Part shown: piece by piece, positions 1 through 45,604 of the stretch | Position numbering within the stretch: the stretch's first letter is position 1 | Layout of the letters: each line of letters starts with the position of its first letter | From: Escherichia coli | GTDB lineage: Bacteria > Pseudomonadota > Gammaproteobacteria > Enterobacterales > Enterobacteriaceae | Assembly (NCBI RefSeq): GCF_003334335.1 | Contig: NZ_QOWQ01000036.1 | DNA length: 45,604 bases | Strand: one strand, 5' to 3' | The notes under the pieces: model-generated | The model's input: the letters and a program-made list of their open reading frames with translations, nothing else | Told to the model about the DNA's origin: nothing | The model's database searches: none | Position numbers and translations under genes: made by a program

Positions 1-71
1 GGTGATGACGGGATCGAACCGCCGACCCCCTCCTTGTAAGGGAGGTGCTCTCCCAGCTGAGCTAATCACCC
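1..71 (-). tRNA. valZ: tRNA-Val (anticodon UAC), 3' end cut by window edge
   Basis: Reverse complement matches the tRNA-Val(UAC) gene; anticodon loop CTTACAA visible; last 5 nt incl. CCA lie outside the window. Gene name from position in cluster (memory). Confidence 0.85.
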
Positions 72-220
72 GATACTGCGCTGGATACTACAAACTACTT
101 CCACCGAACCCACCGTCATTAGTGGTGGGTCGTGCAGGATGACTCGCTTCGCTCGCCCTACGGGCCGTTGCTGACGCAACGTTATCCTACACGCTTAACA
201 TCTGTCTTCGATGTTAAAAC

Positions 221-296
221 TGGTGGGTCGTGCAGGATTCGAACCTGCGACCAATTGATTAAAAGTCAACTGCTCTACCAACTGAGCTAACGACCC
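221..296 (-). tRNA. lysW: tRNA-Lys (anticodon UUU)
   Basis: 76-nt reverse-complement match to tRNA-Lys(UUU) with encoded CCA; anticodon loop CTTTTAA. Confidence 0.9.
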
Positions 297-300
297 GAAG

Positions 301-376
301 TGGTGGGTGATGACGGGATCGAACCGCCGACCCCCTCCTTGTAAGGGAGGTGCTCTCCCAGCTGAGCTAATCACCC
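301..376 (-). tRNA. valT: tRNA-Val (anticodon UAC)
   Basis: 76-nt reverse-complement match to tRNA-Val(UAC), identical to the copy at 1-71. Confidence 0.9.
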
Positions 377-511
377 GATACTACGCTGGATACTACAACT
401 AACTATGTTAGTGGTGGGTCGTGCAGGATGACTCGACTTCGTCTCGCCCTTCGGGCCGTTGCTCATGCAACGTTATCCTTCACGTTTTACTACCGCTTCC
501 ACCTTAGCGAT

Positions 512-587
512 TGGTGGGTCGTGCAGGATTCGAACCTGCGACCAATTGATTAAAAGTCAACTGCTCTACCAACTGAGCTAACGACCC
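512..587 (-). tRNA. lysT: tRNA-Lys (anticodon UUU)
   Basis: 76-nt sequence identical to the copy at 221-296; first tRNA after cpoB. Confidence 0.9.
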
Positions 588-709
588 ACTTTTTCGTTGC
601 TTTCGGTTTGTTTGATATCCCGTGGCAACGGCGGCATATATTACTGATTTCAGACTTGAGCGCAACAAAAATTTCGATGTAGATCACTCAACTGCTTATG
701 ATTCGCACG

Positions 710-743
710 ACACGACCAGAAATAATGCGACTTCTGGTCGTGT
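710..743 (-). other. 12-bp stem / 10-nt loop hairpin between cpoB stop and the tRNA operon
   Basis: cacgaccagaa (711-721) pairs perfectly with ttctggtcgtg (732-742), extended by a710:t743; no U-tract follows on either strand. Confidence 0.4.
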
Positions 744-751
744 GTTATGCA

Positions 752-1543
752 TTACATCGCGTTCAGACGTTTTTGTGCCTGTTTAGCGCCATCAGTACCA
801 GGGTATTTACTGATAACCTGCTGGTATACGGCTTTCGCTTTTGCGGTGTCACCTTTGTCCTGCATGATGACGCCGACTTTAAACATCGCATCTGCAGCCT
901 TTGGTGACTTCGGATAGTTTTTCACTACCGAAGCAAAATAGTACGCCGCATCATCTTTTTTACCCTTGTTGTAGTTTAACTGACCCAGCCAATAATTGGC
1001 GTTTGGCAGGTAAGTTGAATCAGGGTAATTTTTGATGAAATTCTGAAATGCCACCATTGCGTCATCCTGGCGGGATTTATCCTGCACCAGCGCAATAGCT
1101 GCATTGTAATCCGTGTTTGCATTACCGCTTTTCACCGGCGCGCCAGCATTCGCAGTACCAGCATCAGCTGTCGGCGTCGTTGATGCCGCCGCACCGCTTT
1201 GATCGCCGCTGGTTGATTGCGCCGCTGCACCACCGCTGCTGAGGCTGTCGATCTGCAACAGGATCTGCTTTTGCCGCTCCACGACCTGATTCAGTTGATA
1301 CTGATTTTCCTGAATCTGACCACGCAGGGAATCAATATCGGATTGATTATCAGAAAGTTGTTGCTGGAGTTGGGTTAAAAGCTGGCTGTGAGCATTAGAA
1401 ATACGCTCAAGTTGAGTGACGCGGTCTTCGACCGAGCCTGAGCCGACACTACTGATTGGTGCCTGAGCAAAAGCGGCCCAGGGGGCCGCTATACCAACCA
1501 GTAACGACAGACTCAATAGTTGATGTCTGAAGTTACTGCTCAT
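752..1543 (-). CDS. cpoB: Cell division coordinator CpoB (YbgF), TPR protein
   Basis: 263-aa ORF with signal peptide, coiled-coil and TPR-like C-terminus; 9 nt downstream of pal. Confidence 0.93.
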   Translation of the reverse strand: MSSNFRHQLLSLSLLVGIAAPWAAFAQAPISSVGSGSVEDRVTQLERISNAHSQLLTQLQQQLSDNQSDIDSLRGQIQENQYQLNQVVERQKQILLQIDSLSSGGAAAQSTSGDQSGAAASTTPTADAGTANAGAPVKSGNANTDYNAAIALVQDKSRQDDAMVAFQNFIKNYPDSTYLPNANYWLGQLNYNKGKKDDAAYYFASVVKNYPKSPKAADAMFKVGVIMQDKGDTAKAKAVYQQVISKYPGTDGAKQAQKRLNAM

Positions 1544-1552
1544 GCAATTCTC

Positions 1553-2098
<546 letters not shown>

Positions 2099-2108
2099 TT
2101 AATTATTA

Positions 2109-3401
2109 TCACAGATACGGCGACCAGGCAGGGAATTTGACCTGTCCATCAGTTGCCGGAAGACGCGCTTTGAAACGCCCATCTGTAGAAACCAAATTCA
2201 GCACGGATCCCATCCCCTGAGAAGAGCTGTAGATTACCATAGTGCCGTTAGGTGCCAGACTTGGCGTTTCATCCAGGAACGTGGACGACAGAACTTGTAC
2301 GCCTCCCGTTGCCAGATCTTGTTTGGCAATGTGCTGCTGCCCACCATTGGAGCTGACCATTACCATAAATTTACCGTCGCTGCTGACATCCGCATCCTGG
2401 TTCTGCGAACCTTCCCAGGTAATACGTTGTGGCGCACCGCCGTTGATATTCACTTTATAAACCTGCGGACGACCGGCCTGGTCAGAAGTAAATGCCAGGT
2501 TCTGGCTATCCGGGAACCAGGTCGGTTCGGTATTGTTACTGCGACCATCAGTCACCTGGCGGATCTGACCAGAAGCCAAATCCATTACGTACAGGTTCAG
2601 ACTACCGGTTTTCGACAAGGCGAATGCCAGTTTGCTGCCGTCTGGCGAGAATGCAGGTGCACCGTTGTGACGCGGGAATGAAGCCACCTGACGTACAGCG
2701 CCATTTGCCAGCGTCTGAATAACCAGCGCGGAACGACCGCTTTCGAAGGTCACATAAGCCAGTTTAGAACCGTCTGGTGACCACGCCGGAGACATCAGCG
2801 GCTGCGGTGAACGGTGAACGACAAACTGGTTGTAACCGTCATAGTCAGATACGCGCAGTTCATACGGGAACTGACCGCCGTTGGTCTGAACAACGTAGGC
2901 AATACGAGTACGGAACGCACCTTTAATGCCGGTCAGTTTTTCAAACACTTCATCACTGGCGGTATGACCAGCATAACGCAGCCACTGCTTGTTCACTTTG
3001 TACGAGTTCTGAGCAAGTACAGTACCCGGTGCGCCGCCAGTGTCAACAAGTTGATAAGCAACATTGTAAGAACCATCCGGATTCGGAGTGACCTGACCGA
3101 CAACTACAGCGTCAATGCCCAGTGCGGACCATGCAGCTGGTTGTACTTCCTGCGCACTACCCGGCTGCTGTGGCAGACGAGCGCGATCTAACGGATTAAA
3201 TTTACCGCTGTTACGCAAGTCAGCAGCAACGATGCCGCCAATATCTTCAGGTGCCGCACCAGGCCCCGCCCACTGGAAAGGAACAACACCAATAGGACGA
3301 CCGGAATCTACACCGCTGTCGATCACAATGCGGACTTCAGCATGCAGAACTGATGCCCACAGTATGAGAAAACCAAATGCTACTCGTAATGCCTGCTTCA
3401 T
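2109..3401 (-). CDS. tolB: Tol-Pal system beta-propeller protein TolB
   Basis: ORF begins MMKQALRV...; second Met taken as start (430 aa); signal peptide plus WD-like repeats. Confidence 0.95.
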
Positions 3402-3533
3402 CATATCTCCCTTATCTGGACCGATGGCCCACGATAATTTAGCAGAATGTTAACAAACTAAAATACACAAAACTACCAGAACCCCGTGGCAACCGGTGCC
3501 TGATGTTGACCGTCCGAACAGTCAACATCGCGA

Positions 3534-4799
3534 TTACGGTTTGAAGTCCAATGGCGCGTTTTTGAACACTTCATATACTGCCTGGCTTGGTGGTTTCGGG
3601 ATCTTCGCAAGTTTAGCTGCTGCCAACGCAGCCTGACAAAGTGCGGGATCGCCACCTTCAGGTTTGATATCCAGTAACATACCATCGGGTGCCAGTTTTA
3701 TGCGCAGCGTACAGGTTTTGCCTGCATAGGACGATGCGTCATAGAACTTACTTTCGATAGCAGATTTAATCTGCCCGGCATAGTTATTGATATCGGCCCC
3801 TGATGCGCCATTGTTTTTAGTATTACCACTCCCGGCAGGCGAAGCATTGTTCCCTTTCGCCCCTCCCCCCGTTTTCGGTGCATTCTTACCAGAGCTTAGC
3901 TCACCGAAAATATCATCTGCCTCTGCGGCCGCTTTTGCTGCAGCGGCTTTTTCAGCTGCAGCTTTTGCCGCTGCCGCTTTTTTGTCTGCGGCGGCTTTTT
4001 CTGCCGCTGCTTTCTTATCAGCTGCTGCCTTTTCAGCAGCCGCTTTTTCTGCTGCTTTTTTGTCGGCTGCAGCTTTCTCTGCTGCCGCTTTCTTATCAGC
4101 TGCAGCCTTTTCAGCAGCCGCTTTCTTCTCAGCTTCTGCTTTGGCTTTTTCAGCAGCTTCAGTTGCCGCTTTCTTTCTTGCTTCAGCTGCAGCTGCTTCT
4201 GCCGCTTCCGCTTTCTTCTTCAGTGCCGCAGCGGCTGCCTCGGCTTTTTTCTGCGCTTCGGCTGCGGCTTTGGCGGCTTCTGCTTCTGCTTTTTTCTTTG
4301 CGTCTGCAGCCGCTTTCTTCGCTGCTTCTTCCGCAGCTTTAGCATCTGCTTCGGCCTTCGCTTTAGCATCTGCCGCCGCTTTCGCTGCCGCCTCTTCAGC
4401 TTGCTTCTGCTTTAACTCGGCCTGTTTTGCGGCTTCTTCAGCCTGCTTTTTCTGCTCCTGAGCCGCTAACCGCTCTTTCTCAAGTTGCTTCAGGCGTTCC
4501 TGTTCAGCCGCTTGTTTCTCACGCAGTTCTTCAGCAGCCTGCTGTTCCTTCATCTTGCGCTGTTCATCAGAACGCTTCGCGCTTGATTCCTGGCTTTGCA
4601 TGCGTTTGTACTGCTCAACTACCGCACCTGAATCAACCATGACAGCGTCGATGGACGAACCACCGCCGCCTCCGGCTGAAGCTTCTATATTCTCATCGAA
4701 CGAACTCCAGATCAGCGCCGCAAATAAGATGACATGCAGCACTGCTGAAATAATTATCGCCCGCTTGAGCTTGTCGTTTTGTTCGGTTGCCTTTGACAC
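3534..4799 (-). CDS. tolA: Tol-Pal system protein TolA
   Basis: 421 aa; N-terminal TM helix, long Ala/Lys/Glu-rich central helix, C-terminal domain. Confidence 0.95.
   Translation of the reverse strand: MSKATEQNDKLKRAIIISAVLHVILFAALIWSSFDENIEASAGGGGGSSIDAVMVDSGAVVEQYKRMQSQESSAKRSDEQRKMKEQQAAEELREKQAAEQERLKQLEKERLAAQEQKKQAEEAAKQAELKQKQAEEAAAKAAADAKAKAEADAKAAEEAAKKAAADAKKKAEAEAAKAAAEAQKKAEAAAAALKKKAEAAEAAAAEARKKAATEAAEKAKAEAEKKAAAEKAAADKKAAAEKAAADKKAAEKAAAEKAAADKKAAAEKAAADKKAAAAKAAAEKAAAAKAAAEADDIFGELSSGKNAPKTGGGAKGNNASPAGSGNTKNNGASGADINNYAGQIKSAIESKFYDASSYAGKTCTLRIKLAPDGMLLDIKPEGGDPALCQAALAAAKLAKIPKPPSQAVYEVFKNAPLDFKP
3900..4420. repeat. Low-complexity GCn/AAA-rich coding repeats (TolA domain II)
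   Basis: Reiterated gctgc(c/a)gc...ttt units encoding AAEKAAADKKAAAEK-type repeats; produces spurious ORFs on the opposite strand. Confidence 0.8.
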
Positions 4800-4863
4800 T
4801 CTCGGTTTCCAAAAACTGTTCGCCTGTTACCCGCTCTCTTTCAAGCAAGGGAAACGCAGATGT

Positions 4864-5292
4864 TTAGATAGGCTGCGTCATTAAACCAACCGATTTCACA
4901 CCCGCACTATGTAACAAGTTCAGTGCTTTAATTATTTCATCGTAAGGCACATCTTTTGCGCCACCGATCAGAAAGACCGTTTTCGGGTTGGCCTTGAAAC
5001 GGCTGGACACTTCCGCCACCACCTGCTCTGGTGGTAAACGCTCCAGGCGATCTTTCTCAACCACCACGGTGTACTGACCAATACCAGACACTTCAACAAT
5101 CACTGGCGGATTATCGTTACTGCTCACCGCCTGTGATTCAGTAGCGTCTGGCAGATCGACCTCCACGCTCTGGGTGATGATGGGCGCTGTCGCCATAAAG
5201 ATCAGCAACAGCACCAGCAGTACGTCCAGCAACGGTACAATGTTGATTTCGGACTTGAGATCGCGACGACCTCGTCCACGCGCTCTGGCCAT
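4864..5292 (-). CDS. tolR: Tol-Pal system protein TolR
   Basis: 142 aa, ExbD/TolR family, single N-terminal TM segment. Confidence 0.95.
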   Translation of the reverse strand: MARARGRGRRDLKSEINIVPLLDVLLVLLLIFMATAPIITQSVEVDLPDATESQAVSSNDNPPVIVEVSGIGQYTVVVEKDRLERLPPEQVVAEVSSRFKANPKTVFLIGGAKDVPYDEIIKALNLLHSAGVKSVGLMTQPI

Positions 5293-5295
5293 GGC

Positions 5296-6389
<1,094 letters not shown>

Positions 6390-6486
6390 TTTACATCCCG
6401 GTAATGCAACAAAAGTTAGAGCTTTTAAACGCTGCTACTATACGCGCGCGATTGAGGTTTGGGAATGAGGGCAAGTTAAGGGAGCG

Positions 6487-6515
6487 TAAAAATTTATGGG
6501 CCTGGAGCGGCCCAT
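6487..6515 (-). terminator. Putative intrinsic terminator after ybgE (palindrome, possibly bidirectional)
   Basis: Stem atgggcc/ggcccat (6496-6515) followed on the minus strand by AAATTTTTA; plus strand also has a T-run after the stem. Confidence 0.55.
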
Positions 6516-6538
6516 AATTTTTTAAAGAGAATTCTGAT

Positions 6539-6832
6539 TTAAAAGAAGAAGAAAATCAGCCCGACAATGAGAACAATATCGGCAAGCAATGGGCAAAAAA
6601 TCCCTTGCCAAAGAACCTTCTGCGGACGAAAGCCCACGCCGTGAATCACACCAGCACAGACGGCCCACATCAGCAATAAACCATGCCAGATTTCCAGTTC
6701 ACTGGTCTTCGCGGCAAAACGAGATGGGTCCCAAAACATACATCCTGCTAACAGAAGCGCCATCACGAAGGAAAGCGCCCGCAGGGGGCGCTTGTCCATT
6801 ACCGCATACAAAGTCGCGATAATCTTACTCAT
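6539..6832 (-). CDS. ybgE: Cyd operon small membrane protein YbgE
   Basis: 97-aa hydrophobic ORF directly downstream of cydX. Confidence 0.85.
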   Translation of the reverse strand: MSKIIATLYAVMDKRPLRALSFVMALLLAGCMFWDPSRFAAKTSELEIWHGLLLMWAVCAGVIHGVGFRPQKVLWQGIFCPLLADIVLIVGLIFFFF

Positions 6833-6945
6833 CAGATGTCTTCTTGACCGGCTTTGCCTGATTCGACGTGTTCAAGCGCCAGCGCGGTGATTACCCCAAA
6901 CGAACAGGCAAGAAGCGTTCCCAGAATCCATGCGAAATACCACAT
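6832..6945 (-). CDS. cydX: Cytochrome bd-I accessory small subunit CydX (37 aa)
   Basis: Below the ORF-track size cut-off; hand translation from ATG at 6945 gives MWYFA...; stop overlaps ybgE start codon by 1 nt. Confidence 0.8.
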   Translation of the reverse strand: MWYFAWILGTLLACSFGVITALALEHVESGKAGQEDI

Positions 6946-6959
6946 TTTTAGCTCCTTAC

Positions 6960-8099
6960 TTAGTACAGAGAGTGGGTGTTACGTTCAATATCTTCTTTGG
7001 TGATACGACCGAACATTTTCCAGTAACACCAGGCGGTGTAGAGCAGAATGATCGGTACCAGAACCACCGCAACCCAGGTCATGACGTTAAGCGTCAGCTG
7101 GCTGGAAGTTGCATCCCACATTGTCAGACTTGCGTTCATCATGGTGCTGGACGGCATCACAAACGGGAACATTGCGATACCGGCTGTCAGGATGATGCAG
7201 GCCAGCGTCAGGGAGGAGAACACAAACGCCCACGCGGCTTTATCCATACGTGCAGTCAGGATGGTCAGCAGCGGCAGAACCACACCCAGTGCCGGAATAG
7301 CCCACAGAATTGGCGTGTTGTTGAAGTTAACCAGCCATGCGCCAGCTTCACGAACCACTTCTTTATTCAGTGGGTTAGAGGCTGCGTAATGGTCCATTGT
7401 CGATTTCACGACATAACCATCGATACCGTACATCACCCATACGCCAGCCAGTGCGAAACAGACCAGTGTCACCAGCGCAGCCACCTGAGCCGTTGCACGG
7501 GTACGCAGGTGCAGTTCGCCCACGGTACGCATTTGCAGATAGGTTGCGCCCTGAGTAATGATCATCCCTACGCTCACCACGCCTGCCAGCAGGCCGAACG
7601 GGTTAAGCAACTGGAAGAAGTTACCGGTGTAGTACAGACGCAGATATTCATCAACGTTGAACGGTACGCCCTGCAACAGGTTACCGAACGCTACACCAAT
7701 TACCAGCGGCGGAACGAAGCTACCAATGAAGATGCCCCAGTCCCACATGTTACGCCAGCGGGTTTCTTCAATCTTGGAGCGGTAGTCAAAACCGACCGGA
7801 CGGAAGAACAAAGACGCCAGCACGAGGATCATCGCCACATAGAAGCCGGAGAACGCAGCGGCATAGACCATCGGCCAGGCAGCAAAGAGTGCGCCGCCCG
7901 CGGTGATCAGCCAAACCTGGTTACCGTCCCAGTGTGGTGCAATGGAGTTAATCATAATTCGACGCTCGGTGTCGTTACGACCGAGGAAACGGGTGAGCAT
8001 GCCCACCCCCATGTCGAAACCGTCAGTGACTGCAAAACCAATCAGCAGAACGCCAACCAGCAGCCACCAGATAAAACGCAATACTTCATAATCGATCAT
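6960..8099 (-). CDS. cydB: Cytochrome bd-I ubiquinol oxidase subunit II
   Basis: 379-aa polytopic membrane protein immediately downstream of cydA. Confidence 0.95.
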   Translation of the reverse strand: MIDYEVLRFIWWLLVGVLLIGFAVTDGFDMGVGMLTRFLGRNDTERRIMINSIAPHWDGNQVWLITAGGALFAAWPMVYAAAFSGFYVAMILVLASLFFRPVGFDYRSKIEETRWRNMWDWGIFIGSFVPPLVIGVAFGNLLQGVPFNVDEYLRLYYTGNFFQLLNPFGLLAGVVSVGMIITQGATYLQMRTVGELHLRTRATAQVAALVTLVCFALAGVWVMYGIDGYVVKSTMDHYAASNPLNKEVVREAGAWLVNFNNTPILWAIPALGVVLPLLTILTARMDKAAWAFVFSSLTLACIILTAGIAMFPFVMPSSTMMNASLTMWDATSSQLTLNVMTWVAVVLVPIILLYTAWCYWKMFGRITKEDIERNTHSLY

Positions 8100-8114
8100 T
8101 TGACGACTCCTGTC

Positions 8115-9683
8115 TTAGCGTGCCGGCTGAGTAGTCGTGGAAGACTGCTCAAAGTGATAGCGACCGGTTTTCAGGCTGCTTGGGCCGAGGCGTGCAAACT
8201 TGAACATTAAGAACAATTCTGCCACCAGGAACAGGGTATACAGGCCGCAAATCAGCACCATTGAGAAGATGAGATCGCCTGCGGTCAGTGACGAGTTCGC
8301 CACAGCTGTCGGCAGCACTTCACCGATAGCCCACGGTTGGCGGCCATATTCAGCCACGAACCAGCCCGCTTCTACAGCAATCCACGGCAGCGGAATACCG
8401 TACAGCGCGGCGCGCAGAAGCCATTTTTTCTCGCCAATGCGGTTGCGGATGACACTCCAGAAAGAGAGCGCGATGATTGCCAGAAGCAGGAAGCCACACG
8501 CCACCATGATACGGAACGCAAAGTACAGCGGCGCTACACGCGGGATGGAGTCTTTGGTTGCCTGTTGAATCTGCGCTTCAGTCGCATCAGCCACGTTTGG
8601 CGTATAGCGTTTCAGCAGCAGACCGTAACCGAGGTCTTTCTTCATGCTATTGAACTGGTCACGAACCGCCTGGTCGGTAGAACCAGAACGCAGTTGTTCG
8701 AGCAGAGAGTACGCCTTCATCCCGTTACGAATGCGTTCTTCATGCTGCACCATCAGCTCTTTCAGGCCGATAACCGGGGTATCCACGGAACGCGTTGCAA
8801 TGATGCCCAGTGCGTAAGGGATCTGAATCGCAAATTTGTTCGTCTCCTCTTCCTGATCAGGAATGCCGAACAGAGTAAAGGCAGCAGGCGCAGGTTGCGT
8901 TTCCCACTCGGCTTCAATAGCAGCCAGTTTGGTTTTCTGCACGTCGCCCATTTCGTAGCCGGATTCATCACCCAGAACAATAACAGACAGAACAGCAGCC
9001 ATACCGAAGCTGGCAGCGATAGCAAAGGAGCGTTTAGCGAAGGCGAAGTCACGACCTTTCAGCATATACCATGCGCTGATACCGAGGATGAACATCGCGC
9101 CAGTCACATAACCAGACGCTACAGTGTGAACGAATTTCACCTGAGCAACCGGGTTAAGCACCAGCTCGGAGAAGCTCACCATCTCCATACGCATAGTTTC
9201 AAAGTTGAAATCGGACGCGATTGGGTTTTGCATCCAGCCGTTCGCAACCAGAATCCACAGTGCGGACAGGTTTGAACCGAGCGCCACCAGCCAGGTGACA
9301 CACATATGCTGAACTTTACCCAGACGATCCCAACCGAAGAAGAACAGACCTACAAAGGTGGATTCGAGGAAGAAGGCCATCAGACCTTCGATTGCCAGCG
9401 GCGCACCGAAGATATCCCCTACATAGTGGGAATAGTAAGACCAGTTAGTCCCGAACTGGAACTCCATGGTCAGACCGGTAGCCACACCCAGAGCGAAGTT
9501 GATACCAAACAACTTGCCCCAGAACTTGGTCATATCTTTATAAATCTGTTTGCCGGAGAGGACGTAGACCGTTTCCATAATGGCCAGCAGGAACGCCATA
9601 CCGAGCGTCAGTGGCACAAAAAGGAAGTGGTACATCGCGGTCAAGGCAAACTGTAAGCGCGACAGTTCGACTATATCTAACAT
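8115..9683 (-). CDS. cydA: Cytochrome bd-I ubiquinol oxidase subunit I
   Basis: ORF starts [13 protein letters not shown]...; second Met taken as start (522 aa). Confidence 0.95.
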
Positions 9684-9686
9684 CAT

Positions 9687-10300
9687 GACTCCTTGCTCAT
9701 CGCATGAAGACTCCGAGAGTGAACCCCGTTAGAAAGGGTCACACGCATGCCCCAATAGAAATTTGTTTGAACACTTTCATCATACCATGTGAATGCACAC
9801 AAAAACGGCGTAAAGAAAGGTTGCAAACATGTTAATAAAAACTCAAATTGATCCCACGTATATATTACGCCGCAAAATCCTTACAATAAACAGGTTTTTG
9901 TTGAAGCAAATTTGCATTTTTCGACGGTGATCAATTTATAGCTAAATTACCGCCTTTCAGCCAATTTGATCGAGAACAATTTATCTCTTTTTGATGCCCA
10001 TTTCCAAGACTTATACATTGATAAATATCAATTCCTACAAATTATGTTAATCATGTTTCAATAAGGTAACTTTAGTGACATTTATGTTTAAAATGTGTGA
10101 GTTATAAGGCTGAAATTAGTTTCGGTTGGCAATTAAAGATAAAAAGAGACGAAGCAAAAACAGCACGGTTGACCTTAATTCTTTTTTTGGTCACTGGCTA
10201 ATACGACGCAGAGTTTCAGGATTACTAATAAAGGCATAAATCCACCCCGCCAATATTAACATTTAGTTAACTTATAATTATATTATAATTAACTCACCCA
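9687..10300 (-). promoter_or_regulatory. cydA upstream control region (long AT-rich leader/promoter zone)
   Basis: ~600 bp AT-rich non-coding DNA upstream of cydA with TTGAT-containing and TGTTAA-type motifs; cydAB is known to be controlled by ArcA/FNR/H-NS. Individual sites not mapped. Confidence 0.5.
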
Positions 10301-10431
10301 GGGTTATTATTTTGTTAAAAATAAAGCCACATATACGTGGCTTGAGAGTGAAGATAAACGCAAAATTACCTGATGCGCTACGCTTGCCAGTGTCTACATC
10401 ATCTCTGCAATATATTGAATTTGCCTGCTTT

Positions 10432-10467
10432 TGTAGACCGAATAAAGCGTTCATGCCGTATCCGGCA
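10432..10467. repeat. REP-like palindromic element (degenerate)
   Basis: tgtagaccgaataaagcgttcatgccgtatccggca resembles the REP consensus; lies just 3' of mngB. Confidence 0.55.
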
Positions 10468-10529
10468 TGAACAAAGCGCCCTTTGTCAACAATCTGGCCG
10501 CGCATATGTGGCTTCGGTTTGATTGCTAT

Positions 10530-13163
10530 TCAGGCAAGCCGGTAACTGAACGTCCGTGACTGGCCGGGTAAAAAAGGCCCCGATAGATTTGAACCTTGAT
10601 TTTCCTCGGTGGTAATGTGTTCATCCATCATCGTTTCTGAGCAAGAAATCACCTCGCGACTGAAAGCAACAGTCGCATCACAGGTTGCTGATTCAGCCGG
10701 ATTAAACAGCCGTAAAATCACTTCTTGTCGGTCTTCAGCTTTCTTAAGTGCGCTTATCAGGCATCCCACTGGGGGCATTTTCAACAAACTATAACTTTCC
10801 GGCACGTTGAATCCGGCTTTGTTGAGCTTCATCACATCCCATGGGATTTTGTTGTAACACTGTACTGGAGTCAGCCATGCTCGCGCCTGCTGAGCTACAC
10901 CAGCGGCGGTTGGCGTACCGGTATAACTCAATAAACTTAGGCGACAAGAAAGCAGACCACGTAGTTGTGAGTCCGGGACTGGCATTTTAATTCCCGAAGG
11001 CCGCCCAGGCCTTAAAAGCAGATCTTCTTTGCCCAGTAAGCCCACGCCACGCAGCAACGTAATGGCAAAGGTTTTCTTCTCTTCACCGATGACTTCAAAT
11101 TCACGTAACCCTTCGCTAAAGACAGCCATGCCGTTACGCCCTTCCTGTAAGGCAACATAGTTGAGCATATTCCATACCGGAACCGGCGCTTCTTTCCAGC
11201 CTTCTTGCTGCCAGTTGTTCATTGCACTGTCGTTCACGGGGCGCGTTAGCGAACCAAACTGCGTATCTGCCAGAACACTGTCGGTGTTAAAAGGTGTAGG
11301 GACCAGGACACGAAGGCGATGATCGTCAGCCTGGTTATCAAGATTGATATCCACATCAATACGCCTGCTGTTATGACTAAGAGTGACAACCAACACCACC
11401 CCTACTCTGCCAGTGGATTGCCGGGCGCTGCGTTCTGACAAATTGAGCGGCACTGCCATGTCATAGCGGATAACAGCCCTGCTCTGCCAGGCTTCATGAA
11501 TAATATCGCATTGCGGTTTCGCGTTCGCTGCGGTAATTACCCACTCTTCTTTTGCGGGTGAATAGTCATATTCATCACCATCATCAGAGCTTTCTTCAAT
11601 TTGCAATACCCGGTCATAGCGCACACCGCTGTCTTTATCTACCAGTTGCAGAGAACCATCCTCATTGAGCGCAATTTGCCAGAAAGCATTTTCCAGTATC
11701 CCTTCAGCGTCACTTTTTGCCGCAATTACGTTGCCAGGCTGATTCGCTTCGATATAAAGCGTGCGATAGCCCATAGAAGGGACAATCTGGTTGATCTGTA
11801 TATCAAACTCCATAAAGGGATCGTAATTACCGTAATGAACTATTTGCCGATCGATTAGGCCTGGATCGATCTCACGGGCATGGCGAATAAAATACGGTAC
11901 AGGCTGACCGCGATCGTCCCGCAAATTAAACTGGCTGGCGCGCAGCCGCACAGTGGTGTTGATAACTTCTTCACGCGGCCAGGGCATCAGGTTAAACAGG
12001 ACGAGTTTGTCGGCGTCGCTCTGCGGCATGTTGTCGGCAATTTTGCGCATGTAGAAACGAATCAGATTATCCGCCATGTCTTCAGCCAGTTCGAAGCGGG
12101 CGACGATTTCGCGATGAACTTTGTCACTACAGCAGCAGCCGATACTGTCGTGGGCATGATTTTTTAAGATCTCTTTCCACATTTTCTCCAGCAAGCCGTG
12201 GTGGTATTCAAAACCCAACGTCCAGGCCAGTGTTGCCAGCGGTTCCAGCAGATTAACAATCTTATTTTCAATACGCGCGTGGGCAATTTTGATATCCATA
12301 CGCGTAGAACCGATGGTGCGATGCACGCGCATATATTTGCCATCAATAAATTCCCCTTTCAGGGTTGCCAGATTATCTCGCTGCGCTTCGATCTTCTCAA
12401 ATACCTCTTCAAAGCGGCTCATCACAAACTTACGTTGAGGGTAGATCTCACGTAGCTTATCCATCACTTCGAAGATATTTTGCTGCAATGGCATCTGGTC
12501 ATGCCCATTCGGCAGCAAAATCTCTTTGGTTACAGACGCTTTTTCCAGCACGTCAAAATAACTGTCGAGGCGTTTACGTAATCCGTTTTCGTCGGCAGGT
12601 AAGTACTTACCGATGGCGTAGCCCAGCGGCAGCACCTGCGCCGTCACTTCGCTACCGTCACTGCTTTGCCACAAAAACTCGGTTTTATCAGTACCGTGGC
12701 GCTCCGAACATCCGCGCCAGAACATGGTGCGGGTAATGCCAAATCCATTGTAGATATGCGGCAGTTGCCCGGACATGCCAAAGGAATCTGGTAAATAACC
12801 TATTTTCATCGGCTCGCCAAACGCGAGGCAGTCACGCATTCCGTACATCAGATTACGGACGATGGATTCCGCAGAAACAATCGTGGTATCGGTCTGGGTA
12901 TACCAGGGGCCGATAATCAACTTGCCGGCTTCTACCTGTTTCTTCACACGGTCTTTGTTTTCCGGTTTCACCGCGAAATAATCTTCGAGGATCGCCGTTT
13001 GCCCGTCGAGTACGTAATATTTGTATTCGTTGTCCTGTTCCAGTCGGCACAGGATCTCTTCCATATTATTGACCAGCAGAATACGTGACTCTTCGGTGGT
13101 GAAATACCACTCTCGATCCCAGTGCATATGCGGGGTGATGTGAACGCGAGATACTGCTTTCAT
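10530..13163 (-). CDS. mngB: Alpha-mannosidase / mannosylglycerate hydrolase (GH38)
   Basis: 877-aa ORF following mngA on the same strand. Confidence 0.92.
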
Positions 13164-13180
13164 CGTCGTTTCCTTTTTGT

Positions 13181-15157
13181 TTATGGCATTACGCCATCAG
13201 TCAGATAGTTGCCATGCTTAACCGCGTGACGCCGCCACATCAGGAGAATTGCAGTCGAGATTGCAGCCCCCACCAATGCCGCGCCAAACCAGCCAATTGC
13301 CGCCATAACACCGCCCGCGCCATTATCATGAAGTAAAAAGAGCGAGAAAATGCCGGCACCGGGTGTCGAAAGGCCGATATTCATCGCACCGACAATAGCG
13401 CCCGTTACCATAGAGCCCAGCACAAACGAACCAATAACCCGCAGCGGATCTTCAATCGCCATCGGGATCGCCCCTTCGGTAATACCTGCCAGCCCTAACA
13501 GCCAGGTGGATTTCCCGGTCTCAATTTCAAACTCTTTAAACAGGCGCGGTGCGAGCATCGTGGAAGCGGTTACGGTAAATGCCGAAACCATTTTGACGGA
13601 GGCGAAAATGGCATACGGGCCGTAAACGCCGTTCGCCATTGCGCCCAGGCAGAATGCATAAGCGGCTTTATTCACTGGCCCTCCAAGGTCAAAGGAACAC
13701 ATAAAACCGAGAATGGCACCCAGCAACAGCGCGTTACTTCCTGACAGACCGTTCAGCCAGGCGGTAAGCGAGTTATTGATCCAGGCGACAGGTTCCCCCA
13801 CCACAAACAGCATCAGACTGCCCGCTCCCAACGTACCGAGCACCGGGTAGAGATAAAAAGTCAGGAATCCATTGAATTTACTGCTAAGACGCAAGTGATT
13901 TTTCACCCAGCGCATCAAGTAACCGGCTATCAATCCGCCAACGACCGCGCCGAGAAACCCGGAGCCGATCATGTTGGCGGCAAGTCCAGCCGCAAAGCCT
14001 GGCGCTAACGCCGGTTTATCTGCCAGAGAATAGGCGGTATAGGCCGCGAGCACCGGTACCATCAAAATTCCGAGCAGCCCGCCGCCCAGCTTGCGGTACA
14101 TCCACAGCCAGGAGTTTTCTTCATTAAACAGATCTTGTAGCCCGAAGATTTGCGACAGTAATACCGCGACCGCCAGCACCGTGCCCCCCGCGACAATCAA
14201 CGGTACGGCAAAAGAGATTCCGCTCAACAGTGCCTGTTTCAGCTCCGTTTTGACACTTTTCACCGGTTGCGTATCTTGCTGTACGGTACGCGTCTCATCG
14301 CTACGCTTGAGGGTAAGCGCTTGTTGGATCAACGCTTCTGCATGGCGAATCGGCTCGGCAACAGGCACTGAAAGCGCGGGAATGCCATTAAAACGCTCAC
14401 TCTCCTTGATGGCGACTTCAGCCGCAAAAATACAGGCGGTTGCACTATTGAGTTGATCCGCCGTTAAACGCCCTTCAATGCCGTTAGCGCCTTGTTTTTC
14501 AACGTAAACATTTACGCCGAGTTTGCGTCCGGCTTTTTCCAGATATTCCGCAGCCATATAGGTGTGAGCAATACCCGCCGGACAGGCCGTTACGCAGACG
14601 ATAGTTGGCGCGTTGGAAAAAGAGGCAGAAGGTTGCGTGCCTCCCTTGTCATCCAGCGCCGAGAGCAACTCATCAGGCGTCGTCGCCGACTGTATACGCG
14701 CCCGAATCTCATCATCCGCAAGGCGCGTGGTCAGCGCTGTCAGCAGTTGCATATGCGTAGTACCCGCTTCATTGGGGGGAATCGCCAGCAGCACCACTAA
14801 ATCAACTGCTTCCGGGCCATCAACGCCTTCCCACTGAAGCGGCTCGCTGAGTGTGGCGACCGCAAACGCCGCTTCTTTTACCGCAGCAGTTTTGCCATGC
14901 GGCACAGCCAACCCTTCACCTAAGGCGGTCGGGCCAAGGCTTTCACGGCGATACACTTCTTCCAGAAATTGCTCAGTACTGGAAATTTTCCCCAGAGCAG
15001 CAAGACGTTGAGTCAACGCGTGGATGGCCTCTTCACGGCTGGTAAAGCGCGCATTCAGACACAACGCATCGCGGTGGGTCAGAGTCGTCAGATTCATCAT
15101 GATCCTCACTTGATCGTTTTTATAGTCGCGCCAGTGTGCCCGATAAAACAATACCAT
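13181..15157 (-). CDS. mngA: PTS 2-O-alpha-mannosyl-D-glycerate-specific EIIABC component
   Basis: 658 aa; N-terminal EIIA-like domain, EIIB, then polytopic EIIC domain. Confidence 0.92.
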
Positions 15158-15265
15158 TATGTGATCAATTTCACTTGATTAAAATTATTTGTATTGTATT
15201 TGTATTATTTACAGGATGAATTTATCGGGCATAATGGTTAAATTCGTATTAATGAGATACTAAAA
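15158..15265. promoter_or_regulatory. mngR / mngAB divergent promoter-operator region
   Basis: 108-bp AT-rich intergenic region with direct repeats GTATT-GTATT-TGTATT (15191-15206). Confidence 0.5.
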
Positions 15266-15988
15266 ATGGGACACAAGCCCTTATACCGGCAGATTGCCGA
15301 TCGCATTCGTGAACAAATTGCGCGTGGCGAGCTTAAACCTGGCGATGCGTTACCCACTGAATCAGCGCTACAAACAGAGTTTGGCGTCAGCCGGGTTACG
15401 GTGCGTCAGGCTTTGCGCCAGCTAGTCGAGCAGCAGATCCTCGAAAGCATTCAGGGCAGCGGGACTTACGTCAAAGAAGAGCGGGTCAATTACGATATTT
15501 TTCAGTTAACCAGTTTTGATGAAAAACTGTCGGACCGTCACGTCGATACACACAGTGAAGTTCTGATATTCGAAGTGATTCCGGCTGACGATTTTCTTCA
15601 GCAACAGCTACAAATCACCCCGCAGGATCGTGTGTGGCATGTGAAGCGCGTGCGCTATCGCAAGCAAAAGCCAATGGCGCTGGAAGAAACCTGGATGCCG
15701 CTTGCGTTGTTCCCGGATCTCACCTGGCAGGTCATGGAAAATTCGAAATATCACTTTATCGAAGAAGTGAAGAAAATGGTTATCGATCGTAGCGAACAGG
15801 AAATCATTCCTCTGATGCCAACCGAAGAGATGAGCCGTCTGCTTAATATCAGCCAGACAAAGCCGATTCTTGAAAAAGTATCGCGTGGATATTTAGTTGA
15901 TGGTCGGGTGTTTGAATATAGCCGCAACGCTTTTAATACCGATGACTATAAATTTACCCTGATAGCGCAGCGAAAATCATCGCGATAA
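15266..15988 (+). CDS. mngR: GntR/HutC-family transcriptional regulator MngR (FarR)
   Basis: 240 aa; N-terminal GntR-type wHTH (VSRVTVRQAL), UTRA-type C-domain. Confidence 0.92.
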   Translation: MGHKPLYRQIADRIREQIARGELKPGDALPTESALQTEFGVSRVTVRQALRQLVEQQILESIQGSGTYVKEERVNYDIFQLTSFDEKLSDRHVDTHSEVLIFEVIPADDFLQQQLQITPQDRVWHVKRVRYRKQKPMALEETWMPLALFPDLTWQVMENSKYHFIEEVKKMVIDRSEQEIIPLMPTEEMSRLLNISQTKPILEKVSRGYLVDGRVFEYSRNAFNTDDYKFTLIAQRKSSR

Positions 15989-15990
15989 GC

Positions 15991-16016
15991 ACAAAAAAGG
16001 CCATCATACGATGGCC
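15991..16016 (-). terminator. Intrinsic terminator ending the sucABCD transcript (shared palindrome downstream of mngR)
   Basis: Stem ggccatc/gatggcc (15999-16016), loop atac, followed on the minus strand by a U6 tract (plus-strand aaaaaa 15993-15998). Confidence 0.8.
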
Positions 16017-16091
16017 AACCATGTCGAAACCGACAGCCCTTCGCCATTCCTGTAGAGGGAAGCGGCGAGGGCTATTTCTTATTACAGATAT
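15993..16091 (-). ncRNA. sdhX: sucD 3'UTR-derived sRNA (SdhX/RybD-type)
   Basis: ~100-nt 3'UTR between sucD stop and a strong terminator; a 3'UTR sRNA is known at this position in enterobacteria. Exact 5' end not determinable from sequence. Confidence 0.55.
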
Positions 16092-16961
16092 TTATTTCAG
16101 AACAGTTTTCAGTGCTTCACCGATATCCGCCAGGCTGCGAACGGTTTTCACGCCTGCGGCTTCCAGAGCAGCGAATTTCTCATCCGCAGTCCCTTTCCCA
16201 CCGGCAATGATGGCACCCGCGTGGCCCATACGTTTGCCTTTCGGCGCAGTCACACCAGCGATGTAACCCACAACTGGCTTGGTAACGTGCTCTTTGATGT
16301 ACGCAGCTGCTTCTTCTTCAGCGCTACCGCCGATCTCACCGATCATCACGATCGCTTCGGTCTGCGGATCTTTTTCGAACATTTCGAGAATGTCGATAAA
16401 GTTAGAGCCCGGGATCGGGTCACCGCCGATACCGACACAGGTCGACTGACCGAAACCGTAATCCGTGGTCTGTTTAACCGCTTCATAGGTCAGTGTACCG
16501 GAACGGGAAACGATACCCACTTTACCCGGTTTGTGAATGTGACCAGGCTGGATACCGATTTTGCATTCACCCGGAGTGATAACGCCTGGGCAGTTCGGGC
16601 CGATCATACGAACGCCTGCTTCATCCAGCTTCACTTTCACGGTCAGCATATCCAGCGTCGGGATGCCTTCAGTGATGGTGATAATCAGTTTGATGCCTGC
16701 GTCGATGGCTTCCAGAATGGAGTCTTTGCAGAACGGTGCTGGTACGTAGATAACAGAAGCGGTAGCGCCAGTGGCAGCAACGGCTTCACGCACGGTGTTG
16801 AACACCGGCAGGCCGAGGTGGGTGGTGCCGCCTTTACCTGGGGTTACGCCGCCAACCATTTTAGTGCCGTATGCAATGGCCTGTTCTGAGTGGAAAGTCC
16901 CCTGGCTACCGGTAAAGCCCTGGCAGATAACCTTGGTGTTTTTATCGATTAAAATGGACAT
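16092..16961 (-). CDS. sucD: Succinyl-CoA synthetase alpha subunit
   Basis: 289 aa; CoA-binding and catalytic-His region recognisable. Confidence 0.96.
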
Positions 16962-18127
16962 TATTTCCCCTCCACTGCGGCAACAACCTGCTGAGCTGCA
17001 TCCGTCAGACCTTTTGCTGCAATAATATTCAGGCCGCTGTCAGCCAGTTTCTTCGCGCCGAGTTCGGCGTTGTTACCTTCCAGACGTACCACGACCGGTA
17101 CGTTAACACCCACTTCTGCTACCGCGCCGATGATACCGTCAGCGATCAGGTCGCAACGAACGATACCGCCGAAGATGTTAACCAGAACGGCTTTCACTTT
17201 GTCGTCAGAGAGGATGATTTTGAACGCTTCGGTTACACGTTCTTTGGTTGCGCCGCCGCCAACGTCAAGGAAGTTAGCCGGTTCGCCGCCGTGCAGTTTA
17301 ACGATGTCCATCGTACCCATCGCCAGACCTGCGCCGTTAACCATACAACCGATGTTACCGTCCAGCGCAACGTAGTTCAGTTCCCACTGTGCAGCCTGTG
17401 CTTCACGCGGATCTTCCTGCGACTGGTCACGCATTTCGCGCAGATCAGGCTGGCGGAACAGTGCGTTGCCGTCAGCGCCCAGTTTGCCGTCGAGGCAAAT
17501 CAGATCGCCCTGTTTGGTGATGACCAGCGGGTTGATTTCGATCAACGCCAGGTCGCGCTCCAGGAAAATGGTCGCCAGGCCCATGAAGATTTTGGTGAAC
17601 TGCTGAACCAGTTTACCTTCCAGACCCAGTTTGAACGCCAGCTCGCGTCCCTGATACGGCATCGGGCCAGTCAGCGGATCAAGCGCAACTTTATGGATCA
17701 GGTGCGGAGTTTCTTCCGCCACTTTTTCGATTTCCACGCCGCCTTCGGTGGAGGCCATAAAGACCACACGACGGGAACTACGGTCAACAACGGCACCGAG
17801 ATACAGCTCTTTAGCGATATCGGTCGCTGCTTCAACCAGAATCTGGTTAACCGGTTGGCCATTGGCATCTGTTTGATACGTTACCAGACGCTTGCCCAGC
17901 CAGTTTTCTGCAAAAGCACGGATGTCTTCTTTGCTGTTTACAACTTTCACACCGCCCGCTTTACCGCGGCCACCAGCGTGAACCTGACATTTCACTACCC
18001 ACGGACCGGCACCGATTTTTGAAGCGGCTTCTTCTGCTTCGCGCGGAGTAGTACAGGCATAACCCACCGGTGCTGGTAAGCCATAGCGGGCAAAAAGTTG
18101 TTTTGCCTGATATTCATGTAAGTTCAT
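16961..18127 (-). CDS. sucC: Succinyl-CoA synthetase beta subunit
   Basis: 388 aa, ATP-grasp family; stop overlaps sucD start by 1 nt. Confidence 0.96.
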
Positions 18128-18210
18128 GTGTTCTGTCCATCCTTCAGTAATCGTTATCTTTTAAACCGTAGACCGAATATTTCGTATCGCTTCCGGGCAT
18201 TGTCGGTCAC

Positions 18211-18380
18211 CCGTAGGCCTGATAAGACACGTTAACCGTCACATCAGGCATCGCTTGTCGGATGCGGCGCTAGCGCCTTATCCGACCTACATTGGTGGTC
18301 CCGTAGGCCTGATAAGACGCGTCAGCGTCGCATCAGGCTTCAATTGCCGGAGAAGGCGATAATGCCTTATCCGGTCTACA
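18211..18380. repeat. REP/BIME cluster in the sucB-sucC intergenic region
   Basis: Several inverted copies of the gcctgatgcgacgc / gccttatccggcctac REP motif. Confidence 0.8.
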
Positions 18381-18401
18381 GTGCAGGTGAAACTTAAACT
18401 A

Positions 18402-19619
18402 CTACACGTCCAGCAGCAGACGCGTCGGATCTTCCAGCAACTCTTTGATCGTTACCAGGAAGCCCACGGATTCGCGACCATCGATCAGACGGTGATCGTA
18501 GGACAGCGCCAGGTACATCATCGGCAGGATCTCAACCTGACCATTCACCGCCATCGGACGATCTTTGATAGCGTGCATACCCAGAATTGCGCTCTGCGGC
18601 GGGTTGATGATCGGCGTAGACATCAGGGAACCGAACACACCACCGTTGGTGATGGTGAAGTTACCACCGGTCAGATCTTCAACGGTCAGCTTGCCGTCAC
18701 GGCCTTTGACTGCCAGCTCTTTGATTTTCTTCTCGATGTCTGCCATGCCGAGGGTATCGACATCACGCAGAACCGGCGTCACCAGGCCGCGCGGCGTAGA
18801 AACCGCCATGCTGACGTCGAAATAGTTGTGGTAAACCACGTCATCGCCGTCGATAGAAGCGTTCACTTCCGGGTAACGTTTCAGGGCTTCAACCACCGCT
18901 TTCACGTAGAAGGACATAAAGCCCAGACGGATGCCGTGGCGTTTTTCAAACGCTTCACCGTACTGCTTACGCAGATCCATAATCGGCTTCATGTTGACTT
19001 CGTTGAACGTGGTCAGCATGGCGGTGGAGTTTTTCGCTTCCAGCAGACGCTCTGCCACACGCTTACGCAGGCGAGTCATCGGGACACGTTTTTCACTACG
19101 TGCAGCCAGAGCCGGTTGCGCCGCCGGAGCAGCCGCTGCCGGAGCAGACTCTTTCGCCGGGGCTTTCGCCAGATGTTTTTCCACATCTTCACGAGTCAGA
19201 CGACCACCCACACCGGTGCCTTTAATGGCGCTGGCGTCGAGATTGTGTTCAGCCAGCAGGCGACGGATCGCCGGGCTTAACGCATCGTTGTTTTGCTCTT
19301 CCAGAGACGCCTGCTGGCGTTGCGCCGGAGTGGACGCTTTCTCTTCAGATTTGGCGCTGGTTTCTTTACCGGCGCTGTTGCCTTCACGCAGGCGACCAAG
19401 GATCTGACGAGACGTTACCGTTGTACCTTCATCTTCCAGAACCGCATCCAGAATGCCGTCTGCTGATGCCGGTACTTCCAGTACCACTTTGTCAGTTTCG
19501 ATTTCTACCAGCACTTCATCACGTACGACTGCGTCGCCGGGTTTTTTATGCCAGGTTGCGACGGTGGCATCGGCTACGGATTCAGGCAGGTCAGGGACCA
19601 GAATATCTACGCTACTCAT
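18402..19619 (-). CDS. sucB: Dihydrolipoyllysine succinyltransferase (2-oxoglutarate dehydrogenase E2)
   Basis: 405 aa; lipoyl domain, Ala/Pro-rich linker, catalytic domain. Confidence 0.96.
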
Positions 19620-19633
19620 TGTGTATCCTTTAT

Positions 19634-22435
19634 TTATTCGACGTTCAGCGCGTCATTAACCAGATCTTGTTGCTGTTTCTGGTGAACGGACATATACCCT
19701 ACCGCCGGAGAGGCGGAGGCCGGGCGGCCTGCATAACGCAGAGAAGCCCCAAACGGAATCACTTCACGGAAATGATGCTGGCTGCAGTACCATGCGCCCT
19801 GGTTGAGCGGCTCTTCCTGGCACCAGACAAAATCCTTGACGTGAGCAAACTGCTGCAACACTTCCTGCATCGCTTTATGCGGGAACGGGTAGAGTTGCTC
19901 GATACGCACAATGGCGACATCGTGTTGATTGTTCTTACGACGCTGTTCCAGCAGGTCGTAATAAACCTTACCAGAACACATCACTACGCGCTTCACGCCC
20001 TTCGGATCAAGCTCGTCGATTTCACCGATGGCTGGCAGGAAGGTGCCGTTCGCCAGTTCTTCGAGGCTGGAAACCGCCAGCGGATGACGCAGCAGGGATT
20101 TCGGCGACATCACGACCAGCGGACGACGCATCCCGCGCAGCGCCTGACGACGCAGCATGTGGTAAACCTGTGCCGGGGTAGACGGTACGCAAACCTGCAT
20201 GTTTTGCTCAGCACAAAGTTGCAGATAACGTTCCAGACGCGCGGAGGAGTGCTCCGGCCCCTGCCCTTCGTAACCGTGCGGCAGCAACATCACCAGACCA
20301 CACATCCGGCCCCATTTCTGTTCGCCAGAGGAGATGAACTGGTCGATAACCACCTGCGCACCGTTGGCGAAGTCACCGAACTGCGCTTCCCAGATGGTCA
20401 GAGTGCGTGGTTCTGCGGTGGCATAACCATATTCAAACGCCAGCACTGCTTCTTCAGACAGTACGGAGTCCCAGACACGGAACGCGCCCTGCCCGTTATG
20501 GATATGTTGCAGCGGCGTGTAAGTGGAACCGTTAGACTGGTTGTGGATCACCGCGTGGCGGTGGAAGAAGGTACCGCGACCGGAGTCTTCACCCGACAGG
20601 CGAACCGGAATGCCTTCATCAACCAGCGTGGCGTAAGCGAGGTTTTCCGCACCGCCCCAGTCGAACAGTTTCTCACCGGCAGCCATCGCCTGGCGATCGC
20701 CATAAATCTTGGCAACGCGAGACTGCATTTCAACTGCTTCCGGCACCGTGCTGATGCGTTTCGCCAGCTCCTGCAGGCGCTTCATCTCAACTTTGTTCGG
20801 GTACTCTTCGTCCCATTCGTGGTTGAGGTACGGCGACCAGGTGAAAGAGTGCATGTTCATCGGACGCCACTCTGCCACTACGCAATCGCCAGCATCCAGC
20901 GCATCGCGGTACAGGTTAACCATCTCGGTGGCATCTTCCAGCGTCGCCACTTTTTCCTGCTCCAGCTTGTCAGCGTAGATTTTGCGCGGTGTCGGATGTT
21001 TTTTGATTTTCTGATACATCAGCGGCTGGGTTGCGCTCGGCTCGTCGGCTTCGTTGTGGCCGTGACGGCGGTAGCACACCAGGTCGATGAAGACATCACG
21101 TTTAAAGGTGTTACGGAAATCGAGCGCCAGACGGGTCACAAAGGCAACGGCTTCCGGATCGTCCGCGTTAACGTGGAAAATCGGGGCCTGAACCATCTTA
21201 CCGATATCAGTACAGTACGGCGTAGAACGGGCATCCAGCGGATTAGAGGTGGTGAAACCAACCTGGTTGTTGATAACGATACGTACCGTACCGCCAACTT
21301 CATAACCACGCGCTTTCGACATGTTCAGGGTTTCCTGAACCACGCCCTGCCCGGTCACTGCGGCGTCACCGTGGATGGTGATTGGCAGCACTTTGTTGCT
21401 GCTCGGCTCATCAAGTCTGTCCAGACGGGCACGAACAGAACCGATAACTACCGGGCTTACAATCTCAAGGTGAGACGGGTTAAACGCCAGCGCCAGGTGC
21501 ACCAGGCCGCCATCGGTCTGGAAGTCAGACGAGAAGCCCATGTGGTATTTCACGTCACCCGTGCCGAGGTGTTCTTTATGTTTACCGGCGAACTCGTCGA
21601 ACAAGTCTTGCGGTTTTTTACCCAGCACGTTCACCAGCACGTTCAGACGACCACGGTGCGCCATCCCGAGAACCACTTCGCGGGTGCCGCTGTTGCCAGC
21701 GTGGCGGATCATCTCTTTAAGCATCGGGATTAACGCGTCACCGCCTTCCAGCGAGAAGCGTTTTGCGCCAGGGAATTTTGCGCCGAGGTAACGTTCAAGA
21801 CCTTCAGCGGCGGTCAGTTCGCTTAAGAAGCGTTTTTTCTCTTCGCTATTGAAAGTCGCGCGACCAGACTCGATACGCTGTTGGATCCAGCGTTTTTCTT
21901 CGGTGCTGGTAATGTGCATATACTCGGCACCAATCGGGCCGCAGTAGGTTTGCTTGAGGGCTTCCAGCAGCTCGCCGAGTTTCATGGTTTCTTTGCCGCT
22001 GGCAAATGAACCGACGTTGAAGGTCTCCTGGAAGTCTGCTTCGGTCAGATCGTGGAAAGACGGATCCAGATCGGCCACTTTATCTTGCTGCCACAGTCCC
22101 AGCGGATCGAGATTCGCATGCTGGTGACCACGGAAGCGGTATGCGTTAATGAGCTGCAGGACTTTAACCTGCTTCACATTGGTGTCAGGGTCGGAGATCG
22201 TTGAAGAGTAACGTGAAGCGTCTTTCGCCAGGCGGCGGAAATATTCACGCGTTTGAGAGTGGAATTGATCCGGTTTGACTCCCGTACCAGGTAACTGCTG
22301 GAACGTCGAACGCCAGTTAGCGTCAACCGAGTCAGGATCGGTTAAGAAGTCTTCATAGAGCTGTTCTATCCAGCTCTGGTTTGCGCCAGAGAGGTAAGAA
22401 GAGTCCAACCAGGCTTTCAAAGCGCTGTTCTGCAT
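19634..22435 (-). CDS. sucA: 2-oxoglutarate dehydrogenase E1 component
   Basis: 933-aa ThDP-dependent E1. Confidence 0.96.
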
Positions 22436-22613
22436 CGTGATCCCTTAAGCATCTTTTTTATGCTTACTTCGCCGTGGATACTACCACGCACAGTGATGTG
22501 CGTGCCGGGGTTCACTTGCGAGCTCTTGTCTACGTAGTGGCTCGCGAAGGAACCTTTAAAAACTGTCTTAGTGTCAGGGGCAGTTTTTAAAGATTTCCTG
22601 CATTTCTTTGTTA

Positions 22614-22733
22614 CGCCTGATGCGCTGCGCTTATCAGGCCTACGGGTAATGACTTGTAGGCCGGATAAGGCGTTCACGCCGCATCCGGCACTGGTTGCCT
22701 GATGCGACGCTTGCGCGTCTTATCAGGCCTACG
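22614..22733. repeat. REP cluster between sdhB and sucA
   Basis: Three REP-consensus copies in alternating orientation ending 2 nt before the sdhB stop. Confidence 0.8.
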
Positions 22734-22735
22734 GT

Positions 22736-23452
22736 TTACGCATTACGTTGCAACAACATCGACTTGATATGGCCGATGGCGCGCGTCGGGTTCAGCCCCT
22801 TCGGACATACACTGACGCAGTTCATGATGCTGTGACAGCGGAATACGCTGAATGCATCACTCAAACCGTCGAGGCGGCTGTCAGTCTCGGTATCACGGCT
22901 ATCAATCAGGAAACGATATGCCGCTAACAAGCCTGCCGGGCCGATAAACTTATCGGGATTCCACCAGAAAGACGGACAAGAGGTTGAACAACATGCGCAG
23001 AGAATACATTCATACAGCCCGTCGAGTTTTTCGCGCTGCTCTGGCATCTGTAAATGCTCGCGAGCTGGCGGATTTTGTCCATTATTCAACAGGTAAGGCT
23101 TAATTTTCTCATATTGCGCATAGAATTGTCCCATGTCTACCACCAAATCGCGGATCACCGGTAAACCTGGCAGCGGGCGAATCACAATCTTCTTGCCCGG
23201 CTGGTTGAGTGCCGAAATCGGGGTAATACAGGCCAGACCATTCTTGCCGTTCATGTTCAGACCGTCGGAACCGCACACACCTTCACGGCAGGAGCGGCGG
23301 AACGACAGGCTGGGATCTTTCTCTTTTAGCTGGATAAGCGCATCCAGCAGCATCATGTCGCGACCTTCATCCGCTTCCAGGGTGTAATCCTGCATACGCG
23401 GAGCATCATCAACATCCGGGTTATAGCGATAAATTGAAAACTCGAGTCTCAT
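22736..23452 (-). CDS. sdhB: Succinate dehydrogenase iron-sulfur subunit
   Basis: 238 aa with Cys clusters for 2Fe-2S/4Fe-4S/3Fe-4S centres. Confidence 0.96.
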   Translation of the reverse strand: MRLEFSIYRYNPDVDDAPRMQDYTLEADEGRDMMLLDALIQLKEKDPSLSFRRSCREGVCGSDGLNMNGKNGLACITPISALNQPGKKIVIRPLPGLPVIRDLVVDMGQFYAQYEKIKPYLLNNGQNPPAREHLQMPEQREKLDGLYECILCACCSTSCPSFWWNPDKFIGPAGLLAAYRFLIDSRDTETDSRLDGLSDAFSVFRCHSIMNCVSVCPKGLNPTRAIGHIKSMLLQRNA

Positions 23453-23467
23453 TTTCCTGTCTCCGCA

Positions 23468-25234
23468 TTAGTAAGTACGAATCTTCGGCGGGAATGCCGG
23501 GCGCAGTTTCGGTTCCATGTTGACGCTTCGGCGCGTCATGGATTCCGACTCTGGCAGATACAGGGAGTGGCACAGCCAGTTTTCATCATCACGATCCGGG
23601 AAGTCGAAGCGGCTATGCGCGCCACGGCTTTCGGTACGGAAGTTGGCAGAAACAGCCGTTGCATACGCCGTTTCCATCAGGTTATCCAGTTCCAGGCACT
23701 CAACGCGCTGGGTGTTGAACTCGCTGGAAGTGTCATCCAGACGGGCATTTTTCAGACGCTCGCGGATCACTTTCAACTGCTCAAGCCCTTTCGCCATCGC
23801 ATCACCTTCACGGAAGACCGAGAAGTTATGCTGCATACATTCTTGCAGCGCTTTACGGATCGCCACCGGATCTTCACCGTTACGATTATTGTTCCAGCGG
23901 TTCAGGCGATCCAGAGACGCTTCAACATCAGACTCGCTGGCATCGCGCAGTGCGCCCTGCTCGGCGATAGACTCTTGCAGATGCAGACCTGCCGCGCGAC
24001 CAAAGACCACCAGGTCCAGCAGCGAGTTGCCGCCCAGACGGTTAGCGCCGTGTACCGATACACAAGCGATTTCACCAACGGCAAACAGTCCCGGAACAAC
24101 CACATCTTCGCCTTTCTCATTCACAGTCAGCGCCTGACCGGTAACTTTGGTCGGAATACCGCCCATCATGTAGTGACAGGTTGGGATAACCGGAATCGGC
24201 TCTTTCACCGGATCGACGTGAGCGAAGGTACGGGAAAGCTCCAGGATACCCGGCAGACGGGATTCGAGAACTTCTTTACCCAGGTGATCGAGTTTCAGTT
24301 TCGCGTGTGGCCCCCACGGACCATCACAGCCGCGACCTTCACGGATTTCGATCATGATGGAACGCGCAACCACGTCACGGCCCGCCAGGTCTTTGGCGTT
24401 CGGCGCATAACGCTCCATAAAACGTTCGCCATGTTTGTTCAGCAGATAACCGCCTTCACCACGGCAACCTTCGGTGACCAGTACGCCCGCACCGGCAATG
24501 CCGGTCGGGTGGAACTGCCACATTTCCATATCCTGCACCGGTACGCCGGCACGGATAGCCATGCCGACACCGTCGCCGGTGTTAATGTGGGCGTTGGTGG
24601 TGGACTGATAAATACGCCCTGCTCCGCCAGTCGCCAGCACGGTAGCGCGGGCTTTGAAATAAACCACTTCACCGGTTTCGATGCACAGTGCGGTACAACC
24701 CACCACCGCGCCATCCTGGTTTTTCACCAGATCCAGCGCATACCACTCGGAGAAAATGGTGGTGTGGTTTTTCAGGTTCTGCTGATAAAGCGTGTGCAAC
24801 AGTGCGTGACCGGTACGGTCAGCTGCTGCCGCAGTGCGTGCCGCCTGCTCGCCGCCGAAGTTTTTCGACTGACCGCCAAACGGACGTTGATAGATACGAC
24901 CATCATCGAGACGCGAGAACGGCAGGCCCATGTGTTCGAGTTCCAGAATCGCTTCCGGCCCGGTTTTACACATATATTCAATCGCGTCCTGGTCACCGAT
25001 ATAGTCCGACCCTTTCACGGTGTCGTACATATGCCATTCCCAGTTATCTTCATGGGTATTACCCAGCGCAACGGTAATGCCGCCTTGCGCAGAAACGGTA
25101 TGGGAACGGGTCGGGAAGACTTTAGAGAGCAGCGCACAGGTCTGGCCGCTCTGGGAAATTTGCAGCGCCGCGCGCATACCTGCGCCACCGGCACCAATCA
25201 CAACTGCATCAAATTCTCTGACTGGCAATTTCAT
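23468..25234 (-). CDS. sdhA: Succinate dehydrogenase flavoprotein subunit
   Basis: ORF begins [23 protein letters not shown]; start placed at MKLPV (588 aa); FAD-binding GxGxxG. Confidence 0.95.
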
Positions 25235-25581
25235 CACACACCCCACACCACAACGAATCCATAAATCACGTAAACCACCAGTGCAACGACAATCACCAGT
25301 TGCAGCATCAGGCGCAAAGCCAGCGGTTTAACGTAGTCGGTCAACACCTGCCACATGCCGATCCAGGCATGGATCAAGATAGAAAACAGCGCCAGCAGGG
25401 TGAACACTTTGGTGAACGCAGAGGCGAAGAAACCGATCCAGACTTCATATGTCAGCTCGCCACTGGTAGCGAAAAAACCGACCATATAAATGATGTAGAG
25501 CGTCAGGACGATAGCGGTAGCGCGAACGAGGATGAAATCATGTACGCCATTGCGTCCTAATGCGGAGGCGTTGCTTACCAT
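25234..25581 (-). CDS. sdhD: Succinate dehydrogenase membrane anchor subunit
   Basis: 115-aa hydrophobic protein, overlaps sdhA start. Confidence 0.95.
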
Positions 25582-25964
25582 ACGAGGACTCCTGCGAGAA
25601 GTGAAAGCACGACAGTAATAACAAAGGAGATTTTGGCGGAGCGTTTACCCGCTTCGAATGTTTCTTCCAGATAGCCAAAATCCATCATCATGTGGCGAAT
25701 ACCTACGACGACGTGATACGCCAGAGCGGTAAGGATGCCCCACATGATAAATTTGACGAAGAAGCTGCCCATAATCGCGGAAGCTTGCTCGAAACCTTCA
25801 GGGGAAGAGAGGCTGGTACCCAGAAGCCACAGCAGGATGCCCACTGCAACAAAGGTGATCACACCGGAAACGCGATGGAGAATGGACGCTATCGCCGTGA
25901 TGGGGAACCGGATGGTCTGTAGGTCCAGATTAACAGGTCTTTGTTTTTTCACATTTCTTATCAT
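25575..25964 (-). CDS. sdhC: Succinate dehydrogenase cytochrome b556 subunit
   Basis: ORF track gives 134 aa; start placed at [11 protein letters not shown] (129 aa). Confidence 0.93.
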
Positions 25965-26672
25965 GAATAACGCCCACATGCTGTTCTTATTATTCCCTGG
26001 GGACTACGGGCACAGAGGTTAACTTTCTGTTACCTGGAGACGTCGGGATTTCCTTCCTCCGGTCTGCTTGCGGGTCAGACAGCGTCCTTTCTATAACTGC
26101 GCGTCATGCAAAACACTGCTTCCAGATGCGAAAACGACACGTTACAACGCTGGGTGGCTCGGGATTGCAGGGTGTTCCGGAGACCTGGCGGCAGTATAGG
26201 CTGTTCACAAAATCATTACAATTAACCTACATATAGTTTGTCGGGTTTTATCCTGAACAGTGATCCAGGTCACGATAACAACATTTATTTAATTTTTAAT
26301 CATCTAATTTGACAATCATTCAACAAAGTTGTTACAAACATTACCAGGAAAAGCATATAATGCGTAAAAGTTATGAAGTCGGTATTTCACCTAAGATTAA
26401 CTTATGTAACAGTGTGGAAGTATTGACCAATTCATTCGGGACAGTTATTAGTGGTAGACAAGTTTAATAATTCGGATTGCTAAGTACTTGATTCGCCATT
26501 TATTCGTCATCAATGGATCCTTTACCTGCAAGCGCCCAGAGCTCTGTACCCAGGTTTTCCCCTCTTTCACAGAGCGGCGAGCCAAATAAAAAACGGGTAA
26601 AGCCAGGTTGATGTGCGAAGGCAAATTTAAGTTCCGGCAGTCTTACGCAATAAGGCGCTAAGGAGACCTTAA
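25965..26672. promoter_or_regulatory. Divergent gltA / sdhCDAB promoter and leader region
   Basis: 708-bp non-coding region between divergently oriented gltA and sdhC; this region is known to carry catabolite/ArcA-regulated promoters and the sRNA-targeted sdhC leader. Individual sites not mapped. Confidence 0.6.
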
Positions 26673-27956
26673 ATGGCTGATACAAAAGCAAAACTCACCC
26701 TCAACGGGGATACAGCTGTTGAACTGGATGTGCTGAAAGGCACGCTGGGTCAAGATGTTATTGATATCCGTACTCTCGGTTCAAAAGGTGTGTTCACCTT
26801 TGACCCAGGCTTCACTTCAACCGCATCCTGCGAATCTAAAATTACTTTTATTGATGGTGATGAAGGTATTTTGCTGCACCGCGGTTTCCCGATCGATCAG
26901 CTGGCGACCGATTCTAACTACCTGGAAGTTTGTTACATCCTGCTGAATGGTGAAAAACCGACTCAGGAACAGTATGACGAATTTAAAACTACGGTGACCC
27001 GTCATACCATGATCCACGAGCAGATTACCCGTCTGTTCCATGCTTTCCGTCGCGACTCGCATCCAATGGCAGTCATGTGTGGTATTACCGGCGCGCTGGC
27101 GGCGTTCTATCACGACTCGCTGGATGTTAACAATCCTCGTCACCGTGAAATTGCCGCGTTCCGCCTGCTGTCGAAAATGCCGACCATGGCCGCGATGTGT
27201 TACAAGTATTCCATTGGTCAGCCATTTGTTTACCCGCGCAACGATCTCTCCTACGCCGGTAACTTCCTGAATATGATGTTCTCCACGCCGTGCGAACCGT
27301 ATGAAGTTAATCCGATTCTGGAACGTGCTATGGACCGTATTCTGATCCTGCACGCTGACCATGAACAGAACGCCTCTACCTCCACCGTGCGTACCGCTGG
27401 CTCTTCGGGTGCGAACCCGTTTGCCTGTATCGCAGCAGGTATTGCTTCACTGTGGGGACCTGCGCACGGCGGTGCTAACGAAGCGGCGCTGAAAATGCTG
27501 GAAGAAATCAGCTCCGTTAAACACATTCCGGAATTTGTTCGTCGTGCGAAAGACAAAAATGATTCTTTCCGCCTGATGGGCTTCGGTCACCGCGTGTACA
27601 AAAATTACGACCCGCGCGCCACCGTAATGCGTGAAACCTGCCATGAAGTGCTGAAAGAGCTGGGCACGAAGGATGACCTGCTGGAAGTGGCTATGGAGCT
27701 GGAAAACATCGCGCTGAACGACCCGTACTTTATCGAGAAGAAACTGTACCCGAACGTCGATTTCTACTCTGGTATCATCCTGAAAGCGATGGGTATTCCG
27801 TCTTCCATGTTCACCGTCATTTTCGCAATGGCACGTACCGTTGGCTGGATCGCCCACTGGAGCGAAATGCACAGTGACGGTATGAAGATTGCCCGTCCGC
27901 GTCAGCTGTATACAGGATATGAAAAACGCGACTTTAAAAGCGATATCAAGCGTTAA
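26673..27956 (+). CDS. gltA: Citrate synthase (type II)
   Basis: 427 aa with the conserved citrate synthase active-site region (GFGHRVYK). Confidence 0.97.
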
Positions 27957-27986
27957 TGGTTGATTGCTAAGTTGTAAATATTTTAA

Positions 27987-28016
27987 CCCGCCGTTCATAT
28001 GGCGGGTTGATTTTTA
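27987..28016 (+). terminator. Intrinsic terminator of gltA
   Basis: cccgcc-gttcatat-ggcggg stem-loop followed by ttgatttttat. Confidence 0.85.
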
Positions 28017-28345
28017 TATGCCTAAACACAAAAAATTGTAAAAATAAAATCCATTAACAGACCTATATAGATATTTAAAAAGAATAGAACAGCTCAAATT
28101 ATCAGCAACCCAATACTTTCAATTAAAAACTTCATGGTAGTCGCATTTATAACCCTATGAAAATGACGTCTATCTATACCCCCCTATATTTTATTCATCA
28201 TACAACAAATTCATGATACCAATACTTTAGTTTTGCATTTAATAAAACTAACAATATTTTTAAGCAAAACTAAAAACTAGCAATAATCAAATACGATATT
28301 CTGGCGTAGCTATACCCCTATTCTATATCCTTAAAGGACTCTGTT

Positions 28346-28912
28346 ATGTTTAAAGGACAAAAAACATTGGCCGCACTGGCCGTATCTCTGCTGTTCACTG
28401 CACCTGTTTATGCTGCTGATGAAGGTTCTGGCGAAATTCACTTTAAGGGGGAGGTTATTGAAGCACCTTGTGAAATTCATCCAGAAGATATTGATAAAAA
28501 CATAGATCTTGGACAAGTCACGACAACCCATATAAACCGGGAGCATCATAGCAATAAAGTGGCCGTCGACATTCGCTTGATCAACTGTGATCTGCCTGCT
28601 TCTGACAACGGTAGCGGAATGCCGGTATCCAAAGTTGGCGTAACCTTCGATAGCACGGCTAAGACAACTGGTGCTACGCCTTTGTTGAGCAACACCAGTG
28701 CAGGCGAAGCAACTGGGGTCGGTGTACGACTGATGGACAAAAATGACGGTAACATCGTATTAGGTTCAGCCGCGCCAGATCTTGACCTGGATGCAAGCTC
28801 ATCAGAACAGACGCTGAACTTTTTCGCCTGGATGGAACAAATTGATAATGCAGTCGATGTCACGGCAGGTGAAGTAACCGCTAACGCAACCTACGTGCTG
28901 GATTATAAATAA
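28346..28912 (+). CDS. ybgD: Fimbrial subunit (chaperone-usher pathway)
   Basis: 188 aa; signal peptide (AAVYA), Cys pair, C-terminal beta-strand typical of pilins. Confidence 0.85.
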   Translation: MFKGQKTLAALAVSLLFTAPVYAADEGSGEIHFKGEVIEAPCEIHPEDIDKNIDLGQVTTTHINREHHSNKVAVDIRLINCDLPASDNGSGMPVSKVGVTFDSTAKTTGATPLLSNTSAGEATGVGVRLMDKNDGNIVLGSAAPDLDLDASSSEQTLNFFAWMEQIDNAVDVTAGEVTANATYVLDYK

Positions 28913-28962
28913 GTATTATTTTGGCGGCATCATCGCCGCCTTTCATAAAATATTTATCAGGT

Positions 28963-31419
28963 ATGGACACCGTGAATATTTATCGACTCTCTTTTGTATC
29001 CTGCCTGGTCATGGCGATGCCTTGCGCAATGGCGGTCGAATTCAATCTGAATGTTCTCGATAAATCAATGCGCGACCGCATTGATATTTCATTATTAAAG
29101 GAAAAAGGAGTCATTGCTCCCGGTGAATATTTTGTTAGCGTTGCGGTGAATAACAACAAAATCAGTAATGGGCAAAAAATTAACTGGCAAAAAAAGGGTG
29201 ACAAAACCATTCCATGCATCAATGATTCACTGGTCGATAAATTTGGTTTAAAACCAGATATCCGTCAGTCCTTGCCACAGATAGATCGGTGTATTGATTT
29301 CAGTTCCCGACCTGAAATGCTCTTCAATTTCGATCAAGCCAATCAGCAACTGAATATTAGTATTCCGCAAGCCTGGCTGGCGTGGCACTCAGAAAACTGG
29401 GCTCCCCCCTCTACATGGAAAGAAGGTGTTGCCGGTGTCCTGATGGATTACAACTTGTTTGCCAGCAGCTACCGCCCACAGGACGGCAGCAGCAGCACTA
29501 ACCTGAATGCCTACGGTACCGCCGGAATTAACGCCGGGGCATGGCGCTTACGCAGTGATTACCAGCTTAATAAGACCGATAGCGAAGATAACCATGACCA
29601 GTCAGGCGGAATATCGCGCACCTATCTTTTTCGTCCATTACCGCAATTAGGCTCTAAGTTAACCCTCGGCGAAACCGATTTCAGTTCCAATATTTTCGAT
29701 GGTTTTTCTTATACCGGCGCGGCACTGGCGAGTGACGATCGAATGTTACCGTGGGAGCTGCGTGGCTACGCCCCACAAATTAGCGGTATTGCACAGACCA
29801 ATGCCACGGTGACGATCAGTCAATCAGGCCGCGTCATTTACCAGAAAAAAGTCCCGCCAGGCCCGTTTATTATTGATGACCTCAATCAGTCTGTTCAGGG
29901 CACGCTGGATGTCAAAGTGACGGAAGAAGATGGTCGGGTGAACAATTTCCAGGTTTCGGCAGCATCGACGCCCTTCCTGACTCGCCAGGGACAGGTTCGC
30001 TATAAATTGGCCGCGGGTCAGCCACGGCCTTCCATGTCACATCAAACTGAAAATGAAACCTTTTTTAGCAATGAAGTTTCCTGGGGGATGCTCTCAAACA
30101 CCTCGCTGTACGGCGGCCTGCTGATTTCTGATGATGACTACCATTCTGCCGCAATGGGTATCGGGCAAAATATGCTGTGGCTTGGCGCACTGTCCTTTGA
30201 TGTCACCTGGGCCAGTAGCCATTTTGATACTCAGCAGGACGAGCGGGGCTTAAGCTACCGTTTTAATTACAGCAAACAAGTGGATGCCACCAACAGCACG
30301 ATTTCGCTCGCCGCTTATCGCTTCTCAGATCGTCATTTTCACAGCTACGCCAACTATCTGGATCACAAATACAACGACAGCGATGCGCAGGACGAAAAAC
30401 AGACGATCAGCTTATCCGTGGGCCAACCGATTACCCCACTAAACCTCAATCTTTACGCCAACCTGCTACATCAAACCTGGTGGAATGCAGACGCCTCCAC
30501 GACCGCCAACATCACAGCAGGTTTTAATGTTGATATTGGTGACTGGAGAGATATCTCGATTTCGACGTCATTCAATACGACCCACTACGAAGATAAAGAT
30601 CGCGACAACCAGATTTATCTGTCGATTTCGCTCCCCTTCGGTAACGGTGGTCGGGTTGGCTATGACATGCAAAACAGTAGCCACAGCACCATACACCGCA
30701 TGTCGTGGAACGATACGCTGGATGAACGTAATAGCTGGGGCATGTCTGCCGGACTGCAATCCGATCGTCCGGACAATGGAGCCCAGGTGAGCGGTAACTA
30801 TCAGCACCTGAGTTCAGCGGGTGAGTGGGATATTTCTGGTACCTATGCCGCCAGTGATTACAGTTCCGTCAGCAGCAGCTGGAGCGGTTCTTTCACCGCA
30901 ACCCAATATGGTGCAGCATTTCATCGCCGCAGCTCCACCAATGAACCACGCCTGATGGTCAGCACCGATGGCGTGGCAGATATTCCGGTTCAGGGCAATC
31001 TCGACTACACCAACCATTTTGGCATTGCGGTGGTGCCGTTGATTTCCAGTTACCAGCCTTCCACCGTGGCGGTGAACATGAATGACTTACCCGACGGCGT
31101 AACAGTTGCAGAAAACGTCATCAAGGAAACATGGATTGAAGGCGCGATAGGTTACAAATCACTGGCTTCCCGTTCCGGTAAAGACGTTAACGTCATCATA
31201 CGCAACGCCAGCGGTCAGTTCCCTCCCCTCGGTGCGGATATCCGCCAGGATGACAGCGGCATTAGCGTGGGTATGGTTGGCGAGGAAGGACATGCCTGGT
31301 TAAGCGGTGTCGCTGAAAATCAACTGTTTACCGTGGTCTGGGGTGAGCAAAGCTGCATTATTCATCTGCCAGAACGTCTGGAAGACACGACCAAACGCCT
31401 GATTTTACCTTGTCATTAA
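28963..31419 (+). CDS. ybgQ: Outer-membrane fimbrial usher (FimD/PapC family)
   Basis: Large ORF with signal peptide ending CAMA; start at ATG 28963 or GTG 28972 uncertain. Confidence 0.88.
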   Translation: MDTVNIYRLSFVSCLVMAMPCAMAVEFNLNVLDKSMRDRIDISLLKEKGVIAPGEYFVSVAVNNNKISNGQKINWQKKGDKTIPCINDSLVDKFGLKPDIRQSLPQIDRCIDFSSRPEMLFNFDQANQQLNISIPQAWLAWHSENWAPPSTWKEGVAGVLMDYNLFASSYRPQDGSSSTNLNAYGTAGINAGAWRLRSDYQLNKTDSEDNHDQSGGISRTYLFRPLPQLGSKLTLGETDFSSNIFDGFSYTGAALASDDRMLPWELRGYAPQISGIAQTNATVTISQSGRVIYQKKVPPGPFIIDDLNQSVQGTLDVKVTEEDGRVNNFQVSAASTPFLTRQGQVRYKLAAGQPRPSMSHQTENETFFSNEVSWGMLSNTSLYGGLLISDDDYHSAAMGIGQNMLWLGALSFDVTWASSHFDTQQDERGLSYRFNYSKQVDATNSTISLAAYRFSDRHFHSYANYLDHKYNDSDAQDEKQTISLSVGQPITPLNLNLYANLLHQTWWNADASTTANITAGFNVDIGDWRDISISTSFNTTHYEDKDRDNQIYLSISLPFGNGGRVGYDMQNSSHSTIHRMSWNDTLDERNSWGMSAGLQSDRPDNGAQVSGNYQHLSSAGEWDISGTYAASDYSSVSSSWSGSFTATQYGAAFHRRSSTNEPRLMVSTDGVADIPVQGNLDYTNHFGIAVVPLISSYQPSTVAVNMNDLPDGVTVAENVIKETWIEGAIGYKSLASRSGKDVNVIIRNASGQFPPLGADIRQDDSGISVGMVGEEGHAWLSGVAENQLFTVVWGEQSCIIHLPERLEDTTKRLILPCH

Positions 31420-31433
31420 TTAAGGAAAAGAGA

Positions 31434-32162
31434 ATGACATTTATTAAAGGATTACCCTTAATGTTGTTAACCATCAGCTTGGGTTGCAATGCTGCGGTGC
31501 AACCCGATCGCACACGCATTGTGTTTAACGCCAATGACAAAGCCACCAGCCTGCGTATCGAAAACCAAAGTGACAAACTGCCTTATCTTGCTTATTCCTG
31601 GATAGAAAATGAAAAAGGGGAGAAAAGCGATGCTCTTCTGGTCGCTTTGCCCCCTATTCAACGTCTGGAACCGAAAGCGACATCGCAGGTGCGGGTTGTG
31701 AAACAAGCCTCAACCACACAATTACCTGGCGATCGCGAAACGCTATTTTTCTACAATATGCGCGAAATTCCTCCCGCTCCGGATAAAAGCAGCGACCATG
31801 CGATACTTCAGGTCGCTATTCAAAGTCGTATTAAATTGTTCTGGCGACCGGCTGCATTACGCAAGAAAGCAGGAGAAAAGGTCGAACTGCAGTTACAGGT
31901 CAGCCAGCAGGGCAACCAACTGACACTGAAAAATCCTACCGCGTATTATCTGACCATTGCCTATCTGGGGAGAAATGAAAAAGGCGTTCTCCCAGGCTTC
32001 AAAACCGTGATGGTTGCACCTTTTAGTACGGTCAACACAAACACCGGAAGTTATAGCGGCAGCCAGTTTTATCTCGGTTACATGGATGATTACGGCGCAT
32101 TACGCATGACGACGCTCAACTGCAGCGGACAATGCCGTTTACAAGCAGTGGAGGCGAAATGA
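31434..32162 (+). CDS. ybgP: Periplasmic fimbrial chaperone (PapD-like)
   Basis: Start placed at MTFIKGLPL (242 aa); two-domain immunoglobulin-like chaperone signature. Confidence 0.88.
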
Positions 32163-33220
32163 GTGCTGGCAAGGGATTGTTGCTCGTCATCTGCCTGTTA
32201 TTTCTGCCGTTGAAGTCTGCAATGGCGCTGAACTGCTATTTTGGTACATCTGGTGGCGCAGTAGAAAAATCAGAAGCGATTCAACCGTTTGCTGTACCAG
32301 GCAATGCCAAACCCGGTGATAAGATCTGGGAATCTGACGATATTAAAATTCCCGTCTATTGTGACAACAATACCAACGGCAACTTTGAAAGCGAGCATGT
32401 CTACGCCTGGGTAAACCCCTATCCGGGGGTGCAGGATCGTTATTATCAACTCGGCGTGACATACAACGGTGTCGATTACGATGCCAGTCTGGGAAAAAGT
32501 CGCATCGACACTAACCAGTGTATCGACAGTAAGAACATTGATATTTATACCCCTGAGCAGATCATCGCGATGGGATGGCAGAACAAAATTTGCTCGGGCG
32601 ATCCCGCTAATATTCATATGTCGCGTACCTTTCTCGCTCGCATGCGGTTATACGTCAAAATACGAGAAATGCCGCCGCATGATTATCAAAGTACGCTTAG
32701 CGACTATATCGTCGTGCAATTTGACGGTGCCGGTAGCGTTAACGAAGACCCTACTGCCCAAAACCTGAAATATCATATTACTGGTCTGGAAAACATTCGC
32801 GTGCTGGATTGCAGCGTCAATTTTTCCATTTCACCGGAAACACAGGTGATTGATTTTGGTAAATTTAATTTGCTGGATATACGTCGCCACACAATGTCGA
32901 AAACGTTCAGTATTAAAACGACCAAGAGCCAAAACGATCAATGCACCGACGGATTTAAAGTCAGTTCCTCCTTTTATACCGAAGAAACGTTGGTTGAAGA
33001 AGATAAAGCATTGTTGATTGGTAATGGTCTGAAGCTACGTTTACTGGATGAAAACGCCTCGCCTTATACCTTCAATAAATATGCTGAATACGCCGATTTC
33101 ACCAGTGACATGTTGGTCTACGAAAAAACCTATACGGCTGAACTTTCGTCCATTCCAGGCACCCCCATCGAGGCTGGCCCCTTCGATACAGTGGTGCTTT
33201 TTAAGATTAACTATAACTGA
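32159..33220 (+). CDS. ybgO: Large fimbrial subunit / putative tip adhesin
   Basis: Start at MSAGKGLLL (353 aa), ATGA overlap with ybgP stop; size suggests a two-domain adhesin. Confidence 0.8.
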
Positions 33221-33228
33221 TTTACCAT

Positions 33229-33262
33229 GATGCCCTTTGCCGCCGGAAAGGGCATCTCTTTC
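33229..33262 (+). terminator. Putative intrinsic terminator after the fimbrial operon
   Basis: gatgcccttt-gccgccgg-aaagggcatc hairpin followed by a short T-containing tract. Confidence 0.5.
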
Positions 33263-33371
33263 AGAAAATTGCTGATTTTCCCCTTTTCCTTGATTGCTGT
33301 TATTTTTTCCTGGCCCAGCTTTCTTTATGCTGTATCGATACACCAAAGAGAAAATAATGAGGGAGCGAAGG

Positions 33372-34418
33372 ATGCCAGTTTTGCAGTGGGGAATGTTATG
33401 TGTGCTATCACTTCTCCTTTCTATTGGTTTCCTCGCGGTACATCTCCCGGCGGCGCTATTACTTGGGCCGATGATCGCCGGGATCATCTTTAGTATGCGC
33501 GGAATTACTCTGCAACTTCCCCGCTCTGCTTTTCTCGCCGCCCAGGCCATTCTTGGCTGCATGATTGCGCAAAACCTCACTGGTTCGATTCTCACCACCC
33601 TGGCCGTCAACTGGCCGATCGTGCTTGCAATTTTACTGGTAACGCTGCTTTCCAGCGCCATTGTGGGTTGGTTATTGGTGCGCTATAGCTCATTGCCTGG
33701 AAATACCGGTGCCTGGGGCTCCTCTCCTGGCGGCGCGGCGGCAATGGTCGCTATGGCGCAAGATTACGGCGCAGATATTCGCCTGGTGGCGTTTATGCAA
33801 TATCTGCGAGTGCTGTTCGTCGCGGGGGCCGCTGTTCTGGTCACCCGCATGATGCTGGGCGATAACGCTGAAGCGGTTAACCAGCATATCGTCTGGTTCC
33901 CGCCAGTGAGCATTAATCTCCTGCTTACTATTTTGCTCGCGGTCGTTGCCGGTACAGTGGGATGCCTGCTGCGTCTTCCTTCCGGCACGATGCTCATCCC
34001 GATGCTGGCGGGCGCAGTGCTCCAGTCTGGTCAGCTCATCACCATCGAACTACCGGAATGGCTGCTGGCGATGGCGTATATGGCAATTGGCTGGCGGATT
34101 GGTCTTGGTTTCGATAAACAAATCTTACTGCGGGCACTACGCCCGCTACCGCAAATCCTGCTGTCGATTTTTGCTCTGCTGGCTATTTGTGCGGGTATGG
34201 CGTGGGGGCTGACCCGGTTTATGCACATTGATTTTATGACTGCCTACCTCGCCACCAGCCCCGGCGGGCTTGATACCGTGGCGGTCATCGCCGCAGGGAG
34301 CAATGCCGATATGGCGCTCATTATGGCGATGCAAACCCTACGCCTGTTCAGTATTTTGCTGACAGGGCCTGCCATTGCGCGGTTTATTTCAACCTATGCG
34401 CCGAAGCGGTCGGCCTAG
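33372..34418 (+). CDS. abrB: AbrB-family membrane protein (putative regulator/transporter)
   Basis: ORF track gives 374 aa; start placed at MPVLQWGML (348 aa); polytopic membrane protein. Confidence 0.85.
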
Positions 34419-35206
34419 TGCTGGCAGCCAGGGCACCAGTAAAACGGGCGAGATGACAGCGTGGTTTTCTCAATGATGCTGCCACAACGTTCGCACGGTT
34501 CGCCATCTCGATGAAAAACCTTAAAGCGAAACAGCGCCCCATGATGCTTATTCTCATCCACCTGCCCCCGCGTAGCGTAGGAAAATCGAGGAATCTCCAG
34601 TAACGCGTGTGCGAGTGCATCCAGTTGCGCCGCATTGAGATCTTTCGCTTTATGATTTCCAGTCAACCCAACCTGCCAGAGGATCTCCACCCGCAAATAA
34701 TTGCCAAGCCCAGCCAGAAACGCCTGATCGAGCAGTAATCCAGCAAACTGACGGTTACGAAAGCGCGGCGACAATAATCGTTCTTTCACCACCTCCGGCG
34801 TCAGATTCGGATCCAGCACATCGGGACCAACGCGTTGTAAAAACGGATGCGTGGTCAGTTGTTCCGGGGTCAACATCTCAATATCCGAGGCGCTATAAAG
34901 CAGAATGGTTTTGTCAGCCGTTTGCAGTTTTACCCGCAATACTCGCGTGGTCTGCGGCTCTTCGCCGGTATCAACCACGCGCCAGACGCCGTAAAGCTGA
35001 TTATGGCTGTAGAGCGTTAAGTCGTTGGAAAAATGAGTTAACAACGCCTTACCACGCGTTTCCACATGGGTAACGTGTTGACCGATAAGTTGTGATTGAT
35101 AAGGTTTTAACTGCGGGAAGGCAAACCAGACATCAGTTAGTGGTTTGCCTTTGATCGCCGCCTCCAGGTTATCCGCTGCACGGCGGATCTCCGGGCCTTC
35201 AGGCAT
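34415..35206 (-). CDS. nei: Endonuclease VIII (DNA glycosylase/AP lyase)
   Basis: 263 aa; N-terminal MPEGPEI catalytic Pro, C-terminal zinc finger (CxxC...CxxC). Confidence 0.95.
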
Positions 35207-35241
35207 GGTGATATCCTTTTTTCATTCTTTATTAATCGGGG

Positions 35242-35976
35242 TTATGCTGCGACAACAATCCCCTTTTCGGCAAATGCAGAGCGTAGTCGGCGGGCGAACG
35301 CCAGTGCGTGCTCGCCGTCGCCATGCAGGCAGACCGTTTGCGCCGCGACCGTTGCCCATTCGCCGGTGATACTTTTGACTCTGCCGTGTTGCACCATCTC
35401 CAGCGTTTGCGCCAGCGCCTGTTCTTCGTTTTCAATCAACGCGCCTGACTGGCTTCGCGGCACCAGCGAGCCGTCAGCCTGATAACCGCGATCGGCAAAC
35501 ACTTCCTCGCGCGTTGTCAGACCATATTGCTTGCCTGCACGAATCAGCTCGCTTCCCGCCAGCCCGACGAGAATCAATGCTGGATCGCAAGCGTATACCG
35601 CTCTGGCGATGGCGTCTGCCAGTTGTGCTTCTTTCGCCGCCTGGTTGTACAACATGCCGTGCGGTTTGACATGACGCATTACGCCGCCTTGCGCACGGGC
35701 AATCGTTGCCAGCGCGCCAATTTGATACAGCGTCTGGGCGTAAACGGTTTCTGGCGGCAGCTGCATGGCGCTGCGACCAAAATTTTCCCTGTCGGGAAAA
35801 CTCGGGTGAGCGCCAATCGCGACACCATTTTTTATTGCTTCACGCACGCAAGCCTGCATGATTTGCGCATCGCCTGCATGAAATCCACAGGCAATATTGG
35901 CAGAGGAAACCAGCGTTAATAGCTCTGCGTCGCTGGCGCAGCCTTCGCCCAGATCGGCGTTCAGGTCAATTTTCAT
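35242..35976 (-). CDS. pxpA: 5-oxoprolinase subunit A (LamB/YcsF family)
   Basis: 244 aa, last gene of ybgI-pxpBCA cluster. Confidence 0.9.
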
Positions 35977-36898
35977 TGTGCAGCCGCCACGCTAATTGTT
36001 CAAAATAACGTTGCTGATCTTGCCGTGCTTTTAGTGCCTCTTCCAGTGAACACTGGACAAAATGAATCGGCTGACCGAGCGGAATTTGCGCCAGATGGTA
36101 CATATCAGCCTCAATGATACAGGCAATACGCGGGTAACCACCGGTGGTCTGTGCGTCGTTCATCAACACAATCGGCTGCCCGTTATGTGGCACCTGCACC
36201 ACGCCCGGTAACAAACCGTGAGATAACAGTTCGCGATCGGTGGTGCGTTTTAAAATTTGCCCCTGTAAGCGATAGCCCATGCGGTTACTTTGCGAGCTAA
36301 GCTGCCAGGGCGAACGCCAGAATGCATCCTGCGAGGCGCGATCGAACTCATGATATTCCGGCCCCGGCAAGGCGCGAATGCGGTTGCCCCACAGCAGCTG
36401 TTTAACGCCCTGCGCTTCCATAGAATCACGCTTCGATTTGCCAATCGGGAGTCGGTCACCATCCTTCAGTAAACGGCCTTCCAGCCCGCCAATCCCCACT
36501 TTGAGATCGGTGCTGCATGAGCCCATTACCGGCGGAACATCAATACCACCCGCGACCGCCAGATAACTGCGCATCCCGTGCTGCGGGCGTTTAAGCGTTA
36601 AACGCTGGCCTGCTTTCATCGGCAATCGCCAGCCGGTCCAGACGGCATTATCATCCAGCCGCGCTTCGCAACCGGCACCCGTCAGAGCAAACCACCCATC
36701 AGTTTCGAACTCAACAGTTAACTGACCGAGCGTGATCTCCAGCGCGGGGGCATTGGCGTCATTACCCACCAGTAGGTTAGCAATGCGTAACGCGGGCATA
36801 TCCAGTGCGCCGCAGTGGCTGATACCCGACTGGCGAAAACCGTGACGACCGCCATCCTGCACAGTGGTATACATGCCCGCACGAATAATCTTCAGCAT
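35966..36898 (-). CDS. pxpC: 5-oxoprolinase subunit C (allophanate hydrolase subunit 2-like)
   Basis: 310 aa; overlaps pxpA start by 11 nt. Confidence 0.9.
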
Positions 36899-37548
36899 AC
36901 TCCCTCCTTCTGCGGTACAAAGCGCACGCTGTCTCCCGGACGTAATAAGATGGGTTCGTCACGCGCCGGATCAAACAGGCTGAGTGAGGTATGACCAATC
37001 AACTGCCAGCCACCCGGCGTTGCCAGCGGATAAACACCAGTCTGCGGCCCGCCGATCCCGACAGAACCTGCCGGAACGAGTAAGCGCGGTTCAGCGCGCC
37101 GTGGCGTGTGTAGTTGTTCCGGCAAACTCCCGAGATACGGGAAGCCCGGTTGAAAACCTAAAAACCAGACCACGTATTCCACGGAGGAGTGCAATTCAAC
37201 AACCTGTTTTTCGCTCAACCCGCAATGCGCCGCGACCACCGCCAAATCCGGTCCGCCTGCACCACCGTAAACCACCGGAATTTCAATAAAGCGAGACTCC
37301 GGCTCCAGCGCCTCGCTCTCCTCCCACCAGCGTTGCAAACGCTCTATGGCATCCAGCGCCAGCGACTCAGGATTACGCAAAATCACCGTGATATTGTTCA
37401 TGCCGGGAATGGCTTCAACCACATTCGGCATATCCACCAGACGCTGCGCCAGTCGCCAGATCCGTTTCTGGCTAGCCAGCGTCACCGGCGGTTCCAGTTC
37501 CAGCACTACCGCCGTTTCACCTATCAGATAACAACGCGCTCGTTGCAC
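36892..37548 (-). CDS. pxpB: 5-oxoprolinase subunit B (allophanate hydrolase subunit 1-like)
   Basis: 218 aa; overlaps pxpC start. Confidence 0.9.
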
Positions 37549-37570
37549 TTTCGATCCCTCTGATTATTCG

Positions 37571-38314
37571 TTATGCAGGATTAGGAATATCAATAAAGGT
37601 CACATCAAGATCGGTATTTTCATTCAGCCACTCGCTCAATGCGCGAATACCACCACGTTCAGTGGCATGGTGACCTGCAGCATAAAAATGCAATCCCTGC
37701 TCGCGGGCTGAATGAATGGTCTGTTCAGAAACTTCGCCAGTAATAAAAGCATCCACGCCAAAACGCGCGGCGCTATCGATAAAACTTTGCCCGCCGCCCG
37801 TGCACCAGGCGACGCGCTGGACCACCTCAGGTCCGGTATCGCCACACCATAACGGCTTACGTCCCAGACGCGCTTCAATCCAGGAAGCCAGCTCCAGTCC
37901 CGGCACAGGCATGGTCAGTTCGCCCCACGGCACCAACGGCTCAATTTCGCCCATGACCGTGATCCCCAGTAACGCCGCCAGCTGTGCGTTATTGCCCAGC
38001 TCAGGATGTGCGTCAAGCGGCAAATGCCAGCCATACAGGTTGATATCATTCGCCAGCAACGTTTTTAAACGGTTACGCTTCATTCCGCGAATGACCGGAG
38101 ACTCTCCTTTCCAGAAGTAGCCATGATGCACAATGACCGCATCCGCGCCCAGACGCACTGCCTCATCGAGCAAAGCCTGGCTGGCGGTGACACCGGTAAC
38201 AATTTTTTGCACCGTCTCTTTGCCTTCCACCTGCAAACCATTCGGCGCGTAATCACTAATCGCCGCGCTGTTCAGTTTTTCGTTAATCAGTTGTTCCAGT
38301 TCGGTGTTTTTCAT
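37571..38314 (-). CDS. ybgI: Nif3-family metal-binding protein (GTP cyclohydrolase 1 type 2 homolog)
   Basis: 247 aa, His-rich metal-binding motifs typical of Nif3/YbgI. Confidence 0.9.
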   Translation of the reverse strand: MKNTELEQLINEKLNSAAISDYAPNGLQVEGKETVQKIVTGVTASQALLDEAVRLGADAVIVHHGYFWKGESPVIRGMKRNRLKTLLANDINLYGWHLPLDAHPELGNNAQLAALLGITVMGEIEPLVPWGELTMPVPGLELASWIEARLGRKPLWCGDTGPEVVQRVAWCTGGGQSFIDSAARFGVDAFITGEVSEQTIHSAREQGLHFYAAGHHATERGGIRALSEWLNENTDLDVTFIDIPNPA

Positions 38315-38401
38315 CTTCGCGCCTTCCGTATTCTGATAGCTACACCGTTAACATAGCGTTACCTCGCCAGTTCGTCGATAGCCAATCTTTTGACATATTA
38401 A

Positions 38402-40066
<1,665 letters not shown>

Positions 40067-40080
40067 TAGGCCAGCACCGA

Positions 40081-40190
40081 TGCCTGATGCGACGCTTGAC
40101 GCGTCTTATCAGGCCTACGTATTTCCTGCAATTTATTGAATTTGCACAAATTTGTAGGCTGGATAAGGCGTTCACGCCGCATCCGGCATC
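40081..40190. repeat. REP pair between dtpD and phr
   Basis: Two inverted REP-consensus copies (gcctgatgcgacgc... / ...gccgcatccggc). Confidence 0.8.
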
Positions 40191-40215
40191 TGGGCTCGAT
40201 TGCCTGACGCGTCTG

Positions 40216-41634
40216 TTATTTCCCCTTCCGCGCCGCCTCATACGCTGCCAACGTTTGTACTCTCGCTTCTTTGTGCTCGACTATCGGTTGCGGATAATCC
40301 AGCGTCACACCTGCTTTCTGCGCCCACTTCCACGGCTCATGCACCACTTTCCCTGGCACATCGCGCAGTTCCGGTAGCCACTGGCGGATAAACTCGCCCT
40401 CATGATCAAATTTCTCGCCCTGGGTTGTCGGGTTGAAAATACGAAAATACGGCGCTGCATCGGTTCCGGTTGAAGCGGCCCACTGCCAGCCACCGTTATT
40501 GGCTGCCAAATCACCATCAATCAGCTGCGACATGAAATATCGCTCGCCTTCGCGCCAGTCGATCAATAAATCTTTCACCAGAAAACTGGCTGTAATCATC
40601 CGTAGCCTGTTATGCATCCAGCCAGTGCTGTTAAGCTGACGCATAGCGGCATCAACAATCGGGTATCCCGTTTTGCCTTCCTGCCAGGCCTGTAAATGTG
40701 CGGGATTGCTCTGCCACTGTACACGATCCGTCCAGGCAATAAATGGACGATGTTTACACAACGAGGGGTGATACGTTATCAGGTGACGGTAAAACTCGCG
40801 CCAGATCAGCTCATTAAGCCAGACACTACCGGCCCCACCGTCCAGCGCCTGCGGCTGTTCAGCCAACAAGCGATGCAAGCACTGGCGAGGCGATAACCCG
40901 CCCGTTGCCAGGCTGGCCGACAAACGGCTGGTGCCTTCCACTGCCGGAAAATCTCGTTGTTGCTCATATTCTCCGGCACCGTTCTGGCAAAACTGGCGTA
41001 ATTGCGCAATCGCCGCTTTTTCTTCCACCGGAAAATGCGCAGTATCGAAAGACTGACGAGGATAATTCAGCGTAATGGATGGCGAGGGCTCTATCGATCC
41101 GCTACTACGAACTTTTGGCGCAGCGACGCACTCCGGCATCCCTTCCCGCAGCCGTTTCAGCCAGGCATTCTTAAAAGGCGTAAAGACTTTGTACATCTCG
41201 TGATTACCGGTCATCACCGCGCCAGGCGGCAGGATCACGCTGTCATCAAATCCTTCACACACCACGTTACGCAGCGCTCTTTCAACTTCCACATCCCGCG
41301 CCCGCTCATTCACTTCATACTGATAGTTATAAAACAGGTGGGTAACGCTGTTTTCCGCGCACACCTGTTTAACTATTTCGACACTGGCGACAAAGTCATC
41401 CACTTCACGGAACAATAAAGGAATACCTTTTTCCGCAAGCGCTATTTGTAGCCCATTCAGTTGAGCATTGATAAGTTCAGCCTGACGCGGCGACATGTTA
41501 TGCGTCGCCCACTGGCGTGGTGTAGCGATATACAACGCCAGCACGCGTGCAGACGAATTGCGGCAGGCGGCAGCCAGTGCGAGATTATCGTGCAGACGTA
41601 AATCCTGGCGAAACCAGACCAGATGGGTAGTCAT
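40216..41634 (-). CDS. phr: Deoxyribodipyrimidine photolyase
   Basis: 472 aa; MTTHLVWFRQDLRLHDNLAL N-terminus, FAD-binding C-terminal domain. Confidence 0.95.
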   Translation of the reverse strand: MTTHLVWFRQDLRLHDNLALAAACRNSSARVLALYIATPRQWATHNMSPRQAELINAQLNGLQIALAEKGIPLLFREVDDFVASVEIVKQVCAENSVTHLFYNYQYEVNERARDVEVERALRNVVCEGFDDSVILPPGAVMTGNHEMYKVFTPFKNAWLKRLREGMPECVAAPKVRSSGSIEPSPSITLNYPRQSFDTAHFPVEEKAAIAQLRQFCQNGAGEYEQQRDFPAVEGTSRLSASLATGGLSPRQCLHRLLAEQPQALDGGAGSVWLNELIWREFYRHLITYHPSLCKHRPFIAWTDRVQWQSNPAHLQAWQEGKTGYPIVDAAMRQLNSTGWMHNRLRMITASFLVKDLLIDWREGERYFMSQLIDGDLAANNGGWQWAASTGTDAAPYFRIFNPTTQGEKFDHEGEFIRQWLPELRDVPGKVVHEPWKWAQKAGVTLDYPQPIVEHKEARVQTLAAYEAARKGK

Positions 41635-42140
41635 AAAACTCCTGAATGGCGCAAGTTAATCACACGCGGCCAAAGTTCGAAATAACGCTGCCCTGAAAGC
41701 CAGGCGTCAGGATAAAGCGCCATATAGTGTTTGATACGCATCAGCGGCGCAAGAAGTGGTTGCTCGCCACGGCGATAACTGTCGATAAGCGCAGCCAGCT
41801 GCTGGCGTTCTGTGGAATCAATATGCGGGCGAAAATAACCCTGAACGTGCATCAAAACATTGGTGTGATCGCGCGGGTTGGCGGGGTGAGAAAGCAAAAC
41901 AACTACGCGTTGGCGGTACTGGTTGTAATAGTCATCCAGATTTTGCCACTGGTGAATATCAGCCACGAACGGGCCAAGTTTGCGGTACTCCGGCTGAGAA
42001 TGCGCCAGAAAGACGAGTTTATAGCGGCTGTGATAATCGAGAAGCGCCCCGCGCGTTAAGCCATGTTCTTTCAGTCGATGTAACTCATGAAGGGCAAAGA
42101 TACGGATTAGGGTGCTGTCATCAAATCGTTGTAGATTCAT
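41631..42140 (-). CDS. ybgA: DUF1722-family protein co-transcribed with phr
   Basis: 169 aa; overlaps phr start by 4 nt. Confidence 0.88.
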   Translation of the reverse strand: MNLQRFDDSTLIRIFALHELHRLKEHGLTRGALLDYHSRYKLVFLAHSQPEYRKLGPFVADIHQWQNLDDYYNQYRQRVVVLLSHPANPRDHTNVLMHVQGYFRPHIDSTERQQLAALIDSYRRGEQPLLAPLMRIKHYMALYPDAWLSGQRYFELWPRVINLRHSGVL

Positions 42141-42287
42141 TACTGCTCCTGAGCGGTTTACAGGAGTAAGTGTAGACGTTGAGAAATGATATTTGTGAAG
42201 TTAATCCTGTTGTAGCAGGACAAATTTACGAAAGCCTGCTCCCCGCAAGGACTGACGTCAGGTAGTTTCTAACCATAGCTGCCCTTT

Positions 42288-43049
42288 CTATTCAAACGTG
42301 AAATCAATAAGTTCATCAGGGACATCGCAAACAATATGAAGACGGATTTCTTCTCTGCCGTGACTCTTTTCACTCATTGCGTAACTGTCATGCTCTGGAT
42401 TATTTAATTCTTTCAGCGGAAATTTTTCCTCAAAGGCTTTATTTAGCCGCCCCTGGTTTCCTTTTACCGCGAATAAATAATCACCTCCCTGTTTTTGTAT
42501 CTTCTCTGCAATATCTTTCTGGCAACCCATCGCATCAGTTGTGATGATTTTTCCTTTAATATCCAGCATGTTAAGAAGTTCAGGGATAGCTGTGATCTCA
42601 TTGGATTTCTTATCCGTCTTGATCTGCCCGATGACCAGACTGTGCATTGTTGAGAACGCACTAATGACATGAATCGCTCCCCTGCGGCGACTCTTGTCAT
42701 AAGAGTGCCGGAGCGTTTTTCCATCAATTGCAATGACGTCTTTATCATTTGATGAATGGCAATCACGCATCCAGTTAATAAAGCACTCGTGAAATTTTGC
42801 AGGACTGATACAGGATACAACTCTGGCAATAGTATCGTGAACAGGAATACCATTTTCAAAATCACCATATTGCTTCAAGAAATCGAGATGTGTTTCCCCG
42901 AAATCCTCTATATCTTCCCAACTTTCTGCACCAGAAATAACGGCAAAAATAGTCAATAGTAGGATGCCTGACAATTTATGCTCTACTTTCCAGGCTTATC
43001 TGTAATCGGGAATAATAGAAATATGTTCCATCAATTTTTTAAGTTCCAT
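42288..43049 (-). pseudogene. ybfD: H-repeat-associated transposase remnant, copy 1 (ybfD-like), in-frame TAA at codon 18 and 3'-truncated
   Basis: [17 protein letters not shown]-stop(42996-42998)[10 protein letters not shown]... then 228 codons; ends ...[12 protein letters not shown] where full-length ORF-H continues W-K-G-L. Confidence 0.75.
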
Positions 43050-43174
43050 TTGTTCACCTTATTTATGTAAGGAGTATTTGATCATGTATAAGCTATGAAA
43101 AACAGCTTTAGGTAATAAGGAATATCTCAATTTTTAAACATAAAATGCGAATTATTTAGTACAAAAAAGTAGCG

Positions 43175-43429
43175 TTACGTGATCTTTCCCTGGGATACAA
43201 CTCTGGCAATGGTATCGTGAACAGGAATACCATTTTCAAAATCACCATATTGCTTCAAAAAATCGAGATGTGTTTCCCCGAAATCCTCTATATCTTCCCA
43301 ACCTTCTGCACCAGAAATAACGGCACAAATAGTCAACAGTAGAATATCTGACAATTTATGCACCACTTTCCAGGCTTGTCTGTAATCGGGTGTAATAGAA
43401 ATATGTTCCATCAATTTTTTAAGTTCCAT
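43175..43429 (-). pseudogene. H-repeat transposase N-terminal fragment, copy 2 (84 codons)
   Basis: [22 protein letters not shown]...IARVVS then out-of-family QGKIT-stop created by the repeat junction. Confidence 0.8.
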
Positions 43430-43554
43430 TTGTTCACCTTATTTATGTAAGGAGTATTTGATCATGTATAAGCTATGAAAAACAGCTTTAGGTAATAAGG
43501 AATATCTCAATTTTTAAACATAAAATGCGAATTATTTAGTACAAAAAAGTAGCG

Positions 43555-43809
43555 TTACGTGATCTTTCCCTGGGATACAACTCTGGCAATGGTATCGTGA
43601 ACAGGAATACCATTTTCAAAATCACCATATTGCTTCAAAAAATCGAGATGTGTTTCCCCAAAATCCTCTATATCTTCCCAACCTTCTGCACCAGAAATAA
43701 CGGCACAAATAGTCAACAGTAGAATATCCGATAATTTATGTTCCACTTTCCAGGTTTGTCTGTAATCGGGGATAATAGAAATATGTTCCATCAATTTTTT
43801 AAGTTCCAT
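43555..43809 (-). pseudogene. H-repeat transposase N-terminal fragment, copy 3 (84 codons)
   Basis: Near-identical to copy 2 (I13, T19, E23 variants); same junction-derived C-terminus. Confidence 0.8.
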
Positions 43810-43951
43810 TTTGTTCTCCTTAATTAGGTAAGGAGTATTTGATCATGTATAAGCAATAAAAAACAGCTTCAGGTAATAAGGAATATCTCAATTTTTAAAC
43901 ATAAAATGCGAATTATTTAGTGCAAAAAGTGAACTTTTGATGATCTTTCCC

Positions 43952-44315
43952 TGGCCGTTGACTCGATTGCCGTAGCTCGAACGCAAGCACTCTTATCATT
44001 CAATGCCATATTGTTCAAAATATTAAAAACATTATCTTCGCATTTTTTGCAAATTTATATTTGCCCGAGTATAAATGCTCCGATATCTCTACGGATATAA
44101 TTTTTGTCAGTGCAGAATTCAATTGCCAATCTAACAGCGTCTTGCCCCCCTCTTAACTGTAATACTCTGGCAGATGAAATCCTTTTCAAGGAATTGCGAT
44201 CATCAAGTAAGCGAAATAATTCATCATCATTTAGTTTCTTACATTTATTATATAAACCATACTCTTTACTTGCCTTTCTTTTCTGGTATGTATTTGACAT
44301 TGCAGGAACCTCCAT
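43952..44315 (-). pseudogene. yibA-like HEAT-repeat (PBS-lyase type) gene remnant
   Basis: MSNTYQKRKASKEYGLYN...AFILGQI then TAA (44055-44057); homology continues in frame (ICKKCEDNVFNILNNMALNDKSACVRATAIESTA) to ~43953 where the H-rpt terminus begins. Confidence 0.7.
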
Positions 44316-44509
44316 AAAGGCTATCTTTTTCTATCGTTTGACTGTCTGGAGTCCTCCACCTACTCTGCCATCAGCGCACACGATGTTTGATTATCCTTAC
44401 ATACTTATTTTCCGTGGCCAAAATTCAGAATTCTCCCATCATTTTTGCCTATTTCTATAATAAAAACCCCACCAGCAATTTGGTCTGAGTGAATGGTACC
44501 TTCAACAAC

Positions 44510-44752
44510 TCAACTTGTTGTTAACTCAGTGATTTCGTATGGTTTTTCTTCTTCTGCGGCATCCTGTCCATAACGATTCTTAACATATATCTCAGCTAAT
44601 TCCAATGCTATAGCTTTATTTTTAACCAAATTTCTAACGGTATATTTACCTTCACTTTCATACTTGCGCATTATTTTAATATTATTATTACACTGCGCCC
44701 ATGTGTTGTATGTAAAAACAAACAAAGATACAATGACACAGTTCCTAAACAA
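44510..44752 (-). CDS. Small secreted protein, candidate Rhs immunity protein
   Basis: 80-aa ORF 6 nt downstream of the Rhs tip stop; N-terminal signal-peptide-like segment (MFRNCVIVSLFVFTYNTWA); AT-rich like the tip. Confidence 0.5.
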   Translation of the reverse strand: MFRNCVIVSLFVFTYNTWAQCNNNIKIMRKYESEGKYTVRNLVKNKAIALELAEIYVKNRYGQDAAEEEKPYEITELTTS

Positions 44753-44758
44753 TATTTT

Positions 44759-45604
44759 TTACATATTACCATGAACTCTGCAGACATTAGGTAATCCTTT
44801 TCTGTTTGTTATTTCCTTCCCGTGGTTATCTATTGCTTTAAAATTACCACTGGGCGTACCTAAATAAAATGACTTGATATTGTTATCTTTACTTTTAACT
44901 ATTTTCTCATCTTTACCTGAAAATATTTCGTCCCAATATTCTCCATGACTATCTGCACCATGAGTATGATAAGCTGATACTTTCTCAGTACCATTAGGGC
45001 AAGGGCTATTGAATGGATATGATCCTTTTCTTTCTCCTCGGTTAGGTGCTGTTGAGAAATATCTGCCACTATTATCCTTACATATTAAACCAGCGAACTC
45101 TTTATCTTCGCAAATAGATTGGCTATTTATTTTATTTAAGGCGCCATATGCGGTGCTATCTATAGAATCAAATTTATCTGGACCTATCATAGCGGATAGT
45201 GTGCCGCAAAGACCATTAGTACATGCCCCCGATTTTGCATCCTCCCACATAGATAAACCCAGGGGGTCGATGTCTGATATCGGATTCAATTGATATCCAT
45301 ACAGGTTCCATCCCCCCTTCAGTCCAATCGGATCCTGAGTGATATATCGCCCCTGCAGCGGGTCATAATAGCGGTGGCGGTTGTAATACAGGCCGGACTC
45401 CTCATCATACTGCTGCCCCGGCAGCCGGATAAGCTGCTGCAGCTGATGCGGGTTCTCTTCATTCAGCAGGTTGCCCCATTCATCATATTCTGCGCACCAC
45501 GCTGTTGCCCCTTCCGTGCTGATGAGCGCCAGCGGCAGGCCGCGATGGTCGCAGTGGTACAGGTGGATTTTTCGCGCCGGCGTGTACACCGGGTCCATCT
45601 GGTT
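44759..45604 (-). CDS. Rhs protein C-terminal part: end of conserved core plus ~164-aa variable tip (putative toxin); 5' end outside window
   Basis: Core-end signature ...[39 protein letters not shown]; abrupt GC-rich to AT-rich switch at ~45254; Cys/His-rich tip; reading frame runs to the window edge. Confidence 0.85.

Follow-up and report, generated by a model that had tools for sequence, protein, structure and literature searches.

Short-form RtT elements ending in tRNA-Lys 3'-end copies in the long spacers of an Escherichia coli tRNA operon

Why does the 3' end of tRNA-Lys recur within the spacers of a tRNA operon? The question is raised by the first few hundred nucleotides of the window, i.e. 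the whole 45,604-nt stretch of E. coli DNA analysed here, to which all coordinates refer; the operon genes lie on the minus strand and the spacers are read in RNA sense (Table 1). The 17-mer TGGTGGGTCGTGCAGGA occurs in exact form at 123-139, 221-237, 412-428 and 512-528, as compared with an expected count of 0 from 100 dinucleotide-preserving shuffles. Two of these sites (221-237, 512-528) are the 3' ends of two tRNA-Lys(UUU) genes, CCA included, and two are located in the long spacers. The mimics of the tRNA-Lys 3' end that an earlier note had pointed out in both spacers are thus real, but the identity comprises 18 rather than 17 nt (ATCCTGCACGACCCACCA in RNA sense; 412-429 and 123-140), the next base being C in the spacer and A in the tRNA. 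The GC-rich hairpins described along with them are present too, but they have 4-bp stems and a 3-nt loop instead of a tetraloop, and in the transcribed sense they are located 5' of the mimic and do not follow it. Moreover, what the spacers share exceeds mimic and hairpin, as a whole block of 72-74 nt is common to both (123-193, 412-484). This block is also found in the lysY-lysZ and lysZ-lysQ spacers just beyond the window, and both long spacers are base-for-base identical to those of E. coli K-12 MG1655.

The reading as pseudo-tRNAs was dropped, since ARAGORN recognises no tRNA gene within either spacer and neither 72-220 nor 377-511 has a match to the Rfam tRNA model at E values up to 10. 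An internal promoter or terminator on the transcribed strand was rejected as well, there being no promoter-like site (-35/-10 hexamers) and no GC hairpin followed by a U run; the sole terminator-like call is helix P2 of the element described below, read on the non-transcribed strand.

Table 1. Features of the tRNA operon at the start of the window (P1 to P4, helices of the element)
Feature	Position	Strand	Evidence or remark
tRNA-Val(UAC), valZ position	1..71	-	Rfam tRNA, 3'-truncated; gene cut by window edge
Spacer A (long)	72-220
Spacer A, 51 nt between mimic and next tRNA-Val	72..122	-
Short-form RtT element, copy A	123..193	-	Rfam RF00391; model R1; fold
Copy A, mimic (18-nt tRNA-Lys 3'-end copy)	123..140	-
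Copy A, tail	123-130
Copy A, P1	184-193/131-140		fully paired through one U-G
Copy A, P2	176-181/166-171
Copy A, P3	162-165/155-158		hairpin 155-165, GCCCTACGGGC
Copy A, P4	146-152
Spacer A, 5' part, 27 nt	194..220	-	separate hairpin UUAACAUC...GAUGUUAA
tRNA-Lys(UUU), lysW position	221..296	-	ARAGORN
tRNA-Val(UAC), valT position	301..376	-	ARAGORN
Spacer B (long)	377-511
Spacer B, 35 nt between mimic and tRNA-Val	377..411	-
Short-form RtT element, copy B	412..484	-	Rfam RF00391; model R1; single-sequence and consensus fold
Copy B, mimic (18-nt tRNA-Lys 3'-end copy)	412..429	-	420-429, 3' strand of P1; 412-419, unpaired CCA-ended tail
Copy B, tail	412-419		ACCCACCA
Copy B, junction	430-434		GAGUC
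Copy B, P1	475-484/420-429
Copy B, P2	467-472/457-462		loop 463-466
Copy B, P3, GCCC-GAA-GGGC	446..456	-	453-456/446-449, loop 450-452; GC hairpin of the earlier note, GCCCTTCGGGC
Copy B, P4	435-443
Spacer B, 5' part, 27 nt	485..511	-	AUCGCUAAGGUGGAAGCGGUAGUAAAA; varies among genomes
tRNA-Lys(UUU), lysT position	512..587	-	ARAGORN; Rfam tRNA, 79.2 bits; last 18 nt are the source of the mimic

Assignment to the RtT family

Each long spacer almost certainly contains one short-form copy of RtT (Rfam RF00391), a tRNA-Lys 3' trailer module in which helix P1 closes helices P2-P4. The family is already known and catalogued, and it was first described from the tyrT operon. In the 178-bp repeats of tyrT-tyrV (RtT/rttR) the common core consists of AACGUUGC-NNNN-GCAACG, GCCCGNAGGGC, a variable hairpin and GAGU[A/C]AUCC. 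Like these repeats, both copies described here are located in a tRNA transcription unit, directly downstream of and co-oriented with a tRNA, have a closing helix P1 that is built with a copy of the host tRNA 3' end, and exceed the Rfam gathering threshold of 45 bits (58.8 bits at 412-580, 54.9 bits at 123-289). They differ in the host, which is tRNA-Lys here and tRNA-Tyr at tyrT-tyrV, and in architecture: about 55 nt of the 130-nt model, comprising the internal arm GAGAACC..GGUUCGA..GAGCGNAGCGAGA (model positions ~25-70), are absent and the 5' strand of P1 abuts P2. Because this arm is missing, the RF00391 alignment is stretched back over tRNA-Lys, i.e. part of the Rfam score stems from the 5' third of the model being aligned to the tRNA across a 44-nt insertion.

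The core is nevertheless common to the tyrT copies without any help from the tRNA overlap, as indicated by direct sequence comparison and by matches of our own model, R1, which was built from short forms only. R1 recovers the four canonical tyrTV copies with 33-34 bits (E ~4e-6), scores the proK copy with 54 bits and three arg-operon copies with 79-95 bits, and yields 87.6 bits for copy A and 98.1 bits for copy B, the latter being a training sequence. E. coli K-12 contains at least 14 RtT copies, with matches after every tRNA-Lys as well as at tyrTV and proK, and published annotation lists Rfam RtT matches in Pasteurellaceae, too. Current annotation mis-delimits or misses short forms: Rfam matches run over tRNA-Lys, the arg-operon copies, which are short forms as well, stay below the threshold with 29-31 bits, and RefSeq annotates an 'RtT sRNA' in this operon only for the copy after lysQ.

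Fold and conservation of the element

When folded in RNA sense, as the earlier note had suggested, the spacers give an element of four helices in which nucleotides 1-10 of the mimic form the 3' strand of P1, the last 8 nt (ACCCACCA) remain as an unpaired, ACCA-ended tail, and the GC hairpin is P3. Single-sequence folds place the mimic in P1 (z = -3.6 for copy B), and RNAalifold independently gives the identical four helices. P1 is composed of the host T stem (5 bp), 2 bp from T-loop bases and 0-3 acceptor pairs; its strands are CGUGAAGGAU/AUCCUGCACG behind tRNA-Lys, GGGGAAGGAU/AUCCUUCCCC behind tRNA-Tyr and CAGGGAGGAU/AUCCUCCCGG behind tRNA-Arg, and most Lys and Arg copies contain one internal A-G mismatch. 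The Rfam consensus pairs CCCGAA with an upstream UUCG. This pairing was set aside and the local P3 hairpin preferred because the UUCG partner is absent from the short forms and, judged by eye in the long forms, does not covary with the middle base of the GNA loop, which is A, U or C in the short-form alignment.

Comparing the spacers across enterobacteria, another check that had been proposed, showed that element and mimic are conserved beyond E. coli. The alignment holds 48 distinct copies from many Enterobacterales. As the pattern used for cross-species retrieval fixes 19 core bases, apparent conservation is inflated, and both R1 and the Rfam model also score regions beyond these fixed bases. 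The pattern proved too loose for a scan of contigs, about one third of the 149 matches being chance hits in GC-rich genomes, e.g. Streptomyces, which were set aside. In the alignment 94.2% of the paired cells can pair, as compared with 88.5% in shuffles (none of 500 reached 94.2%) and 28-50% when the partners were slid. Compensatory changes are found in P1 and P4. Pair 46-55 of P4 is GC in 31 copies, AU in 6, CG in 4 and UA in 1, and pair 6-69 of P1 reads UA behind tRNA-Lys and GC behind tRNA-Arg, except for two Arg copies with AU, in which the mimic carries the matching C-to-T change. The stem bases of P3 are nearly invariant, with variation only at the middle loop base, and as both P2 and P3 lack variation their pairing is neither supported nor refuted; their invariance could alternatively reflect a constraint at the DNA level or by protein binding.

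Between copies from different loci the element has an identity of 0.87-0.92 versus 0.60-0.62 for the 5' flank (for 485..511 the mean is 0.62, versus 0.92 for the element). Moreover, the core can be traced from Escherichia to Yersinia, Hafnia, Erwinia and Gilliamella, but the flanks of those spacers cannot be aligned.

Matching to the host tRNA, gain and loss

RtT copies are found behind tRNA-Lys, tRNA-Tyr, tRNA-Arg(ACG) and tRNA-Pro, and the mimic corresponds to the last 18-19 nt of the respective host. All 90 family-like copies of the cross-species sample either follow a tRNA or are truncated where the contig ends. Where the locus includes the upstream tRNA (73 copies), the 3' end of that tRNA is always repeated at the end of the element, over 18-19 nt in 70 cases; the remaining 17 are cut by contig ends or differ at 1-3 bases, and in some terminal copies the mimic is decaying, with 1-3 mismatches. 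Side by side in Citrobacter youngae, a variant tRNA-Lys (CGCCCC) and the common one (CGACCC) are each followed by a mimic of their own version. Two loci are informative as to whether this matching reflects gene conversion or selection for an identical unpaired tail.

Within E. coli the unit closed by the mimic, 98-100 nt in length, is present in about two thirds and absent from about one third of the complete genomes. Of 5426 complete genomes, 3592 contain the full spacer B and at most 4147 the full spacer A; where the full spacer is missing, the match is confined to query positions 83-135 (the mimic plus 35 nt) and lies on an annotated tRNA-Lys. In strain SCPM-O-B-8794 the lysT-valT spacer consists of just the 35 nt equivalent to 377..411, and the equivalent of spacer A is a 51-nt spacer without the element. 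This lysT-valT allele lacks exactly the 100 nt, and its boundary, the one followed at single-base level, coincides exactly with the repeat. Similarly, the argY-argZ spacer of K-12 is an 'empty' version of its filled neighbours. As about one third of E. coli genomes do without it, the unit is dispensable and any function it has is non-essential. In terminal copies the repeat continues into the terminator, which is a signature of tandem duplication. Thus, the idea that the spacers hold remnants of the duplications that built the array agrees with the direct repeat of the tRNA 3' end, with the indel bounded by this repeat and with the terminal tandem signature, but it does not cover the block between the repeats, which is a conserved RtT core with a compensated fold that also occurs behind tRNA-Tyr, tRNA-Arg(ACG) and tRNA-Pro.

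RNA ends and competing explanations

The operon is transcribed as one unit and separated by RNase P at the tRNA 5' ends; RNase E cuts within the spacers only if RNase P is inactive, and the study that probed these spacers describes no discrete spacer species (PMC4176162). Term-seq detects 3' ends at lysT+3/+5, valT+2 and valZ+3, and none is listed at either tRNA-Lys mimic under the three conditions used (PMC7815308, supplement). The role as processing signal that the earlier note had considered for the spacer elements is therefore hypothetical here. In the tyrT-tyrV spacer, Term-seq places a 3' end 4 nt beyond the CCA of the mimic, an offset also seen at real tRNAs, and the 3' end of the annotated rttR RNA coincides exactly with the CCA of a tRNA-Tyr mimic. 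By analogy with the tyrT copies, a processing role of the Lys spacers is possible. P1 resembles an acceptor/T-stem minihelix, as it is a helix based on the host T stem that is followed by a single-stranded ACCA-ended tail, but it lacks the T loop, includes only part of the acceptor stem, carries the A-G mismatch in most Lys and Arg copies and encloses three hairpins. RNase P cleavage of such a minihelix substrate at the 5' edge of P1 was dropped as a candidate, as the annotated 5' end of rttR is located 7 nt after tyrV and not at P1, and PMC4176162 points to no such site.

Taken together, the elements are most likely dispensable, duplication-prone trailer modules whose fold is kept by selection and which do not constitute an obligatory processing signal, an explanation that we hold as a whole with moderate confidence. 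As to how it works, we consider the chances slightly better than even for a mechanism acting at both the DNA and the RNA level. Recombination or slippage between the two repeats would delete the unit, unequal exchange would multiply units of tRNA plus module, and gene conversion would keep the mimic identical to its own tRNA. In the transcript, RNase P, which cuts where the next tRNA begins, would thereby release the spacer; 3' exonucleases may then trim the released module and would stall at its stable helix with the CCA-type tail, much as at a tRNA itself. Trimming of this kind would yield RtT RNA at the tyrT copies; none of the short tRNA-Lys copies is known to give a stable product. As no 3' end is reported at the Lys mimics and no discrete spacer species is described, the stalling step is drawn from the tyrT copies and from what is generally known of RNase II and RNase T.

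A nuclease might instead recognise the tRNA-like helix with its ACCA tail and thereby order precursor maturation, making the element a true cis-acting processing signal. The ends at the tyrT-locus mimic, i.e. the annotated rttR 3' end and the Term-seq end at CCA+4, and the copying of host T stem and acceptor pairs in P1 would suit such a signal, but RNase P at the tRNA 5' ends suffices, spacer cuts by RNase E require that RNase P be inactive, no 3' end is seen at the Lys mimics, and some strains and whole species have the same spacer without the unit, so that we regard such a signal as quite unlikely. Mere debris of unequal crossing-over, with no selected property in RNA or DNA, would account for the E. 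coli genomes that do without the unit, about one third, for the decaying mimics of some terminal copies and for the fact that no RNA end has been mapped to the unit. Such a neutral scar is yet harder to credit and very unlikely, since the core is recognisable from Escherichia to Gilliamella while the flanks are unalignable, the same core is found at unlinked tRNA loci, and P4 and P1 are kept by compensatory changes, a covariation that disfavours a scar. We give still less credence to the released module acting in trans as a tRNA decoy that titrates a tRNA-binding factor, e.g. in the stringent response, as suggested for RtT RNA. The unpaired tail tracks the host tRNA although the fold does not need it, RtT affects the amino-acid starvation response according to papers citing Bosl and Kersten 1991, and RtT-family RNAs were detected by Northern blot in Actinobacillus (PMC4986893). 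However, no stable product is known from the short copies, and the module has neither anticodon arm nor T loop and is called neither by ARAGORN nor by the tRNA model.

The element could also be a selfish, miniature piece of DNA that targets tRNA genes with the common T loop GTTCGAATC and inserts within or beside this loop and the 3' end. Its core would be mobile now or formerly, the last 18-19 nt of the host would be duplicated like an integrase att scar, and the hairpins would serve a DNA transaction rather than an RNA. T-loop-crossover integrases reportedly leave a repeat from the T loop to CCA, as attributed to Williams, 2002. Indeed, the unit resembles attL/attR in its 18-19-nt direct repeat from T loop to CCA and in an inter-repeat segment that is exactly present or absent: here the unit is flanked by the 18-nt repeat, exact presence or absence between the repeats is seen for at least one allele, and filled and empty spacers coexist within one operon. 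Moreover, one core is found on five different tRNA 3' ends with the junction always in the T loop (..GAGU[A/C]|AUCC..), and long forms also carry the 5' strand of the host T stem and TTCG. In Yersinia a 22-nt exact copy of tRNA-Arg positions 37-58 is followed by ~77 nt of core and the 18-nt end, so that this copy looks like the 3' half of a tRNA whose T loop has received an insert. Unlike an att scar, however, RtT has just 80-160 nt between the repeats (82 nt here), no linked integrase or transposase, and a single core at five tRNA species; we found no recombinase or mobile content between or beside the repeats and no genuine copies among phages and the larger plasmid records. Among 50,697 phage records there are 0 genuine copies, and the plasmid matches are mostly to Mb-scale or large records, some of them chromosome-sized, with a few smaller ones besides. 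An origin from phages or plasmids was rejected: apart from the plasmid matches, most of them to such large records, distant blastn searches with the element brought up only an unannotated 7-kb record and chromosomal contigs of Salmonella that are listed as phage. Positions are common across genera, e.g. the Lys-to-Val spacer in Citrobacter, Enterobacter, Phytobacter and Pluralibacter, and thus old vertical inheritance with losses fits. Furthermore, G-U exceeds A-C on the transcribed strand (11 versus 5 cells), a weak lean towards RNA, and altogether we judge a selfish element unlikely. A composite account, to which we would assign a small but somewhat larger chance, combines several of these features: a tRNA-gene-specific insertion module of ~75 nt in the T loop of a partial tRNA copy would have spread among the Lys, Tyr, Arg and Pro loci of Enterobacterales and Orbaceae, would be matched to its host by gene conversion and would encode an RNA that serves as tRNA-end decoy with a selected fold, perhaps sharing ancestry with repeats of Alcanivorax and Pseudomonas.

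Regulatory RNAs cut from tRNA spacers, i.e. 3'ETS-leuZ and the ITS of metZWV, are said to have been described by Lalaouna et al. in 2015. The RtT modules are similar to the 3'ETS-leuZ type in being part of a transcribed tRNA-operon spacer or trailer that could survive processing as separate RNA, but these spacers are not known to contain an sRNA-pairing site, to be linked to Hfq or to yield a stable species, and literature searches returned nothing on an sRNA derived from them.

As found, the elements matter little, since the repeat is already catalogued, no bacterial genome is better studied, and strains lacking the elements are common. Nevertheless, the natural alleles with and without the unit in E. 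coli provide a ready test of RtT RNA function, and the rule that each module ends like its own tRNA, together with the exact empty allele, offers a concrete starting point for understanding how tRNA arrays expand and contract. Like REP/BIME and ERIC sequences, RtT elements are multi-copy, form hairpins, are kept across genera and are polymorphic in presence, but they are strictly tRNA-linked, co-oriented with the tRNA and end in a host-specific manner. A P2-P3-P4 layout as in RtT is also seen in 76-nt tandem repeats of Alcanivorax and Pseudomonas, which are not linked to tRNA genes.

Short-form RtT copies in the lysT operon

The window starts inside the lysT tRNA operon of E. coli, which in the RNA sense runs tRNA-Lys, a 135-nt spacer (B), tRNA-Val, 4 nt, tRNA-Lys, a 149-nt spacer (A) and tRNA-Val (see table). 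One flank of the operon is formed by cpoB, pal and tolB; past the window edge lie lysY, lysZ and lysQ, then nadA. The first 720 nt have a match in all complete E. coli genomes in RefSeq, with 99.7% identity to K-12 strains, and both long spacers are the MG1655 sequence without any difference. The short Val-Lys spacer reads CUUC vs CC in MG1655, i.e. the window is not K-12 itself, despite its K-12-identical long spacers.

Rfam places RtT RNA (RF00391, gathering score 45 bits) at both long spacers, with 58.8 and 54.9 bits. The reported extents (412-580 and 123-289) are misleading and overrun tRNA-Lys, because, with about 55 of the model's 130 nt missing from the spacer copies, cmscan puts the 5' third of the model on the tRNA over a 44-nt insertion. 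Four 'RtT RNA' features annotated in Klebsiella with locus tags nearby (166-170 nt; PMC4147364) agree in length with these stretched matches. To drop the contribution of the tRNA overlap from the score, we built a model of our own (R1) from 48 distinct short-form copies. Outside its training set R1 recovers the canonical tyrTV copies (E ~4e-6), the proK copy (54 bits), the terminal lysQ and lysV copies (30 bits) and three copies in the K-12 serV-argVYZQ operon (79-95 bits). Two of these three reach only 29-31 bits with Rfam (threshold 45), and the third (L125 352-426) goes unreported at E up to 0.1; the family model misses short forms. Its matches in MG1655 follow every tRNA-Lys (five in the lysT operon, one after lysV), occur four times at tyrT-tyrV, where the family was defined (133-137 bits), and once 3' of proK (101 bits). 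Combined with R1, this gives at least 14 copies in K-12. RefSeq annotates an 'RtT sRNA' after lysQ and none in the spacers.

That the spacer elements of the window are RtT copies of the short form is secure. The RtT family is already catalogued, as are its association with tRNA operons and the tRNA-end repeat, and the window copies pass the Rfam threshold; older literature excepted, we did not find it stated that the host-matching rule holds generally over five tRNA species, nor did we find the architecture of the short form, the empty allele with its exact boundary or the frequency of E. coli genomes lacking the unit.

Features of the window and short-form RtT copies of the MG1655 serV-argVYZQ locus (L125)
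Feature	Coordinates	Strand	Source or remark
tRNA-Val, truncated	1-71	-	Rfam
Spacer A	72-220	-	before valZ
20 nt 5' of tRNA-Val	72-91, 377-396	-	
Pairable segment, spacer A	108-129	-	
Mimic, copy A	123-140	-	18 nt
GC hairpin (P3)	155-165, 446-456	-	3-nt loops
tRNA-Lys	221-296	-	ARAGORN
Val-Lys short spacer	297-300	-	CUUC
tRNA-Val(UAC)	301-376	-	ARAGORN
Spacer B	377-511	-	lysT-valT position
Mimic, copy B	412-429	-	18 nt
tRNA-Lys(UUU)	512-587	-	ARAGORN
CpoB/ybgF thermometer	1514-1652	-	Rfam, 142 bits, above threshold; unrelated to RtT copies
naRNA4	18216-18287	-	Rfam, 59.5 bits, above threshold; unrelated to RtT copies
naRNA4	22659-22729	+	Rfam, 88.4 bits, above threshold; unrelated to RtT copies
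ES036 sRNA	40111-40153	-	Rfam, 75 bits, above threshold; unrelated to RtT copies
Short-form RtT copies (L125)	352-426, 625-701, 1040-1116		R1; each ends in last 18-19 nt of tRNA-Arg

The 20 nt directly 5' of both tRNA-Val genes are near-identical between the spacers (GUAGUAUCCAGCG[U/C]AGUAUC) and are found again at loci of Citrobacter and Pluralibacter, likewise 5' of tRNA-Val; they form a conserved 5' leader.

Host matching and fold of the element

Each long spacer contains a copy of the tRNA-Lys 3' end, the mimic, which the earlier note had described as a 17-mer followed by a GC-rich tetraloop hairpin. The 17-mer occurs exactly at four window sites, two of them genuine tRNA-Lys ends (0 expected by chance), and the identity with the tRNA extends to 18 nt. 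The GC hairpins are present, but with loops of 3 nt, and in the transcript they come 5' of the mimic rather than after it.

In a core-pattern scan of one genome per species, with a loose pattern whose chance matches in GC-rich genomes were left out of the counts, the element is kept in many genera, among them Escherichia, Citrobacter, Enterobacter, Pluralibacter, Phytobacter, Cedecea, Erwinia, Brenneria, Hafnia, Yersinia, Rosenbergiella, Serratia, Mangrovibacter, Shimwellia and Gilliamella. The mimic copies the 3' end of the upstream tRNA in all 73 true members with a tRNA inside the fetched locus, over 18-19 nt in 70 of them, the hosts being tRNA-Lys(UUU), tRNA-Arg(ACG), tRNA-Pro(CGG), tRNA-Pro(UGG) and tRNA-Tyr(GUA). 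The other 17 family-like matches either run into a contig end or carry 1-3 mismatches in the mimic; none is demonstrably free of a tRNA. In every copy the core joins the mimic at the T loop (..GAGU[A/C]|AUCC..), and the 5' strand of helix P1 follows the host, with 10/10 pairs for Tyr, 9-10 for Lys, eight contiguous pairs, a mismatch and one further pair for Arg, and 6-7 for Pro. Long forms (Tyr, Pro, terminal Lys) hold an internal copy of the host T-stem 5' strand plus UUCG, and in two Yersinia species the core is preceded by an exact 22-nt copy of tRNA-Arg positions 37-58, so that this element reads as a tRNA 3' half with ~77 nt inserted in the T loop.

Matching extends to variants. In Citrobacter youngae adjacent tRNA-Lys genes differ in their acceptor stems (CGACCC vs CGCCCC) and each mimic carries the variant of its own gene, at a position in the unpaired tail; a variant tRNA-Lys in Cedecea is likewise matched by its own mimic. 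This fits gene conversion or fresh duplication and, on these two loci, would also fit selection for a mimic identical to its tRNA.

The variant stem GGGGCG...CGCCCC is found in some Citrobacter and Cedecea tRNA-Lys(UUU) genes (L012 1847-2148, L065 298-373, L060 9751-9826), in Citrobacter arrays beside the common GGGUCG...CGACCC form. C. werkmanii has three tRNA-Lys genes with gaps of only 30-44 nt and without RtT element. In Shimwellia pseudoproteus (L062, ~258 nt upstream of the core match) one tRNA-Tyr-linked copy has ~150 extra nt that separate its core from the region of the P1 5' strand.

The element comprises four helices: P1 (CGUG[A/U]AGGAU paired with AUCCUGCACG), P2 (CGUUGC-NNNN-GCAACG), P3 (GCCC-GNA-GGGC, the GC hairpin) and P4, a short variable hairpin, with ACCCACCA as unpaired tail 3' of P1. 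Each window spacer folded alone puts the mimic inside a helix, and RNAalifold independently recovers the same four helices from an alignment of 48 sequences. Counted on our own stated structure, 94.2% of the alignment cells are paired vs 88.5% in shuffles (observed value reached by 0/500) and 28-50% when the partners are slid by 1-3 columns. Pair 46-55 in P4 covaries (GC 31, AU 6, CG 4, UA 1), and pair 6-69 in P1 tracks the host, being UA in Lys and GC in Arg copies, and AU in two Arg copies (Pseudescherichia, Serratia) where the mimic changed from C to U and the 5' strand from G to A. P2 and P3 are invariant across the alignment; this is uninformative on pairing but points to a constraint at the sequence level. 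G-U cells exceed A-C cells on the transcribed strand (11 vs 5), a weak lean towards a fold at the RNA level. Identity between copies is 0.87-0.92 in the element vs 0.60-0.62 in the flanks, with conservation biased upward by the search pattern. By covariation and conservation against variable flanks, the RtT fold is under selection.

In spacer A only, a GGUGGGU lying 9 nt downstream is complementary to the mimic tail ACCCACC, and the 7-bp hairpin that the two can form is part of the minimum-energy fold of the complete spacer; the segment of strain SCPM-O-B-8794 matching the GGUGGGU region differs in sequence.

Gain and loss of the unit and RNA 3' ends

The lysT-valT spacer of SCPM-O-B-8794 is exactly the window's 35 nt 3' of the mimic, lacking the 100 nt from tRNA end to mimic end, with the 18-nt repeat as boundary. 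Of 5426 complete E. coli genomes, 3592 have the full spacer B and at most 4147 the full spacer A; among the examples listed of genomes without a full spacer, the match comprises the mimic and its downstream part only and lies on an annotated tRNA-Lys. These empty alleles are most simply deletions, because the Lys-to-Val spacer of other genera has the element. The 62-nt argY-argZ spacer of K-12 likewise corresponds to an 'empty' version of the filled 198-nt spacers on either side. At unit-terminal copies (proK, lysQ, lysV, tyrV) the repeat runs past the CCA and through the terminator, up to 45-60 nt, a hallmark of partial tandem duplication. The suggestion that the spacers hold duplication remnants is partly supported by the exact empty allele and these terminal copies, but the core is no local leftover: it belongs to a conserved family with a selected fold.

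The lysT operon is transcribed as a single ~1100-nt RNA, which RNase P separates at the tRNA 5' ends from 3' to 5', leaving the long spacers as 3' trailers on tRNA-Lys precursors, and RNase E cuts within spacers only with RNase P inactive (Agrawal, Mohanty and Kushner, PMC4176162). For removal of the trailers these authors propose RNase II with PNPase, followed by RNase T. That study does not mention RtT or the mimic. Term-seq 3' ends (Adams et al., PMC7815308 supplement) lie at lysT CCA +3/+5 (780632/780634), valT +2 (780842), valZ +3 (781146) and lysZ +3/+4 (781447/781448); where the two mimics end (780729 and 781016), the tables have no entry in three conditions. An 'orphan' 3' end at MG1655 1287359 (minus strand; L003 ~1360), tabulated as upstream of tyrV and tpr, lies 4 nt beyond the CCA of a tRNA-Tyr mimic in the tyrT-tyrV spacer, an offset as at genuine tRNAs, and probably marks where an RtT-type RNA from this spacer ends; the rttR RNA, as annotated, stops precisely at the CCA of a mimic. 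A mimic is thus able to set a 3' end like that of a tRNA, but neither window copy has a reported end, and for these spacers the proposed role as processing signal would be possible by analogy. In Actinobacillus, Northern blots have detected RNAs of the RtT family (PMC4986893).

The unit is dispensable, though its fold is selected. We propose that, on the DNA level, [tRNA + module] units would be lost, gained and multiplied with the tRNA end and its copy as the substrate. On the RNA level the module would be a structured trailer: the spacer would first be cut off just past the real CCA, and the P1 helix with its CCA-type tail may lead trimming exonucleases to treat the module as a tRNA 3' end, as we infer from the tyrT copies and general knowledge of RNase II and RNase T. 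The combination of a selected fold with a dispensable unit would also suit a self-propagating element, the main rival to this two-level account.

Repeats of similar layout in other bacteria

Intergenic repeats of RtT-like layout are found in Alloalcanivorax/Alcanivorax (L031-L036, L049-L050, L120; e.g. L032 5936-6112), Pseudomonas subflava (L043) and Aliiglaciecola (L099). The fetched loci hold no upstream tRNA with a matching end, and an Rfam scan of two of them gave no match. Homology to the RtT core is unproven, the likeness in P2 and P3 being preset by the search pattern. The repeats consist of a hairpin, ACGUCGC-NNNN-GCGACG in place of P2 (one U-A pair replaced by C-G, a compensated change), GGCCCGNAGGGU in place of P3 and a hairpin at the place of P4, and in Alcanivorax they form tandem arrays with a 76-nt period.

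Follow-up and report, generated by a model that had tools for sequence, protein, structure and literature searches.

A conserved stem-loop without a U-tract at the mapped 3' end of the tol-pal-cpoB mRNA of Escherichia coli

In E. coli, the tol-pal-cpoB mRNA ends at a structure and not at a classic terminator. The structure is a hairpin in the spacer between cpoB and the lysT tRNA operon. Comparative evidence supports the conclusion that selection acts on its helix in the cpoB-sense form, as RNA or at least as a single strand, rather than on a palindrome in double-stranded DNA or on an antisense RNA. We consider it probable that this stem-loop, which lacks a U-tract, both fixes the position of the steady-state 3' end of the tol-pal-cpoB transcript and shields that end from degradation.

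The hairpin and its surroundings

The window, meaning the whole stretch of E. coli DNA that was analyzed (45,604 nucleotides), carries in its first 5 kb, on the minus strand throughout, the E. coli genes tolA-tolB-pal-cpoB and then the lysT tRNA operon. The locus was identified by tRNA scanning, from the list of open reading frames (ORFs), and by BLAST against complete E. coli genomes, and the presence of a tRNA operon downstream of cpoB (Lys, Val, Lys, Val) was confirmed. On the MG1655 chromosome, cpoB occupies 779598-780389 and the cpoB-lysT spacer occupies 780390-780553. The features of the region, in window coordinates, are as follows.

752..1543, minus strand: cpoB (ybgF) coding sequence, 263 aa, with its TAA stop at 752-754 (ORF list and E. 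coli annotation)
732..743, minus strand: 5' arm of the hairpin, RNA ACACGACCAGAA; all 72 distinct sequences share its GACCAG core (734-739)
722..731, minus strand: 10 nt between the arms, RNA GUCGCAUUAU, with an apical 6-nt loop, CGCAUU, at 724-729
710..721, minus strand: 3' arm of the hairpin, RNA UUCUGGUCGUGU, in which UUCUGGUC is invariant
707, minus strand: steady-state 3' end of the cpoB transcript, MG1655 780434, mapped onto the window from Term-seq (PMC7815308)
704..708, minus strand: 3' half of an outer helix, GUGCG, which pairs with 747-751 (UGCAU) over 5 bp
694..708, no strand assigned: candidate FIS site I, GTGCGAATCATAAGC, a perfect match to the degenerate consensus GNNYRNNWNNYRNNC, found in 72/72 sequences
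630..674, minus strand: inferred lysT promoter, deduced from sequence and conservation and not a mapped start
666-674, minus strand: UP-like element AAATTTTTG of the inferred lysT promoter
660-665, minus strand: -35 element TTGCGC of the inferred lysT promoter, separated from the -10 by a 16-nt spacer
638-643, minus strand: -10 element TAATAT of the inferred lysT promoter
630-637, minus strand: GC-rich discriminator ATGCCGCC of the inferred lysT promoter
512..587, minus strand: lysT, tRNA-Lys(UUU), first gene of a seven-tRNA operon, 164 nt past the cpoB stop

An initial annotation made from the sequence had described a perfect 12-bp stem 9 nt past the cpoB stop, and a repeat finder and the coordinates agree with it. 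The inverted repeat ACACGACCAGAA/TTCTGGTCGTGT (window 710-721 and 732-743) has arms of 12 nt that are 100% complementary across a 10-nt gap, and in the cpoB-sense RNA 8 nt follow the stop before the stem begins at the ninth. That RNA reads UAA-UGCAUAAC-ACACGACCAGAA-GUCGCAUUAU-UUCUGGUCGUGU-CGUGCGAAUC. The outer two positions on each side of the inter-arm segment are also pairable (G·U and U-A), and folding of the cpoB-sense RNA gave a 14-bp stem with a 6-nt loop plus, in E. coli, the 5-bp outer helix, which is weakly conserved elsewhere. The fold is far more stable than expected by chance: an 81-nt stretch reached -29.7 kcal/mol versus -18.2 ± 2.7 kcal/mol for shuffled sequences (z = -4.28), and none of 200 shuffles was as stable. 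Perfect 12-bp stems with loops of 3 to 12 nt are likewise rare, numbering two in the 45.6-kb window versus 0.05 expected from dinucleotide-preserving shuffles (4 of 100 shuffles held any such stem).

The initial annotation had also seen no U-run after the stem on either strand, which both the sequence and a terminator scan bear out. The stem is followed by CGUGCGAAUC on the cpoB strand and by GUUAUGCAUU on the other, and the scan returned no terminator-like match at the hairpin. A search of Rfam 15 gave no covariance-model match at 700-750 even at E ≤ 1, while detecting the neighboring tRNA, RtT, and CpoB thermometer elements.

Several other elements of the window were recorded. The other perfect 12-bp short-gap repeat, TATTTATGCAAT-N10-ATTGCATAAATA at 38462-38495, lies in the divergent intergenic region between a 247-aa ORF (37571-38314, minus strand) and a 493-aa ORF (38585-40066, plus strand), and it looks more like an operator than a terminator. 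A short palindrome centered on ATGCAT (window 743-756; 10 nt, 90% complementary) overlaps the cpoB stop and is probably incidental. Matches to Rfam RtT RNA (RF00391) at 412-580 (minus strand, 58.8 bits) and 123-289 (minus strand, 54.9 bits) occupy the spacers 3' of lysT and lysW, which contain repeats similar to the 3' portion of tRNA-Lys (tggtgggtcgtgcaggat... on the plus strand); the RefSeq "RtT sRNA" annotation is placed only after the last tRNA of the operon. At the upstream end of cpoB, the Rfam CpoB_ybgF_thermometer (RF02782; 142 bits; window 1514-1652, minus strand) spans the pal-cpoB junction. The CpoB protein of several E. coli/Shigella entries has 250 to 252 aa versus 263 aa at 94 to 95% identity, which indicates an in-frame length variant of about 12 residues, perhaps located in the Ala/Gln/Ser-rich linker.

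Position of the mapped cpoB 3' end

The initial annotation had named 3'-end mapping as the check on the hairpin, with transcript ends elsewhere counting against it. Published Term-seq data for MG1655 (Adams et al. 2021, PMC7815308, supplementary file 1) list a "primary" cpoB 3' end at 780434 (+), with 12,432 reads in LB at an OD of 0.4 and 5,719 reads in M63 glucose; the end is absent from the list for LB at an OD of 2.0. The printed Term-seq string is identical to the window, and the 3' end is its character 51, a convention that we checked on the sgrS terminator. The mapped end is position 45 of the spacer, 3 nt beyond the last base of the 12-bp stem, so that the RNA terminates in ...UUCUGGUCGUGUCGU. 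The published end thus coincides with the hairpin, and the proposal that the hairpin defines the 3' end of the tol-pal-cpoB mRNA is supported, with the end at the base of the stem; the stabilizing role that had been proposed along with it we infer from the class of stem-loops to which the hairpin appears to belong (see below). An internal cpoB 3' end is listed in the same Term-seq data (PMC7815308) at MG1655 779674, 76 nt into the gene, after the GGCCCCCUGGGCCGCUUUU hairpin.

The 780434 end is therefore already public in a table, and the description of the hairpin is new relative to the literature searched. Full-text searches for the hairpin sequence found no paper describing it, and searches for ybgF together with lysT found none either. 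The SMRT-Cappable-seq supplements contain no mention of cpoB, ybgF, or lysT, and the supplements of Dar and Sorek in PLoS Genetics list the operon and nothing further.

Conservation and selection of the helix as RNA

With 213-nt and 54-nt queries, the locus was found in 5426/5426 complete E. coli genomes, at one place per genome that always adjoins cpoB; a second place was found in 3 of the 5426. For comparison across species, 80 loci were fetched through the CpoB protein, a choice independent of the hairpin, and 79 were parsed. The genera sampled include Salmonella, Citrobacter, Enterobacter, Klebsiella, Raoultella, Kluyvera, Kosakonia, Atlantibacter, Siccibacter, Franconibacter, and Cedecea. 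The fetched loci all keep cpoB followed by tRNA-Lys at 159 to 175 nt, and the hairpin is present in all 79 parsed Enterobacteriaceae loci, where the contiguous stem alone averages -16.1 kcal/mol. In none of these 79 loci do the 10 nt that follow the stem contain more than two consecutive U residues.

An RNAalifold alignment of 72 distinct sequences (196 columns) yielded the same hairpin as its consensus structure. The six pairs of GACCAG/CUGGUC show no variation in the 72 sequences, the A-U pairs flanking this core are 93% conserved, and a G in the loop (alignment column 45, window 728) is invariant. Of 62 four-fold degenerate sites at conserved cpoB residues, only 7 are invariant in these genomes, and the major allele has an average frequency of 0.70. 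The constraint on the hairpin core therefore equals that on the -35, -10, and discriminator of lysT and far exceeds that on the cpoB four-fold sites.

Outside the core, the pattern of change bears on whether the helix is maintained as RNA or as DNA. The four basal pairs covary among GC, AU, and GU; at pair 30-63, for example, 34 sequences have GC, 20 have AU, and 13 have GU. Cells in which both sides of a pair have changed number 56, versus 23.8 ± 6.8 in shuffles, and none of 500 shuffles reached the observed value. When the 3' partner was slid by 1 to 3 columns, pairing fell from 87% to 35 to 51%. The non-Watson-Crick cells of the 14-bp helix comprise 63 G·U versus a single A·C, spread over eight pairs; these cells are not phylogenetically independent, and the direction is the same at every variable pair. 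Since a G·U pair in the cpoB sense is an A·C mismatch on the other strand, we conclude that the helix is selected as cpoB-sense RNA, or at least as the single strand of that sense.

We examined four more distant lineages, including endosymbionts, whose CpoB is 51 to 56% identical. Three of the four (L083, L084/L085, and L087) keep cpoB followed by tRNA-Lys at 130 to 158 nt. The GACCAG palindrome was found in none of the distant lineages examined, and only some have any hairpin at this place, which indicates that the hairpin is a family-level feature of the Enterobacteriaceae. In L087 (1941-2025), a 10-bp stem, GGAAGCGCAA/TTGCGCTTCC, is possible in the spacer that follows cpoB, and its 3' arm takes in the -35 hexamer of the tRNA-Lys promoter. 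Seven bases of the E. coli 5' arm (CACGACC) are identical to bases of the 3' acceptor strand of tRNA-Lys; this match occurs in Escherichia only, and we regard it as a coincidence.

A metagenome scan with the pattern GACCAGAAA-N4-8-TTTCTGGTC returned at least 120 matches. Among the matches listed, 52 are the same cpoB-lysT locus, all with an 8-nt gap, and 68 others have gaps of 4 to 8 nt of diverse sequence. The 14 of these 68 that were inspected lie in unrelated contexts, in coding sequence or in ordinary T-tailed terminators, and by a rough estimate the number of other matches is about that expected by chance for 18 fixed bases in such a collection. We conclude that the hairpin is a single-locus element without a dispersed family.

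Origin of the 3' end and of the invariant core

The known elements that the hairpin most resembles are the protective stem-loops described by Dar and Sorek in 2018 (PMC6061677), who reported that E. coli 3' ends without intrinsic terminators are made by PNPase and RNase II, which trim the RNA back to a stem. Like those elements, the cpoB hairpin is a stable stem-loop with neither a U-tract nor an upstream A-tract, lies 3' of the last gene of an operon, and has a steady-state 3' end immediately after the stem. Assignment to this functional kind, the 3' protective stem-loop, is our best reading, and the protective role of the cpoB hairpin would follow by analogy. The analogy is incomplete: at cpoB, no bicyclomycin-sensitive region is called and no C-rich stretch lies downstream, a strong tRNA promoter is located 45 nt beyond the stem, and the stem core is invariant in sequence across a bacterial family, a property that has not been described for the class.

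As a protective stem-loop, the hairpin would be passed by the polymerase, and the transcript would be released or cut further downstream. Release might come from weak or Rho-type termination, from a roadblock that proteins and polymerase form at the very active lysT promoter, or, after read-through into the tRNA operon, from cutting at the lysT precursor by RNase P or RNase E. PNPase or RNase II would then trim the unstructured tail in the 3'-to-5' direction until it met the stem, leaving ...UUCUGGUCGUGUCGU-3'. The stem would shield the last cistron, cpoB, from degradation at its 3' end, and the hairpin would let the mRNA and the tRNA operon, which begins 164 nt further on, meet separate fates.

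Adams et al. (PMC7815308, supplementary file 2) called no Rho-termination region between the hairpin and lysT (7804xx-7805xx), and the nearest one lies inside cpoB, at 779749. The 122 nt past the hairpin contain 25 C versus 26 G, with C/G ratios of 0.6 to 1.1 in 78-nt windows, and no rut-like sequence was found downstream of the hairpin. Because no Rho region was called and the downstream sequence is not C-rich, a Rho-dependent stop followed by trimming back is not supported here; at the same time, the strong lysT promoter about 45 nt beyond the stem would mask read-through signals, including Rho-linked ones. Transcription of tol-pal-cpoB might also continue into the tRNA operon as a rule, with RNase P then freeing the mRNA and the hairpin serving as an insulator. 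Cotranscripts of mRNA and tRNA that are split by RNase P, such as secG-leuU, and the processing of tRNA operons (PMC4176162) offer a parallel: as at cpoB-lysT, a protein gene immediately precedes tRNA genes on the same strand. An RNase P cut at the 5' end of the tRNA would open an entry for exonucleases, and the hairpin would stop them. Unlike for secG-leuU, no cpoB-lysT cotranscript has been reported: in rnpA49 cells the largest lysT species is about 1100 nt and a cpoB-lysT cotranscript is not mentioned (PMC4176162). A species of about 1100 nt has the size expected from a start at the lysT promoter, and a minor species would escape notice. The possibility that ProQ binds this 3' hairpin gained no support: one supplement does not mention the gene, and Salmonella ybgF was not significantly changed in proQ data sets.

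We weighed three other explanations for an RNA end at this hairpin. It is unlikely that the hairpin is a non-canonical intrinsic terminator, at which the hairpin and a pause just after it would free a fraction of polymerases without a U-tract. The stem is very stable, and the hairpin resembles an intrinsic terminator in its GC core, in its size and energy, and in following a stop codon directly; the sequence at the mapped end (U|G, preceded by G at -10 and -11) also fits the elemental pause motif, G-10 Y-1 G+1. However, the +1 G is not conserved, being A in most genera, and the U-rich tract of 7 to 8 nt that marks intrinsic terminators is lacking in 79/79 loci, which strengthens the early judgment that this is unlikely to be a classic intrinsic terminator. 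Moreover, intrinsic terminators release the RNA 7 to 9 nt after the stem, whereas the cpoB RNA ends just 3 nt from the stem base; release there would need the hybrid to be already melted, so the end looks trimmed. That no Rho region was called at the hairpin (PMC7815308) is consistent with termination by the hairpin itself. Processing by RNase III, as in the early mRNAs of phage T7, appears very unlikely. On this explanation, the 14 bp and the 5-bp outer helix would form a substrate of about 20 bp that is cut in or near an asymmetric internal loop, leaving the upstream mRNA with a hairpin end. The E. coli fold has a suitable shape (5 bp, a 3x1 internal loop, and 14 bp), and the mapped end falls within the outer helix, 2 nt along its 3' side; but two of the five outer-helix pairs are unpaired in most sequences (73% of cells paired overall), and many genera have only the 13- to 14-bp helix, which is too short for RNase III.

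A trivial explanation would be that the palindrome arose by chance or is one copy of a dispersed repeat such as REP. Its intergenic palindromic form is all that points that way, and the low number of such stems expected per window (about 0.05), the single place beside cpoB in the 5426 E. coli genomes (with a second in three), the lack of an Rfam match, and the conservation across genera rule it out. REP elements that act as 3' stabilizers, as in malE-malF, are similarly intergenic palindromes able to block 3'-to-5' exonucleases, but the cpoB hairpin is locus specific and single copy and has no resemblance to the REP consensus.

A protective stem-loop thus remains the preferred explanation for the 3' end, yet a purely structural barrier does not account for the six never-varying core pairs and the loop G. 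A barrier needs stability and not a given sequence, and the steps from G-C to G·U seen at other pairs were open to the core as well. One tentative explanation is that the same 34 bp of DNA also lie within the upstream activating region of lysT and are bound there by FIS or another protein, and that this binding accounts for the invariant core sequence. The parts of the inferred lysT promoter are invariant or nearly so across genera, and the center of the hairpin lies at about -95 from the inferred lysT start. The candidate site GTGCGAATCATAAGC is centered at about -70, the classic position of FIS site I in stable-RNA promoters, and is present as GTGCAAATACTAAGC in the outgroup L084. Each arm of the hairpin is the center of a match to at least 6 of 7 positions of the FIS consensus: one lies at about -90 and occurs in 59/72 sequences, and the other lies about 11 bp upstream of it and occurs in 72/72. 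A further FIS-like match occurs at about -112 in 67/72. The invariant loop G would be position -7 of one of the FIS-like sites on the arms and +4 of the other, and the core matches the -35 and -10 in its invariance and far exceeds the cpoB four-fold sites. As in the FIS upstream activating regions of the stable-RNA promoters tyrT and rrnB P1, the lysT promoter, with its UP-like A/T tract and GC discriminator, is preceded by helically phased matches to the FIS consensus, here at about -70, -90, and -112. Fis is also given as an activator of the lysT operon in a compiled table (PMC10100675).

Other observations weigh against this explanation. The FIS consensus is weak, with about 1 chance match per 512 positions, and although 6 of 7 key positions are matched on each arm of the E. 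coli hairpin, three of the six invariant pairs (A-U, C-G, and G-C) are not key FIS positions. The palindrome itself corresponds to no FIS-site architecture described so far. The outgroups retain the promoter and the -70 site without the palindrome, so that the palindrome is not needed for the promoter in general. The strand-specific wobble pairs point to selection at the RNA level, and any role of the DNA can therefore only be an additional one. FIS-like sites as the reason for the invariant core are thus no more than suggestive. We regard as unlikely a sequence-specific dual-use element, in which a protein would recognize the GACCAGAAA/UUUCUGGUC core and the loop G, whether in the RNA or, on the DNA, as part of a FIS-type upstream activating region. 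By eye, the palindrome fits no operator consensus that we know of among those of FadR, NagC/Mlc, Cra, Lrp, and CRP.

The promoter downstream was itself highly conserved. The core segment CAGTAATATATGCCGCCGTTGCC is invariant in the 72 distinct sequences except for a substitution of the last base in one of them, and the promoter core AGTAATATATGCCGCCGTTGCC occurs exactly in L084, whose CpoB is only 55% identical, with a similar one in L087.

The placement of this 3' end matters for operon maps, for terminator annotation, and for engineering of the cpoB-lysT junction. A deletion or tag at the 3' end of cpoB would remove a conserved, probable stabilizer and would also encroach on sequence upstream of a major tRNA promoter. 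The hairpin also offers a test case for how ends of this kind arise beside a strong promoter, being conserved, single copy, associated with a mapped end, free of evidence for Rho, and adjacent to a strong promoter. It is otherwise ordinary, but the invariance of its core hints at an extra constraint. If the same DNA does serve lysT, one 34-bp segment would both end the mRNA of an envelope-division operon and help to drive the growth-rate-controlled lysT promoter.

Follow-up and report, generated by a model that had tools for sequence, protein, structure and literature searches.

TolA is the inner-membrane-anchored arm of the Tol–Pal system that spans the periplasm, and part of its gene consists of strongly repetitive DNA. 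Does the length of this arm differ among strains of Escherichia coli, by what steps does it change, and what does the change mean for the cell? The question is raised by a 45,604-nt stretch of E. coli DNA (contig NZ_QOWQ01000036.1, assembly GCF_003334335.1), called the window below, in which a sequence-only reading had marked positions 3900–4420 as DNA prone to expansion and contraction. The marked stretch encodes the C-terminal half of domain II, the central, helical part of TolA. A 207-nt tract inside it is very probably an in-frame variable-number tandem repeat (VNTR), in which whole-unit changes, made mainly by RecA-dependent recombination and in some cases by slippage, give rise to a family of functional TolA lengths. 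Repeat variation in tolA has been known since 2012; the observation is correct and is not new.

The tolA Gene and the Layout of Its Product

The open reading frame (ORF) at 3534–4799 on the minus strand starts with GTG and encodes 421 amino acids, and on sequence grounds its product is TolA. Against NCBIfam models it reaches 554 bits with the equivalog NF007065 (cut-off 213) and 308 bits with TIGR02794 (cut-off 59), and a full-length TolA chain in the PDB, 9k49_H, aligns with it across residues 1–421. K-12-derived and many other strains among 5,426 complete E. coli genomes carry exactly this DNA (100% identity over 1266 nt), and the gene is annotated there as "cell envelope integrity protein TolA"; this is the K-12-type allele with 13 repeat units. 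The gene lies in a minus-strand cluster with the order ybgC–tolQ–tolR–tolA–tolB–pal–cpoB, and the products of all six neighbors (YbgC, TolQ, TolR, TolB, Pal, and CpoB) are above their NCBIfam equivalog cut-offs. Three tRNA genes (Lys-TTT, Val-TAC, and Lys-TTT) are found downstream of cpoB at 221–587 on the minus strand.

The window protein has the three-domain layout of TolA, i.e., a membrane helix with the S-H-L-S residues, a helical domain II, and a globular domain III. Domain I, an N-terminal helix with the membrane anchor (amino acids 4–34; 4698–4790, minus strand; a helix in the AF2 model), carries S18, H22, L29, and S33, which make up the SHLS motor-binding motif (PMC10666116). Domain II is a long alpha-helical region (amino acids 61–286; 3942–4619, minus strand) modeled by AF2 as helices 61–230 and 233–286, and it has been described as an extended helix or as a helical hairpin (PMC10666116, PMC8928145). 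The AF2 run on an alignment of 18 alleles has low confidence, with a pTM of 0.26 and a pLDDT of 47–62 in the repeat tract, and the single helix break at residues 231–232 belongs to this low-confidence model. Domain III, the C-terminal globular domain, occupies amino acids 324–421 (3537–3830, minus strand), which match PDB 1S62, a TolA protein; 1TOL and 2X9A match slightly longer stretches.

A Short Tandem Array Inside a Longer Low-Complexity Stretch

Positions 3900–4420 correspond to amino acids 127–300, and the 174 codons include 91 for Ala, 39 for Lys, 25 for Glu, and 9 for Asp, so that these four residues account for 94% of the segment. Tandem Repeats Finder (TRF) places overlapping arrays with periods of 15, 30, 33, 45, and 78 nt at 3922–4142. 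The best row, with a score of 255, is a 78-nt higher-order repeat of five units at 3971–4129 (minus strand) that is present in two copies with 88% matches. An array with a period of 24 nt lies at 4322–4386. At a TRF score of at least 80, just two further places in the 45.6-kb window yield a row.

Repetition was separated from composition by comparing the autocorrelation of three segments with 1000 codon shuffles that preserved composition. The tract at 3921–4127 stands well above its shuffles at lags of 15 (z = +5.7), 33 (z = +5.0), and 78 (z = +6.1). The segment at 4128–4421 has a weak excess at a lag of 24 only (z = +3.6), and the Gln/Glu/Arg-rich part upstream of that segment gives no autocorrelation signal relative to codon shuffles. 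Because the excess over shuffles is confined to 3921–4127, the upstream 300 nt of the marked stretch reflect low-complexity composition for the most part, not a true array. The sequence-only reading had taken the whole of about 520 bp as repetitive; the biased composition does run through all of it, but the unstable part comes down to about 200 nt plus one minor site.

The core tract (3921–4127, minus strand) is 207 nt long and encodes amino acids 225–293 as 13 imperfect units of 15 or 18 nt, with start-to-start spacings of 15 and 18 nt in the repeat search. At the protein level the unit is K1–2 A2–4 (E/D/A). Units 1–7 read KKAAAE, KAAAD, KKAAAE, KAAAD, KKAAE, KAAAE, and KAAAD, and units 8–13 read KKAAAE, KAAAD, KKAAAA, KAAAE, KAAAA, and KAAAE. 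Head-to-tail units beyond what composition would give are thus found in the tract by TRF, by the 13 parsed units, and by z values of 5–6. The dominant residue period is 5.3 amino acids. A heptad-repeat coiled coil was considered and rejected, as the autocorrelation at a lag of 21 does not exceed the shuffle mean in any of the three segments (z = −2.1, −0.8, and −0.2). The heptad-like repeats of the sequence-only reading therefore give way to a unit of five or six residues.

Length Variation Among E. coli Genomes

The 5,426 complete E. coli genomes were searched three times, with the window allele, the longest allele of the first sample, and the shortest allele as queries. From each search 60 records were sampled evenly down the ranking, which gave a total of 177 full-length rows. 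The length of 1266 nt is found in 119 of the 177 rows (67%), and the remainder include 16 further lengths, all in frame, that range between 1185 and 1344 nt (394–447 amino acids). The most frequent of these are 1311 nt (16 rows), 1299 nt (8), 1290 and 1251 nt (5 each), 1185 nt (4), and 1275 and 1215 nt (3 each); 1221, 1233, 1224, and 1281 nt occur in two rows each, and 1296, 1263, 1344, 1218, and 1260 nt in one row each. In all, 58 rows differ from 1266 nt, 57 of them by a multiple of three, and 176 of the 177 lengths are in frame. The gene is annotated as an intact coding sequence in each of the 17 in-frame variant alleles that were fetched (17/17).

The sequence-only prediction of tolA length variation thus proved correct: the gene had been expected to differ in length among strains, and the opposite outcome, a single length among homologs, is not what the genomes hold. 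Across 18 alleles (the window allele and the 17 variants), the unit count runs from 10 to 18, and strains differ in copy number by whole, in-frame units, as in a VNTR.

The length alleles are widely shared. The 16-unit allele of 1311 nt is present in about 10% of genomes, and 519 genomes are at least 99% identical to it. Since length alleles are common to many genomes per lineage, the locus appears fairly stable, rather than hypervariable, on epidemiological time scales. Genomes labeled O157:H7 have three lengths, namely 1185 nt (Sakai and ATCC 35150), 1215 nt (Z869), and 1275 nt (SS17), which equal 11, 13, and 17 units in the fetched alleles; the 17-unit allele was taken from 7386Nal, a strain of that same marker lineage.

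A few records stand apart. One of 1265 nt (NZ_OZ489144.2, isolate NCTC_86) has lost one G from a run of six at 3865–3870 and is flagged as a frameshifted pseudogene. This run sits in the glycine-rich linker after domain II, outside the repeats, and its shortening may reflect either a sequencing error in the homopolymer or genuine inactivation of the gene. Two of about 5,430 tolA matches are on records classed as plasmids, and in genome CAVP773 the gene runs across the start of the record.

Position and Nature of the Indels

The 18 alleles were compared in a protein alignment and in pairwise DNA alignments. Every indel falls in domain II, between amino acids 143 and 262. No residue varies in domain I, in the first 90 positions of domain II, in the glycine-rich linker, or in domain III. 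Except for one 24-nt site, all indels are confined to a zone at 4014–4217 (minus strand; amino acids 195–262) that comprises units 1–7 and degenerate units upstream of them. The last six units (3921–4016, minus strand; amino acids 262–293) are identical in the unit lists of 18 of 18 alleles; residues 280–313 have been named as the CpoB site (PMC8928145).

The simple indels measure +15, −15, +30, −33, +33 (twice), −45, +45, +78, −81, −48, −42, −6, and +24 nt. Combinations of 15- and 18-nt units account for most of these sizes, and direct repeats of 5–98 nt flank all of the indels. In-frame indels built from the repeat unit had been anticipated from the letters, and this expectation is borne out by the 57 in-frame lengths among the 58 variant rows, by the prevalence of 15- and 18-nt sums, and by the position of the changes within the repeat region.

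Six alleles (+30, −33, −45, +78, −48, and −42) differ from the window allele by one repeat-flanked indel and by no point change in 1.2 kb, which indicates that these indels preceded any point substitution in that 1.2 kb. One of them, from strain C9, is an exact 78-nt tandem duplication within 3971–4129 in a gene that is otherwise the same as the window allele. Recurrence is seen in two +33 alleles, which have their insertions at separate positions and on separate backgrounds of single-nucleotide polymorphisms, and in the three lengths found among genomes labeled O157:H7.

Three further alleles (L004, L009, and L012, two of them of the O157:H7 lineage) show a composite change in which a unique 16-amino-acid segment has been replaced by canonical repeat units. 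The replaced segment, KKAATEAAEKAKAEAE, is at 4128–4175 in the window (amino acids 209–224), directly upstream of unit 1. These composite alleles are not accounted for by a single slippage event, and the replacements suggest, from the aligned sequences, that the array can spread upstream by conversion.

The exceptional 24-nt site, at 4322–4386 on the minus strand (TRF period 24), is a minor variable site with an 8-amino-acid repeat, ADAKAKAE. Strain GPEC606 has an exact 24-nt tandem duplication there after amino acid 143 (about 4348–4371, with a slide of 35 nt), and about 205 of 5,425 genomes (about 4%) align without gaps to the duplicated form. The site is 75 residues upstream of the core tract and outside the repeats that have been described.

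Agreement with Earlier Work and the Proposed Mechanism

The tolA repeats were studied by Zhou, Michiels, and Aertsen (2012, PLoS One 7:e47766; PMC3477136), who counted 13 imperfect repeats in MG1655, each 15 or 18 bp long, and by PCR found 8–16 repeats among 234 isolates, with the 13-repeat allele in 66%. In a clonal population, contractions arose at a frequency of 6.9e-5 in a RecA-dependent manner; the frequency was 15% of that value in recA, rose 3.3-fold in uvrD, and was not affected by mutS (PMC3477136). A deletion of five units was the predominant laboratory contraction, some deletions reached into the degenerate upstream units, and expansions were not recovered in the selection (PMC3477136). 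The recombinational instability that had been proposed from the sequence is thereby documented by experiment. The genome comparison agrees with that work in the share of the 13-unit allele (67% versus 66%), the 78-nt step, the upstream deletions, and the constancy of the last units. By the present count, 17- and 18-unit alleles go beyond the published range of 8–16. A separate 24-nt duplication site is added to the known tract, with no difference in kind. The 2012 work is still cited, and a survey paper on the E. coli tolA repeat tract by Zhou et al. appeared in the same year (Res Microbiol 163:316). The TolA proteins of S. Typhi and S. Typhimurium reportedly also differ in repeat number.

In the proposed mechanism, units would misalign and whole units would be lost or gained, with the reading frame always kept. 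The main route would be RecA-dependent unequal homologous recombination, for which the 78-nt higher-order repeat would offer the longest near-identical homology. That homology, with its 88% matches, fits both the predominance of five-unit changes and the dependence on RecA. A minor route may be replication slippage at short direct repeats, and the events flanked by 5–12 nt of identity are compatible with it. The resulting TolA products would be alike except in one respect, the length of the Ala/Lys/Glu helix that lies between the membrane anchor and the C-terminal domain.

These features resemble those of phase-variable loci with simple-sequence repeats, for example in Neisseria and Haemophilus, in which repeat-mediated, reversible mutation also occurs at high frequency in a surface-related gene, and "hypermutable contingency loci" is the term that Zhou et al. 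themselves used (PMC3477136). There are differences. The tolA units are multiples of 3 nt, and a change in their number alters the size of a protein that stays functional, with no on/off state. Furthermore, the main published pathway for tolA is RecA-dependent recombination, whereas the simple-sequence contingency loci change by slippage of units of 1–8 nt. An on/off phase-variable locus was accordingly rejected as a description of tolA, given units of 15, 18, and 24 nt, 176 of 177 lengths in frame, and a sole frameshift outside the repeats.

Another parallel is TonB, a homologous force transducer whose domain II, with its Glu-Pro and Lys-Pro repeats, is repetitive, of low complexity, and periplasm spanning, like that of TolA; the length of the TonB middle domain varies between species (PMC10666116, PMC12204202). 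The TonB domain is a polyproline II helix and the TolA domain an alpha helix, and there is no sequence similarity between them.

Consequences of TolA Length

A change in how far TolA spans the periplasm, as the sequence-only reading put forward, would be a reasonable consequence of such variation. At 1.5 Å per residue, the natural range of 53 residues would correspond to a straight helix of about 80 Å. In a helical hairpin, which domain II possibly is, the effect of an indel on length would be halved. The published AlphaFold hairpin model measures 220 Å, compared with 250–300 Å for the periplasm (PMC8928145). Each of the engineered alleles, with 2–39 units, complements the deletion of tolA at least partly (PMC3477136). 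High salt at low pH is tolerated best with 6–13 units (PMC3477136). TolA length has also been linked in published work to bile-salt tolerance and phage entry. Such copy-number phenotypes may arise because helix length alters the reach or the stiffness of TolA, or perhaps the presentation of domain III. TolA illustrates that a bacterium can alter the length of an envelope-spanning protein without inactivating that protein.

The strongest competing reading accepts the polymorphism as real and holds that it is functionally neutral within the natural range, with domain II as a tolerant spacer whose length drifts through repeat instability and is not tuned by adaptation. This reading is a credible one, though it is somewhat more likely to be wrong than right. 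The dominance of 1266 nt (67%) across diverse hosts and the way in which length alleles track lineages are in line with it, as are the full restoration of SDS and osmotic tolerance by variants with 6–39 units (PMC3477136) and the partial function that remains when a TonB sequence replaces domain II (PMC10666116). However, deoxycholate tolerance increases with copy number, with plating efficiency spanning four orders of magnitude over the range from 2 to 39 units, while plating of phage fd is maximal at 13 units (PMC3477136). In the natural alleles, the in-frame bias of the variant rows and the constant last six units are evidence of selection on the protein.

The converse reading goes further and takes the lengths to be lineage-specific adaptations; examples would be the 16-unit 1311-nt allele and the three lengths fixed in O157:H7 sublineages, and the 24-nt site would be a second point of adjustment. 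It is plausible but unlikely. If the lengths were adaptive, they could adjust how far the TolA arm reaches or how stiff it is, with a trade-off between bile tolerance and susceptibility to colicins and filamentous phages that depend on TolA.

Origin of the Length Classes

Whole-unit change within the tract, the preferred reading, has also to be set against the import of diverged tolA alleles between strains by recombination as the main source of length differences. Many variants do have 14–30 point differences from the window allele in addition to their indels, and the composite replacements in three alleles are also in its favor. The six alleles with a single repeat-flanked indel and no point change, including the exact 78-nt duplication, speak against it, and the same type of event appears in clonal laboratory cultures (PMC3477136). 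Import as the main source is accordingly improbable. Assembly artefacts, i.e., collapse or expansion of repeats that are prone to misassembly, have the frameshifted record with the 1-nt loss from the G run on their side, but as the source of the length classes they can be set aside almost entirely, given that the tract of about 200 nt is below read length, that all lengths but one are multiples of 3, that lengths recur in independent assemblies of related strains (four rows at 1185 nt and 16 at 1311 nt), and that the published size variation was measured by PCR (PMC3477136).

Antisense Open Reading Frames over the Repeats

Two long plus-strand ORFs overlap the repetitive stretch, and the sequence-only reading had explained both as by-products of the repeats. 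For the first, at 3878–4342 (154 amino acids, rich in Leu, Gln, and Pro), the substitution pattern settles the matter. In that frame, 23 of 25 natural substitutions are nonsynonymous, and the ORF is rejected as a gene and regarded as spurious. The second, at 3787–4461 (224 amino acids, rich in Ala, Phe, and Ser), is most likely spurious as well, and for this ORF the earlier explanation is very probably right.

Codon composition alone goes far toward producing such frames. When the codons of the tolA stretch are shuffled, two of the three antisense frames contain just 1.5–3 stops in 678 nt, as compared with 14 stops in the densest frame of a tolB control. Given that the shuffled antisense frames are nearly free of stops, long antisense ORFs follow from a composition of GCN, AAR, and GAR codons. 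Neither plus-strand ORF matches an NCBIfam family, and in the RefSeq records inspected tolA alone is annotated there, with neither ORF recorded.

The idea that 3787–4461 is a genuine gene overlapping tolA, with an Ala/Phe/Ser-rich product, draws on a frame that is open for 675 nt and on natural substitutions that are mostly synonymous in it (27 synonymous and 3 nonsynonymous). Its wobble positions, however, coincide with those of tolA, and for this reason 27 of 30 synonymous changes would be expected anyway. With nearly stop-free shuffles and neither a family match nor a RefSeq annotation to set beside this, an overlapping gene is scarcely believable.

Other Repeats in the Window

Two repeats are found elsewhere in the window. 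At 42813–43954, a 380-nt tandem repeat is present in three copies with 95% identity. Within it, minus-strand ORFs of 84 amino acids recur and are followed by a longer ORF of 228 amino acids with the same sequence; these ORFs presumably resemble N-terminal fragments of an H-repeat/ISAs1-family transposase. At 18210–18380, an 89-nt repeat (GCCTGATAAGAC...CTTATCCGACCTAC) occurs in about two copies with 79% matches, and from its sequence it looks like REP/BIME extragenic palindromes.

Follow-up and report, generated by a model that had tools for sequence, protein, structure and literature searches.

The 37-codon frame at positions 6832–6945 on the minus strand of the window (by which we mean the whole stretch of DNA analysed, 45,604 nucleotides of Escherichia coli contig NZ_QOWQ01000036.1) is almost certainly cydX, formerly ybgT, which stands third in the E. 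coli cydABX-ybgE operon. The gene encodes the single-helix subunit X of the cytochrome bd-I ubiquinol oxidase, and among all the readings considered this is the best explanation overall, with direct translation, solved structures, protein family profiles and RefSeq annotation agreeing on it. The gene is already known and annotated in public genomes, and the observation is correct but ordinary. CydX is a textbook functional small protein, supported by genetics, biochemistry, cryo-EM of cytochrome bd-I and standard NCBI annotation. The lesson is methodological: length cut-offs in ORF tracks hide real genes of this size, which can be recovered from the raw sequence.

Direct translation from the ATG at 6945 gives 37 sense codons and a TGA stop, with no internal stops or frameshifts (ATG TGG TAT TTC GCA TGG ... 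GAA GAC ATC TGA), precisely the uninterrupted frame that a preliminary description of this DNA had proposed as a cydX gene. The 37-residue product is MWYFAWILGTLLACSFGVITALALEHVESGKAGQEDI. The frame has no other start codon between this ATG and the in-frame stop that precedes it. A Shine-Dalgarno sequence, which the preliminary description had suggested looking for upstream of 6945, is present as AAGGAG (6951–6956, minus strand) inside the 14-nucleotide spacer that separates the cydB stop from the cydX ATG; it sits 5–6 nucleotides 5′ of the start codon and forms an anti-SD duplex of −8.4 kcal/mol. Mean Kyte-Doolittle hydropathy in 19-residue windows runs from 1.5 to 2.05 across the N-terminal two thirds of the product, a profile that fits one helix over residues about 1–25 followed by a polar, acidic tail, in agreement with the single-transmembrane peptide described earlier. 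As for why the frame was missing from the ORF track, a mechanical list of ORFs of at least 20 aa contains 105 entries within 7 kb over six frames, and the cydX frame appears in it at that minimum, while a default minimum of 60 aa would hide it. The track most likely missed cydX through its length cut-off, since 37 codons fall under a value such as 60 aa.

The identity of the product is clear from several directions, nothing speaks against it, and a check of the window letters showed no difference from those translated. All 37 of its residues are identical to the CydX chain in nine PDB entries, including 6RKO (chain X) and 6RX4, and it is this identity to chain X that places the product in the CydAB complex, for which structural work has been published (PMC8951039). 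The NCBIfam equivalog for CydX, TIGR02106, matches at 70.7 bits, above its cut-off of 31.6 (E = 9.1e-20), and the Pfam family YbgT_YccB (PF08173) matches at E = 1.9e-14 over positions 1–26 of 27. The model for the bd-II paralogue, CbdX, gives the protein only 21.7 bits, below its cut-off of 57, and the window protein is therefore the bd-I form. The traits of the CydX/YbgT_YccB family are all found here: a length of 37 aa (about 30–55 in the family), an N-terminal MWYF.W motif and one hydrophobic helix, encoded on the same strand as cydB, directly 3′ of it and behind a ribosome-binding site of its own.

A 37-codon ORF is by itself not beyond chance, because short frames are abundant, as the 105 ORFs in 7 kb illustrate, and one could suppose that this one is an accidental opening in the cydB-ybgE spacer from which no protein is made. 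We consider this vanishingly improbable. Nine solved structures contain the identical chain, the product passes a curated family cut-off, a strong Shine-Dalgarno sequence precedes the frame, and a Ribo-seq benchmark with manual curation labels cydX as translated in both E. coli and Salmonella (PMC8921622). Neither of the two outcomes that the preliminary description had named as refuting, a broken frame or missing ribosome footprints, applies. Comparison with other species points the same way. We searched one genome per species with a degenerate DNA pattern encoding MWYFAWI, a sample that is biased to homologues beginning exactly with these residues, and obtained at least 120 matches. Among the 120 matches listed, 115 are complete frames of 31–56 aa with the same architecture; two of the remaining five look like chance (13 and 27 codons), and three are cut short where the locus ends. 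Of the loci among these matches, 111 reach far enough upstream to be judged, and in 110 of them the gene immediately 5′ of the frame, on the same strand, encodes a CydB homologue; the modal cydB-cydX spacer is 12 nucleotides. Over codons 8–27, which the search pattern leaves free, summed column entropy is 33.1 at the third codon position versus 19.9 at the first and 14.2 at the second, and pN/pS, taken as the ratio of mean pairwise p-distances, is 0.44 for the cydX frames among the matches listed. Within the same set L8, G9 and A13 of CydX are invariant and E25 nearly so. Judged from sequence comparison, this pattern of variation marks a gene that is translated and under constraint. Each of the 19 Enterobacterales loci examined likewise has a comparable Shine-Dalgarno sequence ahead of cydX, with duplexes of −7.4 to −9.2 kcal/mol at 5–7 nucleotides. 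Homology, position and conservation pattern together therefore put the cydX frame beyond chance, and we reject the chance-ORF reading on the PDB identity, the profile score, the position after cydB and the conservation.

Within E. coli the locus is universal among the genomes compared. Each of the 5426 complete E. coli genomes contains a 701-nucleotide region of it with an identity of 95% or more, and cydX is annotated in each of 12 records sampled down the ranking of those genomes. RefSeq labels the gene cydX in every E. coli genome inspected, placed with respect to its neighbours cydB and ybgE as in the window. The earlier remark that such subunits often go unannotated holds in general, with 80 of 306 CydX homologues unannotated in a 2014 survey (PMC4325964), but not for E. 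coli today, where the gene is annotated. In strain E2865 the annotated order is cydA, cydB, cydX, ybgE, ybgC, tolQ, tolR, tolA, with cydX and ybgE sharing one coordinate as they do in the window. One natural loss of ybgE was seen, in the complete genome of E. coli NIPH17_0036 (NZ_AP024561.1; locus positions 1769–2025), where ybgE is annotated as two pseudogene fragments, one partial and one frameshifted, directly downstream of an intact cydX.

The function of the protein is known from published work. The cydX gene shares one operon with cydA and cydB (PMC6005532), and that paper describes slow growth, mixed colony formation, sensitivity to reductant and lower oxidase activity upon cydX deletion. 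In a text that summarises VanOrsdel 2013 and Hoeser 2014 (PMC12648545), CydX is said to co-purify with CydAB, to be required for activity and to work by keeping the complex or its di-haem centre stable. Cryo-EM places CydX as a single transmembrane helix along CydA, touching its transmembrane helices 1, 4, 5, 6 and 7 through mainly hydrophobic contacts, and describes its role as mainly structural (PMC8951039). The preliminary description had stated that CydX-type subunits are needed for cytochrome bd activity, and these three sources agree. In the window, cydX would be co-transcribed with cydA and cydB, ribosomes would load at the strong Shine-Dalgarno sequence just ahead of it, and the product would be a 37-residue protein with one predicted hydrophobic transmembrane helix (residues about 1–25) and a short acidic tail. 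By virtue of the sequence identity, this helix would pack on the transmembrane helices of CydA, and the packing would be needed for stable assembly of the haem centres and for cytochrome bd-I oxidase activity.

The neighbouring genes are those expected of the operon. Upstream on the minus strand lie cydA (8115–9683), annotated with 522 aa and encoding subunit I, to which CydX binds, and cydB (6960–8099), encoding subunit II, which is annotated as such and matches NF011579 at 867.9 bits. The mechanical ORF for cydA opens one ATG earlier, at 9686, where two consecutive ATG codons occur (MMLDIV...); the Shine-Dalgarno spacing is 4 nucleotides to the second ATG versus 1 to the first, which favours the second and matches the 522-aa RefSeq form. 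Downstream, ybgE (6539–6832, minus strand) encodes a conserved but uncharacterised protein of 97 aa named “cyd operon protein YbgE” (NF007881, 185.2 bits; TIGR02112, 141.8 bits), and the NCBIfam library identifies the ORFs flanking cydX as cydB, ybgE and ybgC. A G+C-rich hairpin followed by a T run (6494–6517, minus strand; 9-bp stem with 5 G-C pairs), which resembles a terminator as a consensus match only, lies 22 nucleotides past the ybgE stop, between ybgE and ybgC, and likely marks the 3′ end of the cydABX-ybgE transcript. The hairpin is flanked by T runs on both strands and is thus terminator-like in either direction. A weak match to a sigma-70-like promoter was also seen at 6465–6437 (minus strand), upstream of ybgC, and ybgC and tolQ overlap by 4 nucleotides (GTGA) at 5985–5988.

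The preliminary description had further proposed that the cydX stop shares a nucleotide with the ybgE start and that the two genes are translationally coupled. The first part stands: the cydX stop occupies 6834–6832 (T6834, G6833, A6832) and the ybgE ATG 6832–6830, so that the overlap is exactly one nucleotide, base 6832, and the junction reads ...GACATCTGATGAGTAAG... on the minus strand. The motif had been given as ATGA, which belongs to the 4-nucleotide type of overlap; it is in fact TGATG (6830–6834). In the window ybgE has no recognisable Shine-Dalgarno sequence, the best anti-SD duplex being −3.2 kcal/mol at 14 nucleotides by our thermodynamic proxy. By the same proxy the ybgE duplexes at the 19 Enterobacterales loci range from −1.5 to −5.7 kcal/mol, mostly at a spacing of 12–13 nucleotides, and the anti-SD scan found a usable ybgE Shine-Dalgarno sequence in none of these 19. 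The pair shows two of the marks of a coupled junction, namely overlapping stop and start and a downstream gene without an effective independent ribosome-binding site as far as the thermodynamic proxy tells. Coupling could in principle work by the unmasking of RNA structure, which we reject: the 91-nucleotide junction folds at −20 kcal/mol against a mean of −19.7 for shuffled sequences (z = −0.09), no better than the shuffles, and the ybgE start codon is unpaired in the predicted fold. Since the junction RNA is not more structured than when shuffled, only termination-reinitiation remains as a coupling mechanism. Ribosomes ending at the cydX UGA would probably reinitiate at the ybgE AUG that shares its A, and ybgE, which has no Shine-Dalgarno sequence itself, would owe most of its translation to such reinitiation. 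A literature search found no experimental test of translational coupling between cydX and ybgE.

The geometry of the junction was also followed through the other-species loci. Of the loci among the matches listed, 104 extend far enough downstream to be compared; 39 of them carry a YbgE-like gene, and all 39 have a possible ybgE start between −29 and +28 nucleotides from the cydX stop. The −1 ATG overlap seen in the window recurs in 14 of the other-species loci listed, almost all of them Enterobacterales. Among the same matches an overlap of −8 with a GTG start occurs in eight Vibrionaceae loci, overlaps of −4 or −11 in several others, gaps of +1 to +6 nucleotides in about 6 of the 39, and a gap of +28 in one. 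The Vibrionaceae overlap, seen in Vibrio, Aliivibrio and Photobacterium, puts the GTG of the YbgE-like frame 8 nucleotides inside cydX (...GTGAGTAA) and is a conserved arrangement distinct from the enterobacterial −1 ATG.

With cydX itself taken as given, the same junction could instead be explained by independent translation of ybgE, the 1-nucleotide overlap then reflecting genome compaction only and initiation taking place de novo at an unstructured AUG, either without any Shine-Dalgarno sequence or aided by the purine-rich GAAGA. We judge this joint reading to be a serious possibility, albeit one that we do not favour. The start region is unpaired and its fold no stabler than shuffles, for which reason 30S subunits could load directly at ybgE. 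Overlaps of one nucleotide are common; the same TGATG occurs within the window at sdhD/sdhA (25232–25236, minus strand) and is therefore a generic operon feature with nothing special to cydX. The small gaps in about 6 of the 39 listed loci and the +28 gap in one also suit independent initiation, as does the finding that separating cydX from ybgE by a kanamycin cassette caused no oxidase-related phenotype (PMC6005532); the junction is thus dispensable for CydABX function under those conditions. Independent initiation, however, has to account for the fact that not one of the 19 Enterobacterales loci offers ybgE a usable Shine-Dalgarno sequence when the neighbouring cydX has one in all of them, and for a ybgE start that lies at or inside the 3′ end of cydX even in distant taxa (−1 in Enterobacterales, −8 in Vibrionaceae, −4 or −11 in others).

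One may also ask whether the overlap exists at all. An in-frame ATG at the conserved internal Met12 of YbgE (6799–6797; offset +32), present in nearly all enterobacterial loci, would give an 86-aa product and remove any overlap with cydX were it the true start. We regard this as highly improbable: NF007881 aligns over 1–97 of 97 and TIGR02112 from residue 5 of the 97-aa form, the residues ahead of Met12 are conserved as protein across genera (e.g. xKIIAxLYAVMDK), RefSeq annotates the 97-aa form, and no Shine-Dalgarno sequence lies 5′ of Met12. We accordingly reject a start at Met12 on the profile coverage and the conservation of the N-terminal protein sequence.

Weighing these points, we infer that translational coupling from cydX to ybgE is somewhat probable. 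Among the points that limit it is the E. coli NIPH17_0036 genome, in which ybgE is a pseudogene beside an intact cydX. A stronger version can be put forward, in which the last codons of cydX would be the sole initiation region for ybgE, YbgE would depend wholly on ribosomes finishing CydX, and YbgE would be a so far unrecognised partner of bd-I, either sub-stoichiometric or acting as an assembly factor; we think this doubtful. The lack of a ybgE Shine-Dalgarno sequence at all 19 Enterobacterales loci, together with a ybgE start at or inside the cydX 3′ end in most loci having the gene, is compatible with it, but the solved bd-I structures do not contain YbgE. A link of this kind, if true, would tie the output of YbgE to that of CydX.

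As a whole the window is ordinary E. coli chromosome, running from a lysine/valine tRNA cluster through tol-pal, cyd, mng, suc, sdh and gltA to a ybf/rhs region. A scan with Rfam found, at 1–587 (minus strand), four tRNA genes with RtT repeats between them, and the CpoB/ybgF RNA thermometer at 1514–1652 (minus strand, 142 bits). In the same scan naRNA4 (nucleoid-associated RNA 4) was matched twice, with one score equal to the threshold (59.5 bits), and the ES036 sRNA once, the three lying at 18216–18287 (minus), 22659–22729 (plus) and 40111–40153 (minus). Towards the end of the window a 380-bp unit is repeated in tandem in 3.0 copies with 95% match (42813–43954); E. coli DH1 (K-12) has two copies of this unit at the same place, in the area of the ybfD/ybfQ ISAs1-transposase pseudogene. 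The adjoining segment at 43955–45305 has no match in the DH1 locus and borders Rhs-associated sequence.

The closest known system is CydX (YbgT) of E. coli K-12 itself (PDB IDs: 6RKO and 6RX4, chain X), from which the window protein does not differ: sequence and position are the same, and the RefSeq protein in matching genomes is WP_000270282.1. A more distant relative is AppX (CbdX, YccB) of the E. coli cytochrome bd-II (PDB IDs: 7OSE and 7OY2), which belongs to the same Pfam family, is likewise a single helix, and has in common with CydX the N-terminal motif MWY..W..G.LL.CS and a location 3′ of the gene for subunit II. The two proteins are nevertheless only weakly similar (E = 0.015, 18.9 bits), and the AppX gene belongs to the app operon, whereas the window gene belongs to the cyd operon. 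As for the junction, UGAUG overlaps of stop and start occur in E. coli at trpE-trpD and trpB-trpA, where coupling has been tested experimentally. These two junctions and sdhD-sdhA resemble cydX-ybgE in that a single nucleotide is shared between the stop of one gene and the start of the next, on the same strand and within the same operon.

Follow-up and report, generated by a model that had tools for sequence, protein, structure and literature searches.

The gene-free gap between cydA and mngB (9684-10529, 846 bp) in the analysed window, by which we mean the whole stretch of 45,604 nt, corresponds to the spacer between mngB and cydA in E. coli K-12, the well-studied oxygen-control region of cydAB, and it almost certainly comprises the cydAB control region and leader joined to the 3' end of mngAB, both of which are known. 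As a regulatory region the gap is already known and ordinary, and because it is a textbook example this main finding brings nothing new to the biology. It can serve as a positive control, since the initial annotation had correctly inferred from sequence alone that several promoters under oxygen control and a REP element are present. The gap DNA is 100% identical to that of K-12 strains and its counterpart in MG1655 (770612-771457) carries no annotation; in the literature it appears as an "847 bp spacer" with several RpoD-holoenzyme peaks and H-NS (PMC3946193). A comparison with the K-12 cydAB regulatory DNA shows agreement in locus, FNR boxes, ArcA clusters, H-NS, multiple promoters and spacer length and no difference, apart from the hairpins of the leader and the two forms within the species, both described below and unmentioned in the literature consulted.

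Unless noted otherwise, the features described here lie on the minus strand of the window. The proximal boundary of the gap is the cydA start codon at 9681-9683, the second ATG of an ATGATG and the annotated RefSeq start of a protein of 522 aa. Among 80 loci it is the only conserved one of the two, most genera having AAGATG instead. The distal boundary is the mngB stop codon at 10530-10532. With this extent the gap ranks second-longest among about 41 spaces between long ORFs in the window, so that the initial annotation was right to call it long, but its 843 bp were counted from the non-conserved upstream ATG and 846 bp result from the conserved one. It had also been described as AT-rich, which is borne out by a G+C content of 36.6% (0.366) against 50.5% (0.505) for the window. 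Over 9801-10323 the value drops to 0.31-0.32, an AT-rich tract as expected of H-NS-bound regulatory DNA.

On this reading the stretch from 9684 to about 10290 is the control region and leader of cydABX-ybgE. According to PMC3037301 five cydAB promoters have been reported, P1-P4 being controlled by oxygen, ArcA and FNR and P5 contributing aerobically, and several RpoD peaks are known (PMC3946193), in line with the multiple promoters that had been proposed from the sequence. The promoter-regulatory region itself was the subject of Cotter et al. 1997 and Govantes et al. 2000, both as cited in PMC3037301, PMC3688515, PMC3798270 and PMC3946193. A cydA transcription start supported by 21 reads and giving a 172-nt 5' UTR was described by Kim et al. 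2012 (PMC3415461), whose genome-wide table holds a single cydA entry. The published upstream sequence matches the window exactly and places this -172 start at 9855. The corresponding proximal promoter (9855-9890) has the -10 hexamer TAATAT at 9862-9867 and the -35 hexamer TTTATT at 9885-9890, separated by a spacer of 17 bp, and 6 nt lie between the -10 hexamer and the start, as in a sigma-70 promoter. Both hexamers are nearly invariant throughout the Enterobacteriaceae. From the published position of -53.5 for the distal FNR box we infer a P1 start at about 9971 (about -288), so that among P1-P5 the placement at -172 comes from data and that at about -288 is derived. A simple promoter scan was uninformative here because its 3 sites are no more than the 3.3 found in shuffles. 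A sigma-54 site listed for mngB/cydA was rejected as it lies inside mngB, 1484 bp from cydA, and the PdhR SELEX box assigned to 'mngB>cydA' (TAAAGATATGACCAAGT) is located by its sequence in cydA coding DNA at about 9524-9540 and thus outside the gap; the authors of the SELEX study found PdhR to be without effect on cydAB.

Two FNR boxes are present in the control region. FNR box 1 at 10018-10031 (TTGATATTTATCAA) has the perfect consensus, its palindrome TTGATaaatATCAA showing no mismatch to TTGAT-N4-ATCAA, and is backed by motif, ChIP-seq and conservation. FNR box 2 at 9966-9979 (TTGTTCTCGATCAA on the cydA strand) has one mismatch, sits 52 bp from box 1 and overlaps the putative P1 start at about 9971. 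The composite pattern occurs six times in the whole 45.6-kb window with 1.9 matches expected. An FNR ChIP-seq peak has been published for cydA (PMC3688515), where the site is given at -53.5 and the operon counts among those directly repressed, and the summit at 770,404 (U00096.2) converts to about 9960 of the window. In a comparison set of 79-80 Enterobacterales and Vibrio cydA loci, 68 of 79 carry an FNR box with at most one mismatch at -450 to -200 (controls 0/79 and 0/77), the conserved position being about 350 nt 5' of the cydA ATG. In 17 of the 79 loci this box is followed, about 52 bp further downstream, by another one with at most one mismatch.

For ArcA, three ChIP-seq regions at cydA have been described which agree with earlier footprints (PMC3798270), and we placed the sites from the supplement of Park et al. 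2013 (U00096.2) on the window by sequence. Region cydA1 (10253-10283) has the best site score and the strongest of the three peaks; it holds the perfect ArcA-type repeat GTTAACTAAATGTTAA, with GTTAA-N6-GTTAA at 10256-10271, in agreement with the (T)GTTAA direct repeats spaced by about 11 bp from centre to centre that mark ArcA targets. Region cydA2 (10053-10104) corresponds to the predicted site 770260-770311 (U00096.2) under its ChIP-seq peak, and its cores ACATGATTAACATAA and TTTAAACATAAATGT are kept across genera. The same is true for TTAACA and TTTGYAAC of cydA3 (9808-9838), where the predicted site GCGTAAAGAAAGGTTGCAAACATGTTAATAA (770526-770556, U00096.2) also lies under a peak. In the whole window the ArcA repeat pattern gives 14 matches with 2.5 expected, and none of 100 shuffles reaches 14. 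The TTGAT- and TGTTAA-type motifs that the initial annotation had pointed out are therefore present and, as composite FNR and ArcA sites, far from chance, but their bare counts (7 copies of TTGAT, P about 0.06, and 4 of TGTTAA, P about 0.03, against composition-matched shuffles of the gap) are only marginally above it. H-NS is bound in the spacer and ArcA is described as an anti-repressor of H-NS at cydAB (PMC3946193, PMC3798270).

Taken as a whole, oxygen-responsive control by ArcA, FNR and H-NS holds, the published ChIP-seq regions mapping onto motifs of the window (PMC3798270, PMC3688515, PMC3946193). With published promoters and regulator occupancy, the region differs from a single proximal start free of regulators, the observation that the initial annotation had named as speaking against its reading. 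In the proposed model several sigma-70 promoters would lie within the AT-rich, H-NS-bound stretch. FNR at the -53.5 box and at the second box over the P1 start would repress without oxygen, and phospho-ArcA on the three direct-repeat clusters would raise expression, chiefly by displacing H-NS, so that cydAB expression would peak in microaerobic conditions. The same window contains a second long spacer of respiratory and TCA genes with several close ArcA ChIP-seq regions, namely gltA-sdhC (25980-26672, 693 bp), where our pattern search found ArcA-type repeats at 26018-26034 and 26386-26401. In contrast to the cydA gap, which is co-directional and 3' of mngB and where ArcA activates by anti-repression, it holds divergent promoters and ArcA represses.

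Downstream of the proximal promoter the cydA leader contains two hairpins with covariation and a ribosome-binding block that hardly varies, all of them apparently undescribed. The block at 9681-9716 (UCGGAGUCUUCAUGCGAUGAGCAAGGAGUCAUGAUG, with the SD AAGGAG at 9689-9694) and the first cydA codons account for nearly all of the 22 invariant columns in an alignment of 37 sequences that range from E. coli to Proteus and Arsenophonus. RNAalifold pairs GUCUUC (9706-9711) with the SD region; all of these pairs are invariant, so that covariation has no bearing on this predicted fold, and as a single sequence the block folds in an ordinary manner (z = -0.8). Hairpin B (9719-9742, -59 to -36 from the ATG) consists of GUGACCC, a loop and GGGGUUCAC, and folds of individual sequences place a hairpin here with many differing stem sequences. 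In the CM-fitted alignment A5 of 64 distinct sequences 85.8% of the cells are paired (33-51% in slid controls) and all eight of the eight pairs show compensatory changes; the hairpin statistics lean partly on this structure-fitted alignment, and in the unfitted MAFFT alignment the value for hairpin B is weaker at 74.3%, with one subgroup off by one register.

The hairpin A domain (9765-9827) is composed of an outer helix (9820-9827 with 9765-9772) and an inner stem-loop (9774-9819). It is a sequence-variable patch of the leader with a poorly conserved primary sequence, the two E. coli haplotypes being only 50% identical here, and still the leaders of K-12, O157 and most of the other Enterobacteriaceae examined fold into a long hairpin that CUUUC/GRAAG closes. 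Among 25 leaders, 16 gave z <= -1.2 and in two the hairpin was not formed. On a plain MAFFT alignment RNAalifold found 13 pairs, ten of them with compensatory changes, and 88.8% of the cells are paired, with 42-62% in slid controls. The frequent G-U pairs in the leader hairpins fit RNA of the cydA-sense strand. As the whole-leader fold is no more stable than shuffles (z = -0.45), the support for leader structure comes from covariation and not from energy. Rfam 15, searched at a permissive threshold over 9400-10800, gave no gathering-level match, the leader hairpins included, and a literature search on the cydA UTR, stem-loops and Hfq returned nothing relevant.

From these sequence data we infer that the hairpins and the block may influence how stable the mRNA is or how accessible its ribosome-binding site. 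That the cydA leader is an undescribed cis-acting RNA element, in which hairpins A and B and the block of about 35 nt, maybe folding on the SD, add post-transcriptional control of cytochrome bd-I, is a tentative proposal which we would call possible and not yet probable. The ompA leader is an example of stabilising stem-loops in a 5' UTR. The cydA leader resembles it in being long and in having maintained hairpins 5' of the ribosome-binding site, a parallel that would concern a possible mode of action and not membership of one family. Binding of CsrA at the GGA-rich ribosome-binding block was considered and not adopted, as the integrated E. coli table is against it: in the supplement table of Potts et al. 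2017 cydA is given as 'No' in all four Yes/No columns, which were taken as the binding columns, and with unchanged translation efficiency and stability. In Salmonella cydA expression is CsrA-dependent and direct binding is not reported there.

Across the comparison set a long AT-rich gap 5' of cydA is kept whatever the upstream gene, with a median of 701 bp and a range of 412-1668 bp, and two blocks, -400 to -135 and -72 to -1, are conserved across genera. Within E. coli the region exists in two divergent forms which are apparently undescribed. In about 41% of the complete E. coli genomes the proximal control region is about 20% divergent and lacks the strongest ArcA site of K-12; the distal 470 bp of the gap have no homologue in these genomes and can therefore not be essential for cydAB control. 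No counterpart of cydA1 was found in the O157 and UM146 forms of the gap. This raises the question whether the distal half (about 10105-10529) consists mainly of filler, left as a scar by the insertion of mngRAB between sucD and cydA, with regulation confined to the proximal ~400 bp. The usual gene upstream of cydA in other genera is indeed sucD, in E. coli genomes that carry other inserts the shared part is limited to the proximal ~370 bp, conservation across genera ends at about -420 and the distal stretch contains a decayed repeat, a BIME and a terminator. However, the ArcA ChIP-seq peak that is stronger than the other two and a perfect direct repeat lie within it at 10253-10283, ArcA-type sites similar to cydA1 (GTTAAT...AAAATGT) occur in those genera where mngB also precedes cydA, and SELEX shows several RpoD peaks over the spacer (PMC3946193), and the filler reading is unlikely.

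Beyond about 10290 the control region would give way to the 3' end of mngAB, which up to 10529 is proposed to read, in the direction of transcription, as a decayed terminator-like copy, a degenerate BIME-1 and a working intrinsic terminator. The terminator at 10317-10343 is predicted by terminator scan and fold as a hairpin (AAGCCACGUAUAUGUGGCUU) followed by UAUUUUU, the features of an intrinsic terminator, with -10.3 kcal/mol and z = -3.8 against shuffles. In other genera a G+C-rich hairpin and a T run also lie directly 3' of mngB. A segment of 33 nt containing this terminator (10311-10343) has a decayed second copy at 10482-10514 (no strand assigned) with 73% identity, which folds no better than shuffles (z = -0.3). 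Both copies flank the BIME-1 and are listed as direct repeat D1 and inverted pair I2.

The BIME-1 itself (10368-10473, RIB/RIP type, no strand assigned) is built from a REP at 10368-10397, an L linker at 10398-10432 and an inverted REP at 10433-10473. Such elements, consisting of a REP, an L linker with an IHF site and an inverted REP, are known from transcription units, where they lie at the 3' end (Boccard and Prentki 1993; Ton-Hoang et al. 2012, PMC3333891). The element in the gap is like them in its two inverted REPs, the long L linker, its single copy and the position just past a stop codon, and it differs from canonical copies in the decay of both REPs. It is complete, and its alignment with a canonical BIME-1 of the same window (about 40090-40190) covers the full length, but the left REP has lost most of its palindrome through a deletion of 7 nt and stem-breaking substitutions. 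Both REPs are present in inverse orientation and both are degenerate, so that the degenerate REP noticed at the mngB end is real and is part of this complete, decayed element. The linker motif TGCAATATATTGAATTTGC, a predicted IHF-site motif, shows a single difference over 19 bases to the canonical copy (40127-40145) and occurs twice in the window with 0.04 occurrences expected. The linker would thus be of the IHF type, IHF binding as well as terminator activity being putative. All 5426 E. coli genomes have elements of the BIME-1 family, at between 18 and more than 40 places each. The hits of the permissive Rfam search were all at chance level, and the best of them, ES036 with 21.9 bits against a threshold of 37.6 bits, falls on the BIME-1 linker.

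The initial annotation had also considered a short peptide or an sRNA, and for such a hidden gene we find no support in Rfam, NCBIfam, the uORF frame or the sORF survey. An unannotated small protein gene, be it an ORF of 75 codons, a uORF of 21 codons or another short ORF, is very improbable. The 75-codon ORF (10278-10505) is called a hypothetical protein (WP_001324497.1) by PGAP in some RefSeq genomes, but it is unannotated in MG1655 and other genomes with 100% identical DNA, about 60% of it overlies the BIME-1 and it is probably not a gene. None of ten ORFs of 30-75 aa on both strands, the 75-aa ORF included, matched NCBIfam at E <= 1. The uORF (9683-9748) has an ATG start, conserved surroundings and a TGA stop over the cydA start (ATGA), which would allow translational coupling. 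However, it is intact in Escherichia, Citrobacter and Superficieibacter only, and elsewhere its frame is broken by indels within the hairpin B loop, which leave only MSKES. As the frame is lost while nucleotides and hairpin are kept, conservation acts at the level of RNA or DNA and not of the peptide; the leader peptide was therefore rejected and the uORF is probably incidental. The possibly incomplete supplement file of the ribosome-profiling sORF survey of Stringer et al. has no entry for the gap region. An independent trans-acting sRNA is more improbable still: the length of the gap, promoter-like hexamers and the strong terminator-like hairpin at 10317-10343 would suit one, but there is no gathering-level Rfam match and the sole weak one is the BIME-1 linker, orientation and position of the terminator suit the end of mngAB, a promoter-like site occurs upstream of it on the same strand once only, within the BIME-1, so that all BIME-1 copies would have it, 10105-10529 is missing from about 41% of the E. 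coli genomes and from other genera, and a literature search returned no link between cydA and RIL-seq sRNA data.

In summary, the gap is best read as the known cydAB control region and leader joined to the mngAB 3' end, in which the leader of the mRNA for a major respiratory oxidase carries covarying structures and an ultra-conserved block outside the curated RNA families. If the leader does form a cis-acting element, it would supplement the control by ArcA, FNR and H-NS through the stability of the mRNA, access of the ribosome or a factor that binds there. The responses to oxygen could then vary between strains with the E. coli form, the two forms differing in the sequence of hairpin A and in the distal ArcA site, and the difference between the O157-like and the K-12 form could matter for the tuning of cytochrome bd by pathogens in the low-oxygen gut.

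The window is K-12-like E. coli DNA in the orientation opposite to MG1655, and cydA (RefSeq start at 9683) and mngB (stop codon at 10530-10532), both on the minus strand, flank a gap at 9684-10529, corresponding to MG1655 770612-771457. The initial annotation had described it as a long AT-rich non-coding region of 843 bp, a length counted from the upstream, non-conserved ATG of an ATGATG pair; only the second ATG, which is also the RefSeq start, is conserved in 80 related loci, and the gap therefore measures 846 bp. The rest of that description was confirmed, as the gap is free of genes, ranks second in length among the spaces separating long ORFs in the window and has a G+C content of 0.366 vs 0.505 for the window, with a minimum of 0.31-0.32 across 9801-10323.

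In order to place published data on the window, positions were converted by the 777-bp offset between two MG1655 coordinate versions, which was checked at the cydA start, and the converted regulator and transcription start coordinates coincide with motifs found in the gap. The three ArcA ChIP-seq regions upstream of cydA reported by Park et al. 2013 (PMC3798270) have predicted sites, all on the minus strand, at 10253-10283 (region cydA1, which is stronger than the other two), 10053-10104 (region cydA2) and 9808-9838 (region cydA3); as summarised in the same paper, ArcA activates cydAB by relieving repression by H-NS. Myers et al. 2013 (PMC3688515) found an FNR ChIP-seq peak with a site at -53.5 and classed cydAB as directly repressed. 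The summit converts to about window 9960, and from the -53.5 placement we infer that the distal start P1 lies near 9971, over the second of two FNR boxes (9966-9979). The cydA start mapped by Kim et al. 2012 (PMC3415461) 172 nt upstream of the ATG lies at 9855, as their 51-nt upstream sequence matches exactly, and is preceded on the minus strand by the -10 hexamer TAATAT (9862-9867) and the -35 hexamer TTTATT (9885-9890) with a spacing of 17 bp. For this spacer, given as 847 bp, Shimada et al. 2014 (PMC3946193) describe several peaks of RpoD holoenzyme, the presence of H-NS and five cydAB promoters already known; according to a secondary source (PMC3037301), P1-P4 are under oxygen, ArcA and FNR control and P5 contributes aerobically. 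The gap is already known and ranks among the most thoroughly studied E. coli regulatory regions, and the proposal of multiple promoters and oxygen-responsive regulation of cydAB was correct, given the five published promoters, the FNR peak, the three ArcA regions and H-NS.

The motif argument originally offered for this proposal needs to be modified. Bare TTGAT (seven copies) and TGTTAA (four copies) are only marginally enriched in the gap (P about 0.06 and 0.03, respectively, in dinucleotide-preserving shuffles of the gap itself) and are therefore weak evidence on their own, while the composite sites go beyond chance. FNR box 1, TTGATaaatATCAA at 10018-10031, is a perfect FNR palindrome, box 2 lies 52 bp from it and has one mismatch, and GTTAACTAAATGTTAA at 10256-10271 is a perfect ArcA-type direct repeat, a pattern with 14 matches in the whole window vs 2.5 expected, a number reached by no shuffle. 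Another perfect FNR palindrome, TTGATTTCGATCAA, is present at 17532-17545 within the long coding ORF 16961-18127 on the minus strand, probably sucC as judged from gene order. Between the mapped -172 start and the inferred P1 start we also noted a perfect 10-bp palindrome, GCAAATTTGC (9906-9915, minus strand), and a third FNR-like half-site, AAATTGATCAC (within 9921-9937, minus strand), both strongly conserved among genera. The segment GCTGAAAGGCGGTA at 9948-9961 resembles a Cra half-site, and Shimada et al. 2014 (PMC3946193) cite an interaction between Cra and FNR at cydAB.

To see how far these features are shared we compared, in 80 species of Enterobacterales and Vibrio, cydA together with the 2.5 kb that precede it. 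The gap upstream of cydA is usually long (median 701 bp, range 412-1668 bp), its G+C content is at most 0.42 with the exception of three loci, and the neighbouring gene is mostly sucD, sometimes a mngB homologue, and ruvB in Vibrio. An FNR box with at most one mismatch lies between -450 and -200, counted from the cydA ATG, in 68 of 79 loci, and control stretches of equal size, taken within cydA or farther upstream, contain none; in 17 loci of this set it is followed about 52 bp downstream by a second box. Among 26 Enterobacteriaceae sequences, -400 to -135 and -72 to -1 are strongly conserved, and the two FNR boxes, the hexamers of the -172 promoter and the cores of ArcA regions 2 and 3 all fall within these blocks; the sequence from -130 to -75 is not conserved. 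As the long AT-rich gap and the FNR box recur among related species, the comparison identifies the spacer as an old, maintained feature of cydA that is not peculiar to this genome.

Downstream of the mngB stop codon follow a decayed hairpin-like segment (10482-10514), a 106-bp element (10368-10473) and a clean hairpin with UAUUUUU (10317-10343, minus strand). This hairpin is probably the mngAB terminator; 199 of 200 shuffled sequences fold less well (z = -3.8). The "degenerate REP" noted at this end can be refined to a decayed BIME-1, since the 106-bp element can be aligned along its entire length with a canonical copy (REP, linker, inverted REP) at about 40090-40190, and the linker TGCAATATATTGAATTTGC is common to both; in the decayed element the left REP lacks 7 nt and both stems carry substitutions. 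By sequence it is a BIME-1 as defined by Ton-Hoang et al. (PMC3333891), a single copy with a long conserved L linker bearing an IHF site, here predicted, and its family occupies 18 to more than 40 places in each of the 5426 complete E. coli genomes. A consensus REP is also present at 22656-22689, between the sdh and suc genes according to gene order. The constitutive promoter proposed for the spacer by Shimada et al. 2014 (PMC3946193), TCTACA-17-TATATT, is located inside the BIME-1 (10409-10437, minus strand) and takes its -35 from the REP head and its -10 from the L linker; therefore the same hexamers would occur at other BIME-1 copies. A 33-nt direct repeat (10311-10343 and 10482-10514, 73% identical) with a terminator-type hairpin in each copy brackets the BIME-1, and its mngB-proximal copy is decayed; it looks as if the terminator segment was duplicated upon arrival of the element.

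Nothing supports a hidden gene in the gap, where a short peptide or sRNA had been considered. Rfam gave no match near any gathering score, NCBIfam none for ten ORFs of 30-75 codons, and the supplement of a ribosome-profiling sORF survey, possibly incomplete, has no entry for the gap. A 75-aa "hypothetical protein" called by PGAP in some genomes is absent from MG1655 and others with identical DNA and lies mostly on the BIME-1, and is probably not a gene. A 21-codon uORF (9683-9748, minus strand), whose TGA overlaps the cydA start in ATGATG, was rejected as a peptide gene: only Escherichia, Citrobacter and Superficieibacter retain its frame, and elsewhere indels in a hairpin loop break it while the surrounding nucleotides are still conserved.

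The uORF analysis led to this hairpin, B (9719-9742, -59 to -36, minus strand), whose stem sequence differs by genus with the fold retained. Using a covariance model built from 24 sequences, 69 matches were aligned. The resulting alignment is structure-fitted and has 85.8% of its cells paired vs 33-51% with partners slid, and compensatory changes at all eight pairs; a plain MAFFT alignment gave 74.3%, and there the +1 control is inflated by one subgroup that is shifted by a single column. The longer hairpin A (9765-9827, minus strand) is the sequence-variable leader patch and folds in K-12, O157 and most other Enterobacteriaceae leaders examined (z at most -1.2 in 16 of 25, not formed in two). 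RNAalifold on an unfitted alignment showed compensatory changes at 10 of its 13 pairs; 88.8% of cells are paired vs 42-62% in slid controls, and its many G-U pairs fit with the cydA-sense strand. From these patterns we regard both hairpins as real structures maintained across Enterobacterales; no Rfam family covers either, and our best guess is that they stabilise the mRNA or insulate the ribosome-binding site against the long leader. The last ~35 nt before the ATG (9681-9716, minus strand) show hardly any variation from E. coli through to Proteus and Arsenophonus, a degree of conservation far above the needs of a Shine-Dalgarno sequence. GUCUUC could pair with the Shine-Dalgarno region in a sequestering hairpin, whose pairs are all invariant and whose modelled fold energy is unremarkable. 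A Salmonella study suggests a role of CsrA for cydA, which the E. coli table of Potts et al. 2017 does not support: all four Yes/No columns for cydA, taken as binding columns, read "No". Both hairpins and the ribosome-binding block seem to be undescribed so far.

Within E. coli the control region exists in two forms. The whole K-12-type gap is found at at least 99% identity in 3172 of 5426 complete genomes, and in about 2245 the match is limited to the proximal ~370 bp, with an identity of ~80%. In strain LR-31 (NZ_AP027520.1) an IS1A is inserted in the gap, and the match falls into two pieces spanning 1620 bp. We compared window 9684-10060 with positions 4998-5373 of the O157:H7 (L002) and UM146 (L003) loci, in which the gap adjoins a methylaspartate-mutase cluster and a TPR protein next to sucD, respectively. 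All three share one CydA protein accession, and the final 72 nt of the leader do not differ between the forms; hairpin A, at 50% identity, still folds in both, and the two promoter cores (~76% identical) are no more alike than those of K-12 and Citrobacter. Homology stops just upstream of FNR box 1. In the O157:H7 and UM146 forms, ArcA-type repeats are retained where regions 2 and 3 lie in K-12, and the distal consensus ArcA site at 10253-10283, the strongest in K-12, has no counterpart. Two modest leads emerge, namely the leader hairpins and the occurrence of the control region in two forms, and the missing distal site suggests possible strain differences in the ArcA control of cytochrome bd.

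Follow-up and report, generated by a model that had tools for sequence, protein, structure and literature searches.

A conserved tandem direct repeat as the probable main operator of MngR (FarR) in the divergent mngR-mngA control region of Escherichia coli

The operator of FarR/MngR in E. coli was reportedly footprinted by Quail, Dempsey and Guest in 1994 and is said to be curated in RegulonDB. FarR is the former name of MngR and, as its site is quoted secondarily, binds direct repeats of TGTATTAWTT (Quail et al. 1994, as cited in PMC4494728). Suvorova et al. count FarR among the HutC regulators with sites that depart from the GT-N4-AC palindrome, and NagQ is cited with FarR as an exception to the palindrome rule (PMC4494728). 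Typical HutC dimers such as NagR place two symmetry-related DNA-binding domains on a palindrome or pseudo-palindrome (PMC4333415). According to a summary of the original study, deletion of mngR up-regulates mngA and mngB only (Sampaio 2004, as summarised in PMC12842492). The endogenous mngR promoter has been treated as MngR-regulated via two sites in a preprint (bioRxiv 2024.12.09.627516), and on synthetic promoters RegulonDB-curated MngR sites were among the most strongly repressing, in a study where the dynamic range of repressors was about 100-fold (PMC11806353). No MngR site sequences were found in the supplements of PMC11806353, bioRxiv 2024.12.09.627516 and PMC4494728.

Three described systems resemble MngR in different respects, NagQ and NanR being its nearest analogues. 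NagQ, by its description, is a HutC-subfamily regulator that uses direct repeats of a near-identical box (TGGTATT vs TGTATT); it differs from MngR in its regulon (N-acetylglucosamine) and in the taxa that carry it. NanR of E. coli is, like MngR, a GntR-family repressor of a sugar operon that acts on tandem direct repeats of a GTAT-containing hexamer and on no palindrome. Three NanR dimers bind its (GGTATA)3 operator (PMC8012715), and its motif is given as TGGTATAW (PMC4494728). NanR nevertheless belongs to the FadR subfamily with an FCD effector domain, whereas MngR has a UTRA domain, and the NanR operator contains three hexamer repeats while that of mngR contains two conserved boxes at 11 bp with a dispensable third copy. 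The NagR/DasR regulators share the GntR wHTH and UTRA domains of MngR and, as it does, act as sugar-responsive repressors at their own divergent operon; their dre sites are GT-N4-AC palindromes, however, and the mngR-mngA spacer is without such a palindrome.

The repeat analyzed here shares its gene, promoter region and motif with the FarR/MngR operator of E. coli as that operator is known from the secondary citation; it is the same element and nothing essential differs. We add to the earlier description a core of the form TTTGTATT-N3-TTTGTATT, an inverted box close to the -10 of mngA and a CRP-like site, the last two of which were not found described in the literature searched.

Anatomy and conservation of the repeat

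The window, that is, the whole 45.6-kb stretch of DNA that was analyzed, is the mngB-mngA / mngR / sucDCBA region of the E. coli chromosome according to its RefSeq annotation (Table 1). MngR has an N-terminal GntR wHTH domain (Pfam PF00392, E = 2e-24, residues 6-69) and a C-terminal UTRA domain (PF07702, E = 9e-38, residues 91-229), and by this combination it is a HutC-subfamily regulator. It matches the NCBIfam equivalog NF007292 with 524 bits. A position in the window is converted to NC_000913.3 by subtracting it from 781141 and to the older U00096.2 numbering of RegulonDB v7 by subtracting it from 780364. In NC_000913.3, the predicted mngA start thus falls at about 766015, the curated mngR start at 765926 and the second, predicted mngR start at about 765899. 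Positions 15090-15275 are the same as in K-12 MG1655 except for one base at 15181. The small RNA SdhX (b4764), which derives from the sucD 3' UTR, lies at 15991-16091 on the minus strand in the K-12 annotation, directly past the mngR stop codon and convergent with mngR. No Rfam match at E <= 1 was found at positions 14900-15500.

Table 1. Features of the mngR-mngA region, in window coordinates
Feature	Position	Strand	Basis or remark
mngB	10530-13163	-	Annotation
mngA, PTS EIIABC for 2-O-alpha-mannosyl-D-glycerate	13181-15100 (likely true start; or 15097; K-12 15157)	-	
Predicted mngA -10 hexamer, CACACT in E. coli, CACAAT in most species	15133-15138	-	Predicted start near 15126
Box A, GGTATTGTTT (TGTATTRTTT in most species), inverted operator-like box	15146-15155	-	2 mismatches to TGTATTAWTT; -29 to -20 of predicted mngA promoter
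CRP-like site, TGTGATCAATTTCACT, centre 15167.5	15160-15175		1 mismatch to TGTGA-N6-TCACA
Curated mngR promoter, RegulonDB mngRp, sigma-70	15179-15208	+	-35 TTAAAA (K-12 TTGAAA), 18-nt spacer, -10 TATTAT 15203-15208, start G 15215
Box B, TTTGTATT, upstream copy of direct repeat	15188-15195	+	Exact repeat of box C at 11 bp; conservation
Middle GTATT, 3-nt spacer GTA plus beginning of box C	15196-15200	+	Not a conserved element
Box C, TTTGTATT (15199-15206) extended to TGTATTATTT (15201-15210), downstream copy	15199-15210	+	Fits FarR/MngR consensus TGTATTAWTT
Second sigma-70-like mngR promoter, TTTACA (15208-15213), 16 nt, CATAAT (15230-15235)	15208-15235	+	Predicted start near 15242
15-codon upstream ORF (MNLSGIMVKFVLMRY)	15216-15263	+	Begins 1 nt from curated mngR mRNA 5' end
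Box D, CGTATTAATG, single operator-like box	15245-15254	+	44 bp (four 11-bp periods) downstream of box C; 2 mismatches to TGTATTAWTT
mngR, HutC-subfamily GntR repressor, 240 aa	15266-15988	+	RefSeq, Pfam, NCBIfam

A sequence-only reading of this DNA had described tandem GTATT repeats at 15188-15207. The sequence is indeed present, although the 23-nt string quoted for it, tttGTATTGTATTTGTATTattt, spans 15188-15210, a slip of 3 nt. On the plus strand, TGTATT starts at 15190, 15195 and 15201, with the GTATT copies at 15191-15195, 15196-15200 and 15202-15206. Tandem Repeats Finder reports a period-11 array at 15186-15206 with 1.9 copies and a 100% match, and a repeat search finds the 10-mer TATTTGTATT twice and without mismatch, at 15186 and 15197. 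The recognition unit is not three tandem GTATT copies but two TTTGTATT boxes 11 bp apart, designated B and C, and the middle copy is lineage-specific.

The arrangement was compared with chance expectation in dinucleotide-preserving shuffles of the spacer. Direct matches of 10 nt or more, spaced by 4-15, arose in 37 of 5000 shuffles, and three copies of one 5-mer within 17 nt in 24 of 5000. At about 0.5-0.7% of shuffles, the test on this single sequence is moderate evidence for the repeat. The word TGTATT is not enriched in the whole window (16 found vs 21 expected), and even with up to 2 mismatches TTGTATT-N4-TTGTATT occurs nowhere else in the 45.6 kb, so the tandem pattern is unique in the window.

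Conservation was examined by scanning one genome per species, which identified MngR orthologues (64-84% protein identity) at 38 loci, in every case divergent beside an mngA orthologue; the genera include Citrobacter, Enterobacter, Kluyvera, Buttiauxella, Atlantibacter, Serratia and Edwardsiella. Every one of these 38 loci, in which mngR stands beside mngA, retains boxes B and C and the 11-bp period. The spacers of 31 enterobacterial species were aligned, with a mean column identity of 48%. In box B, columns 15188-15194 do not vary and 15195 has at least 90% identity; in box C, columns 15200-15203 and 15205 are invariant and 15204 and 15206 are at least 90% identical. The two boxes are the most conserved non-coding bases of the region in this alignment, and this conservation is the strong evidence for the reality of the repeat. 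The 3 nt between the boxes vary freely among species (TAA, AAA, GAA, CTA, ATT and others), and they are AAA in two divergent E. coli strains, 98889 and TUM1857. Since this spacer varies so freely, the middle GTATT is an accident of the GTA that most E. coli and a few further species have there. The same GTA creates a good -10-like hexamer, TACAAT, on the mngA-sense strand inside the operator (15193-15198, minus strand), which most other species do not have. In E. coli TUM1857, mngA is disrupted and annotated as two partial pseudogene fragments, with mngR and the operator region intact. Overall, the region was matched in 3868 of 5426 complete E. coli genomes, and about 29% were without any match.

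MngR recognition and the mngR promoters

The consensus TGTATTAWTT, as quoted in PMC4494728, was searched for in the window. Its only match with 0 mismatches in the 45.6 kb is TGTATTATTT at 15201-15210, that is, box C. Copies with 2 mismatches to this secondarily quoted consensus cluster around it, at 15190 (box B), 15245 (box D) and 15146 on the minus strand (box A). At up to 2 mismatches, the 10-mer as quoted is not enriched over the window (69 found vs 70.9 expected). By the same count, a wider MngR regulon in the window, for example near the sdh/suc genes, finds no support. The boxes protected in the footprint would be those described here, as read from the secondary citation of the consensus.

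The promoter region of mngR (farR) holds boxes B and C as identical copies at a distance of 11 bp. Window positions 15215-15235 agree with the curated mngR 5' end, Gatgaatttatcgggcataat, and its start point is the G of GATGAATTTATCGGGCATAAT. The promoter scan recovers the curated -35/-10 pair, and TTGAAA-18-TATTAT is given for mngR in the literature (PMC3946193). Relative to the curated start, the two boxes cover -27 to -9, the -10 TATTAT included, which is a classical layout for the occlusion of RNA polymerase. The one base at which the window differs from MG1655 falls in the -35 of this promoter: position 15181 is A in the window and G in K-12 MG1655 and all sampled E. coli, and the A turns TTGAAA into TTAAAA. 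Exact matches to the window around 15181 were found in 0 of 5426 complete E. coli genomes, the best match being 100 of 101 bases; the A could be a private mutation or a sequence error.

A second sigma-70-like promoter was found further downstream. TTTACA-16-CATAAT fits 10 of 12 consensus positions, making it the best consensus match of the region in the promoter scan, and TTTAC(A/T)-16-(C/G)ATAAT is present in 32 of the 38 species loci. The -35 region of the curated promoter, on the other hand, is the least conserved stretch of the alignment, and the conserved TTTACA-16-CATAAT disagrees with the curated start point at 15215. Box C abuts the -35 of the second promoter, and box D would fall at about +4 to +13. 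Regardless of which promoter is used, occupancy of boxes B and C would repress mngR. Autorepression of mngR is thus explained, because the repeats cover the curated -10 and abut the TTTACA-16-CATAAT promoter. The proposal that the repeat serves MngR for autoregulation is borne out by its match to the consensus as cited, the report of two sites, its conservation across genera and its overlap with the curated -10; we regard the autoregulation of mngR through the tandem repeats as well founded.

A single box downstream resembles the operator as well. About two thirds of the loci have the pattern S-GTATY (S = G/C, Y = T/C; mostly GGTATTA) at a distance of 44-46 bp from box C. Box D is probably the second of the two sites through which, according to the preprint (bioRxiv 2024.12.09.627516), MngR regulates the mngR promoter. 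Translation of the 15-codon upstream ORF is reported to reach about 10% of that of mngR, mutation of its AUG to raise mngR-lacZ by 52%, and the ORF to be mildly inhibitory (PMC4965119). Its sequence is not kept in other species or genera in the alignment, which argues against a functional peptide. A 17-nt inverted repeat joins 15131-15147 and 15221-15237 (arms CCAGTGTGCCCGATAAA and TTTATCGGGCATAATGG, 88% complementary). The arms hold the predicted mngA -10 and the CATAAT on the mngR side, making the divergent core promoters near mirror images; a GGCA(C/T)AAT-like motif is found on both sides in other species, too.

Taken together, we consider the repeat to be the main MngR (FarR) operator in the control region that the divergent mngR and mngAB units share, with a probability of roughly 0.85. 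The repeat itself is an already known, ordinary regulatory element, and in essence the sequence-only reading was correct to call it an operator.

It could be argued instead that the repeats are promoter architecture, namely A+T-rich -10/UP-element-like DNA with phased T-tracts (an intrinsic bend, an H-NS target), and that their repetitive look is a by-product. TATTAT at 15203-15208 is after all the curated mngR -10, the mngR-mngA spacer is 70% A+T with TTT tracts every ~10-11 bp, and H-NS is flagged in this spacer (PMC3946193). As box C overlaps a -10 and abuts a -35, part of its conservation could also come from promoter function. However, neither a -10 nor bent DNA needs two identical 8-mers at an exact 11-bp period across genera with a free 3-nt spacer. 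The box moreover recurs inverted at 15146-15155 and again at 15245-15254, and box C is an exact match to the FarR consensus in its cited form. We therefore judge promoter architecture to be an improbable explanation, though the most probable of the alternatives.

A slightly less probable alternative is that MngR has its sites in other parts of the spacer, for instance at boxes A and D alone or at a cryptic palindrome, and that the tandem boxes serve another protein. Typical HutC dimers do take palindromes, and boxes A and C form an inverted pair. The sequence-only reading had itself justified the operator by the GT...AC repeats of HutC regulators, a rationale that fails here: neither GT-N4-AC nor GTMTAKAC occurs in 15101-15265, where the HutC palindrome is thus absent, and FarR is cited as a direct-repeat exception. 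The sole GT...AC with 2-8 nt between its halves in the spacer is GTATTATTTAC, with N7. The same absence of palindromes speaks against binding elsewhere, as does the cited motif, which is explicitly a direct repeat with box C as its only exact match. Boxes B and C, furthermore, are the bases that have been conserved most.

That the repeat is a functionless product of chance or slippage, a microsatellite, is highly improbable: slippage does occur, since a 6-bp TTGTAT has been gained in about 20 E. coli genomes, and the single-sequence statistics are only moderate, but the outer boxes are invariant in the 31 aligned species despite largely randomised flanks, and only the spacer and the extra copy vary. 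The gain is seen in E. coli G1/2, where the extra TTGTAT is inserted in the operator at window position 15194/15195 and results in four GTATT copies. This allele was matched at 99% or better by about 20 of 3276 complete E. coli genomes. A phase-variable microsatellite was likewise considered and rejected, as the 6-bp gain is confined to only ~20 of ~3276 genomes and the outer boxes never vary.

The mngA side of the spacer

The extent of the spacer depends on the start codon of mngA. The K-12 start at 15157 (658 aa) has no Shine-Dalgarno sequence. In contrast, GAGGA at 15108-15104 precedes the ATG at 15100 (MMNL...) and that at 15097, the latter being the start chosen by PGAP. In 36 of 39 loci, the alignment with the mngA orthologue opens at the first or second residue of the MMNL form (the remaining three are truncated), and MngA matches NCBIfam NF007293 over positions 1-639 of 639. 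The true start is thus probably 15100 or 15097, the K-12 start being 19-20 codons too far upstream. The divergent spacer had been taken as 15158-15265, which fits the mngR start at 15266 and the K-12 mngA start at 15157; since the mngA start most likely lies at 15100/15097, the real spacer is probably 15101-15265, and longer than was assumed.

Within this longer spacer lies TGTGATCAATTTCACT, the one site of the whole window that fits TGTGA-N6-TCACA with no more than 1 mismatch. Its TGTGATCA and TTTC show no or almost no variation among species. CRP binding or cAMP-CRP dependence at mngA is mentioned neither in the CRP genomic SELEX paper nor in the other literature searched. A -10-like hexamer stands at a fixed distance from the CRP-like box, with A at position 2 and T at position 6 in 37 of 37 loci each. 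The predicted start at ~15126 puts the centre of the CRP-like site at -41.5. The promoter scan detected no -35/-10 pair on the mngA strand and no -35 at this promoter, as expected for an activator-dependent one. These features suggest that the mngA promoter is of the class II CRP-dependent type. The literature search found no published start point for mngA. The Cappable-seq supplements have no entry at the predicted start coordinates in either K-12 system, but these are short listings and their silence is not evidence of absence.

Between the CRP-like site and the predicted -10 lies box A, the inverted operator-like box. In all loci scored, it keeps a fixed distance of 9 nt to the CRP-like box, and its ATAC (15151-15154) is invariant or nearly so in the alignment. 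The repeat search pairs it with 15186-15200 in an inverted repeat, I2. By comparison, boxes B and C fall at about -64 to -84 when counted from the predicted mngA start. Judged by position, box A is the candidate operator for mngAB repression, which would depend on it at least in part, and it is better placed than B and C for that role. The tandem repeat by itself would not be the obvious mngAB operator, so the earlier proposal that it represses mngAB finds no support here. Over-expression of SlyA raises mngAB 3.4-fold; SlyA was dismissed as a binder of the repeats, because nothing links this effect to them.

A possible arrangement of the control region

We propose that MngR would bind TTTGTATT-N3-TTTGTATT at 15188-15206, with the two copies one helical turn apart and the downstream one extended to TGTATTATTT. 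Bound MngR would cover -27 to -9 of the curated mngR promoter and abut the -35 of the second, so that RNA polymerase would be excluded and mngR autorepressed. Box D would be the second site of the mngR promoter. Repression of mngAB would most probably be exerted from box A, between the CRP-like site and the -10 of a class II type promoter, perhaps cooperatively with the tandem boxes 35-46 bp away. By analogy, the head-to-tail boxes could be read by one dimer with re-oriented domains on flexible linkers, or by two dimers side by side as in NanR. The data show the anatomy of the sequence, its conservation, its agreement with the consensus as cited and its place relative to the curated start point; we infer the identity of the footprinted boxes, the mngA promoter, its CRP dependence, the cooperativity and the reading of the direct repeat by a HutC-type dimer.

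More tentatively, these elements may form a conserved four-box switch, a scheme that is rather doubtful as a whole. In such a switch, B, C and D would control mngR, and box A, between the CRP site and the mngA -10, would let MngR compete with CRP-RNA polymerase, perhaps stabilised by the tandem boxes 35-46 bp away. The E. coli-specific third GTATT and the rare 6-bp TTGTAT insertion would tune operator strength between strains, and a HutC dimer would read the head-to-tail boxes one helical turn apart. This CRP-linked four-box architecture has not been described as such and is offered as a modest, testable hypothesis.

As the operator has reportedly been footprinted and curated already, the present analysis is of little consequence beyond careful annotation. 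What the comparative reading contributes is a definition of the recognition unit, two TTTGTATT boxes at 11 bp with an incidental third copy, and the prediction that the control point of mngAB would be the inverted box together with a CRP class II promoter. The mngR operator offers a compact and well-conserved case of a HutC-family repressor that reads direct repeats.

Follow-up and report, generated by a model that had tools for sequence, protein, structure and literature searches.

The spacer between sucD and the convergent gene mngR of Escherichia coli holds a single hairpin between the two stop codons, which raises the question of whether the segment transcribed beyond sucD is a regulatory RNA, the plain end of an operon mRNA, or a terminator kept for both genes. 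In the 45,604-nucleotide stretch of E. coli DNA analyzed here (the window), the sucD ORF occupies 16092..16961 on the minus strand, with its TAA stop at 16092-16094, and ends the sdhCDAB-sucABCD operon, the parent transcript of the segment (16092..25964, minus strand, as delimited by the K-12 annotation and 99.98% identity). On the plus strand, the mngR coding sequence extends over 15266..15988 and its TAA at 15986-15988 lies 10 nt (GCACAAAAAA) from the palindrome. An earlier note, made from the sequence alone, had proposed an SdhX-type small RNA in the sucD 3'UTR and a palindrome shared with mngR.

Comparison with E. coli K-12 MG1655 settled the identity of the segment. Window positions 15991-16091 (minus strand) correspond base for base to 765050-765150 of NC_000913.3, annotated there between sucD and the convergent mngR as the ncRNA sdhX (b4764, "small regulatory RNA SdhX"). 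All 171 of 171 aligned columns around b4764 are identical; over the surrounding 19 kb, K-12 753000-772000 aligns with the window in inverted orientation at 99.98% identity (the window coordinate being 28142 minus the locus coordinate in that K-12 slice). The operon order is collinear with that of K-12 and the element (16091..15991) lies directly downstream of the sucD stop codon. We consider it practically certain that the flagged 101 bases are SdhX (formerly RybD), the processed 3' end of the TCA-cycle operon mRNA. The RNA that the earlier note had described by its type is thus SdhX itself, with 100% identity at the same coordinates and the published seed and pairings; it is already characterized and annotated in K-12 and is not new. 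Sequence, place after sucD, seed and terminator all match those of b4764, as do the target complementarities, the only offset being an in vivo 3' end mapped by Term-seq at 765148, 2 nt inside the annotated end at 765150. As far as a sequence can tell, every defining feature of SdhX is present, and no observation spoke against this identification. The RNA is reportedly the subject of an E. coli study by De Mets et al. published in PNAS in 2019.

Rfam 15 contains no SdhX family, and accordingly none came out of a gathering scan of the whole window or a permissive scan of 15850-16250. The only matches to this region were a resemblance to isrD limited to the terminator (17 bits, E = 0.6) and one to snoR9, discarded as noise. 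The region matching SdhX carries no annotated feature in any of the 30 RefSeq genome records listed; K-12 MG1655 does annotate sdhX. Recognition of this element from raw sequence indicates that unaided reading can spot 3'UTR-derived small RNAs and adds no new biology.

The 101-nt RNA (15991..16091, minus strand), which is the full-length form of SdhX, folds at -41.3 kcal/mol with a z-score of -4.7 relative to shuffled sequences, and its anatomy could be delineated from the folds. An A/U-rich leader (SdhX nt 1-18, 16091-16074) is followed by the imperfect 5' stem-loop of the long form (nt 19-57, 16073-16035), which is found in both MFE and centroid folds, constitutes the species-variable part of the 3'UTR and contains the E. 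coli-specific katG-pairing stretch CCCUCUACAG (nt 33-42, 16050..16059). A small hairpin, GUCG-GUUU-CGAC (nt 58-69, 16034-16023), comes next and, according to the predicted fold, may make the seed of the long form partly inaccessible. The seed UUCGACAUGGU (nt 64-74, 16018..16028) matches the published one and stands directly 5' of the terminator hairpin GGCCATC-GTAT-GATGGCC (nt 76-93, 15999..16016), which was recovered by the terminator scan, the folds and covariation and consists of 7 pairs, 5 of them G-C, closed by a loop of 4 nt. A U6 tract (nt 94-99, 15993..15998) completes the terminator with U-tail that forms the Hfq-binding module. The minimal 38-nt form, equivalent to Salmonella SdhX2 and made of seed and terminator, would correspond to the conserved core at 15993..16030, a position carried over from Salmonella. 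The hairpin and U6 previously read on the minus strand are thus present at 16016-15999 and 15998-15993, respectively. The distance of about 100 nt given between the sucD stop and the hairpin holds for the whole 3'UTR, which measures 99 nt up to the last U; the foot of the hairpin itself is 75 nt from the stop codon.

A generic terminator scan did not by itself exceed chance, with 1 site found and 1.6 expected from shuffled sequences. Across genera, the terminator stem covaries: 99.2% of the cells are paired and four of the seven pairs have changes on both sides, a level reached by none of 500 shuffles, and slid controls drop to 22-61% paired. Published Term-seq data covering three growth conditions in the curated table (Adams et al. 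2021, PMC7815308, Supplementary file 1) place a strong 3' end at K-12 765148(+), corresponding to window position 15993, where the U-tract ends. Three entries exist for this position, the two shown having 19,842 and 34,704 average reads, and its sequence context ends with GATGGCCTTTTTT|GTGC. From the fold z-score of -4.7, the covariation of the stem, the conserved core and the Term-seq end, we conclude that the terminator is real.

In order to evaluate conservation, the sequence past the sucD stop was extracted from one genome per species with SucD, which gave 80 loci in all, within the Enterobacterales and elsewhere in the Gammaproteobacteria. A core with the composition (U)UUCGACAUGGUUGGCC-stem-GGCCU6 (UUUCGACAUGGUUGGCC-stem-U6) does not vary among ten genera of Enterobacteriaceae, namely Escherichia (E. 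coli and E. albertii), Mangrovibacter, Phytobacter, Pseudescherichia, Pluralibacter, Superficieibacter, Kluyvera, Enterobacter, Citrobacter and Cedecea. The stretch between stop codon and core is hypervariable, differing in both sequence and length among these ten genera, and 3'UTR lengths among all loci bearing the core span 44 to about 190 nt. The 5' stem-loop sequence is not conserved between genera, many of which still have some hairpin right after the sucD stop. The alignment shows the seed UUCGACAUGGU to be invariant in Enterobacteriaceae. The region immediately 5' of the terminator, whose alignment the earlier note had recommended, is thus strongly conserved across the genera of this family. 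In Serratia, Rahnella, Hafnia and Yersinia nurmii the UCGACAU portion is kept and the 3' side is changed; a plain terminator alone is found in Pantoea, Erwinia, Rosenbergiella, Proteus, Morganella, Photorhabdus, Xenorhabdus and Arsenophonus and outside the Enterobacterales. Unusually long sucD 3'UTRs of about 170-190 nt occur in Serratia silvae (locus 2374-2543) and Yersinia nurmii (locus 2374-2559), where structured or repeat-like inserts precede the diverged SdhX core (UCGACAUGUUUGGCC and UCGACAUAUAUUGGCC).

A covariance model of 42 positions (R1) built from the conserved core gave full-length matches exclusively in the invariant-core genera and in the Serratia, Rahnella, Hafnia and Yersinia groups, the matches elsewhere being partial and confined to the terminator. 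True cores scored 40-62 bits as against 33 bits or less for plain terminators. Over the 45.6-kb window, the sole significant match, which was also the sole full-length one, was found at 15993-16034 on the minus strand (60.6 bits).

The seed UUCGACAUGGU was named the conserved SdhX seed by Miyakoshi et al. 2019 (PMC6393394), who reported that SdhX represses the translation of ackA by pairing across its start codon, and that E. coli SdhX also represses fdoG, for which G62 is required, and katG, for which C34 in the variable 5' part is required. Pairings were computed between the window sequence and K-12 ackA, fdoG and katG, using the longest exact complementarity and seed-restricted duplexes. 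SdhX nt 65-73 (UCGACAUGG) can form 9 bp with ackA at -2..+7 (CCAUGUCGA), nt 62-71 (GUUUCGACAU) can form 10 bp with fdoG at -22..-13 (AUGUCGAAAC), and nt 33-42, the 5' stretch described above, can form 10 bp with katG at -20..-11 (CUGUAGAGGG). The window sequence reproduces all three published pairings at the published mutated positions: G62 faces fdoG C-13, the published compensatory pair, and the katG stretch contains C34, the published compensatory-mutation position. Seed-restricted duplexes were better than those with most shuffled targets, the ackA duplex being equalled by 9 of 300 shuffles and that of fdoG by 15 of 300, while the support for katG is its 10-nt run in the 5' region alone, scored without a shuffle control. 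Unrestricted RNAduplex predictions between the 101-nt RNA and the -60..+30 regions of ackA, fdoG and katG yielded long spurious duplexes with energies no better than those of shuffled targets. Hfq-CLASH experiments in E. coli have recovered SdhX-ackA and SdhX-katG chimeras.

These observations bear on an alternative that reduces the region to the 3'UTR and intrinsic terminator of the sdh-suc operon, lacking any role in trans, and regards any RNA fragment derived from it as a decay intermediate. Such a reading accommodates a terminator that is real and strong, as well as the published finding that removal of the entire 3'UTR lowers SucD protein, which reveals a role in cis as well (PMC6393394). 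It does not account for the invariance across genera of an 11-nt single-stranded stretch 5' of the terminator amid hypervariable flanks, nor for the exact complementarity of the seed to the ackA start region, and it was already refuted by the compensatory mutations published for SdhX seed and target pairs (PMC6393394). We therefore give it next to no credence and retain the identification of the segment as a trans-acting SdhX.

For processing by RNase E, dependence on Hfq, repression of the targets and position of the 3' end, we rely on the literature, in which they are documented. SdhX was first detected as the Hfq-bound RNA RybD (PMC6393394; 2022 review), and its association with Hfq has been recorded by co-IP, CLIP, RIL-seq and CLASH, so that the stable RNA that the earlier note had expected from this 3'UTR is documented as an Hfq-bound species. 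It has no promoter of its own and is freed by RNase E from the operon mRNA of about 10 kb as a long and a 38-nt form; the dependence on RNase E was established with rne-ts and R169K mutants of Salmonella, in which the functional 38-nt form and the UUU processing site were also demonstrated (PMC6393394). The UUU that was mutated in Salmonella to block processing is present here at SdhX nt 63-65. Cleavage at GG/UUU would produce a 37-38-nt species (16030..15993) and, in addition, unfold the small hairpin that partly covers the seed, the exact E. coli processing site being presumed from that of Salmonella.

An independently transcribed small RNA gene with its own promoter inside sucD, in the manner of MicL, would offer another origin for the same RNA, and the levels of SucD and SdhX are indeed not congruent (PMC6393394). 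Our search of the distal part of sucD returned one weak promoter-like site (16537..16510, minus strand, 9 of 12 matches), which is located more than 400 nt upstream, and promoter-like sites in this region were not above chance (2 versus 1.7 in shuffles). Furthermore, no transcription start site or conserved promoter was found for SdhX and both RNA species vanish in an RNase E ts mutant (PMC6393394). We judge an autonomous promoter to be extremely improbable and favor release of SdhX from the operon mRNA.

The resulting scheme combines the published mechanism with the elements mapped here. SdhX is made as the terminal ~100 nt of the sdhCDAB-sucABCD mRNA, and its synthesis consequently follows the TCA-cycle operon promoter. 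Transcription stops at the hairpin and U6 intrinsic terminator, after which RNase E would free the ~101-nt and ~38-nt species and Hfq would bind the terminator and U-tail. The single-stranded seed would then pair with the ackA start-codon region (CC-AUG-UCG-A) and block acetate kinase translation, leaving pta unaffected. In E. coli, the seed extended by G62 would repress fdoG, and the species-specific stretch CCCUCUACAG in the 5' stem-loop would repress katG. The locus is a classic example of a regulatory RNA borne at the 3' end of an operon mRNA, linking the expression of TCA-cycle enzymes to acetate kinase, hence to acetyl-phosphate and overflow metabolism, with a reach that in E. coli also includes formate dehydrogenase O and catalase.

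Salmonella SdhX1 (87 nt) and SdhX2 (38 nt) have the seed UUCGACAUGGU, the terminator and the ackA target in common with E. coli SdhX, as well as the UUU just 5' of the seed at which RNase E processes the Salmonella RNA. They differ in carrying a U where E. coli has the G62 that enables fdoG repression, and in their 5' region, which is unlike that of E. coli, the one that pairs with katG. CpxQ, SroC, NarS, GlnZ and MalH belong to the same class of RNase E-released RNAs with a seed directly upstream of the parental intrinsic terminator, and like SdhX they are Hfq-bound and devoid of a dedicated promoter (2022 review), whereas their parent operons, seeds and targets are unlike those of SdhX.

We then considered the other side of the palindrome. 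The earlier note had stated that the same palindrome lies 10 nt past the mngR stop and lacks a U-tract on that strand, and the sequence agrees: the plus strand continues past the palindrome as AACCATGTCG, with AACCAUGUCG after the hairpin. One palindrome between convergent stop codons is also the arrangement of the bidirectional terminators that Ju et al. (2019) and Wang et al. (2022 bioRxiv) described for pairs of convergent genes; here, in contrast to those pairs, the U-tract is on one side only and a 3' end is documented on the sucD strand only. The palindrome could accordingly be viewed as chiefly a bidirectional terminator kept for sucD and mngR, with mngR aided by head-on polymerase collisions. 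In favor of this view are its location between the two stops, at 10 nt from that of mngR, and the collision termination at hairpins, dependent on these hairpins, reported between convergent E. coli genes (Wang et al. 2022 bioRxiv), a mechanism that could help mngR here.

The neighborhood of SdhX in other E. coli genomes argues otherwise. A 301-nt query across the region matched all 5426 complete E. coli genomes; SdhX is present in every one and essentially complete in 5425. Homology runs on into mngR in 3883 of the 5426, and in the other 1543 (about 28%), in which mngR is not the neighbor, it ends at query positions 208-215, a few nt past the U-tract (window 15986-15993). The SdhX terminator is thus the edge of a variable region in E. 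coli. Replacement neighbors include a LysR-family gene (in O157:H7, with cobO/fumarate hydratase), a TPR protein gene and a convergent gene of the RtcB family with an annotated end that overlaps the U-tract, and the hairpin and U6 are unchanged beside all of them. The core is also kept in other genera with a different sequence downstream of the terminator. Since hairpin and U6 persist without mngR as neighbor and in other genera, we conclude that the palindrome is maintained for sucD/SdhX and that mngR only borrows it. Together with the missing U-tract on the mngR side and the absence of any mngR-sense 3' end from the curated Term-seq table, which for the interval 765060 to 765159 holds no further 3' end on either strand (PMC7815308), this makes a palindrome kept chiefly for both genes very unlikely. 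It is to be noted that the mngR-sense end may be unlisted simply as a result of weak mngR expression.

The single genome among the 5426 with an interrupted SdhX is that of E. coli FDAARGOS_944 (NZ_CP065613.1, locus ~2683-3452), in which an IS1 lies inside the seed at the equivalent of window 16019-16027. It is flanked by a 9-bp target duplication (TCGACATGG), so that one copy of the seed remains on the sucD side and the other, with the terminator, lies beyond IS1.

The asymmetric termination that had been predicted at the common palindrome is plausible: it fits an intrinsic model that needs a U-tract, the lack of one on the mngR side and the presence of a Term-seq end on the sucD strand alone. 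Transcription from mngR is expected to terminate poorly at the U-less side. A search of the literature returned no report on how mngR transcription ends or on bidirectional termination at sucD/mngR, and the SdhX paper mentions neither mngR nor convergent transcription (PMC6393394). On the sucD strand, DirectRNA-seq with and without bicyclomycin identified a bicyclomycin-sensitive region peaking at 765604(+), i.e. window 15537 on the minus strand, antisense inside mngR and ~450 nt past the 3' end of SdhX, with a Rho score of 2.86 and p = 2e-5 (Rho table of PMC7815308). Some read-through past the SdhX terminator could thus be halted by Rho, which is only suggestive given scoring windows of 800 nt.

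The SdhX 5' stem-loop (16035-16073) has a complement on the plus strand that itself forms a strong hairpin, followed by UAUUUCUUAUUA (16035-16085 in all); it was unreported by the simple terminator scan and its stem is interrupted by internal loops. We speculate that this predicted hairpin may serve mngR read-through transcripts as a back-up terminator. Should mngR transcription read through to it, the mngR 3'UTR would be a perfect full-length antisense of SdhX, and expression of mngR (mannosylglycerate regulon) could titrate or destroy SdhX, and the reverse. Such an interaction is a long shot; if true, it would constitute a cis-antisense tie between a sugar regulon and TCA/acetate control, which is not described in the literature consulted.

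Rfam matches elsewhere in the window comprise a tRNA/RtT cluster (1-587, minus strand), the CpoB/ybgF RNA thermometer (1514-1652, minus strand, 142 bits) and the ES036/CssrF small RNA (40111-40153, minus strand, 75 bits). Two matches to the REP-type family naRNA4 fall, by K-12 mapping, in the sucB-sucC spacer (18216-18287, minus strand) and in the sdhB-sucA spacer (22659-22729, plus strand).

Follow-up and report, generated by a model that had tools for sequence, protein, structure and literature searches.

The closest described systems to the hairpin reported here are the RNase III stems of the rpsO-pnp leader, of rRNA and of the aceE leader, the hairpins that stabilise mRNA at its 5′ end (the ompA type) or, as REP sequences, at its 3′ end, and the dispersed repeats REP/BIME and ERIC (IRU). 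Structured sucA leaders are known as well: the Rfam motifs sucA and sucA-II describe them in Burkholderiales and Pseudomonas, and they have no assigned ligand. We have analyzed the spacer between sdhB and sucA in a stretch of 45,604 nucleotides from an Escherichia coli contig (NZ_QOWQ01000036.1), referred to below as the window. In this spacer, a perfect 12-bp inverted repeat, the core of a hairpin that we call P1, lies beside an array of REP copies.

P1 shares with the RNase III stems an intercistronic location, a variable domain enclosed by the stem and an rnc-processed spacer; in sdh-suc, as in those systems, the protein-level effect of rnc is confined to the downstream cistron. It differs from them in being only 18-19 bp long with a bulge, and the known processing signal lies in the neighbouring REP, with none mapped in P1. 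By analogy with the stabilisers, P1 could protect the processed sucABCD mRNA, and the REPs, or a small hairpin termed P0, the 3′ end of sdhCDAB. The three REP copies are typical of the REP/BIME family, with GCCKGATGCG...CTTATCMGGCCTAC motifs in alternating orientation, whereas the 12-bp inverted repeat is rich in A/T, occurs once per genome and is kept from genus to genus. The inserts that occupy the P1 loop in 33 species share the ERIC core and belong with a dispersed family, but the E. coli loop carries no ERIC and the arms are not part of it. The likeness to the Rfam sucA and sucA-II motifs consists in a conserved structured RNA upstream of sucA and does not extend to membership by sequence or structure; an Rfam cmscan of positions 16000-28000, with E values up to 1, returned naRNA4 only and neither sucA, sucA-II nor any other RNA family.

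The spacer and its REP array

Both sdhB (23452-22736) and sucA (22435-19634, with the ATG at 22435-22433) are encoded on the minus strand of the window. Minus-strand positions 22400-22780 are identical (100%) to E. coli K-12 MG1655 NC_000913.3 758361-758741, and the 300-nt sdhB-sucA spacer itself, at 22436-22735, is identical (100%) to NC_000913.3 758406-758705; a K-12 coordinate x therefore converts to window position 22735-(x-758406). An earlier note on this DNA placed the 300-bp spacer within one long sdh-suc transcription unit, with which the published readthrough from sdhCDAB into sucABCD agrees.

The locus is much studied in K-12, where the spacer is already known for its REPs, its processing by RNase III and its control by a small RNA. 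In published experiments, processing by RNase III, a secondary promoter and an internal terminator have all been placed in it (Cunningham & Guest 1998, cited in PMC9731577 and in PMC6393394; Conway 2014; Gordon 2017). Three RNase III sites are located in the spacer upstream of the pairing site of the small RNA GlnZ (PMC9731577), and an rnc-dependent gap in RNA-seq coverage has its peak at NC_000913.3 758515 (Gordon 2017, PMC5371410; reads were mapped to NC_000913.3 and only one site was kept per 400 bp). The peak corresponds to window position 22626, within the sucA-proximal REP; the base of the P1 stem lies 23 nt, and the 12-bp core 34 nt, further downstream. In the rnc14 mutant, SucA is down and SucB is unchanged (PMC9731577), and repression of SucA by GlnZ requires RNase III. 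The suc promoter reported in the spacer is weak and internal; sucAB is repressed 3-4 fold by IHF, and the sucA promoter is bound by Nac. The locus goes unmentioned in Stead 2011. The retrieved literature text places no 5′ or 3′ end and no cleavage in P1 and assigns no role to it, its sole RNase III coordinate being the one in the REP, and a full-text literature search for the arm sequences returned no bacterial paper.

The proposal that structures in the spacer uncouple sdh from suc can be split in two. For the spacer as a whole it agrees with the reported RNase III processing and partial termination, and since SucA, and not SucB, falls in the rnc mutant, the spacer helps to uncouple the two gene groups. 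For the inverted repeat, the parts of the proposal that invoke a terminator or an operator are not supported, as described below.

The three REP copies reported beside the inverted repeat are indeed there, as hairpins on the minus strand that together span 22612-22732. The copy nearest sdhB (22697-22732), which is first in the mRNA, has its own arms at 22697-22710 and 22715-22728 and also pairs with 22656-22679, so that a long REP1-REP2 hairpin is predicted; the middle copy (22656-22689) has the inverted orientation, and the copy nearest sucA (22612-22643) holds the RNase III-dependent coverage peak. All three are ~35-nt imperfect GC-rich palindromes with the conserved motif, extragenic, dispersed and variable in copy number between strains, as expected of REP/BIME elements. 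The Rfam model of REP pairs, naRNA4 (RF02564), matches the middle and sdhB-proximal copies at 22659-22729 with 88.4 bits on the plus strand (gathering score 59.5) and 53.3 bits on the minus strand. The location coincides with that of the published REP67 cluster, which lies at 757623-757752 in the older K-12 numbering, or window 22612-22741 (Romero 2014). A 421-nt query containing the array has a median of at least 39 places per E. coli genome. Two further REP pairs (naRNA4 scores of 59.5 and 56.4 bits) are present in the same operon, at 18216-18376 in the sucB-sucC spacer.

The number of REPs differs greatly between strains. Aligned E. coli spacer variants of 200, 254, 300 (K-12), 349 and 550 nt contain zero, two, three, four and about eight copies, respectively; of 5426 complete E. 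coli genomes, 2286 have the K-12-like form and 1761 the REP-less junction of the 200-nt form. In all five variants, the 54 nt that include P1 are invariant, and P1, searched with a 59-nt query, is present once per genome at 95% identity or more in 5425 of the 5426 genomes. The REP array is a dispensable, strain-variable accessory, and the REPs and the inverted repeat, which the earlier note treated as one unit, are separable. Because the spacer lacks REPs in 1761 of 5426 genomes, any conserved function is to be sought in P0 or P1 and not in the REPs.

P0 is a small GC hairpin, GCCGGGGAAAUCCCCCGGC, of the 200-nt E. coli form, where REPs are missing. It (CCGGGG...CCCCGG) is located just past the sdhB stop codon, at 378-396 of the E. 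coli LR-45 locus (L003), and equivalents are present in L013, L072, L077 and L080; the E. coli REP array occupies its place. In Pantoea, P0 is followed by UUUU, and the scan does not call a terminator there. Since scans of the K-12, REP-less E. coli and Pantoea spacers for sigma-70-like promoters and terminators found nothing, P0 cannot be called a canonical terminator.

Structure and conservation of hairpin P1

The arms of the inverted repeat, ctttaaaaactg (22554-22565) and cagtttttaaag (22581-22592), are exact reverse complements 15 nt apart, just as had been claimed; read along the minus-strand mRNA, 22592-22581 comes first as the 5′ arm and 22565-22554 follows as the 3′ arm. With a repeat finder, the pair grows to 15 nt (22551-22595; 93% complementarity). 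The window contains three perfect 12-bp inverted repeats with loops of 3-30 nt, compared with 0.12 expected per window simulated with a first-order Markov model, so the repeat is beyond chance. The helix is longer than 12 bp: in the sense RNA, GGAA(A)UCUUUAAAAACUG pairs with CAGUUUUUAAAGGUUCC to form P1 (22549-22598, minus strand), which has 18-19 pairs, one bulge, one U.G and an apical loop at 22566-22580, and folds with -18.6 kcal/mol (z = -3.7). An A/U-rich stem with GGUUCCUUCG behind it departs from the GC-rich stem and directly adjoining U-tract that define an intrinsic terminator, and a terminator scan of both strands between 22000 and 23200 found none. Neither does the 12-bp repeat belong to the dispersed, multi-copy REP family, being A/T-rich, devoid of the REP motif and present at one place per genome in the 5426 genomes.

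We extended the comparison to other species, with one genome per species, and obtained 80 loci from Enterobacteriaceae and Erwiniaceae, 78 of them with the whole spacer, which was never shorter than ~200 nt. Both P1 arms are recognisable in 74 of these 78 Enterobacterales spacers. The end of the 3′ arm is located 99-122 nt upstream of the sucA ATG, except at three loci with an insertion further downstream. The distance from arm to arm ranges from 5 to 165 nt across 75 loci, and at each of the 75 the arms pair in the minimum-free-energy fold; the apical part enclosed by them consists of a short loop, of a pair of small hairpins or of one long hairpin with imperfect pairing. At the four loci without a sequence match, which belong to Pantoea and Mixta, a hairpin is present at the equivalent position with its base kept (GGAAGCCUU / AAGGUUCC); the inner stem differs, yet is complementary (GGAAGCCUUGCUAAGCG...CGCUUAGCAAGGUUCC in Pantoea). 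Erwinia has a third version of the inner stem, also complementary.

Arms that are A/T-rich and strongly conserved in sequence might act as DNA, as half-sites of an operator or as promoter or nucleoid-protein sites (IHF, Nac, Fis) for the weak suc promoter; such a promoter, repressed by IHF and bound by Nac, is reported in the spacer, and the repeat could overlap it. However, half-sites 5 to 165 nt apart are incompatible with a dimeric operator or with -35 and -10 elements spanning the arms, and the inner arms of Pantoea and Mixta have been rewritten with complementarity kept, which selection on DNA sequence would not bring about. Nor was a sigma-70-like promoter seen in the scanned K-12, REP-less and Pantoea spacers. 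The IHF consensus WATCAANNNNTTR, searched with at most one mismatch, has no match within 22436-22735, the only nearby one being inside the 3′ end of sdhB (22757-22769), and the Nac motif ATAAGnAAAAnTTAT is not evident by eye in P1. We therefore consider a DNA-level element improbable, and the palindromic protein-binding operator suggested earlier is unlikely given the arm spacing at the 75 loci. Retention of pairing at arm distances of 5-165 nt argues for the closing stem of an RNA domain.

The match inside sdhB, TATCAAGTCGATG (22757-22769, minus strand), departs from WATCAANNNNTTR at one position and precedes the sdhB stop codon by 21 nt; it is a candidate site for the repression that IHF is reported to exert on the suc promoter.

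At 33 loci, the P1 loop contains an insert of one family, which has an ERIC-like core and folds as a long, imperfect hairpin. The inserts are 132-141 nt long in 33 species, and short forms of 70-82 nt exist as well. The core has 3-7 mismatches in 22 to the ERIC primer regions. About 60 base pairs are predicted in the imperfect composite hairpin of ERIC-bearing species. The presence of such a hairpin in the loop at 33 loci implies that long, largely double-stranded RNA is tolerated there; this tolerance, seen in many genera, would fit a position at which cutting of double-stranded RNA does no harm or serves a purpose.

Three Citrobacter loci (L007, L026 and L051) carry a second insertion, ~125-130 nt in size, whose ERIC-like core has the reverse orientation; it is placed downstream of P1, past the GlnZ site and ahead of the Shine-Dalgarno sequence of sucA. 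It is probably the 127-142-nt extra spacer described for Salmonella Typhimurium.

The adjoining REPs, and the ERIC-like repeat placed exactly between the arms in many genera, could be taken to mean that the inverted repeat is itself a functionless relic of a mobile element, for example the terminal repeats of a REP/ERIC-related miniature element, or a neutral palindrome. The arms, however, are single-copy (median of 1 per genome, versus 7 places per E. coli genome for the dispersed ERIC-like core and at least 39 for REP-containing DNA), they are present with or without the insert, and their position is kept across two families with compensatory changes. A mobile-element origin of the arms was rejected on copy number, and we regard a relic as very improbable.

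Insertions made an alignment of 79 upstream sequences unusable, and it was replaced by arm searches and by an insertion-free alignment of 24 sequences. In the latter, 7 of the 18 P1 pairs change on both sides, most of these changes coming from one clade, Erwiniaceae, and representing few independent events. P1 cells are paired in 95.6% of cases, versus 25-43% when the partners are slid, and none of 500 shuffles reached the observed values. Compensatory changes thus keep the pairing, and the position relative to the gene is kept, as is characteristic of a conserved RNA helix: the P1 helix exists, is conserved and covaries. It is the inverted repeat, rather than the REP array, that is the conserved element of the spacer: an RNA stem that covaries and whose loop can expand. 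At the base of this stem (GGAA.YCUU / AAGGUUCC), conservation extends to the sequence and is not limited to pairing, so that something sequence-specific may be recognised there.

The strand on which P1 acts can be considered from the same data. Substitutions do not favour the sense strand, and the antisense hairpin is more stable than the sense one (-23.8 kcal/mol, z = -4.85), both of which count against a sense-strand P1. The antisense (window plus) strand would be the functional one if the hairpin terminated, processed or stabilised a transcript that leaves sucA towards the REP cluster. Besides the more stable fold, this would agree with the U-rich AUUUCCUGCAUUUCUUUGUU that follows the hairpin on that strand, with the higher naRNA4 score on the plus strand and with the single-side substitutions, which are mostly G.U-compatible on the antisense strand. 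In addition, the supplement of Romero 2014 lists an abundant 129-nt RNA from the REP67 cluster, antisense with respect to sdhB and sucA, with its 5′ end at window 22612, 14 nt past P1. The 23 distinct arm pairs contain 30 C.A-type mismatches, equivalent to G.U on the antisense strand, versus 18 G.U wobbles; this asymmetry is not significant, the sequences are not independent, and strand assignment on this basis was rejected. Against an antisense function stand the lack of a canonical terminator (the stem has an A/U-rich base, the U-tract is not continuous and no terminator came up in the scan), the U-rich flank, which is not conserved in other genera, the abundant transcription of the sense operon and the downstream hairpins P2-P4, which make sense on the sense strand only. 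We give it a low probability, about that of a DNA-level element.

A duplex of sense and antisense REP RNA could be an RNase III substrate.

P1 in the sucA leader and its possible role

Downstream of P1, the leader contains further elements, all on the minus strand. P2 (22518-22545) is a GC-rich hairpin, GCGAGC...GCUCGC, that covaries (for example, GCGGAC/GUCCGC). It is followed by an anti-Shine-Dalgarno segment, GUGAACCC (22508-22515), predicted to pair with the Shine-Dalgarno region in the minimum-free-energy fold of K-12; in the RNAalifold consensus, GAACC of this segment pairs alternatively with GGUUC at the base of the P1 3′ arm. The pairs of both the anti-Shine-Dalgarno and the GGUUC/GAACC helices either never vary or change on one side only. 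Next come the P3 hairpin (22485-22504; CACGCACA / UGUGCGUG), four of whose six pairs change on both sides, and the pairing site of GlnZ (22467-22480), in which UCCACGGC at 22471-22478 is complementary to the GlnZ seed UUGCCGUGGAAA; the seed and mutational proof of the pairing are published (PMC9731577). P4 (22441-22466; UAAGCAU...AUGCUUA), after which comes the Shine-Dalgarno sequence AAGGGA, is unvarying in the 24-sequence alignment, and a few stem variants (L052, L064 and L083) were seen by eye in the 79-sequence alignment.

The segment GUGAACCC (22508-22515) and the Shine-Dalgarno region AAGGGAUCAC (22436-22446) are both invariant in Enterobacteriaceae. The predicted pairing between them would be in keeping with the low expression that Walling et al. 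reported for a fusion to the sucA leader in isolation.

The explanation that we tentatively prefer, at somewhat less than even odds, is that P1 is a conserved hairpin of the sense RNA which acts post-transcriptionally by closing off a variable apical domain; its likeliest role is that of a determinant of nuclease processing or stability. P1 would be the first structural element of the sucA leader in the sdhCDAB-sucABCD readthrough transcript. It would act either as an RNase III-sensitive stem or as the 5′-proximal protective hairpin left once RNase III cuts the neighbouring REP hairpins, and in either role the output of SucA would be set partly independently of sdh. The REP array would add double-stranded RNA for RNase III, 3′-end formation and attenuation; in strains devoid of REPs, as in other genera, its place is taken by P0. 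Cleavage of P1 or a protective action of it, and an effect of P1 on sucA translation, are plausible but fall a little short of probable. RNase III substrates have about two helical turns of double-stranded RNA, and the A/U-rich, bulged E. coli stem of 18-19 bp is towards the short end for the enzyme, which counts against P1 as its substrate. Further points against the explanation are that the only available RNase III coordinate falls in a REP, that the stem base is conserved in sequence and that the both-side changes come mostly from Erwiniaceae.

A more specific scheme, based on modelled folds, is that P1 forms part of an RNase III-gated translational switch of sucA. With P1 intact, the GAACC-containing segment at 22508-22515 would pair with the Shine-Dalgarno region; with the 5′ arm processed away, GGUUC at the base of the 3′ arm would take GAACC, and the ribosome site would be freed. 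RNAalifold and the K-12 fold reveal three mutually exclusive pairings among invariant segments, namely P1 base GGAA.YC/GGUUCC, GGUUC/GAACC and GUGAACCC/Shine-Dalgarno, and across 24 genera all three segments either stay invariant or vary compatibly. When the 5′ arm alone was deleted in silico, the probability that the Shine-Dalgarno region is unpaired rose in K-12 (from 0.40 to 0.78) and in Salmonella arizonae (from 0.45 to 0.90); the effect was small in six other species (at most from 0.40 to 0.69). We consider such a switch unlikely, though if true it would account for the loss of SucA, but not SucB, in rnc mutants.

The sdh-suc spacer sets the amount of 2-oxoglutarate dehydrogenase relative to succinate dehydrogenase and is the point where nitrogen status (through GlnZ and Nac) and RNase III act on the TCA cycle. 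Descriptions of it are dominated by the REP array, yet the array is dispensable in a third of E. coli genomes, and the element conserved across Enterobacterales is a single-copy hairpin beside it. Results on REP-based processing obtained in K-12 may thus not generalise, and P1 is the right target for mechanistic work. The gain is incremental, as both the kind of element and the layer of regulation are already known.

Other repeats in the window

A perfect 12-bp inverted repeat, TATTTATGCAAT-N10-ATTGCATAAATA, is located at 38462-38495, in the spacer between a 247-aa ORF on the minus strand and a divergent 493-aa ORF on the plus strand, and looks operator-like. Another, ACACGACCAGAA-N10-TTCTGGTCGTGT at 710-743, lies just 3′ of a minus-strand ORF that ends at 752 and is probably a terminator-type hairpin. 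Finally, a tandem repeat of 3.0 copies of 380 bp (95% matching) occupies 42813-43954. Its units encode 84-aa N-terminal fragments that resemble the start of the adjacent 228-aa ORF and look like pieces of an H-repeat / ISAs1-family transposase.

Follow-up and report, generated by a model that had tools for sequence, protein, structure and literature searches.

The ybgDQPO locus of Escherichia coli K-12, a probable pi-type fimbrial operon with an AT-rich control region and a two-domain adhesin candidate

The region described here is very probably the E. coli K-12 operon ybgDQPO, a minimal fimbrial system of four genes that belongs to the pi (P-pilus-like) type and is normally silent. It lies in a 45,604-nucleotide stretch of E. 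coli DNA (contig NZ_QOWQ01000036.1), referred to as the window, to which K-12-type strains are 100% identical at the DNA level. The operon is already known: it is named, it is catalogued as a cryptic fimbrial operon and its binding by H-NS has been published. The original prediction, made from the sequence, was correct in most details, and the finding itself is an ordinary one.

Identity and layout of the locus

The genes are annotated in RefSeq as ybgD-ybgQ-ybgP-ybgO and are flanked by gltA and abrB. All four open reading frames lie on the plus strand and are intact, with gaps of 50 nt (ybgD/ybgQ) and 14 nt (ybgQ/ybgP) and an overlap of 4 nt (ybgP/ybgO). The genes and the hairpins that bound them are as follows.

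27983-28010, plus strand: gltA intrinsic terminator, a 12-bp stem and then a run of T; upstream limit of the ybg control region
28346-28912, plus strand: ybgD, 188 aa; predicted major pilin, first in the operon
28963-31419, plus strand: ybgQ, 818 aa from the RefSeq ATG; outer-membrane usher
31434-32162, plus strand: ybgP, 242 aa; periplasmic PapD-like chaperone
32159-33220, plus strand: ybgO, 353 aa; two-domain tip-adhesin candidate, its start overlapping the ybgP stop by 4 nt
33229-33256, plus strand: hairpin 9 nt past the ybgO stop, dG -19.5 kcal/mol, z -3.2; short, weak T tract

The limits first set for the region were well placed, in that its start (28020) falls right behind the gltA terminator hairpin and its end (33262) takes in the hairpin after the ybgO stop. 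The latter hairpin is likely to be the operon terminator, and was missed by the terminator scan because its T run is short. The proposal of a chaperone-usher fimbrial operon was borne out by Pfam, which assigned roles to the pilin, the usher, the chaperone and the last protein.

Usher, chaperone and gene order

YbgQ carries the N-terminal domain (PapC_N, 26-165, E 2e-34), barrel and plug (Usher, 183-733, E 6e-189) and C-terminal domain (PapC_C, 746-801, E 3e-11) of an usher, and aligns over its full length with PapC residues 1-805. A TTG-started reading frame begins at 28921; the RefSeq ATG and its CAGG do not differ between alleles. In pulse-chase experiments, the assembly of YbgQ was TAM-dependent (PMC11014939). 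YbgP has the two domains of a PapD-like chaperone (Pfam PapD_N and PapD_C). Its alignment with PapD retains the DRTR and IKLF(W/Y)RP motifs, which we take to be those holding the subunit-anchoring residues Arg8 and Lys112 of PapD.

The closest solved usher and chaperone are those of P pili: YbgQ scored 522 bits against PapC and 267 bits against FimD, and YbgP scored 177 bits against PapD and 106 bits against FimC. By these scores YbgQ would group with the PapC-type rather than the FimD-type ushers, in the pi clade of the Nuccio & Baumler scheme; the assignment rests on the bit scores and on published typing, in which ybg is likewise placed in the pi clade (PMC5216030, PMC3032704). Among NCBIfam models, YbgQ scored best with StdB (PRK15255) of the Salmonella Std fimbriae and then with the generically named usher models PRK15284 and PRK15273, and YbgP with SteC, StfD and StdC. 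All of these matches were below cut-off, and ybg is not an orthologue of Std, Stf or Ste because the scores are far under the curated cut-offs (e.g., 642 versus 1289 bits).

The order subunit, usher, chaperone, large subunit was confirmed by the reading frame positions and the Pfam roles, and the statement that most operons place the chaperone before the usher is true by count in K-12 (8 chaperone-first, 3 usher-first, 1 truncated). The description of the ybg order as unusual did not hold. The K-12 pi operons ybg, yfc and yqi (ygiL-yqiGHI) all have the subunit-usher-chaperone order (3/3), and the non-pi K-12 operons with determinable order are all chaperone-first (8/8). Major subunit, usher, chaperone and then minor subunits or adhesin is the pi-clade order, and it is the order found in ybg. 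The arrangement is therefore normal, because the pi clade regularly has it and ybg belongs to that clade; usher-first order is a clade marker and not an anomaly. It had been implied that usher-before-chaperone order might point to an assembly system that has been rearranged or has an unusual mechanism, and 8 of the 11 determinable K-12 chaperone-usher operons do have the chaperone first. That explanation is highly improbable, as the three usher-first operons are exactly those typed pi, the pap operon is itself ordered papA-H-C(usher)-D(chaperone), and nothing about YbgQ or YbgP departs from an ordinary PapC- or PapD-like protein of full length.

The most similar complete system is Yqi (ExPEC adhesin I, ygiL-yqiG-yqiH-yqiI), which has the same four genes in the same order and an adhesin of roughly 354 aa. 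Full-length homology (YbgD/YgiL 38%, YbgP/YqiH 42% and YbgO/YqiI 34% identity) indicates that ybg and yqi are paralogous four-gene operons, although the two occupy separate chromosomal loci and are only about 34-42% identical. They also differ in that K-12 yqiG is broken by IS2 while ybgQ is intact, and in that a glycan profile and a part in avian lung colonisation have been published for Yqi (PMC8545135), but neither for Ybg. Type 1 fimbriae (fimAICDFGH) are assembled in the same way and likewise end in a two-domain adhesin, but belong to the gamma-1 clade and have the chaperone before the usher; the FimD score is about half that of PapC.

The AT-rich control region

Three features were located between gltA and ybgD.

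28016-28345, no strand: ybg control region, AT-rich with 28% GC; H-NS-bound 'promoter island' in the literature
28023-28050, plus strand: candidate sigma-70 promoter TAAACA-16-TAAAAT, 9/12 consensus matches; the ybgD ATG follows ~295 nt further on
28226-28274, no strand: perfect inverted repeat with 11-nt arms, TTTAGTTTTGC / GCAAAACTAAA, spaced 27 nt apart, found by repeat search

The ~330 bp upstream of ybgD had been singled out as AT-rich, and proved to have the lowest GC content of the window at that length. Positions 28020-28345 (326 bp) contain 28.2% GC compared with 50.5% window-wide, a deficit much larger than chance would give in this sequence and, as in H-NS-silenced loci, well below the genome average; only 0.19% of 326-bp windows are equally GC-poor, and the minimum (26.7%) is at 28010. 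The suggestion that the spacer is a target of nucleoid proteins agrees with the literature. The ybgD/gltA spacer is one of 78 listed 'promoter islands' (751980, 413 bp), H-NS-bound in all ChIP-chip datasets compared, and other fimbrial spacers (yadN/folK, folD/sfmA, ssuE/elfA and agaI/yraH) are on the same list (Panyukov & Ozoline 2013, PMC3661553). By genomic SELEX, Shimada et al. (PMC3946193) assigned the RpoD promoter TAAACA-16-TAAAAT to ybgD, with an H-NS flag. The promoter at 28023-28050 is a candidate on the strength of its consensus match and this assignment.

It is unlikely that the AT-richness merely reflects a foreign origin or a bias in mutation and has no regulatory part. The spacer is poorly conserved, being only 53-67% identical in three other alleles, and promoter-like sites were not enriched over 27900-33500 (9, versus 8.2 in shuffled sequences), as that reading would allow. 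Low GC has nevertheless been kept in every allele examined (29-33%; 31-33% in the three other alleles) despite the sequence divergence, and both the H-NS occupancy and the RNA polymerase SELEX promoter fall in the spacer. A control region silenced by H-NS is the preferred explanation.

The features of a Pap-type or a fim-type switch were not found at ybg. GATC sites were absent from 27852 to 28504, and the control region (28016-28345) held neither a regulator-sized reading frame nor an Rfam match; the GATC pair and the papI/papB-like regulators of a Pap-type Dam/Lrp phase switch were thus not found upstream. Type 1 fimbriae are controlled by the invertible fimS element with FimB/FimE, whereas the inverted repeats upstream of ybgD are short or imperfect and none flanks the whole promoter region. 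A fim-type switch is also disfavoured because the neighbours of ybg are gltA and abrB, with no adjoining recombinase. The repeat at 28226-28274 may be a chance product of AT-rich DNA.

The YbgD pilin and the hairpin that follows it

YbgD has the signal peptide (ending ...VYA|ADEG), N-terminal extension and incomplete-Ig Fimbrial domain (Pfam 31-188, E 1e-31) of a pilin. Its N-terminal extension and last strand, represented by the ADEGSGEIHFKGEVIEAPC segment and the C-terminal TANATYVLDY, are invariant among allele classes, and its middle is variable. One further feature separates it from the usher gene.

28923-28940, plus strand: GC hairpin, GGCGGC-6 nt-GCCGCC then TTT, between ybgD and ybgQ; dG -16 kcal/mol, z -4.0

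In four alleles the stem of this hairpin is invariant and the loop differs. Analogous GC hairpins lie 3' of ygiL and yfcV, the pilin genes of both paralogous pi operons. These observations suggest that it acts as an attenuator or stabilises the mRNA, and in this way fixes how much pilin is made relative to usher. The hairpin may also have a role beyond stoichiometry, such as release of a small RNA like FimR2 of the fimA-fimI spacer.

The YbgO adhesin and its receptor

The size of YbgO had suggested a two-domain adhesin, and this was supported by the Pfam boundary, the AlphaFold2 model and the structure of a separately crystallised domain. The protein comprises a signal peptide (aa 1-23), an N-domain (aa 24-217, nt 32228-32809) and a pilin domain (aa 218-353, nt 32810-33217), and the Pfam Fimbrial match is confined to residues 218-353. 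In the AlphaFold2 model, 10-residue pLDDT means are 81-96 from residue 21, with only the signal peptide below 50; both domains are modelled with confidence, and not the simple single-domain pilin that would have contradicted the prediction. Residues 24-217 have been crystallised alone (PDB 9RX0 and 9RWW), the domain boundary lies at 217/218, and the YqiI N-domain belongs to the same PDB series (9RWE matches YqiI). The N-domain folds as a beta-sandwich of the kind found in fimbrial receptor-binding domains, and FimH is among the best Foldseek matches to the whole YbgO model. An autonomous N-terminal domain thus stands in place of the donor strand and is followed by a C-terminal pilin domain, as in the P-pilus adhesin PapG, and YbgO would be expected at the fibre tip.

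The earlier view that receptor specificity cannot be read from the sequence was shared here, and the molecule names of the N-domain structures in the PDB give no ligand. It is possible, although rather doubtful, that the N-domain is no lectin and binds a protein, abiotic or plant surface and not a host glycan. The absence of a ligand from those names is consistent with this, as are the entries among its closest matches that name no sugar ligand (LpfD, MrkD, Abp1D and CupB6) and the adhesion to abiotic surfaces reported for related cryptic K-12 fimbriae. However, whole-cell glycan arrays, in a screen of fimbriae that did not include Ybg, showed binding of its paralogue Yqi to terminal beta-GlcNAc and to fucosylated glycans (PMC8545135), and the 34% identity of YbgO to YqiI spans the full length and includes an invariant W-E/Q-S motif and cysteines. 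We infer a glycan receptor for YbgO. The YbgO and YqiI N-domains may constitute a distinct receptor-binding family.

Alleles, selection and expression

The promoter and ybgD occur as deep, discrete alleles. This pattern is measured; it may mean that E. coli maintains a few ancient classes, lacking intermediates, that strains swap by recombination, and antigenic replacement at the level of the population could be the selective cause. Within the operon, conservation is greatest in the YbgO receptor-binding domain (dN/dS 0.01-0.05). Antigenic replacement at promoter-ybgD, a hairpin role beyond stoichiometry and a distinct YbgO/YqiI domain family are tentative proposals and somewhat unlikely.

Whether the operon is in use was considered from its distribution and its rates of change. 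At least 80% of the locus is present in 4154 of 5426 E. coli genomes, and it is disrupted or missing in many. It could be supposed that ybg in K-12 is an evolutionary relic, intact on paper but never expressed, decaying and without current function. The damaged copies would fit this, namely IS insertions (H1, H22 and L018), a ybgQ frameshift (strain 0H24) and loss of most of the operon (H23-H25), as would the description of commensal E. coli chaperone-usher operons as cryptic and H-NS-repressed (PMC3559732) and the report (PMC8174762) that deletion of the operon is harmless to laboratory growth and even improves it. Such a relic is nonetheless improbable. All four reading frames are intact, and dN/dS is 0.04-0.13 in all four genes, with synonymous sites near saturation (dS up to about 2 between alleles), which is no more relaxed than in the neighbour abrB (0.03-0.07); the genes are under purifying selection. 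The assembly-critical ends of YbgD and the stem of the intercistronic hairpin do not vary between allele classes, and expression was higher in the HUS-associated than in the non-HUS STEC group (PMC6033998). A conserved, normally silent operon is the better description.

Secondary sources conflict on the Ybg phenotype. Ybg raises adherence to bladder cells according to PMC6033998, citing Korea 2010, and a review of 2025 does not have ybg among the functional fimbriae that it names, which are yad, ycb, yfc, yra, sfm and yeh.

Proposed assembly and implications

The likely route of assembly is the one familiar from the fimbrial family, by analogy with which the order of assembly, the tip location and the hairpin roles are proposed. 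Transcription would begin in the AT-rich spacer of 330 bp, where coating by H-NS would keep the operon silent under laboratory conditions; the hairpin after ybgD would probably yield more pilin than usher message, and that after ybgO would end the operon. All four proteins would be exported by Sec. By donor-strand complementation, YbgP would cap the incomplete Ig folds of both YbgD and the pilin domain of YbgO, the YbgP-YbgO complex would open the PapC-like usher YbgQ, and YbgD subunits would then join by donor-strand exchange through their N-terminal extensions. YbgO would be restricted to the distal end because its receptor-binding domain takes the place of a pilin's donor strand, and the product would be a YbgD fibre with a single YbgO at its tip.

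As it stands, the analysis adds little to a named, H-NS-bound cryptic operon of the best-studied bacterium, and its practical value lies in removing the flag of unusual order. The locus now offers several handles: the 217/218 domain boundary with solved N-domains, the post-pilin hairpin, and the promoter and pilin allele classes. The ligand of YbgO and the conditions that switch the operon on bear on the choice of niche by commensal and diarrhoeagenic E. coli.

Identity and gene order of the operon

Many K-12-type E. coli genomes match the segment 27900-33300 with 100% identity, and RefSeq annotates the gene series here as gltA, ybgD, ybgQ, ybgP and ybgO, followed by abrB and nei. The roles found by Pfam, together with the RefSeq annotation, bear out the original prediction that this is a chaperone-usher fimbrial operon:

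28346-28912, + strand: ybgD, pilin with a Pfam Fimbrial domain
28963-31419, + strand: ybgQ, usher with Pfam PapC_N, Usher and PapC_C
31434-32162, + strand: ybgP, chaperone with Pfam PapD_N and PapD_C
32159-33220, + strand: ybgO, Pfam Fimbrial domain at residues 218-353 only

The genes are separated by gaps of 50 nt and 14 nt and then overlap by 4 nt, spacing that is compatible with a single transcription unit. A search of the whole window with Rfam gave no match within 27900-33400. Elsewhere it reported four tRNAs with RtT elements (1-587, - strand), the cpoB/ybgF thermometer (1514-1652, - strand), and two naRNA4 copies and the ES036 sRNA among 18216-18287, 22659-22729 and 40111-40153.

The gene order had been regarded as unusual, on the ground that most operons of this kind place the chaperone before the usher. 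The order of the genes was therefore read from the annotation at each of the twelve chaperone-usher loci of MG1655:

Gene order in the chaperone-usher loci of MG1655
Chaperone before usher: fim, sfm, elf/ycb, yad, yeh, yra, yhc, ecp
Pilin, usher, chaperone, rest: ybg, yfc, ygiL-yqiGHI
Order undeterminable, locus truncated: yde

The premise is numerically correct (eight of the twelve loci), but the order itself is not unusual, as it recurs in the pi operons yfc and ygiL-yqiGHI. All three usher-first operons have been typed to the pi clade (PMC5216030; PMC3032704). The usher-first set in MG1655 coincides exactly with these pi-typed operons. The proteins show the same affinity: YbgQ matches PapC over its full length with 522 bits, against 267 bits for FimD, and YbgP matches PapD with 177 bits, against 106 bits for FimC. 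The top NCBIfam models were the Salmonella usher StdB for YbgQ and the chaperones SteC, StfD and StdC for YbgP, all below their cut-offs. In the pap operon, papC likewise precedes papD. Because every usher-first K-12 operon is of the pi clade and pap shares the arrangement, the usher-before-chaperone order appears to be a clade trait.

The closest comparison is with the Yqi fimbriae (ygiL-yqiGHI, 'ExPEC adhesin I'), a gene-for-gene paralogue of ybg. YbgD is 38% identical to YgiL, YbgP is 42% identical to YqiH, and YbgO is 34% identical to YqiI over its full length. The object is the already known ybgDQPO operon, an ordinary pi-class chaperone-usher fimbria and a paralogue of Yqi.

Hairpins within and after the operon

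Two hairpins lie beside the coding sequences:

28923-28940: GC hairpin between ybgD and ybgQ (GGCGGC, 6-nt loop, GCCGCC, then TTT)
33229-33256: hairpin after the ybgO stop codon

The first begins 11 nt past the ybgD stop codon and has an unusual stability (z -4.0); among the four alleles compared the stem never varies, whereas each has a different loop. GC hairpins occupy the equivalent place after ygiL and yfcV in both other K-12 pi operons. By analogy with other fimbrial operons, the hairpin after ybgD would limit read-through or stabilise the pilin message. The MG1655 annotation places the sRNA FimR2 in the fimA-fimI spacer; this spacer was folded for comparison and was not unusually stable (z 0.09), and the likeness between FimR2 and the hairpin after ybgD is therefore one of position only.

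A terminator-like stem-loop with a T-rich tail was also seen about 100 nt into ybgQ (29064-29085). The terminator scan returned 11 sites where 6.3 +/- 2.9 were expected, so that single matches are weak, and with so high a background rate this stem-loop may be a chance occurrence.

YbgO is a two-domain adhesin

The proposal that YbgO could be a two-domain adhesin, as opposed to a simple single-domain pilin, held when its structure was modelled. An AlphaFold2 model built from a 35-sequence alignment of Enterobacteriaceae homologues had a mean pLDDT of 88.9 and a pTM of 0.78, and the N-terminal part modelled alone reached 91.9 and 0.85, respectively. The best Foldseek matches to the whole protein (FimH, LpfD, CupB6, PapG, CsuE and CfaE; E 1e-8 to 1e-5) are all two-domain chaperone-usher adhesins; differences in domain orientation keep their TM-scores low. 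No NCBIfam family matched YbgO.

The N-terminal domain is already represented in the PDB sequence file. Entries 9RX0 and 9RWW come from a YbgO allele that differs by five substitutions, and cover residues 24-217 (and 24-222); residues 24-217 correspond to 32228-32809 in the window. These constructs begin where the mature protein is predicted to start and stop at the Pfam domain boundary. Entries 9RWU and 9RWV are N-domains of a YbgO homologue of about 40% identity, and the sequence of 9RWE is a close match to the YqiI N-domain. No paper citing any of these five entries was found in a literature search. A set of fimbriae screened on glycan arrays, which included Yqi but not Ybg, showed binding of Yqi to terminal beta-GlcNAc and some fucosylated glycans (PMC8545135).

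The AT-rich control region

The 326 bp at 28020-28345, which follow the gltA terminator hairpin (its end is at 28010), have a GC content of 28.2%, compared with 50.5% for the window, in agreement with the AT-richness noted originally upstream of ybgD. Stretches of this length that are as GC-poor make up only 0.19% of the total, and the window-wide minimum falls within this region. The spacer between gltA and ybgD (28016-28345) has a GC content of 29-33% in all alleles examined. Further low-GC troughs, with minima of 29-32% GC, lie at about 9707-10461, 26157-26601 and 42739-45204; these are probably the region upstream of cydA, the divergent control region of sdhC/gltA and, towards the end of the window, a block of AT-rich DNA.

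Silencing of the operon by a nucleoid protein had also been suggested, and published data on H-NS agree with this reading. Among the 78 'promoter islands' listed for MG1655 is the ybgD/gltA spacer, marked as H-NS-bound in every ChIP-chip dataset compared (PMC3661553). Genomic SELEX assigned the RpoD promoter TAAACA-16-TAAAAT to ybgD, with an H-NS flag (PMC3946193); the motif was located at 28023-28050.

Two known types of fimbrial phase switch were considered and rejected. There is no GATC between 27852 and 28504, which rules out a Pap-type Dam/Lrp switch, and a fim-type invertible element is ruled out by the lack of flanking inverted repeats or a recombinase. No credible, regulator-sized open reading frame was found in the spacer. 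A perfect 11-nt inverted repeat with a 27-nt gap (28226-28274) lies within the control region and could be an operator, or a chance feature of AT-rich DNA. In the divergent sdhC-gltA spacer, the RefSeq annotation includes a hypothetical protein of 35 aa (WP_001305582.1; 26360-26467), which is conserved in the other strains compared.

Selection on the genes and damage to the locus

The window was compared with the alleles of BL21, a blood isolate and O157:H7. The dN/dS ratios were 0.04-0.13 for all four ybg genes, and the lowest (0.01-0.05) were those of the YbgO N-domain. Ratios in this range reflect strong purifying selection, which argues against a decaying relic. The evidence against a live operon is that the locus is often damaged in other genomes: at least 80% of it is present in only 4154 of 5426 complete genomes, and Wurpel et al. 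described many strains without an intact ybg copy. Among the individual cases, ybgQ is frameshifted in strain 0H24 (L017), an IS5-like element adjoins ybgD in place of the gltA side in strain ET151 (L018), and two further genome matches (H1 and H22) carry ISVsa5 and IS1 insertions. These are independent events.

Diverged allele classes

Identity between the K-12 allele, that of the window, and the BL21 allele varies sharply along the locus:

Nucleotide identity between the K-12 and BL21 alleles
gltA: 99%
spacer: 66%
ybgD: 75%
ybgQ: 96.6%
ybgP: 88%
ybgO: 95%

The segment comprising the spacer and ybgD (28016-28912) was compared between the window and six other ybg loci (L004, L005, L006, L016, L017 and L019), and its identity was determined across the 5426 genomes. 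It was at least 99% in 926 genomes, 95-99% in five, 80-95% in none and 60-80% in 3264. The promoter region and ybgD therefore fall into discrete, deeply diverged allele classes without intermediates, flanked by a gltA that is 97-99% identical. Synonymous divergence is 1.3-1.7 in ybgD, against 0.05-0.11 in gltA.

Translation of seven alleles gave three YbgD protein classes (K-12, BL21-like and O157) that are mutually 72-79% identical. The classes differ between the N-terminal (donor-strand) extension and the last C-terminal strand, both of which are invariant. This allele pattern was not found described for ybg in a literature search. Major pilins under diversifying selection are generally known to show such a pattern. 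Within a neighbourhood that is otherwise conserved, the ybg operon combines deeply diverged alleles as a mosaic.
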